From NCBI GenBank assembly GCA_016177245.1, contig JACOVR010000046.1:1-25488 (forward strand): a stretch of DNA of 25,488 nt. Direction: 5' to 3'. A model generated the notes under the pieces. The model searched no databases, was not told the origin of the DNA, and saw only the letters and a program-made list of their open reading frames with translations. The stretch comes from Candidatus Wildermuthbacteria bacterium. GTDB taxonomy: Bacteria; Patescibacteriota; Minisyncoccia; Minisyncoccales; UBA10102. A program made the translations under genes and the position numbers. Below are positions 1 to 25,488 of this stretch, one piece after another; position 1 is the first letter of the stretch; each line of letters opens with the position of its first letter.

Positions 1-30
1 AAATTGATTGAAAATTAAAATTTGAAAATT
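1..30. repeat. Degenerate 7-nt-periodic AT-rich repeat (TGAAAAT-type), possibly truncated by the window edge
   Basis: TGAAAAT at 9-15 and 23-29, separated by TAAAATT at 16-22; ends just before the rpe GTG. Confidence 0.5.
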
Positions 31-31
31 T

Positions 32-664
32 GTGCAAAAAATAATCCCTGCGATTCTTACCTCCGACCCTGCTGATTTGCGTACAAAGCTCACGCTTTTC
101 AAGGGACAAAGCAACTGGCTCCATATTGACATTATGGACAACAAGTTTGTTCCGAATGTTTCCGTGAATCTGTTTGAACTTGGCGAGGCCTCCCAGCATT
201 TCAATCTGGAAATTCATCTCATGGCGCAGAACCCCATTTCCTATTTTGAGGATTGCAAAGAGATCGGCGCGAAAAGAGTTGTGTTTCACTACGAGGCAGA
301 GAGCGATGTTGAGAAGGTGAAAAAAGAAGCAGAGAAACACGAATTTCAGCTTGGCCTTGCGCTTAATCCCTCTACGGGTGTCCAGCCGCTCGCGGTTTTC
401 AGAAACATTCTTGATTCCGTGCTTTTGATGGGAGTGGAGCCAGGCGCGCAAGGCCATGAATTTGTTCCCTCCACATTGTTGAAAGCACAGGAAACAAGAA
501 AACTTTGCCCCGATCTTTTGCTTGGAGCAGACGGCGGCATTGGCGAAGAAAATATAAAAGCCATGTTTTCTGCAGGCGTTGATTATGCGGTAGTCGGCAG
601 CAAAATCATGAACACCCAAGACCCAGTTGCCGCTTTCAGAAAATTGGAAGAGATGGTACAATAA
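32..664 (+). CDS. rpe: Ribulose-phosphate 3-epimerase
   Basis: N-terminal IIPAIL, metal-binding HIDIMD..FVPN and HLM motifs, LLMGVEPGAQG, DGGI and VVGS; 210 aa; adjacent to transketolase. Confidence 0.95.
   Translation: MQKIIPAILTSDPADLRTKLTLFKGQSNWLHIDIMDNKFVPNVSVNLFELGEASQHFNLEIHLMAQNPISYFEDCKEIGAKRVVFHYEAESDVEKVKKEAEKHEFQLGLALNPSTGVQPLAVFRNILDSVLLMGVEPGAQGHEFVPSTLLKAQETRKLCPDLLLGADGGIGEENIKAMFSAGVDYAVVGSKIMNTQDPVAAFRKLEEMVQ
654..662 (+). promoter_or_regulatory. Extended -10 promoter (TGG-TACAAT); probable leaderless start
   Basis: TG at 654-655, TACAAT at 657-662, ATG at 669 (7 nt after the -10); no SD. Confidence 0.55.
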
Positions 665-668
665 TATA

Positions 669-815
669 ATGGAAAAGCGCAAGCAAAAACTCACCGCGCA
701 GGACATCCAGGACAAGATTTTTCGGAGGATGCGAAAAGCAAAGAAGCTTTTGTTGTCGTCTCAATTTTCGACGTTTCTTTTGGAATTGCATGGACTTTCA
801 AAAGTTGCTCGTTAG
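669..815 (+). CDS. Small helical protein (48 aa), putative antitoxin/partner of the downstream nucleotidyltransferase
   Basis: ATG 669 within track ORF 627..815 gives MEKRKQKLTAQDIQDKIFRRMRKAKKLLLSSQF...; overlaps the next gene by 26 nt; follows an extended -10. Confidence 0.6.
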   Translation: MEKRKQKLTAQDIQDKIFRRMRKAKKLLLSSQFSTFLLELHGLSKVAR

Positions 816-1347
816 CGTAGCAAAGATTTTGAATAAACACGGCATTCCTTATGCAGTGACGGGAGGGTATGCCGTTTCAATCTGGGGGAGGCCTCGAGCG
901 ACATTCGATATCGATATTGTGATTGAGCTTTTTCAGCAACAAATATCAGAGCTTGCGGATGCCCTAAGGAGCGTAGCAAAAGTAAGCTATGTTGACGAAA
1001 ATATGATGCTTGAAGCAATCAGACGCAGGGGAGAGTTCAATTTTATTCACGGAGATTCAGGGATGAAGGTAGATTTTTGGATGAGGAAAGGCGACCCCTT
1101 TTCTCGAATGGAGTTTCAACGCCGCGTTCCAGTAAAGATTGAGGGCGTGAAGGTTTATTTTGTATCTCCCGAGGATCTCATCTTGAGCAAACTGCGGTGG
1201 TACCAGATAACTCCTTCAAGTCGCCAGCTAGAAGACGTAGAGTCGGTTTTCAAGATTTCAGGCAAGCAGCTCGATAGAACGTATCTTGCAAGCTGGGCAA
1301 AAAAACTTAAGGTGTTTTCACTTCTTTCCCCATTTCTTAAAAAATGA
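790..1347 (+). CDS. Pol-beta-superfamily nucleotidyltransferase (AbiEii/MenT1-like putative toxin)
   Basis: YAVTGGYAVSIWGRPRATFDIDIV (GG and DxD motifs), later DFW, EDLILSKL and RQLEDV; 185 aa. Confidence 0.8.
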   Translation: MDFQKLLVSVAKILNKHGIPYAVTGGYAVSIWGRPRATFDIDIVIELFQQQISELADALRSVAKVSYVDENMMLEAIRRRGEFNFIHGDSGMKVDFWMRKGDPFSRMEFQRRVPVKIEGVKVYFVSPEDLILSKLRWYQITPSSRQLEDVESVFKISGKQLDRTYLASWAKKLKVFSLLSPFLKK

Positions 1348-2012
1348 AAAAAAAGTACTTCATTATTCTATCGTTCATTGTTCTGCTCATCATCGGCGTG
1401 GGAATTTATACTTTGCAACAAAAATTGATTGAAAATGTCGGCCTAGAACAGGCAGTCCCGCAAAAGGTCGTTGATAAGATTGGCAAGCAAGCTTCTGAAG
1501 AAGTTGAAGTGCGCGCGATTAGTATTCCAGACGTTGATACCTCCGCTTGGCAAACATATCGTAATGAGGAGTTCGGGTTTGCGATAAAATATCCCGAAGA
1601 TCGTATTGGCGTGGAAAGAAGTGGGTCGTTTTACATTCATTCTGCAGAGGATGTTTTTGCCGAGCAAAAATGTAGGGAAGGCCTTGAGAAATTGATACGC
1701 AGTGGGGTAAACGCCGATTACGGCCCATGTCTATTCGGTATTTTCATCACTGTTCAAAGTGAGGAAGAGTGGATGGAGCAGTATTTAATTGAAACCTCTT
1801 ATCCATTACCTGCCGTTGAAGGCGTACTTAAACTCAATCGCGATTTTTATCCACCCGCGTTGGTCATTGCAATTCCCGTACCGCAAAGACAAGATAGAGA
1901 TAGGTTTATTGTATTTGAGGCGTATGATATTTATAGAGAGGATGGATCAAGAGGCGAGAACGGAACCCTTTTGAGACAGGTCCTATCCACGTTTCGGTTT
2001 ATTGAAAAATGA
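1344..2012 (+). CDS. Membrane-anchored hypothetical protein (PsbP-like extracellular domain)
   Basis: Basic N-terminus plus hydrophobic helix YFIILSFIVLLIIGVGIY; WQTYRNEEFGFAIKYP motif; C-terminal QVLSTFRF; ATGA overlaps at both ends. Confidence 0.7.
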   Translation: MKKKYFIILSFIVLLIIGVGIYTLQQKLIENVGLEQAVPQKVVDKIGKQASEEVEVRAISIPDVDTSAWQTYRNEEFGFAIKYPEDRIGVERSGSFYIHSAEDVFAEQKCREGLEKLIRSGVNADYGPCLFGIFITVQSEEEWMEQYLIETSYPLPAVEGVLKLNRDFYPPALVIAIPVPQRQDRDRFIVFEAYDIYREDGSRGENGTLLRQVLSTFRFIEK

Positions 2013-2899
2013 AACAGGACTACACTATTACAGAACTAGAAAAGAAGGCAAACGAGATCAGACAGGATATTATCAAGTTGCTGGTGAAGGCGGGGTCGGG
2101 GCATTCGGCAGGGCCTTTGGGAATGGCGGATGTGTTTGCCGCTTTTTATTTTCGAGTTCTGAAACATGATCCGAAGCGTCCCGCGTGGAAAGAGCGTGAT
2201 CGGCTCATTCTTTCAAACGGCCATATCTGTCCTGTTCGATACACCGCAATGGCGCATGCAGGATATTTTCCAAAGTCGTGGCTCGCAACTTTCAGGAAGA
2301 TAAACTCAAAACTCGAAGGCCACCCGTCTTTTAAGAAAATTTCCGCGTTGGAAACATCATCGGGTCCCCTAGGCGAAGGATTGTCGCAGGCCTGCGGGTT
2401 TGCCATGGCTGCAAAAATGGACGGCATGCAGCATACGTATCACGTATGGTGCGTGACGTCAGACGCAGAACATCAGGAGGGTATGACATGGGAAGCAGCA
2501 ATGTTTGCAGGGAAAAACAGGCTGAATAATCTGACCGTGATCATTGACCGCAACAACATTCAAATAGACGGGTACACGGAAGATGTCATGCCCCTGGAGC
2601 CCTTGCGGGAGAAATACGAGGCGTTTGGTTGGCATGTCATTGATATGAACGGACATGATATGGCAGAGATTATTTCTACGTTTCAAGAGGCAAAAGCAAT
2701 TGCAGAGAAACCCGTATGCATCATTGCGCACACCATTCCAGGCAAAGGAGTTTCTTTCATGGAAAAGGATTATAAATGGCACGGAGTTCCTCCGGGTACT
2801 GCCATTCCAGGCGAACCTGAAAAAGAAAAACAGGCACAGATCGCATTGCGCGAGCTCCGCACCCTGGGAAAGAAAATTGAAGCAGCAGACCTTGATTAA
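2009..2899 (+). CDS. tkt: Transketolase, N-terminal (TPP-binding) subunit
   Basis: SGHSAG, RDRLILSNGH, LEGHP, SSGPLGEGLS, TPP motif variant SDAEHQEGMTWEA...IDRNNIQIDG, KGVSFME...WHG. Confidence 0.95.
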   Translation: MKQDYTITELEKKANEIRQDIIKLLVKAGSGHSAGPLGMADVFAAFYFRVLKHDPKRPAWKERDRLILSNGHICPVRYTAMAHAGYFPKSWLATFRKINSKLEGHPSFKKISALETSSGPLGEGLSQACGFAMAAKMDGMQHTYHVWCVTSDAEHQEGMTWEAAMFAGKNRLNNLTVIIDRNNIQIDGYTEDVMPLEPLREKYEAFGWHVIDMNGHDMAEIISTFQEAKAIAEKPVCIIAHTIPGKGVSFMEKDYKWHGVPPGTAIPGEPEKEKQAQIALRELRTLGKKIEAADLD

Positions 2900-3870
2900 T
2901 GAACTATTTTTTGGCAAAAAACTATCTGGATGAAAAGAAGGTAGAGTGGAAGCCCATGCGCGACGGCGCCGGCATTGGCATGGCAGAGCTGGGAGAAACC
3001 GCAAAAGACATGGTGGTGCTGGGTGCAGATACCATAGAATCTTCCCGTGCGCATTACTTTGCGAAAAAATTCCCAGAGCGTTTCATTCAGTGCGGCGTAG
3101 CAGAGCAGAACCTTATTGGCATCTCTGCCGGTTTGTCGTACCAGGGGAAGGTTCCGTACGCCGTCACCTATGCTCCCTTTCTTATAGGCCGCCCATGGGA
3201 GCCCATTCGCACCATTATCGCGTACCCTGAACGGCACGTGGTGTTTGTTTCTTCTCATGCGGGTCTTGCAACGGGCCCCGACGGACCCACTCATCAGATG
3301 ACGGAAGACATTGCAATAACCCGCTGCCTTCCCGGATTTACCGTGATTGCGCCCGCAGATTATGAACAGGCAAGAAAAGCGGTACAGGCCGCATATTCTC
3401 TGAAAGGGCCAGTGTATATTCGCAACGCAAGAGAGAAGACGCCCTTGTTTACCACAGAGAAAACTCCTTTTGAGGTGGGCAAGGCGCAGGTGCTACGAGA
3501 GGGGAAAGGCGCCACGCTCATTGGCCACGGATATATGGTCTATCGGTTATTACAAATCGCAGAAGAATTGAAAAAGGAAATCTCCTTGGAGGTTATCAAT
3601 CTTCACACGATAAAGCCGCTTGACGGAAAGACAATCTTGGCATCTGCAAAGAAAACAGGACGGGTATTCTGCGCAGAAGACCACAATGTTATAGGCGGCA
3701 TGGGAAGCGCGGTTGCGGAGTTTCTTTCGCAAAAACATCCGGTTCCCATGAAATTCCACGGCGTGCAGGACATATTTGCCGAGTCGGGCTCTGTAAAAGA
3801 TTTATGGAAAAAGTACGGCCTCGACAAAGCCGGAACAAAAAAAGTACTTCTTGAGTTCCTGAAAAGGTAA
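2899..3870 (+). CDS. tkt: Transketolase, C-terminal subunit
   Basis: RFIQCGVAEQN, GPDGPTHQ, GPVYIR, TIKPLD, EDHNVIGGMG; TAATG stop/start coupling to the N-terminal subunit. Confidence 0.95.
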   Translation: MNYFLAKNYLDEKKVEWKPMRDGAGIGMAELGETAKDMVVLGADTIESSRAHYFAKKFPERFIQCGVAEQNLIGISAGLSYQGKVPYAVTYAPFLIGRPWEPIRTIIAYPERHVVFVSSHAGLATGPDGPTHQMTEDIAITRCLPGFTVIAPADYEQARKAVQAAYSLKGPVYIRNAREKTPLFTTEKTPFEVGKAQVLREGKGATLIGHGYMVYRLLQIAEELKKEISLEVINLHTIKPLDGKTILASAKKTGRVFCAEDHNVIGGMGSAVAEFLSQKHPVPMKFHGVQDIFAESGSVKDLWKKYGLDKAGTKKVLLEFLKR

Positions 3871-3911
3871 CAGCCGGACGGCTAGCAATGGTCGTCAGAT
3901 GTATATAACCT

Positions 3912-3933
3912 ATATTTACGATCGTGAGTATTG
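3912..3933. repeat. Palindromic site, copy 1 (ATATTTACGATCGTGAGTATTG)
   Basis: Dyad centred on CGATCG 3919-3924; 3913-3933 matches 4570-4590 at 18/21 nt. Confidence 0.75.
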
Positions 3934-3938
3934 ATTAC

Positions 3939-4526
3939 ATGGAAGATGAAAAATTTAAGAAAGGCGAATTGCTGAAAAAGTTGCTTCGTATAGCCGGCAC
4001 TGGTTTAATTTTGGGTGCGGCGGTAACGATGCCAGGTATACTTCTTGCGGTAAAACCTTTCTTGCAGAACAAGAAAACTTCGTATCAAGCGCTTTCACGG
4101 GCATACAGAATGCTTGTGCGGAAAAAATTTGTTCGCGTGATGAAAAACGGAGATGTATTCAAGCTCGAAATAACCGAGGAAGGGAAACGCCGATACAAGG
4201 AATATCAGTTGCACCATGCAATAAAAGATTTGAAAATCTCAGAACCAAAAACGTGGGATCGCAAATGGCATTTGCTCATTTTTGATATTCCCGAGAAGCG
4301 CAGGGCAGCGCGTGATGCCTTGAGAAATTTTTTGGGGCATCTTGGATGCTATCAATTCCAGAAAAGCGCGTTTTTGCATCCGTTTAATTTTGAAAACGAA
4401 ATTGATCTCCTCGCGGATATGTTCCACATCCAAAAATATGTCACGTGTTTCACGATCGATTCAGAAAGAGTCCCGCATGAAGTCGCGTTTCATTTCGCAA
4501 AACTGTTATCGGGGTATATCACCTAG
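3939..4526 (+). CDS. wHTH plus PaaX-central/Cas2-like domain protein (putative regulator or nuclease)
   Basis: wHTH-like ALSRAYRMLVRKKFV...LEITEEGK; WDRKWHLLIFDIPE...RDALR..L..LG.YQFQKS signature. ATG 3939 preferred over the track GTG 3924, which lies inside the palindrome. Confidence 0.8.
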   Translation: MEDEKFKKGELLKKLLRIAGTGLILGAAVTMPGILLAVKPFLQNKKTSYQALSRAYRMLVRKKFVRVMKNGDVFKLEITEEGKRRYKEYQLHHAIKDLKISEPKTWDRKWHLLIFDIPEKRRAARDALRNFLGHLGCYQFQKSAFLHPFNFENEIDLLADMFHIQKYVTCFTIDSERVPHEVAFHFAKLLSGYIT

Positions 4527-4550
4527 GAAAGATAAGGAGGAAAGATAGGG
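4525..4550. repeat. 13-bp tandem duplication AGGAAAGATAAGG/AGGAAAGATAGGG
   Basis: 4525-4537 and 4538-4550 match at 12/13 and start within the stop codon of the PaaX-like gene. Confidence 0.55.
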
Positions 4551-4568
4551 AACCGTGTAAATTAACCC

Positions 4569-4590
4569 GTACTCACGATCGTGAGGATTG
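4569..4590. repeat. Palindromic site, copy 2 (GTACTCACGATCGTGAGGATTG)
   Basis: Perfect 14-bp palindrome CTCACGATCGTGAG at 4572-4585. Confidence 0.8.
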
Positions 4591-4637
4591 GTTAGGGTTG
4601 TGTTTGTTTTGGTGAAATTGTTGTGACGAGTGACACG

Positions 4638-4646
4638 TGGTATACT
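4638..4646 (+). promoter_or_regulatory. Extended -10 promoter (TGG-TATACT); probable leaderless start
   Basis: TG at 4638-4639, TATACT at 4641-4646, ATG at 4653 (+7). Confidence 0.65.
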
Positions 4647-4652
4647 GATATA

Positions 4653-5636
4653 ATGGTAAAACCAAAGTTTGATCTCATTTCCGTAGGCGATACGCAGTAT
4701 GACGTGTTTCTTGAATTGGAAGAAGAAACGAAGGTTCTGAAAGACCCAGAATCCGGAATAGATTATTTGGGTCTGGTGTTTGCAGAAAAGATTCCTGCAA
4801 AGTCGTACACAAGTGTAGCTGCGGTAGGGAATTCCGCAAACGTTGCCATTGGAGCTTCGCGCCTTGGATTAAAGTCTGCATTCTACACGCACCTGGCAAA
4901 AGACACCATTGGGAAAGAAGAAATTGAAGTGTTTAAAGAAGAGAAGGTTTCCACGGACTATGTGGTATGGGATTCAAAGCGCGGCAGCAACTTTTCTGCA
5001 GTGCTCAATTACAAAGGAGAGAGGACTATAGTGGTGCATCACGAGCCACGGGATTACAACCTGCCCAAGTTAGCTCCAGCGAAATGGCTGTACTACAGCT
5101 CTCTTGCTCCAGGCCATGAAAAGCTCCATGCCCAAATTCCAGAGTATGTAAAGCAGTATGGAGTGAAGCTTGGGTTTAATCCAGGATCTCACCAATTAAA
5201 AGAAGGGCTTTCAGTAATGAGTCCCATTATGCAGGTTTCAACTGTGTTTTTGGTGAACAAAGATGAAGCGAAAGAGCTTCTGGGGAATTCAGACGATATC
5301 AAAGAGCTTCTGCAAGGGTTAAAGAGCAAGGGGCCCGAGATCGCAGTCATTACTGACGACGGCAATGGATCATACTGTTTTGATGGTATAAACTTTTATC
5401 ATCTGGATATTTTCCGTGTCCCCGTGATTGAAATGACTGGAGCGGGAGATGCGTATTCCACCGGGTTCGTTTCTGCCCTTGCTTTGGGCCTTGATGTAAA
5501 AGAAGCGATGAGATGGGGAGCAATGAACGGAGCCTCTGTCATTCAGAAGATCGGAGCCAGAGAGGGGTTGTTAACAAGAAAGGCAATGGAAACGCTCTTG
5601 GAGCAGAATAAGAGTTTTCAGCCGGTAGTGTTTTGA
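4653..5636 (+). CDS. PfkB/ribokinase-family carbohydrate kinase
   Basis: GNSANVAIGASRLG, FNPG, NKDEA, anion-hole motif TGAGDAY; ATG 4653 preferred over GTG 4623. Confidence 0.92.
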   Translation: MVKPKFDLISVGDTQYDVFLELEEETKVLKDPESGIDYLGLVFAEKIPAKSYTSVAAVGNSANVAIGASRLGLKSAFYTHLAKDTIGKEEIEVFKEEKVSTDYVVWDSKRGSNFSAVLNYKGERTIVVHHEPRDYNLPKLAPAKWLYYSSLAPGHEKLHAQIPEYVKQYGVKLGFNPGSHQLKEGLSVMSPIMQVSTVFLVNKDEAKELLGNSDDIKELLQGLKSKGPEIAVITDDGNGSYCFDGINFYHLDIFRVPVIEMTGAGDAYSTGFVSALALGLDVKEAMRWGAMNGASVIQKIGAREGLLTRKAMETLLEQNKSFQPVVF

Positions 5637-5637
5637 T

Positions 5638-6549
5638 ATGAAAAACTACACGGTGTTTATTACAAGCAACATACCCCAAGAAGGGATAAATCTTTTGCAG
5701 AGGCAAGGGTATATTTTGAAGTTCGGCTCCTTGAAAAAAGCAAAAGGCGCGCATGCCTTGCTCTGCCTTTTAACAGATACCATAGACGCGAAGGTTATGG
5801 ATTTTGTTGGCCCTCAACTCAAAATCATTTCTAACATGGCTGCCGGGTTGGATAATATTGAAGTCCACGAAGCAGTGAAACGGGGCATTACCTTTGCAAA
5901 TACTCCTGGCGTGCTTACGGAAGCAGTCGCAGAGCATACCGTTGCGTTGCTCCTGGCAGTGTCTCGCAGGGTGGTGGAAGGAGACCGATTTGTCAGGGCA
6001 AAGAAATACAAGGGATGGCAGGTTGATCTTTTGCTTGGCCAGGAACTGCAGGGCAAAGTTCTTGGCATTGTGGGATACGGGAGAATCGGAAGCAGGGTTG
6101 CCGCAATACTGGAGAAAGGGTTTGGCATGAGAGTTGTGTACCACGACGAGCACCGCAACGAAATTGCAGAGAAGAACAACGCCAAGTACGTTTCCTTTAG
6201 AGATCTTTTGCGGATTTCAGACGCGGTGAGTTTACATGTTCCTTTGTTGGCTGGCACCTTACATCTTGTTGGAGAGAAAGAATTGCGCATGATGAAGAAG
6301 ACCGCGTACTTTATCAACACTTCCAGGGGGGCTGTGGTGGACGAGAAGGCGTTAGCAAAAGCGCTGGAGGAAAATACCATTGCGGGAGCCGGCATTGACG
6401 TATTTGAACACGAGCCCAAGATTGAGCCATCTCTTTTGAAATTACAGAATGCAGTGCTTACTCCGCATATTGCTTCTGCATCTCATGAGGCACGAGTAGC
6501 CATGGCAGAGCTTGCCGCAAAAAATATTATTCGTGTGCTTGGAGCATGA
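5638..6549 (+). CDS. D-2-hydroxyacid dehydrogenase (glyoxylate reductase/D-glycerate dehydrogenase type)
   Basis: AGLDNI, NTPGVLTEAVAE, Rossmann GIVGYGRIG, INTSRG, DVFEHEP, TPHIAS. Confidence 0.92.
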   Translation: MKNYTVFITSNIPQEGINLLQRQGYILKFGSLKKAKGAHALLCLLTDTIDAKVMDFVGPQLKIISNMAAGLDNIEVHEAVKRGITFANTPGVLTEAVAEHTVALLLAVSRRVVEGDRFVRAKKYKGWQVDLLLGQELQGKVLGIVGYGRIGSRVAAILEKGFGMRVVYHDEHRNEIAEKNNAKYVSFRDLLRISDAVSLHVPLLAGTLHLVGEKELRMMKKTAYFINTSRGAVVDEKALAKALEENTIAGAGIDVFEHEPKIEPSLLKLQNAVLTPHIASASHEARVAMAELAAKNIIRVLGA

Positions 6550-7511
6550 TTGAAAAAGCAATCAAAAACTTTCCTAAGCAATTTGAGTGGGAGCCGAAGA
6601 TAGGCAATAAGAAGAACTGGAAACAGTTCAGTAGTTTTATCCTGGCAGGGATGGGGGGTTCTCACTTGGTAGGGGATATTTTTCAAGCCGTTGCCCCCGG
6701 ATTTAATCTTTCCGTGCATCAGGACTATGGCCTTCCCGCGTGGCCCCTTGTTGTTTTGAAAGACACGCTGGTTATTGCAAGCTCGTATTCTGGCAATACC
6801 GAAGAAACCTTGAGCGCTTTTGAGGAGGCAGTTTCAAGGCAGATTCCCGTTGCCGCAATTTCCATTGGAGGAAAACTCTTGGAAATGGCAAAAAAACAAG
6901 GCGTCCCTTACATTCAGATTCCCGATACCGGAATTCAGCCCCGCATGGCAACCGGGTATATGTTCAAAGCGCTCTCGAAAATAACGGGTCGTGAGGATCT
7001 GCTATCGCAGGCAGGAGAATTTGCCAGGTTGCGTCCCGAAGAGTTTCAGGAAAGGGGCAAGGAGCTCGCGCAAAAACTCAAAGGAAAAATTCCCGTTGCG
7101 TACGCCTCAAACCGAAACTACTGCATTGCGTATATTTGGAAAATTACATTCAACGAAACCGCAAAAATTCCTTCGTTTTACAATGTGTTTCCAGAACTTA
7201 ATCACAACGAAATGACAGGATTCGACGTGAAACCCGCCACCAAGGGTTTGAGCAACAAGTTTCACTTTGTTTTTCTTCGCGACTCTGAAGATGAACAGCG
7301 GATACAAAAAAGAATGGAGGTTCTCAAGCGATTGTATGAAGAAAGGGGATTGGGGGTGGAGATTATTGATCTCCAAGGATCTTCAAGAATGGAACGGATC
7401 TTTTCTTCCTTGCTGTTAGCTGATTGGGCAGCGTATCATACTGCCAAGTTGTACGGAGTGGAGCCAGAGCAAGTTCCCATGGTGGAGGACTTCAAAAAGC
7501 TCATCTCATAG
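6546..7511 (+). CDS. Bifunctional phosphoglucose/phosphomannose isomerase (archaeal-type PGI/PMI, SIS fold)
   Basis: GMGGS, SYSGNTEET, QPRMA, NETAK, FPELNHNE, C-terminal GVEPEQVPMVEDFK. Confidence 0.92.
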   Translation: MIEKAIKNFPKQFEWEPKIGNKKNWKQFSSFILAGMGGSHLVGDIFQAVAPGFNLSVHQDYGLPAWPLVVLKDTLVIASSYSGNTEETLSAFEEAVSRQIPVAAISIGGKLLEMAKKQGVPYIQIPDTGIQPRMATGYMFKALSKITGREDLLSQAGEFARLRPEEFQERGKELAQKLKGKIPVAYASNRNYCIAYIWKITFNETAKIPSFYNVFPELNHNEMTGFDVKPATKGLSNKFHFVFLRDSEDEQRIQKRMEVLKRLYEERGLGVEIIDLQGSSRMERIFSSLLLADWAAYHTAKLYGVEPEQVPMVEDFKKLIS

Positions 7512-7564
7512 CAATTTTGGGTACTGGGGAAAACTTTGTTTTGCAGTCATGGCTGCCCGCGGTG

Positions 7565-7570
7565 TAATAT
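7565..7570 (+). promoter_or_regulatory. -10 box TAATAT; probable leaderless start
   Basis: ATG 7577 lies 7 nt after the box; TTGCAG at 7541-7546 is a possible -35 (18-nt spacer). Confidence 0.45.
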
Positions 7571-7576
7571 AAAGGT

Positions 7577-7837
7577 ATGAATAAAAATATCATCATCGGA
7601 GCTGTTGCGCTTTTGATTATTATCGCAGCCGCGTATTATTTCTTTGTGCTGCAAAAATCAGCGCCCCAAGTTACTCCTCTAGAGAAAGAACAGGGGTTGG
7701 GGAGCGAGCTATACAAGAGAACAGGGAATCCGGGAGGGGTCGTTCCGGAGACCAATCCGTTTCAAAACGTACAAGCAAACCCTCTTGAAGGAACCAATCC
7801 TTTTGAGGGAGGGTATAAGAACCCCTTCGGGGAATGA
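7577..7837 (+). CDS. Small single-pass membrane protein with C-terminal NP[FL] repeats
   Basis: TM helix IIIGAVALLIIIAAAYYFFVL; tail TNPFQNVQANPLEGTNPFEGGYKNPFGE. Confidence 0.75.
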   Translation: MNKNIIIGAVALLIIIAAAYYFFVLQKSAPQVTPLEKEQGLGSELYKRTGNPGGVVPETNPFQNVQANPLEGTNPFEGGYKNPFGE

Positions 7838-7862
7838 TCAATTTTCAATGACCAATTTTCAA
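7833..7862. repeat. 14-bp tandem duplication AATGATCAATTTTC/AATGACCAATTTTC spanning a stop and a start codon
   Basis: 7833-7846 and 7847-7860 match at 13/14; TGA 7835-7837 is in copy 1 and ATG 7848 is in copy 2. Confidence 0.6.
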
Positions 7863-9665
7863 AAATATCTTTCTCCTATTTTTATTATTGCTGCCGGGGT
7901 GATTATTGCCGGAGCAGCGTTCGCGTTAAGCAAAGACGATATTGCGTATCCCGTCGCCGAGCTGGGAAACTGCCAGAACGAGCAAGCATGCCGTTCGTAT
8001 TGTGATAATTCTGAAAATATTACCCGGTGCCTTGCTTTTGCAGAGAAGCATAATTTGCTTTCCGAGAGTGAAATTGAAAAGGCAAAGAAATTTCAAGGTA
8101 TTGGGGGAGTAGGGCCGGGAGGATGCAGAGATGAGAAGGCATGCGAGAACTATTGCCAGAATATTACGAACATTGAGGAGTGCTTGGCATTTGCAGAGCA
8201 GCATGGATTCATGGAGGAAAGCGAGCTGCGAGAAGCAAGAAAGGTTGCGCAGGCGTTGCGGCAAGGAGCTAAGCTTCCGGGAGGATGCACGAGCAAAAAC
8301 GCATGCGAGGAGTACTGTTCCGACTCTTCAAACATGAAAGAGTGCGTTGAGTTTGCCGAGCAGGCAGGGTTCATGAGCCCCGAAGAGTTGAAAGAGGCAA
8401 AACAGGTGCTCAAAGCCCTGGACGCGGGAGTTAAGTTCCCTGGCAACTGCAAAGGAAAGAACGAATGCGATGCGTACTGCCAAAACCCCAATAATATGGA
8501 AGAGTGCGTGAACTTTGGCATTGCGGCAGGATTTATTCCTCCAGAGGAAGTGGAGCAAGTTCGAAAGATGATCCCTCTTATGAGGTCTGGGATTATGCCC
8601 GGGGAATGCAAGAAAGGGAGAGAGGAATGCGAGGCCTACTGCGGCCGGGAAGAGAATATTGAAGAATGTACCACGTTTTTTACCGAGGCAGGGTTCATGA
8701 CCCCAGAAGATGCAGAGATGTTCCGCAAGACCGGTGGCAAGGGACCAGGGGGCTGTAAGGGAAGGGAAGAATGCGAGACATTCTGCAATAATCCAGAGAA
8801 TCAAGAAGCATGCTTTCAGTTTGGGAAAGAGCACGGCCTTATTCCCCAAGAAGATCTTCGCAACATTGAGGAAGGAACTCGGCAGATGAAGAAAGGCATA
8901 GCAATGGCTCCTCCTGAAGTCGCAGAATGTTTGAAGCAAAGAATAGGCGCAGAGGTTTTGCAGAAGATTGAAGCCGGAACGTTTATGCCAAATCCCCAGT
9001 TGGGAGAGGCCATGCGAGAATGTTTTGAGATGCAGCAGCAGATCATGGAGAATACAATGCGAGAATGTCTTTCTAAGTCTTGCGAGGAGTTCTTTACGTG
9101 CCTTGATTCCATTAAGCAGTCGGGCCCTGCGGGTGGCGGAGAAGGGGTAGAAGGGGAAAGGCCGGAAGGAGAAGGACGGGGAGGGTTTTCCGCTATCCAG
9201 CAGGAGATTGAAGTAAAGATTGGGTCTTGCGTCCAGCAGTTCCAGCCCCAGGAGGGTCAGCAATTTCCAGGCGGCAGTGAGTTTCCAGGGGGTTTCCCGG
9301 GAGAGTTCGGTCCTTCCCATGAGTTTGGGGAAGGTTCTCTTCCTCCCGAGTTTGAAGGAAAAAGCCCTGAGGAAATAGAGCAGATATTCCGAGAGCAAGA
9401 AGGGCAGAGGGTGCGCCAGCAATTCCAGCAGGAGTTTGAGCGCCAATTCCAAGAACAGCAGAATACGCCGCCCTTTCAGCAAGAGCAGATTGAGCGCCAA
9501 ATCCAGCAACAGCAGTTAGAGCAGCAGATTCAGGAGCAACAGCAGCAATTACAGCAGCAGCTGCAGTTACTGGAACAGCAGACCGCTCCTACTCCGCCTC
9601 CCCCAGAGGGCGGATCAATTCTCGACGCAGCAAAAAATCTTCTCAAGCGTTTCTTTGGGAGATAA
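7848..9665 (+). CDS. Exported Cys-rich repeat protein with Gln-rich C-terminus
   Basis: Signal/TM segment IFIIAAGVIIAGAAFA; six C-x5/6-C-x3-C-x8-C repeats; FPGG/EF low-complexity region; Q-rich tail; ATG 7848 preferred over 7785. Confidence 0.8.
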   Translation: MTNFQKYLSPIFIIAAGVIIAGAAFALSKDDIAYPVAELGNCQNEQACRSYCDNSENITRCLAFAEKHNLLSESEIEKAKKFQGIGGVGPGGCRDEKACENYCQNITNIEECLAFAEQHGFMEESELREARKVAQALRQGAKLPGGCTSKNACEEYCSDSSNMKECVEFAEQAGFMSPEELKEAKQVLKALDAGVKFPGNCKGKNECDAYCQNPNNMEECVNFGIAAGFIPPEEVEQVRKMIPLMRSGIMPGECKKGREECEAYCGREENIEECTTFFTEAGFMTPEDAEMFRKTGGKGPGGCKGREECETFCNNPENQEACFQFGKEHGLIPQEDLRNIEEGTRQMKKGIAMAPPEVAECLKQRIGAEVLQKIEAGTFMPNPQLGEAMRECFEMQQQIMENTMRECLSKSCEEFFTCLDSIKQSGPAGGGEGVEGERPEGEGRGGFSAIQQEIEVKIGSCVQQFQPQEGQQFPGGSEFPGGFPGEFGPSHEFGEGSLPPEFEGKSPEEIEQIFREQEGQRVRQQFQQEFERQFQEQQNTPPFQQEQIERQIQQQQLEQQIQEQQQQLQQQLQLLEQQTAPTPPPPEGGSILDAAKNLLKRFFGR

Positions 9666-9666
9666 A

Positions 9667-10590
9667 ATGTTTCATCTTTTTACATTAGTATCGTTCATAG
9701 CCCTGTATACGAGCGCGTTTAGTTTCGGGGCGCTTGCGTTTCAGTTTATCGAACGGTTGTTTCCAGATCCCTTGAGTTATGGCTATGGAGGAGCGTTTGG
9801 CGCTGGGCGAACTGCAATCGCCGGCTTGATTGTTGCCTTTCCCTTGTATCTGTTTTTAATGCGTTTGGTATGGAAGGAAACCAGGGGTAATGCAAGGAAT
9901 CTGGATTCCGGGGTCCGCAAGTGGTTTACGTACATTACCCTTGTGGTGGTAGCCGGCATTATGCTTGGAGATCTGATCGCAGTGGTTTCCAACGTGCTTG
10001 GAGGAGAGCTGGCAGTGAGATTTTTCCTGAAGGCATTCACCATTTTTGCGATTGCAGGTTCCATATTCGGTTATCATCTCTACGATTTGAAACGAAAGCA
10101 GGAAGATGCGCTTCCCTCTGGAGCGAAAGCGTTTGCCGGCGTTGTCATCCTTTTGGTTGTTGCGTTTATCGCATACGGCATATTCATCACTGGAACTCCG
10201 GGCCAGCAGAGAGCCGCGCAGTTTGACCAGAGACGGATTTCCGACCTCCAGCAGATTTCTTACGCCATTGATGCGTATTGGGAAAGGGAAAATCAATTGC
10301 CCGCGTCTTTCGACGACCTCGGGAAGGGGAAGGTTCCTTACGCGTACGTCCAGTCGGTAAAAGATCCGCGCACGCAAGAACCCTATGAATACCGCCTCCT
10401 TGGAGAAAAAACATATGAATTGTGCGCGGATTTCGAAACCGATTCGAAACAAGTTCAGGCCCGCGCAAAGATTCCTGTTCCCTTCAGTGAAGAGACATGG
10501 GAACATGGGATAGGAAGGGCATGCTTTGAGAGAGAAGTACGGGGATTAAGGGAATTATTAAGGAAAGATGCCGTGCCATCCTTACCGTGA
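9667..10590 (+). CDS. DUF5671-type multi-pass membrane protein with C-terminal pilin-like extracellular domain
   Basis: About five TM helices with IAGLIVAFPLY, RKWFTYITL and RFFLK; then DQRRISDLQQISYAI...LP.S..DL...DP.T..PYEY...YELCADF. Confidence 0.7.
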   Translation: MFHLFTLVSFIALYTSAFSFGALAFQFIERLFPDPLSYGYGGAFGAGRTAIAGLIVAFPLYLFLMRLVWKETRGNARNLDSGVRKWFTYITLVVVAGIMLGDLIAVVSNVLGGELAVRFFLKAFTIFAIAGSIFGYHLYDLKRKQEDALPSGAKAFAGVVILLVVAFIAYGIFITGTPGQQRAAQFDQRRISDLQQISYAIDAYWERENQLPASFDDLGKGKVPYAYVQSVKDPRTQEPYEYRLLGEKTYELCADFETDSKQVQARAKIPVPFSEETWEHGIGRACFEREVRGLRELLRKDAVPSLP

Positions 10591-10782
10591 AGGACTACTC
10601 TTCAAAACAAACGCATCATGGAAGAACAGCATTTCGCACCTCCCGTGCTTTTATTGGAAAGATAGTAAGGCGCGTCCCTTTGCACATCAATAGGGCGTGG
10701 GGATTGGCAAAAAGATTCCCTAGGCATTTTACGAGGTACTTTAAAGGAAAGAAGCGATAATAAGCATAATTGTATAACGCCC

Positions 10783-12363
10783 ATGCAAAAGTATTTTCTT
10801 TTATTCTTGTTCGGTGGTCTTCTCGCTGCGGGAGTCGCGTATGCGGACCATGGGGAAGAGGCCGAACTTGAGGCGGTAGAGCTCGCAGAATCAGTCAGCT
10901 TGGCAGATTTGGGAATTCAGGACCCAGGCACTTTGCCTACTTCCCCCTTCTATTTCTTCAAGGAATGGGGTAGAGGGCTTCAGAGTTTCTTTACATTTAA
11001 CTCTGTGAAAAAGGCAGAATTGGAAGCAAAGTTTTCCAATGAAAAAGCAGCCGAGTTACAGGCGGTGCAAAAGCAGCGTCCAGATGACGAGCAGGGTATT
11101 GCCAGAGCACTTTCTAACTACCAGAAATCCCAAGAGCGATTGGCGACCCGTTTGGAAAAAGTCCAAGACAACTCAGAGAATCCCAATGTTGAGCGTTTGA
11201 TAGAAGAGATTGCGAGAAAGAGCGTTCTCCATGAAAAACTCTTGCAAGAGGTGCAGGCCAAGCATGAAGATAAGGCAACGGTAAGGGAATTTGCCCGCGA
11301 GGCCGGCTTGAAGATAGCTGATGTGGTAAGGAATGCTGCCAGCAAAGATAACCCCGAGGACTTTGCAGAGAGGATGAGAAGTTCCCTTGCAGAAAGCAGG
11401 GGCGGGGAGTTAAAAGACCTCCGGGCCGTTGAGATTCTAGACCGTATTGGAGAGAGCGTGCCAGAAGAGGTGCGCTTCAGGTTAGACATTGTTCGCGAGG
11501 GATTTAAAGAGCGGGCTGAGCTGAAGGTTGAGGAACTCGCGAAGGAAGATCGCCTTGAGGCCTTGCTCCAGTTAGTTCCTGGCGACCAAGGGAGAAGGGC
11601 TGTGGTATTAGAGGAATTGCGCATGAAGGTTTCAGACCAGGCAGCCAACGCTCTCGGCCGAGCAAAGGATGCTCTTGAGGGAAAGTTGTCTGGAGTTGAG
11701 GACCGGAAAGAAAAAGCGGCAGAGCAGATACGCAGGGCAGGGGATATTGTTGAAAAGGCAAAGGCGGTGGCAAGGGAGAAAGGCGAGGTGCGCCAGGCAG
11801 TGACAGACTTACTTGCGCAGGCAGAGCGTCATTTGACTGCTGCAAAGCAGGCCTTTGAAAATGCGGATTTTGGGGAGGTGTTCGGTCAAGCCAGTGCAGC
11901 TGAGGTTACGGCTAGAAACGCGTTGCGCGCCATTGAAGGCGGAGAGGATTCTTCCACGATTCTTGAACGCGTACAGACAAAAGTTCAAGACCGAGTGCGG
12001 CTTCTAGAGCCCGAGCAAAAGTTGGACCTTGACCAAAATACAGGTGAGCCCGCGAGAGATGTGTTTTGTACCCAAGAATACAGGCCCGTGTGCGGAGTTG
12101 ACGGCAAGACACACTCCAACCGCTGTGTTGCAGAACGGCAAAACAGAGTAAAAGTAGCGTATGAGGGTGAGTGCAATAGCAGTACCGGACCTACACCAGA
12201 AGAGATCAAGCGGATTGAGGCAAAAGAAACGCTTGAACTGCAAAATCAACCAAGAAGCCAAGAGAAGGATTCACGCCAGCAACTTTTAGAGCAGCAACTC
12301 AAAGAACAAATGCAGCAGCTCAATCAACTCCAGCAGCAGCTTCGGGAAAAGAACGCCGAATAA
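10783..12363 (+). CDS. Exported DUF5667 helical protein with a Kazal domain near the C-terminus
   Basis: Signal peptide ending AYA; DPGTLPTSPFYFFKEW..LQSFFTF (DUF5667-like); Kazal CTQEYRPVCGVDGKTHSNRC...YEGEC at 12067-12174. Confidence 0.8.
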   Translation: MQKYFLLFLFGGLLAAGVAYADHGEEAELEAVELAESVSLADLGIQDPGTLPTSPFYFFKEWGRGLQSFFTFNSVKKAELEAKFSNEKAAELQAVQKQRPDDEQGIARALSNYQKSQERLATRLEKVQDNSENPNVERLIEEIARKSVLHEKLLQEVQAKHEDKATVREFAREAGLKIADVVRNAASKDNPEDFAERMRSSLAESRGGELKDLRAVEILDRIGESVPEEVRFRLDIVREGFKERAELKVEELAKEDRLEALLQLVPGDQGRRAVVLEELRMKVSDQAANALGRAKDALEGKLSGVEDRKEKAAEQIRRAGDIVEKAKAVAREKGEVRQAVTDLLAQAERHLTAAKQAFENADFGEVFGQASAAEVTARNALRAIEGGEDSSTILERVQTKVQDRVRLLEPEQKLDLDQNTGEPARDVFCTQEYRPVCGVDGKTHSNRCVAERQNRVKVAYEGECNSSTGPTPEEIKRIEAKETLELQNQPRSQEKDSRQQLLEQQLKEQMQQLNQLQQQLREKNAE

Positions 12364-12983
12364 TGCTGCTCGCAGAAAGAAAGAAGCGGGCAGCCAGGAT
12401 TATTAAGAAACTCAAGGAACTTTTCCCTCGGGCAGGGATTGTTTTGAGGTACGGAAGCAATTGGGAGCTTTTGGTCGCCGTTATCCTTTCTGCGCAATGT
12501 ACAGACAAGAAGGTGAACGAGGTGACCGCGCGGCTCTTCAAAAAGTATAGAACCCTTGGCGACTACGTGAAAGCTGCTCCGAGAGAGTTTGAGAAAGACA
12601 TCCATTCTTGCGGGTTTTTTCGCAACAAAACACGAAATATTCTTGCTATAGCAAGAATATTACAACAGCGATTCGGCGGGAAAGTTCCTCGAACTATGGA
12701 AGAATTATTGACTCTTCCTGGCGTTGCTAGAAAGACCGCAAATGTTGTACTAGGGAATGCGTATGGCGTGGTAGAGGGGATTGCGGTAGATACCCATGTG
12801 CGTCGGATTTCGCAAAAACTCGGCTTAACCAGTCATTCAGACCCCGTGAAGATTGAGCAGGACTTGATGAAGCTTATTCCCAAAAAGGACTGGTTTTTCT
12901 TTACCTATGGTATGATTGAGTACGGCAGAACATATTGTTCAGCTCGCAACCATGATTGCGCAAAACATCCCTCTCTCATCTAA
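12363..12983 (+). CDS. nth: Endonuclease III (HhH-GPD glycosylase/AP lyase); FeS motif incomplete
   Basis: LLVAVILSAQCTDKKVN, GFFRNK, HhH LPGVARKTANVV (catalytic K), AVDTHV (catalytic D). Confidence 0.95.
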   Translation: MLLAERKKRAARIIKKLKELFPRAGIVLRYGSNWELLVAVILSAQCTDKKVNEVTARLFKKYRTLGDYVKAAPREFEKDIHSCGFFRNKTRNILAIARILQQRFGGKVPRTMEELLTLPGVARKTANVVLGNAYGVVEGIAVDTHVRRISQKLGLTSHSDPVKIEQDLMKLIPKKDWFFFTYGMIEYGRTYCSARNHDCAKHPSLI

Positions 12984-13293
12984 AAAATGCGCGCCGTGTG
13001 AAGGGGGCGTTCAGCCCTTCGGCGCGGCGCAAATCAATGATTACCTTGCTCAACTGAAAACAGAGTGGGAGGTTGTCGCGCTGCGCGCGATAAAAAAGCA
13101 GTTTAAGTTTAAAAATTTCAGAGAGGCGATTGCCTTTGTAAATAAAGTTGCAGATATCGCAGAGTCGGAAGGCCACCATCCAGACATTACAATCAATTAC
13201 AATCGAGTTGCCGTTGAGTTAACCACGCATTCCATCGGCGGCCTCTCCGAAAACGACTTCATCCTCGCCAGCAAGATTGAGTTGTTGGTATAA
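12952..13293 (+). CDS. phhB: Pterin-4-alpha-carbinolamine dehydratase
   Basis: CAPCEGG, FKFKNF..AIAFVN.VA..AE.EGHHPDI, TTHSIGGLSENDFILA; ATG 12952 overlaps nth by 32 nt. Confidence 0.9.
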   Translation: MIAQNIPLSSKKCAPCEGGVQPFGAAQINDYLAQLKTEWEVVALRAIKKQFKFKNFREAIAFVNKVADIAESEGHHPDITINYNRVAVELTTHSIGGLSENDFILASKIELLV

Positions 13294-13294
13294 T
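13286..13294 (+). promoter_or_regulatory. Extended -10 promoter (TGG-TATAAT); probable leaderless start of DUF763-archease-NUDIX-rtcB
   Basis: TG at 13286-13287, consensus TATAAT at 13289-13294, ATG at 13301 (+7). Confidence 0.7.
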
Positions 13295-13300
13295 AAAACT

Positions 13301-14461
13301 ATGTATCGAGGCATAGCTACTTTTACTTTGGACTATGGGAAGTGTCCGAAATGGCTTTTTGAGCGCATGGTTCGGTTGGGGCGGGAAATGACAAGGGTTC
13401 TGGTCGAAGAATACGGGCCTGACGAATATATAAAACGCATCGCGGATCCCGTATGGTTTCAATCGTTGGGAACGGTGCTGGCTTTTGACTGGAATGCTTC
13501 CGGCCTTACCACCATTCTTACCGCAGCTCTCAAAGAGGGGATACGAGGGCAAGAAAAAGACCTCGGCGTTTTCATTTGCGGCGGCAAAGGAAAAACATCA
13601 AGAAAAGTTCCAGACGAAATCCAATCTTGGGGAGGTAAGCTCCGCTTACCTCCGTCGCGGGTTGAAAATCTTGAATACAATTCGCGCATGGCAGCCAAAG
13701 TGGACTCGGCCCTGATCCAAGACGGCTACCAGATTTATCACCATAGTTTCTTTTTCTCGCGTGGCGGTGCGTGGACTGTTGTTCAGCAGGGTATGAACAT
13801 TCAGAGCCAGTCGGCAAGGAGATACCACTGGCATTCAGAGAAAGCGCAGGATTTAATTGAAGAACCCCACACCGGCATTGCCTCGCAGGCGTTCCAGAAA
13901 AACGTGTTGAATCTCACTGCCAAACAAAGCGCAGAAAACCGAACCATTTCAACCGAACTTGCGCAGTCAGGATACGAAACGCTTCTCAAAGACATTCAGC
14001 TTTTGAGAAAGCATTTTACTCCCGTATCAAGCGTTGCAGCATTTAAGCGCGGCGAGGATGAGCTTCGATTCATGCATTTGAAAGGAGTGGAGTTCAAGCA
14101 CCACCCCGTTGAACGGGAGAATTTTTCAAAGAGTAAGTATTTGGAAAAAATCCTCGCAAGAGTTGCGTTTGAAAGGCCGGAAACATACGAAAAACTTCTT
14201 TCTCTCGAGGGAGTGGGGCCAAAAACCATACGCGCCCTGGCATTGGTTGCAGAAATTATCTATGGAGCAGATACCTCCCATGAAGATCCTGCTCGTTTCA
14301 GTTTTGCCCACGGCGGAAAAGACGCAACGCCCTATCCCGTAGACAAGGAAACCTATGATCAAACCATTACCATACTCGAAAGGGCCTTACACAGAACCCG
14401 CATTCCACCCAAAGAAAAGGATCAGGCATTTGGCAGATTGCACCACCATGGAGACCTTTGA
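13301..14461 (+). CDS. DUF763 family protein (C-terminal helix-hairpin-helix)
   Basis: PKWLFERM, DPVWFQSLG..L.FDWNASG.TT, SRMAAKVDSA.IQDGYQIYHH, W.VVQQGMN, ARRYHW, HhH LLSLEGVGPKTIRAL, FSFAHGGKDATPYPV. Confidence 0.88.
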   Translation: MYRGIATFTLDYGKCPKWLFERMVRLGREMTRVLVEEYGPDEYIKRIADPVWFQSLGTVLAFDWNASGLTTILTAALKEGIRGQEKDLGVFICGGKGKTSRKVPDEIQSWGGKLRLPPSRVENLEYNSRMAAKVDSALIQDGYQIYHHSFFFSRGGAWTVVQQGMNIQSQSARRYHWHSEKAQDLIEEPHTGIASQAFQKNVLNLTAKQSAENRTISTELAQSGYETLLKDIQLLRKHFTPVSSVAAFKRGEDELRFMHLKGVEFKHHPVERENFSKSKYLEKILARVAFERPETYEKLLSLEGVGPKTIRALALVAEIIYGADTSHEDPARFSFAHGGKDATPYPVDKETYDQTITILERALHRTRIPPKEKDQAFGRLHHHGDL

Positions 14462-14855
14462 AATTCTAGAACACACGGGGGATGTGAAGATCAAGGTATG
14501 TGGGAAGACCAAGGAGGAATTGTTTGAGAATGCGATGGCGGGGATGTTCGCAGTGCTAAATCCGAAATCCGAAGTCCGAAATCCGAAACAGCGAACCATA
14601 CACATTCAATCACCGGATATTAACGCATTACTTGTGGATTTTTTGAGCGAGGTGAATTACTTGCGGCAAGTGCATAGGGAAGTATATGATAGAGTGGAGT
14701 TTTTAAAGTTCTCAGACACAGAACTCGAAGGAACGCTCGCCGGCTACGAAGCAAAAGAATTCGGCGAAGACATCAAAGCAGTTACCTTTCATGATTTGAA
14801 TATTAATCAAAACGAACAACGAATTTGGGAAACCATAATTGTTTTTGACGTTTAA
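14448..14855 (+). CDS. Archease (RtcB cofactor)
   Basis: FEILEHTGDV, ELFENAMAGMF, LLVDFLSE, C-terminal IKAVTFH...IVFDV; ATG 14448. Confidence 0.92.
   Translation: METFEILEHTGDVKIKVCGKTKEELFENAMAGMFAVLNPKSEVRNPKQRTIHIQSPDINALLVDFLSEVNYLRQVHREVYDRVEFLKFSDTELEGTLAGYEAKEFGEDIKAVTFHDLNINQNEQRIWETIIVFDV
14558..14588 (+). repeat. Heptamer tandem repeat (AAATCCG)x4 inside archease
   Basis: AAATCCG AAATCCG AAGTCCG AAATCCG AAA; encodes NPKSEVRNPK. Confidence 0.85.
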
Positions 14856-14856
14856 T

Positions 14857-15258
14857 ATGGAATTGCAGGTCGGAGTAAAAGTGTTGCTGAAAAATAAGGA
14901 AGGGAAGTATCTTTTGATACGGAGGTCGCCAGAAAAATATCCTGAAATCGGAGACCGATGGGATATTGTCGGAGGCCGTATTGAGAGTGGCTCGTCATTG
15001 CTTGAAAATCTGAAAAGGGAAGTGAAAGAAGAAATCAACCTTGATCTCAGAGAATCGCCAAAATTAGTGGCGGCACAAGACATATTGCGGTTGCCAGGAA
15101 GGCATGTAGTCAGATTAACGTACGTGGGGACTATTGAGGGAGAGCCAATCGTAAATGACGAAAGCAAAGAATACCGCTGGTTTTCCATGGAAGAAATCAA
15201 AAATCTTGAAAATTTAGATATCTACGTGAAAGAACTTCTCGATCTCAAGATAATATGA
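14857..15258 (+). CDS. NUDIX hydrolase
   Basis: WDIVGGRIESGSSLLENLKREVKEEINL; Nudix box with first E replaced by S and last G by N, REUxEE intact. Confidence 0.85.
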   Translation: MELQVGVKVLLKNKEGKYLLIRRSPEKYPEIGDRWDIVGGRIESGSSLLENLKREVKEEINLDLRESPKLVAAQDILRLPGRHVVRLTYVGTIEGEPIVNDESKEYRWFSMEEIKNLENLDIYVKELLDLKII

Positions 15259-15294
15259 TCAAATATTGCTATAGCAATAAAAGATGAGATATTG

Positions 15295-16704
15295 ATGGGG
15301 ATGCAGAAAAGTGATTTTGTAAAACTTAGTGAATATCTATGGGAGGTGCCGCGGAGTTTCAGGGGAGATATGCGGGTGGCGGCACGGTTGTATGCGTCTG
15401 AAAAAATGCTGGAGCATGCGTTTCGCGATGAGTCGATCGAACAGTTGGTAAATCTCACAACGCTCCCCGGAATTCAGAAATACTCCATTGGCATGCCCGA
15501 TTTGCACGAGGGGTATGGTTCCCCAATCGGCGGAGTTGCGGCAATCGACGCAGCAACCGGGATTATTTCTCCTGGCATGGTTGGCTACGACCAAAATTGC
15601 GGGATGAGATTACTGACTTCACAACTGACAACTGACGACATACGACCAAAACTTGATGCACTTGCGACAGAGATTCAAAAAGAAGTTCCCTCGGGGCTGG
15701 GGAGGGGAAGGCAGCTAAAATTTGATATTCATGAAATGGATAAGATTCTCGAAGAGGGATCGCAGCATCTGGTGCAAAAAGGATACGGGGAACCAGAAGA
15801 CATTGAAAACTGCGAAGAACATGGGCAGATGGCGGGCGCCGATGCGTCGCTGGTTTCAGAACACGCAAAGCGCAGAGGATCGGATCAGGCAGGAACCCTT
15901 GGATCGGGGAATCACTTTTTGGAGATTCAAAAAGTTGAGCAAATCTTTGATGAAGAAACAGCCAGGCAATTTGGGCTTTTTCAAAATCAAGTGGTGATCA
16001 TGGCGCATACGGGTTCTCGGGGTTTGGGCCATCAAAACGCAACCGATTATATCCGTCTCATGCAGGGCGCGATGATAAAATACGGAATTGACTTGCCCGA
16101 TCGCGAACTTGCCTGCGTTCCTTTTCAGTCAGAGGAAGGGCAGAAATACTTTGGTGCTTTGGCGTGCGGACTTAATTTTGCATGGGCAAACAGGCAGATG
16201 ATTAGCCATTTTGTGAGAAAGGCGTGGGACTCAATATTGGGCACGGCTGGAGGGAAACTTTCGATGCTATACGATATCGCGCATAATACAGCAAAACTTG
16301 AGGAACACGAAGTTGGGGGGAAACAAATAAAACTTATTGTTCACCGAAAGGGGAGTACGAGGGCGTTTCCCGGCCAGCTCGTATTCATTCCTGGTTCCAT
16401 GGGTACCGCCTCCTATGTGCTCGTGGGAGTAGAGAGCGGAAAAGACACGTTTTATTCCACCTGTCATGGTGCTGGTAGAGTCATGTCTCGCGCAGCAGCA
16501 ATTCGTAATTTGTCTGCGCCCGATATTGTACGCGACCTGAAAGAAAAGGGAATCATCGTGAAATGCTGGAGCTTGCGCGGCATTGCAGAAGAGGCGCCCC
16601 AGGCCTACAAAAACATAGACGAAGTCATTGATGTCGTGCATAATGCAGGCATTTCAAAAAAGGTTGCGCGTTTGGTTCCCCTTGCAGTAGTCAAGGGAGA
16701 ATAG
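15295..16704 (+). CDS. rtcB: RNA-splicing ligase RtcB (long archaeal/eukaryotic type)
   Basis: MPDLHEGYG.PIGG, GYDQNCG, GTLGSGNHFLE, HTGSRG, AHN, HRKG, PGSMG, STCHGAGR (guanylylated His), EEAPQAYK; start 15295 or 15301. Confidence 0.96.
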   Translation: MGMQKSDFVKLSEYLWEVPRSFRGDMRVAARLYASEKMLEHAFRDESIEQLVNLTTLPGIQKYSIGMPDLHEGYGSPIGGVAAIDAATGIISPGMVGYDQNCGMRLLTSQLTTDDIRPKLDALATEIQKEVPSGLGRGRQLKFDIHEMDKILEEGSQHLVQKGYGEPEDIENCEEHGQMAGADASLVSEHAKRRGSDQAGTLGSGNHFLEIQKVEQIFDEETARQFGLFQNQVVIMAHTGSRGLGHQNATDYIRLMQGAMIKYGIDLPDRELACVPFQSEEGQKYFGALACGLNFAWANRQMISHFVRKAWDSILGTAGGKLSMLYDIAHNTAKLEEHEVGGKQIKLIVHRKGSTRAFPGQLVFIPGSMGTASYVLVGVESGKDTFYSTCHGAGRVMSRAAAIRNLSAPDIVRDLKEKGIIVKCWSLRGIAEEAPQAYKNIDEVIDVVHNAGISKKVARLVPLAVVKGE

Positions 16705-16709
16705 CGCCG

Positions 16710-17864
16710 ATGCTGTATCTTTATATCGCAACGTTTCTCACGATTGTTGGATTTGGAATGGTGTTTCCATTACTCCCGTTCTACGGCGAGCGTTTTGGGT
16801 TAGACGCGGTTGGACTCGGATTGCTTGCAGCTGCATTTTCCCTTGCGCAGTTTCTCGTTGCGCCCCTGTTGGGCCGGCTTTCCGATCGCTTTGGAAGAAA
16901 GCCAATTCTCGCCTGGGCGCTTGGGGGAACCGCACTTTCCTTTTTTATGTTTGGGCTCGCAAACTCGGTTCCCCTTTTGTTTATTTCGCGCATTATCCAC
17001 GGCATTGCGTCTGCCGGAGTATTCCCCATTGCAGCTGCCTACATTGGAGACGTCACTCAAAAGGAAACAAGGGTAAAATACATGAGCAAACTCAACGCAA
17101 CCTTTGCTTTAGGGTTTATCATAGGTCCGGTTGTGGCAGGAGTTCTTGCGCCCCTTCATCCTGCCTTGCCATTTCTCGCTGCAGGAGCGGTTTCTTTCTT
17201 TACCATGGTGTTCCTTTTTGTTTTTCTTCCTGAATCATTGACGCAAAAATCAGAGAGCATTGTGCTCAAAGAAGGGCTGGTGAATATAAGAGCAATGGGG
17301 AGCGCGTTCCTCGGCGACTTCGGGTTATTCTTTTTATTTCTTTTTGCGTGGGCATTTGCAATTTCAAACCTGCAGGTTGCTTTTCCGTTGTTCACCCAAG
17401 AAAAGTTTTCGTTTACCGAAAGCCACGTGGGGTTTGTGTTTGGAGGAATTGGAGTGATTGCTGCTACGGTGCAGTGGTTTTTTCTTGATGGCGTGGTGAG
17501 GGTGCTGCGCGAGCGCAGCACCATTCTTTGGGCGGTGGTCTTGATGGGGGTGGGGCAGTTTGCAATTGGATTTTCGCCAAGCGTGGCCCTGCTCCTTTTA
17601 TTTACCGGCTTGTCTACGATTGGTTCAGCAGCGTTGCGGCCCACCATCAACGCAGTGCTTTCCAAGGAAACGCACGAAGGCCAGGGCACCACCATGGGCC
17701 TTGCATTTTCTTTTGAGTCGCTTGGGAGAACAATTGGGCCGATTGTGGGAGGAGTGCTGATCAGTGTCTGGAGTGCGCAAAGCCAGTTTGCGCTCACGGG
17801 CCTGCTTATGTTTTTCGGCGCGATACTTTTTCTGTTCCACTTGCGCCGTCACGAAGAAGAATAG
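16710..17864 (+). CDS. MFS transporter, TetA/DHA1-like
   Basis: About 12 TM helices; motif A GRLSDRFGRKP; SRIIHG; GFIIGPVVAG; GRTIGPIVGG. Confidence 0.9.
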   Translation: MLYLYIATFLTIVGFGMVFPLLPFYGERFGLDAVGLGLLAAAFSLAQFLVAPLLGRLSDRFGRKPILAWALGGTALSFFMFGLANSVPLLFISRIIHGIASAGVFPIAAAYIGDVTQKETRVKYMSKLNATFALGFIIGPVVAGVLAPLHPALPFLAAGAVSFFTMVFLFVFLPESLTQKSESIVLKEGLVNIRAMGSAFLGDFGLFFLFLFAWAFAISNLQVAFPLFTQEKFSFTESHVGFVFGGIGVIAATVQWFFLDGVVRVLRERSTILWAVVLMGVGQFAIGFSPSVALLLLFTGLSTIGSAALRPTINAVLSKETHEGQGTTMGLAFSFESLGRTIGPIVGGVLISVWSAQSQFALTGLLMFFGAILFLFHLRRHEEE

Positions 17865-17870
17865 TATGCT
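17865..17870 (+). promoter_or_regulatory. -10 box TATGCT; probable leaderless start
   Basis: ATG 17877 lies 7 nt after the box. Confidence 0.45.
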
Positions 17871-17876
17871 ACATGC

Positions 17877-18653
17877 ATGACCCAATTTTATTCGGGAAAG
17901 CGAACAAGGAATTTGTTTGATCCTGCAAGCAGGGAACCTTTTGTGTTGAGTCGCACCAAGCTTGATTTGTTTTTGGTCTGCCCGAGATGTTTTTATCTTG
18001 ATGTGCGTCTTGGAGTCGGGCAGCCGCCAGGGTATCCGTTCTCTTTGAACAACGCGGTTGACATCCTGCTCAAGAAAGAGTTCGACATCCACCGCGCAAA
18101 CGCTACCCCGCATCCCTTGATGAAAACATACGGCATTGACGCGGTCCCTTTTCAAGACAAGAGAATGGACGAGTGGCGCGACGCCCGTACGGGCGGAATA
18201 AAATTTCTTCACAAACCCACCAATTTTCTCGTTCGCGGGGGGATCGATGACGTATGGATCAACCCGAAAGGCGAGCTCCACATCGTTGACTACAAGGCAA
18301 CCGCGAAAAACGGCGAGGTCAACATCAACGCAGAATGGCAGGAAGGATACAAACGCCAAATGGAAATATATCAGTGGCTTTTTCGCCAGAACGATTTTAA
18401 GGTTTCGAACACCGGCTACTTTGTATATGTGAATGGGAAGACCGATCGAGAAGCATTCGACGGCAAGTTGGAGTTTGATGTGACCATTATTCCGTATGAA
18501 GGCAACGATTCGTGGGTGGACGGAAAACTCAAAGAAGCGCGCCAATGTCTTGAAAGCGATTCGTTGCCGCAGGCAAGCTCCGAGTGCGACTTTTGCACCT
18601 ATCGCAAGGGCGTGCAAGACGTTCTCGACCCCTTCATGCCAACGCAAAAATGA
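17877..18653 (+). CDS. PD-(D/E)XK nuclease (RecB/AddB/Cas4-like), Cys-ligated metal site
   Basis: LSRTKLDLFLVCPRCFY, GGIDD, IVDYK, QMEIYQW, C-terminal CDFC. Confidence 0.85.
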   Translation: MTQFYSGKRTRNLFDPASREPFVLSRTKLDLFLVCPRCFYLDVRLGVGQPPGYPFSLNNAVDILLKKEFDIHRANATPHPLMKTYGIDAVPFQDKRMDEWRDARTGGIKFLHKPTNFLVRGGIDDVWINPKGELHIVDYKATAKNGEVNINAEWQEGYKRQMEIYQWLFRQNDFKVSNTGYFVYVNGKTDREAFDGKLEFDVTIIPYEGNDSWVDGKLKEARQCLESDSLPQASSECDFCTYRKGVQDVLDPFMPTQK

Positions 18654-19492
18654 AACAAGTGAGCTTCACGCAGTTGATGACGTATGTGAGATGCCCGGAA
18701 CATTTTCTGTTTCGTTACGTGCTGGGCATGAAACGGCCGCCAAAAAAAATCATGAAGCATGGGTTTGCTCTGCACGAAACCTTTGCCTATCACTTTGACC
18801 AGAAAAAACAGGACTCCAAAGGGCTGAAACCCAGCGAAGCAAAAGAATTTTTTGCAGAAGTTTTCCAGAGTGCGCTCGAGGACTACGAAACCGAAATGGA
18901 GCAAGGAAAATCATTGCTCACCAAAGAATATCTTGCCAAAGAAAAAGAAACAGACGTTGCAGAATTGCTCGTTCTTGGCCTGAAAGGCATTGACGTATAT
19001 TTTAGACAGCTCAACCCAAAGATCCGGCCAGACCTTGTTGAAGAGGCATTTACTTTTCCCGGAGGAAAGGGGATAGAAGTGATAGGCAGAATCGATTTGA
19101 CCGATAAGCACAACGTGATTCACGAACTCAAGACCACGCGCCATACCCCTCCCAAACAAGACGTGCAAACAGACCCGCAGGTTTCCATTTATCAAATGGC
19201 ATTCGAAAACATAAAAAAGAGGCCGCCAGCCGGCATTAGCAAAGATTATTTGGTGTTGTCGAAACGGGAGCCAAAGATTGTGCAGTTTGCGGTGTCCCGG
19301 CCGCGATTCGACAAAAAAACAATGCTCCGCAACATAGCCGCAATCATGGAAGCGGTGCGGCACAATGTGTTTTACTGTTTGCATCCTGCAGAATCGTGGA
19401 TATGTTCAAAAGAATGGTGTCCGTACTACAAGGCGCATCAAGAACTCAAAAAACTCGGTCTCCAGAAGTTTATTGAAAAACATTCAAGATGA
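18650..19492 (+). CDS. Second PD-(D/E)XK nuclease (RecB/AddB/Cas4-like)
   Basis: SFTQLMTY.RCPEHF.FRY, G.ALHE, GRIDL, HELKT, QVSIY, ICSKEWCPYYKAH; ATGA overlap at 18650-18653. Confidence 0.85.
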   Translation: MKQVSFTQLMTYVRCPEHFLFRYVLGMKRPPKKIMKHGFALHETFAYHFDQKKQDSKGLKPSEAKEFFAEVFQSALEDYETEMEQGKSLLTKEYLAKEKETDVAELLVLGLKGIDVYFRQLNPKIRPDLVEEAFTFPGGKGIEVIGRIDLTDKHNVIHELKTTRHTPPKQDVQTDPQVSIYQMAFENIKKRPPAGISKDYLVLSKREPKIVQFAVSRPRFDKKTMLRNIAAIMEAVRHNVFYCLHPAESWICSKEWCPYYKAHQELKKLGLQKFIEKHSR

Positions 19493-20208
19493 AAAAGGAT
19501 TCCTATATTGTTGTTCATTTGGGTGGGTCGGTGGTGGTGCCGCATATTTCAGATGATGGGGGGATCAATGTTTCGTTTCTCAAGAAATTTTTGAAATTTC
19601 TCCGCAGTCAGCTCAAACGCGGCAAGCGTTTTATTATCGTAATCGGTGGAGGCCGCACTGCTCGGGCGTATCAAAAGTCAGCAGCATATGTCGGCAAGGT
19701 TTCCGATTGGGATCTTGATTGGTTAGGTATTCACACAACTCGTCTCAACGCCCATTTCTTGAGAACCATTTTCGTGAAAGAGGCGTACCCCGTGGTGATT
19801 GATCACGACCCCGTAGAAGAAGAGATTGAAACAATGAAGGCGTCAAACCGCAGATTGTTTTTTGCTTCCGGCTGGAGACCTGGCTGGTCAACCGACTACA
19901 TTGCAGTTCGCCTTGCAGAAAAATTCGGCTCAAAAAACGTGATTATCGCAAAAGATACGCCGTTCGTGTACGATAGTGATCCAAAGAAAAATTCCAAAGC
20001 AAAACCTATCAAGAAAATTTCTTGGAGCGGCTACAAAAAACTTATTCCGCGCAAATGGAGCCCCGGACTTTCAAGCCCTGTTGATCCGGTTGCCACCCGC
20101 TTGGCAGAGAAACACAAGATTGCTGCAAAGGTATTAAGGGGAAGCGATCTCAAGAGTTTTCAAAACGCCATTGCGGGCAAGCCCTTCACCGGGACCCTCA
20201 TCTCTTGA
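19489..20208 (+). CDS. pyrH: Uridylate kinase, archaeal type
   Basis: LGGSVVVP, GGGRTARAYQ, DWLGIHTTRLNA, GWRPGWSTD, VYDSDPKKN, PVDPVA. Confidence 0.9.
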   Translation: MKKDSYIVVHLGGSVVVPHISDDGGINVSFLKKFLKFLRSQLKRGKRFIIVIGGGRTARAYQKSAAYVGKVSDWDLDWLGIHTTRLNAHFLRTIFVKEAYPVVIDHDPVEEEIETMKASNRRLFFASGWRPGWSTDYIAVRLAEKFGSKNVIIAKDTPFVYDSDPKKNSKAKPIKKISWSGYKKLIPRKWSPGLSSPVDPVATRLAEKHKIAAKVLRGSDLKSFQNAIAGKPFTGTLIS

Positions 20209-20233
20209 CAAAAGATTATCTTAAGATAAACTT
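20205..20233 (+). promoter_or_regulatory. Sigma70 promoter with an overlapping palindromic operator
   Basis: TTGACA 20205-20210, 16-nt spacer, TAAACT 20227-20232; perfect palindrome TTATCTTAAGATAA 20216-20229, extending imperfectly over 20212-20233. Confidence 0.75.
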
Positions 20234-20240
20234 AGTGTAT

Positions 20241-20465
20241 ATGGTAAAAATTGTTGGTCTCAAAGTGCTGCGGGAAAATATGGATAATTATGTGCGTGAT
20301 GTTGGGAGCGGAACCGTCTATGTTGTGGTGCGCCGCTCAAAGCCCTTATTCCGCATGGTGTCTCCCACGCAGGAAGACAATTGGGAAACCATTGTTGACT
20401 TTACCAAAATTCGCAAAGATGGAATTCCCGCAAAAGAATTGCTCTCCGTACTCAAAAACGCATGA
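20241..20465 (+). CDS. Phd/YefM-like type II antitoxin
   Basis: MVKIVGLKVLRENMDNYVRDV..G.VYVVVRRSKPLFRMVSP fits the Phd beta-alpha-alpha-beta-beta pattern; 74 aa; operator in its promoter. Confidence 0.7.
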   Translation: MVKIVGLKVLRENMDNYVRDVGSGTVYVVVRRSKPLFRMVSPTQEDNWETIVDFTKIRKDGIPAKELLSVLKNA

Positions 20466-20526
20466 AAAGGAACCCATGATTATAGCTATTGAGCGAAGGT
20501 CAGAAGATACGTACAAAAAGTTTTAA
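20462..20526 (+). pseudogene. Remnant of a RelE/ParE-like toxin (internal deletion)
   Basis: The ATGA-coupled start (20462) reads only MKRNP*; a different frame gives IIAIERRSEDTYKKF*, resembling a RelE-like toxin C-terminus. Confidence 0.5.
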
Positions 20527-20536
20527 GTAATGCAAG

Positions 20537-20559
20537 AATCGCCAAAGAGGCGGTTTTTT
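20537..20559 (+). terminator. Intrinsic terminator
   Basis: Stem AATCGCC/GGCGGTT (one G-U), loop AAAGA, T-run to 20559. Confidence 0.6.
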
Positions 20560-20576
20560 GGTATGGTGGGGGGGGT

Positions 20577-21215
20577 ATGAAACTCTTCAAAGGCATGAAA
20601 CCAAAAAACACCGCTCTTTTGGTTATAGATGTTATTAACTCCTGTGCACACGAATCTTGTCAGAGACCCGAACTGGGAGTTACTTTCAGAAGGATAAGAG
20701 AGATGGTTTCACAGAGGTTAGTGCGGTTTATTGAGAGATATCGTAAAGAGGTAGGAACCCCAATTGTTTTCACCAAGACCATACCATGGAAGAAAGAGTT
20801 CTTGTCAGAAAACATCAACAACCTATACGAAGCAGACCTCGAGGTTGAGTACTATTCCAAGAATGAATCCGGGTTTGCAGAACAGTTTTACGTTGTGCAA
20901 CCAGAGAAAGACGATGTAGTGATAGAAAAGAATGGAAACGATGTATTTGCAAACAAGAACTTCCTTGAGTATGTGACTAAAAGGCATATCTCATACTTTG
21001 TAACCACAGGAGTTTTTACCGATGGCTGCGTCATGGGAACTGTGATAGGAGGGTTCTCTCGTGGCTTTAACTTTATTACCCTGCGAGACCTGGTAGAAAC
21101 AACAGATGTTCCAAAACGTCAGGAGTTGCAGAAATTGCTCTTGGAGAACAACTTTCCCTACTTATGGAGCAAAGTCATCAGCTCAACAGATTTCTTGGGC
21201 GGATGGAAAAAGTGA
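20577..21215 (+). CDS. Cysteine hydrolase, isochorismatase/nicotinamidase family
   Basis: Asp-Lys-Cys triad motifs ALLVIDVIN, IEKNGNDVF and TGVFTDGCV. Confidence 0.85.
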   Translation: MKLFKGMKPKNTALLVIDVINSCAHESCQRPELGVTFRRIREMVSQRLVRFIERYRKEVGTPIVFTKTIPWKKEFLSENINNLYEADLEVEYYSKNESGFAEQFYVVQPEKDDVVIEKNGNDVFANKNFLEYVTKRHISYFVTTGVFTDGCVMGTVIGGFSRGFNFITLRDLVETTDVPKRQELQKLLLENNFPYLWSKVISSTDFLGGWKK

Positions 21216-21218
21216 AAT

Positions 21219-21647
21219 ATGGATCGAGCAACCGAGCAAAAACTTATCCAATCTGCAAAAGAAGGAATGAAGAATGCCTTTACTGGTACCAACAAACCCG
21301 GTGACTTTAGGATTGGCGCGGCGGTGTTAACCGGGAAGGGTAGCATCTATTCCTCTGGCCAGTACTTTTCAGATACCTACTCTTTAACACTTCATGCAGA
21401 ACAGGCAGTTCTTGCTCACGCAGCAGCCCATGGAGAGTATGATATTGTTGCCATCGCTGTTACCGGAAACGAAGCTGCTGGAGGCAATGACTCAATATAT
21501 CCCTGCCACATGTGCAAGCAGCTTCTTTGGGAGAGCTCTTTGCGTTCAAAACAGAACACAGAGATTATTCTCTTGGACGAACACGGGAACGTGCTGGAAC
21601 GATTGAAACTTCGTGAGATTATCAACCACCCATGGCCAAAAGGGTAA
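21219..21647 (+). CDS. Zn-dependent cytidine-deaminase-like protein
   Basis: FRIGAAVLT..G.IY.G, HAE, PCHMCKQLL; 142 aa. Confidence 0.85.
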   Translation: MDRATEQKLIQSAKEGMKNAFTGTNKPGDFRIGAAVLTGKGSIYSSGQYFSDTYSLTLHAEQAVLAHAAAHGEYDIVAIAVTGNEAAGGNDSIYPCHMCKQLLWESSLRSKQNTEIILLDEHGNVLERLKLREIINHPWPKG

Positions 21648-22621
21648 AAGCAAAGAAACTCACTCATAAAACCACTGTTCGTATAAAGCCCACAGTTCCT
21701 TTTGCATTTGACTATACTCTCCATAAGCCAGACCACTTCACGTCAGGAGACAATCGTTGGGAGCCAGGAGTAAGATGGCAGACCTGGGCATGGAAAGGTA
21801 AAGCTCTTGGCTTGAAGTTCCAAAACAAAGGCACAATTGCCAACCCCTTGATTGCTTTATCTATCTTTTCAGTAAAAGCACTGAGCAAGAGCTTTTTTGA
21901 TTCTTTAGTAAAAGAGGTAGAATATCGCTACAACCTAAATCTTGATCTGAAGGATTTTTACAAAAAGTTTAGCAAAGATAAAGTGCTTGGTCCGGCTATC
22001 AAGAAGCTGAGAGGTATGCGGCCAGGGCATCCAAGCTCACTTTACGAGTATCTGATTATTGGTATTGTGCTCCAGAATGCTTCGGTGAGGAGGTCTATTC
22101 AGATGTTTCAGACCCTCTTGGAACACTACGGCACTCTTCTGGAGTTTAACGGTAGGAAACTGTGGTGTTTTTGGGAGCCGGGCGGATTAAAGAATGTGGA
22201 CGAACAAGCGCTAAGAGCTCTTAAGGTAGGATACCGAGCAAAGTCCATAAAGAAGATAGATGAGCAGTTTACCAACGGTCTTGATGAAGAAAAGCTCCGC
22301 AAGCAAGACAGAGCAATCCAGATGCAAGAACTTCTCAAGCTTTATGGGGTTGGGCCAGCTACCGTATGGTACCTCTTATTTGATGTTTTTCACCACTGGG
22401 ACTTTTTCAATCATGTATCTCCTTGGGAGCAAAAGATATACTCAAAGCTGTTCTTTGGCAGAGATCCTGAAAAACCAGTGTCAGTAAAAAAGCTTCTCAA
22501 GCACTTTGAACGATACGGAGAGTACAAGCAACTTGCCGTCCACTATATCTGGGAGGATCTGTGGTGGCGCAGAAAGAAAGGGGAGTATATTCCGTGGTTA
22601 GAGAAAGAGATAAGGACATGA
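21632..22621 (+). CDS. AlkA/Ogg-like HhH-GPD DNA glycosylase family protein
   Basis: N-terminal AlkA/Ogg-like beta domain, LYEYLIIGIVLQN, L..LKVGYRAKSI, HhH LLKLYGVGPATVWY, C-terminal YKQLAVHYIW. Confidence 0.8.
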   Translation: MAKRVKAKKLTHKTTVRIKPTVPFAFDYTLHKPDHFTSGDNRWEPGVRWQTWAWKGKALGLKFQNKGTIANPLIALSIFSVKALSKSFFDSLVKEVEYRYNLNLDLKDFYKKFSKDKVLGPAIKKLRGMRPGHPSSLYEYLIIGIVLQNASVRRSIQMFQTLLEHYGTLLEFNGRKLWCFWEPGGLKNVDEQALRALKVGYRAKSIKKIDEQFTNGLDEEKLRKQDRAIQMQELLKLYGVGPATVWYLLFDVFHHWDFFNHVSPWEQKIYSKLFFGRDPEKPVSVKKLLKHFERYGEYKQLAVHYIWEDLWWRRKKGEYIPWLEKEIRT

Positions 22622-23124
22622 TTCAATCTTATATCTCAAACAAGGCGAAAGTTTTTAAAAGCCCCATTCATGGATATGGGTTGTTTGCGTTAAGGCGTTT
22701 CCTGAAAGGAGAAATAGTAGCGATCAAAGGAGGGCATATTATTGACGAGAAAACGTTTGCGCGTATAGAAACAAAGGTTGATGAATCTTACATCCAGATA
22801 GAAGATAAGTTTTACATCGGAGCAGTGAAAAAATCCGAGGTACGTGGCAACAAACTCTTTCTCAACCACTCTTGTAATCCGAATGTTGGAATACGAGGCC
22901 AAGTTACCTTTGTCGCCATGAGAAATATCAAACCCAATGAAGAGCTGACCTACGACTGGGCAATGGAAAACGACGGTGGAGACCACTGGGTGTTGCAATG
23001 CAACTGCAGAAAAACAACATGTAGAAAGGTCATTACAGGGGACGACTGGAAGAATCCCGTACTTCAACGAAAATACAGAGGCTTTTTCTCAGCCTATATT
23101 CAAGAAAGGATGAAGCGTAGATAG
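22618..23124 (+). CDS. SET-domain methyltransferase with post-SET Zn motif
   Basis: SPIHGYGLFA, FLNHSCNPN, EELTYDW, CNCRKTTCR; ATG 22618 with ATGA overlap and AAGGA SD. Confidence 0.88.
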   Translation: MIQSYISNKAKVFKSPIHGYGLFALRRFLKGEIVAIKGGHIIDEKTFARIETKVDESYIQIEDKFYIGAVKKSEVRGNKLFLNHSCNPNVGIRGQVTFVAMRNIKPNEELTYDWAMENDGGDHWVLQCNCRKTTCRKVITGDDWKNPVLQRKYRGFFSAYIQERMKRR

Positions 23125-23127
23125 ATT

Positions 23128-23847
23128 ATGAAAATCGGTGATCTCTACAAGACGATTGTTTTAGGCCTCAAAAAACACGAGGACAAAGAGGGCGCTGCGA
23201 TTGCCAAGTCCTATCATAAGTATGGGGGATATGAGTCCTACGGCCTAACAACACCGGTGGTGCGCATGCTGCTCAAGCAACGCAAGAAAGATATTCAGGC
23301 ACTCAACTGTAAAGAAGCCTTGGTTCTCGCACGAAAGTTCTTTAACTCTCACATTGAAGAGCATGCTTTAGCTGGCAATTACACCCTTCAGCTCAAGACA
23401 GACTGCATTACCCCTACTCAATATGATTACTTAGACAGACTATTGGATCATTTTCGTAGTTGGTCTGCGATAGATGGCTTTTGCGTAGGGGGTGGCAAGG
23501 TACTACAACCTCTTCTCTCTAAGTATCCAAAAGAAACCCTTGCACTTTTACGGAAATGGAACAAATCAAAGAATATGTGGAAGCGAAGGGCGAGTGTTGT
23601 GGCATTTACCAGAAAAGTAGGGGAAAGTGGTAGGTTTATCAAAGAAGCTCTTGAGCTCTGTGAGAACCTTATTTGGGCGAAAGAAGACCTCGTGCGAAAA
23701 GCCGTAGGTTGGTGCCTCAAAGATGTGATGCGAGGTGACAAAAAGAGAGTGTTGGCATACGTAAAGAGCCTGCGTCAGCGAGGCGTCCCCCCAGTCATTA
23801 CTTCCTATGCCGTCCGTGATTTGAAGAAAAAGAACAAGAAAGCATGA
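23128..23847 (+). CDS. alkD: AlkD-family (HEAT-repeat) DNA alkylation repair protein
   Basis: WSAIDGF, W.KSKNMWKRRASVV, EDLVRKAVGWCLKD. Confidence 0.8.
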   Translation: MKIGDLYKTIVLGLKKHEDKEGAAIAKSYHKYGGYESYGLTTPVVRMLLKQRKKDIQALNCKEALVLARKFFNSHIEEHALAGNYTLQLKTDCITPTQYDYLDRLLDHFRSWSAIDGFCVGGGKVLQPLLSKYPKETLALLRKWNKSKNMWKRRASVVAFTRKVGESGRFIKEALELCENLIWAKEDLVRKAVGWCLKDVMRGDKKRVLAYVKSLRQRGVPPVITSYAVRDLKKKNKKA

Positions 23848-23951
23848 AAATATTATCCGTTGGCATGGTTGGAACACAACCCGACATGAGGGGGAGAGAT
23901 TGATGCCTTTTGAGTTCAGTATTCAGTTTTCTGATGCAATGACAAAAACCC

Positions 23952-23979
23952 TTGACTAATTTTTGGTTTTGTTTATAAT
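23952..23979 (+). promoter_or_regulatory. Canonical sigma70 promoter; strong SD downstream
   Basis: TTGACT 23952-23957, 16-nt spacer, TATAAT 23974-23979; AGGAGGAG 24037-24044 before GTG 24049. Confidence 0.75.
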
Positions 23980-24048
23980 TGCGGCTGGTTGGTCTGAAAA
24001 AAAGGGTCAGGCCAGCACGTCGTCATAATTGTTAGCAGGAGGAGTACA

Positions 24049-24579
24049 GTGCGAAGGTTCATTATAACCCTGGCGGTTCTGGTTTCGATCGTTACGATGG
24101 CGGCATCGTCTTCCACGGCAACAGCAAAGGAACTGGGAGTGTCCGTCAATCAGGCCGGACCGGTCGAGCAGGCAGGGACGACAGTGGTGTCCATCGAGGG
24201 CACCATCGAGTTCGATCCGGTCGTTAAGGTATTACATCAGAGCGACCCGACGATCACCGACGTCGGGGTCGTTATCTATCGACTCGTTACTTACTCCGGT
24301 ACGTTTACCGGAACGATGACTGGCCCGTTCAAGGCAACGGACTGGGCCACTATCAACTTGAGTACCGGAGCAGTCCAGGCCAATGGGATTGCTATTTGCG
24401 AGTGCGCTGTGGGCGACCACAGCGGTCCCCTGTTCGCCAAGACGAAGGCGACGGGGAACATCTTTGCCTTTACTGGTTCGTTTGAAGGTCTGGGCGCCCG
24501 CGGAATCAGGGTGTCCGGTACCTTTGCAGGCCCCACAGGAGGGCCTGCAACCTACGAAGGGGAGGCAGTTATTCGCTAA
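24049..24579 (+). CDS. Secreted beta-rich hypothetical protein, GC-rich
   Basis: Sec signal MRRFIITLAVLVSIVTMAASSSTATA; alternating Gly/Thr beta strands; CEC pair; strong SD. Confidence 0.7.
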   Translation: MRRFIITLAVLVSIVTMAASSSTATAKELGVSVNQAGPVEQAGTTVVSIEGTIEFDPVVKVLHQSDPTITDVGVVIYRLVTYSGTFTGTMTGPFKATDWATINLSTGAVQANGIAICECAVGDHSGPLFAKTKATGNIFAFTGSFEGLGARGIRVSGTFAGPTGGPATYEGEAVIR

Positions 24580-24603
24580 GTCCACGGAACGGTCTTGCGT
24601 AAT

Positions 24604-24640
24604 AGGAGAGGTGGTTCACCCTTTTCCACCCCTCCTTTTT
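24604..24640 (+). terminator. Intrinsic terminator
   Basis: AGGAGAGGTGG/CCACCCCTCCT stem (10/11 paired), 11-nt loop, followed by TTTT. Confidence 0.7.
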
Positions 24641-24760
24641 GTTTACAATGATTTATCATCAAGTTCATGTTCTCATTATTGTTTGGTAGAATAATCTAGC
24701 GATCGCTATATTATTCTGATACTTTTGAGAAAGAGAATTTTATGATACGATGTTTTCGTT

Positions 24761-25488
24761 ATGAAGCTTTCTTGCGGCATTGTGGGGCTGCCTAACGTGG
24801 GAAAATCAACCTTGTTTCAGGCGCTCACAAAAAAACAGGTGAATATCGCAAACTATCCCTTTGCAACCATTGATCCCAACGTGGGCGTGGTTGAGGTGCC
24901 CGACGAGCGCTTGCAAAAACTCGCGCAGCTCTCAAAATCGGCAAAAATTATTCCCGCCGTGGTTGAGTTTGTTGACATTGCAGGGCTTGTAAAGGGAGCC
25001 AACAAGGGCGAGGGATTGGGAAACAAATTTTTGGCGAGCATCAGAGAGGTCGCGGCCATTGTGCAGGTGGTGCGCGCTTTTGAAAACGCAGACATTATTC
25101 ATGTAGAAAAAACTGTTGATCCCCTGCGCGATATTGATACCATTACCACCGAACTTCAGCTCAAAGACCTTGAAACGAAAGAAAAGGGGAGCGAGATACC
25201 AGAGATGCAGCTTTTGGCGAAGAAGCCCGTGATCTATCTGCTGAACGCAGACCCCAAGGAGGTTGCCCAAGAACTTTTGGAGAAAATCAAAAACTTGGGA
25301 GGCCTGCCTGCCGGTAGGCAAGGAGCGGTTGTGGTAGCAAACCTCAAAGACGAGCTTGAGATGCAGCCGCTTTCAGAAGAGGAGCGAAAAGAATTTGGTT
25401 TTGTTTCTCATCTTCCCGAGCTTATTACAAAGGCATACGAAATTTTAAATCTTATTACTTTTCTCACCACCGGCCCCGATGAAACACG
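24761..25488 (+). CDS. ychF: Obg-family ATPase YchF, 3' partial (absent from the ORF track)
   Basis: Hand translation: [49 protein letters not shown], start of [15 protein letters not shown]; open to the window end. Confidence 0.95.
25303..25323. repeat. Palindromic 21-nt element CCTGCCTGCCGGTAGGCAAGG inside ychF
   Basis: TGCCTGCCGGTAGGCA (25305-25320) is self-complementary apart from one G-T pair; encodes LPAGRQG. Confidence 0.7.

Follow-up and report, generated by a model that had tools for sequence, protein, structure and literature searches.

A gene placed between two copies of its own palindrome was the rule in a family of short PaaX-type proteins of Patescibacteria. One such unit, consisting of dyad, gene, dyad, and candidate promoter, was inserted as a whole between tktC and pfkB in the lineage of the genome that we analyzed, and the insertion split an operon that is translationally coupled in relatives. 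The protein, here called mini-PaaX, is a truncated PaaX-type winged-helix/Cas2-fold protein, and the palindromes of its family are preserved at the level of DNA. Of the mechanisms considered, the most economical one is a portable, autoregulated repressor cassette whose own operators bracket the gene, and we hold this reading with slightly better than even confidence. The arrangement was not found described in the literature that we searched, which spans few subscription journals.

The source organism is an ultra-small groundwater bacterium with a 364-kb genome in 49 contigs (75% complete). The window, i.e., the whole stretch of 25,488 nucleotides that was analyzed, is contig C17 of this genome, and the features of interest are listed in Table 1. 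Downstream of pfkB, Pfam matches in the window indicated a 2-hydroxyacid dehydrogenase gene followed by a gene for a bacterial-type PGI. As the original prediction had it, the upstream 21-mer and its downstream counterpart were identical at 18 of 21 positions, were 657 bp apart, and were centered on CGATCG; the sequences were as given there, and the mini-PaaX ORF was the only one that the two dyads enclosed. The center of the upstream dyad was 17 nt 5′ of the mini-PaaX ATG, and the center of the downstream dyad was 52 nt 3′ of the stop codon. The downstream dyad was also 62 nt 5′ of the candidate -10 box that the cassette would offer pfkB.

Table 1. Features of the tktC-pfkB region, in window coordinates.
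Feature	Position	Strand	Basis or remark
tktC, transketolase C-terminal subunit, left neighbor of the insert	2899..3870	+	Pfam Transket_pyr, Transketolase_C
Inserted cassette, 782 nt	3871..4652		Missing from the tktC-pfkB junction in ~20/24 related genomes
Upstream dyad, degenerate palindrome of ~38 nt with perfect core ACGATCGT at 3918-3925	3903..3940		Sequence
Candidate -10 box TATATT of the cassette gene	3911..3916	+	Read from the sequence; simple promoter scan silent
Upstream 21-mer of the original prediction	3913-3933		Part of the upstream dyad
Alternative GTG start of the mini-PaaX ORF	3924	+	
Mini-PaaX gene, 195 aa	3939..4526	+	ORF list; Pfam PaaX_M, E 4.9e-22
Internal site TCACGATCG	4450-4458		Within coding sequence
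Internal site as half-site TCACGATCGA	4450..4459		Within coding sequence
Downstream dyad, with perfect 14-nt palindrome CTCACGATCGTGAG at 4572-4585	4570..4590		Sequence
Candidate extended -10 box TGGTATACT for pfkB, within the insert	4638..4646	+	Read from the sequence
pfkB-family sugar kinase, right neighbor of the insert	4653..5636	+	Pfam PfkB; 91% identity with the G001 orthologue

The positions of the two candidate -10 boxes suggested how the genes might be transcribed. If TATATT acts as the -10 box, the mini-PaaX transcript would start within the upstream dyad. Similarly, the extended -10 box is 7 nt 5′ of the pfkB ATG and would give a leaderless pfkB transcript. Terminator and promoter scans called nothing at either dyad, and no T-run terminator was found there. 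A third, weaker site inside the gene had been proposed as well. This site was indeed present, but it was not a feature of the family, since a corresponding site was found in only 3 of 88 cassettes versus a null of 1.8%. The internal half-site is probably incidental.

A PaaX_M profile match and the structural model agreed with the predicted winged helix joined to a PaaX-central/Cas2-like fold with an acidic IFDIP motif. The PaaX_M match (PF20803) scored 78.3 bits versus a cut-off of 24. An AlphaFold2 model built on a 26-sequence alignment had a mean pLDDT of 86 and showed a winged helix at residues 10-78 (helices at 10-20, 31-42, and 49-61; wing at 65-78), a linker helix at residues 80-97, and a Cas2-fold PaaX_M domain at residues 104-177, with the order beta-alpha-beta-beta-alpha-beta at 109-174. 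Helices 1 and 2 were unusually hydrophobic and had pLDDT values of 55-75; this N-terminal stretch, which might have been taken for a membrane anchor, was modeled as the first two helices of the winged helix at that lower confidence. The best Foldseek match was PaaX (8a39; E = 7.6e-5, 189 columns aligned), and the next matches were MarR/PadR-type winged helices, the PaaX-like structures 3l09 and 3kfw, and Cas2 chains.

Other profiles marked the protein as distinct from full-length PaaX and from Cas2. The PaaX N-terminal domain (PF07848) had no match at E ≤ 0.1, although the model shows a winged helix. No match to PaaX_C (PF08223) was found in mini-PaaX, which ends about 20 residues past PaaX_M, and TIGR02277 gave 25.7 bits versus a cut-off of 264.55. 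Both Cas2 profiles were below threshold (PF09827, 16.6 versus 23.8; TIGR01573, 23.9 versus 24.5). In line with the original prediction, a search of the 75%-complete genome for cas1 (PF01867) gave no match, and no CRISPR-like array was found within the window.

The conservation pattern drew attention to the Cas2-fold domain. Residue D116, which corresponds to the Asp of Cas2 beta1, was invariant in 68 of 68 aligned relatives. D107, R125, and S143 were likewise invariant, Q141 and E154 were nearly so, and all of these residues are in the Cas2-fold domain. In a 275-aa PaaX-type relative, FAVPE takes the place of the FDIPE of mini-PaaX, which puts Ala at the position of D116. That the most conserved residues are in the Cas2-fold domain and not in the recognition helix, together with the Ala in the PaaX-type relative, suggests that this domain does more than dimerize. 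A two-copy complex prediction of mini-PaaX scored 0.14, which weighs neither way.

Evidence that the cassette was inserted came from a survey of the tktC-pfkB junction. We searched for pfkB in the bacterial family and obtained 24 genomes with both genes on the locus. In about 20 of them, the tktC stop and the pfkB start overlapped or were at most 30 nt apart, often as ATGA, and the source genome was the only one surveyed that had 782 nt between the two genes. The closest relative, G001, had an unrelated 65-aa ORF at the junction, and G046 had folP-folK. The empty junctions bore out the idea of a cassette inserted into a carbon operon. Relatives have no intergenic pfkB promoter because tktC and pfkB overlap; in the source genome, where the insert splits the operon, pfkB would need a promoter, for which TGGTATACT is the candidate.

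Two further expectations of the original prediction did not hold. A single site should have marked the empty tktC-pfkB junctions, but no palindrome was found at these junctions in related genomes. In addition, the contigs of four groundwater metagenome runs (two studies, 2017 and 2020) carried the cassette unchanged, and none showed an excised or circular form. Three metagenome "joints" were considered as excision products and rejected. Their sides covered only 24-27 nt at 90% likeness, and their loose ends matched relatives in which tktC abuts pfkB, which indicated that they came from other organisms. GGTAA was present at both insert junctions, and the nearest empty sites are too diverged to judge whether it is a target-site duplication.

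Several other cassettes in the genome could be compared with G001. Cassettes C37 and C21 had empty syntenic sites in the whole G001 genome, and these sites carried no solo palindrome. Cassette C43 was located in a three-gene insertion relative to G001. Cassette C11 had a syntenic orthologue in G001 that was 63% identical, and the palindromes of the two orthologues differed by paired changes (TATA versus TGCA at the center, and a C...G pair in the arm converted to an A...T pair).

The source genome contained 13 mini-PaaX paralogs, 12 of which were found via tblastn; the other one, C47:14334-14753, also belongs to the family and carries an internal deletion. Paralogs within the genome were at most 49% identical. 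In the flanks of every paralog, a 20- to 40-nt sequence with a palindromic core was found before the start and again after the stop. The flank sequence varied from paralog to paralog, and the cores included TTGCTATAGCAA, TTGCTGCAGCAA, TTGCGATCGC, ACGGCCGT, ACATATG, and several ACGATCGT variants. The paralogs on C17, C47, and C45 had a nearly identical core and differing winged helices.

To quantify the flanking repeats, the upstream flank of each gene in the genome was compared without gaps with its downstream flank, and the best match was scored. The C17 mini-PaaX gene scored 14, and the 95th percentile for other genes was 10. A score of at least 13 was observed for 8 of 9 listed paralogs versus 3 of 328 genes listed as non-family. 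Because the top "non-family" scorer was the deleted member on C47, the corrected values are 9 of 10 testable family members versus 2 of 327 others.

Copies of the palindromes were also found away from the paralogs. The exact 11-mer ACGATCGTGAG occurred 9 times in the 364-kb genome, whereas about 0.2 occurrences are expected by our own estimate. The 8-mer ACGATCGT occurred 27 times, and about 16 of these occurrences were intergenic, though the genome is about 91% coding. Several ACGATCGT copies border other paralogs, and thus the motif is shared beyond the C17 gene. Solo palindromes with paralog cores included TGCTATAGCA (8 copies) and TGCTGCAGCA (5 copies), for which we estimated about 0.35 by chance. 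The palindromes numbered 4 to 27 copies per type. The solo copies were mostly intergenic and had a common core of 8-12 nt with differing arms; some were between convergent genes and within coding sequences. Perfect palindromes of at least 22 nt numbered 8 in the genome versus about 0.1 by chance (our own estimate), and most of them bear family cores.

Mini-PaaX homologues were confined to Patescibacteria-type records, in which they are named Cas2, PaaX-like repressor, or hypothetical protein. The copy number ranged from 0 to 14 per genome among 40 related genomes. A family set was compiled from 28 loci of relatives, 80 loci on one-genome-per-species contigs, and the 13 loci of this genome; members without 200 nt on both sides were dropped, which left 114. 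As a permuted control, the downstream flank was taken from a different family member. A flank match of at least 12 was observed for 81% of the 114 members versus 5% of the permuted pairs, and a match of at least 14 was observed for 70% versus 0.9%. The expectation that homologues across Patescibacteria each have their own palindrome pair was therefore confirmed.

The family sites shared a simple pattern. Measured to its center, the upstream palindrome was 49 nt (median) from the ATG and the downstream one 37 nt (median) past the stop; the palindromes were up to 40-60 nt in length. Read outward from the center, the half-site was T-[C/A]-G-[C/T/G]. The third position from the center was G in 68 of 70 half-sites, so all of the cores are versions of C-N4-G, and the positions beside the conserved G differed between subfamilies. 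The proposal that each pair co-varies with the recognition helix stood in part. The pairs did differ, and the columns best associated with the variable site position were in the winged helix, namely, residue 48, which immediately precedes the recognition helix, residue 60 in that helix, and residues 73-77 in the wing. However, the association followed clades, and the search for a residue-to-base recognition code was given up because no simple rule was obtained.

Relatives with the family had on average 4.9 TGCKATMGCA sites per genome (reversed-pattern control, 1.0), and relatives without the family had 1.7 (control, 1.3); this link is supportive only, since related genomes are non-independent samples. 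The neighboring genes were co-directional on both sides in about 68% of cases, which was uninformative.

We then compared the two copies that flank the same gene position by position, which covered 599 arm positions. Unchanged positions numbered 481, and 54 positions were changed on one side. Among the positions that were changed on both sides, 50 still paired in both copies and 14 were unpaired. By our own estimate, about 5 compensated changes would be expected under independence. Thus, each copy stays self-complementary while the two copies drift apart.

Three observations favor a role of the palindromes at the DNA level rather than in RNA. The arm mismatches on the sense strand showed no clear wobble bias, with 56 of the G-T type versus 39 of the A-C type (p = 0.10). 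Of 92 cassettes, 79 had a -10-like hexamer past the upstream palindrome and ahead of the ATG, with a median distance of 24 nt to the palindrome center. This arrangement places the palindrome in the -35 region and outside the transcript of that promoter. In 29 of these 79 cassettes, 5-9 nt separated the end of the hexamer from the ATG, a spacing that points to leaderless mRNAs. Finally, RNA hairpins at the C17 dyads showed no extra stability relative to shuffled sequences on the sense strand (z of -0.2 and -1.1). An Rfam scan of positions 3500-5000 yielded no match.

Palindromes were also observed inside genes. The endonuclease III gene nth holds a 26-nt perfect palindrome, AATATTCTTGCTATAGCAAGAATATT (12636-12661), and its length is unaltered. 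At this place, 19 relatives encode NILAAAKM[VI]K and have palindromic arms of at most 5 nt, and the source genome encodes NILAIARILQ. The right arm has been turned into the mirror of the left arm, which keeps the ancestral coding sequence. Such a pattern would be the expected product of template switching at a quasi-palindrome. In the gene at C20:2469-3746, a palindrome that spans about 36 nt around a TGCTGCAGCA core coincided with an 8-aa in-frame insertion relative to G001.

According to the repressor reading, mini-PaaX would dimerize via its Cas2-fold domain, like PaaX-type proteins, and would bind, in double-stranded form, the CGATCG-centered dyads that bracket its gene. At the upstream dyad, which overlaps the putative promoter of the gene, binding would result in autorepression. 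Binding at the downstream dyad could block read-through or could loop the DNA to the upstream site. The original prediction had also put forward an autoregulator, and the anatomy that we observed fits this idea, with a winged helix and family palindromes just ahead of a -10 box; binding itself is predicted. The added suggestion that the site is sensitive to GATC methylation fared poorly. Searches of the assembled, 75%-complete genome for methylases of the Dam type (PF02086) and the N4/N6 type (PF01555) gave no match, and GATC and CGATCG occurred at the expected frequency (observed/expected ratios of 0.94 and 1.08, respectively).

Several findings count against a plain repressor. The downstream dyad is too far from the pfkB -10 box for simple occlusion, and arms of 15-25 nt reach beyond the contacts of a winged-helix dimer. 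Because these long arms are kept palindromic, something more has to be involved, be it a hairpin, a cruciform, or a process that makes palindromes. Solo palindromes between convergent genes or in coding sequence are at places where no operator is expected. The near-identical core of the C17, C47, and C45 paralogs despite their differing winged helices also counts against the model, as does the clade-bound association of residues and sites without a simple code.

The repressor reading leaves the long co-varying arms, the solo and in-gene palindromes, and the acidic site unexplained, and we therefore kept a second reading, namely, a selfish palindrome system like REP/RAYT but on a Cas2 fold, with regulation as a secondary role. 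The protein would recognize the palindrome, probably as a hairpin or cruciform, and the acidic Cas2-fold site would nick or cut it; nicking would drive the copying, insertion, or "writing" of palindromes and the movement of the gene with both of its ends. We consider this reading possible but rather improbable. The invariant D116, its match to the Cas2 Asp, and its replacement by Ala in the PaaX-type relative count in favor of such a system, and so do the patchy copy number (0 to 14 within one bacterial family), the syntenic sites with and without a cassette, the dispersed solo palindromes bearing paralog cores, and the self-complementarity that is kept by 50 compensated positions versus about 5 by chance. 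The palindrome that was written into nth without a length change and the one that came with an 8-aa insertion elsewhere point the same way, and no tyrosine recombinase, Y1 transposase (PF01797), or Cas1 gene was found in the assembled genome as a mover. On the other hand, the paralogs are at most 49% identical and the solo copies share only the core, which gives no sign of recent copying in the style of REP or IS elements. No excised form or joint was found in the four runs, the samples of which were taken three years apart. Template switching at quasi-palindromes could keep the arms palindromic without a dedicated enzyme, and we know of no Cas2-fold protein that acts as a transposase. A more specific claim is that the Cas2-fold domain is catalytic and that the cassettes are a new selfish element in which the C-N4-G core is recognized and is nicked or stalls replication. 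Template switching would then write or lengthen palindromes, including the one in nth, and the gene would travel between such ends. We regard this claim as unlikely.

The remaining two readings have much less in their favor. One is an RNA-level module, in which the protein would bind hairpins at both transcript ends and thereby act on stability, termination, or translation. Both the ferredoxin-like Cas2 fold and certain winged helices, such as Roquin ROQ, are able to bind RNA; the ROQ winged helix was among the weak fold matches, the arms co-vary to keep pairing, and some downstream copies in relatives, in which an A-run and a T-run border a GC stem, resemble bidirectional terminators. Nevertheless, this module is very improbable given the absence of a clear wobble bias, the position of most upstream copies ahead of the -10 box and outside the gene's own transcript, and the C17 dyads themselves, which showed no excess of sense-strand hairpin stability over shuffles and had neither a called T-run terminator nor an Rfam match. 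The other reading is that the palindromes are generic intergenic signals or sites of another factor, that their adjacency to the gene is a coincidence, or that the match at this locus arose by chance. Sites of the ACGATCGT type are common in the genome, and many are not beside a paralog, as such a reading would have it. We nonetheless give it next to no credence because matching flanks are nearly confined to the family (9/10 versus 2/327), because members across the phylum have their own pair far more often than permuted pairs do, and because orthologous cassettes in the source genome (G000) and G001 keep related sites with compensated changes.

The cassettes resemble several known systems in part. 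PaaX is a phenylacetyl-CoA-responsive repressor of paa operons that recognizes a partly palindromic operator at promoters, among them the promoter of its own gene. Mini-PaaX shares with PaaX (Escherichia coli W structure 8A39; PaaX-like 3L09 and 3KFW) an N-terminal winged helix as modeled, PaaX_M, and a WDxKW...PExxRxxRDxLR motif. In contrast to PaaX, it is only about 195 aa in length, does not contain the ligand-associated PaaX_C, is far under the TIGR02277 cut-off, and keeps the Cas2 Asp (FDIPE, where the PaaX-type relative has FAVPE). Its neighbors are tkt and pfkB rather than paa genes, and a single tiny genome can hold as many as 14 copies, each bracketed by its own palindrome pair. With Cas2, it shares a ferredoxin-like fold, a beta1 strand that ends in Asp, and a Q-S-V-[FW] strand motif; it differs in scoring below both Cas2 cut-offs, in its fusion to a winged helix, and in its context, in which the search of the 75%-complete genome yielded no cas1 and that of the window no CRISPR array.

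REP/RAYT systems (REPINs) provide another parallel. In these systems, too, a gene is flanked by palindrome copies, solo copies are dispersed and mostly intergenic, and differing paralogs go with differing palindromes. However, mini-PaaX is unrelated to RAYT proteins and does not have an HUH/Y1 domain, and a search of the genome for PF01797 gave no match. Moreover, the mini-PaaX palindromes occur in 4-27 copies per type, the solo copies are core-only (8-12 nt) with differing arms, and the flanking copies are direct repeats of 20-40 nt. Two-operator autoregulated repressors that loop DNA, i.e., GalR with OE/OI and LacI with O1/O2, are similar in that their dyads are at two positions around a transcription unit. 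A further likeness, to the putative action of mini-PaaX, is offered by HlyU, which is reported in a preprint (bioRxiv 10.1101/2022.03.07.483294) to be a winged-helix protein that acts on a DNA cruciform, i.e., on palindromic DNA able to extrude in that form. Unlike in these three systems, the second site of mini-PaaX is past the 3′ end of the regulator gene, looping and cruciform formation are putative, and the unit is gained and lost whole between genomes.

The 13 cassettes make up about 2.5% of the assembled DNA, in a phylum with very small genomes and few recognizable regulators. Should the mini-PaaX proteins act as regulators, Patescibacteria would have in them a major regulator family that has so far escaped notice, and the cassette would be a natural plug-in repressor that brings its own operators as well as a promoter for the downstream gene. 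If the Cas2-fold domain acts on DNA, the family would tie the Cas2 fold to sequence-specific palindromes outside CRISPR, which, if true, bears on the origin of the CRISPR adaptation module; a catalytic domain would make the family an analogue of REP/RAYT built from a fold that is used in CRISPR adaptation. Either way, with its own site on both sides of each gene, the family provides hundreds of natural protein/site pairs, which are useful for learning how the winged-helix/Cas2 fold reads DNA.

In the genome of the closest relative (G001), the gap between tktC and pfkB, which holds the window's cassette in the source genome (G000), contained a different small ORF. The N-terminus of its product was hydrophobic, and the product contained several Cys residues. 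Because the ORF in this gap differed between the two genomes, the tktC-pfkB junction is a recurrent insertion spot. In the case of another cassette, C21, the corresponding site in G001 was empty, and the upstream gene there continued directly into the rpsT promoter. A short tandem repeat was located immediately upstream of the C21 palindrome.

The thirteenth member of the mini-PaaX family, on contig C47, carried an internal deletion that left the Cas2-fold domain without β1 and α1, but the gene was still flanked on both sides by a 27-nt repeat. The downstream copy of this repeat had 20 identical nucleotides (TTTACGATCGTGAGTATTGA) in common with the dyad upstream of the cassette gene in the window. 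Despite this identity, the winged helices of the two proteins belonged to different subfamilies.

Palindromes were also observed away from any paralog, as listed in the table. Specifically, the window contained two solo copies; the core of one was that of paralogs C23 and C11, and the center of the other, which had one mismatched pair, was the core type of paralog C43. Two further palindromes were located inside coding sequences. The palindrome in nth, the endonuclease III gene, left the length of the gene unaltered. At this position, 19 relatives had the peptide NILAAAKM[VI]K and palindromic arms of 5 nt or less, whereas 4 to 5 residues were altered in the window's nth, and the right arm mirrored the ancestral left arm. 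A 425-aa protein encoded on contig C20 carried an in-frame insertion of 8 aa (PIVLPLLQ) relative to its 56% identical G001 orthologue, and the imperfect palindrome coincided with this insertion. A second C20 palindrome had a core unlike that of the mini-PaaX family, and the LPAGRQG-type element near the end of the window may be a related sequence.

Repeat features and associated sites (contigs are those of G000 unless noted)
Feature	Position	Length	Sequence	Neighboring feature
tktC-pfkB gap, G001	G001:C2:97142-97337 (locus L040, 1287-1500)			ORF, ~65 aa
Deleted family member	C47:14334-14753
Tandem repeat	C21:2165-2215		units AGACATAAACT / AGACATAAGCT	C21 palindrome
Solo palindrome	window 15264-15279	16 nt	TATTGCTATAGCAATA	rtcB start at 15292, 12 nt 3' of its end
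Solo palindrome	window 24688-24717	30 nt	center GCGATCGC	ATG at 24761, 43 nt downstream of its end
Perfect palindrome	window 12636-12661	26 nt	AATATTCTTGCTATAGCAAGAATATT	within nth
Imperfect palindrome	C20:2985-3020	~36 nt	core TGCTGCAGCA	within coding sequence
Perfect palindrome, GC-rich	C20:10086-10121	36 nt	CCCCTGGCAGACCGTTCGCGAACGGTCTGCCAGGGG
LPAGRQG-type element	window 25303-25323
Dyads before metabolic genes	C28:1089-2084, C8:8060-13463		ACGATCGT-type

Dyads of the ACGATCGT type also preceded pentose-phosphate pathway genes and genes of nucleotide metabolism. Based on reading of the translated sequences rather than family searches, these genes encoded 6-phosphogluconolactonase and 6-phosphogluconate dehydrogenase-like, dCTP deaminase-like, and dCMP deaminase-like proteins. 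Such a gene set could merely mirror the content of a tiny genome; alternatively, the dyads and the genes behind them could form a small regulon.
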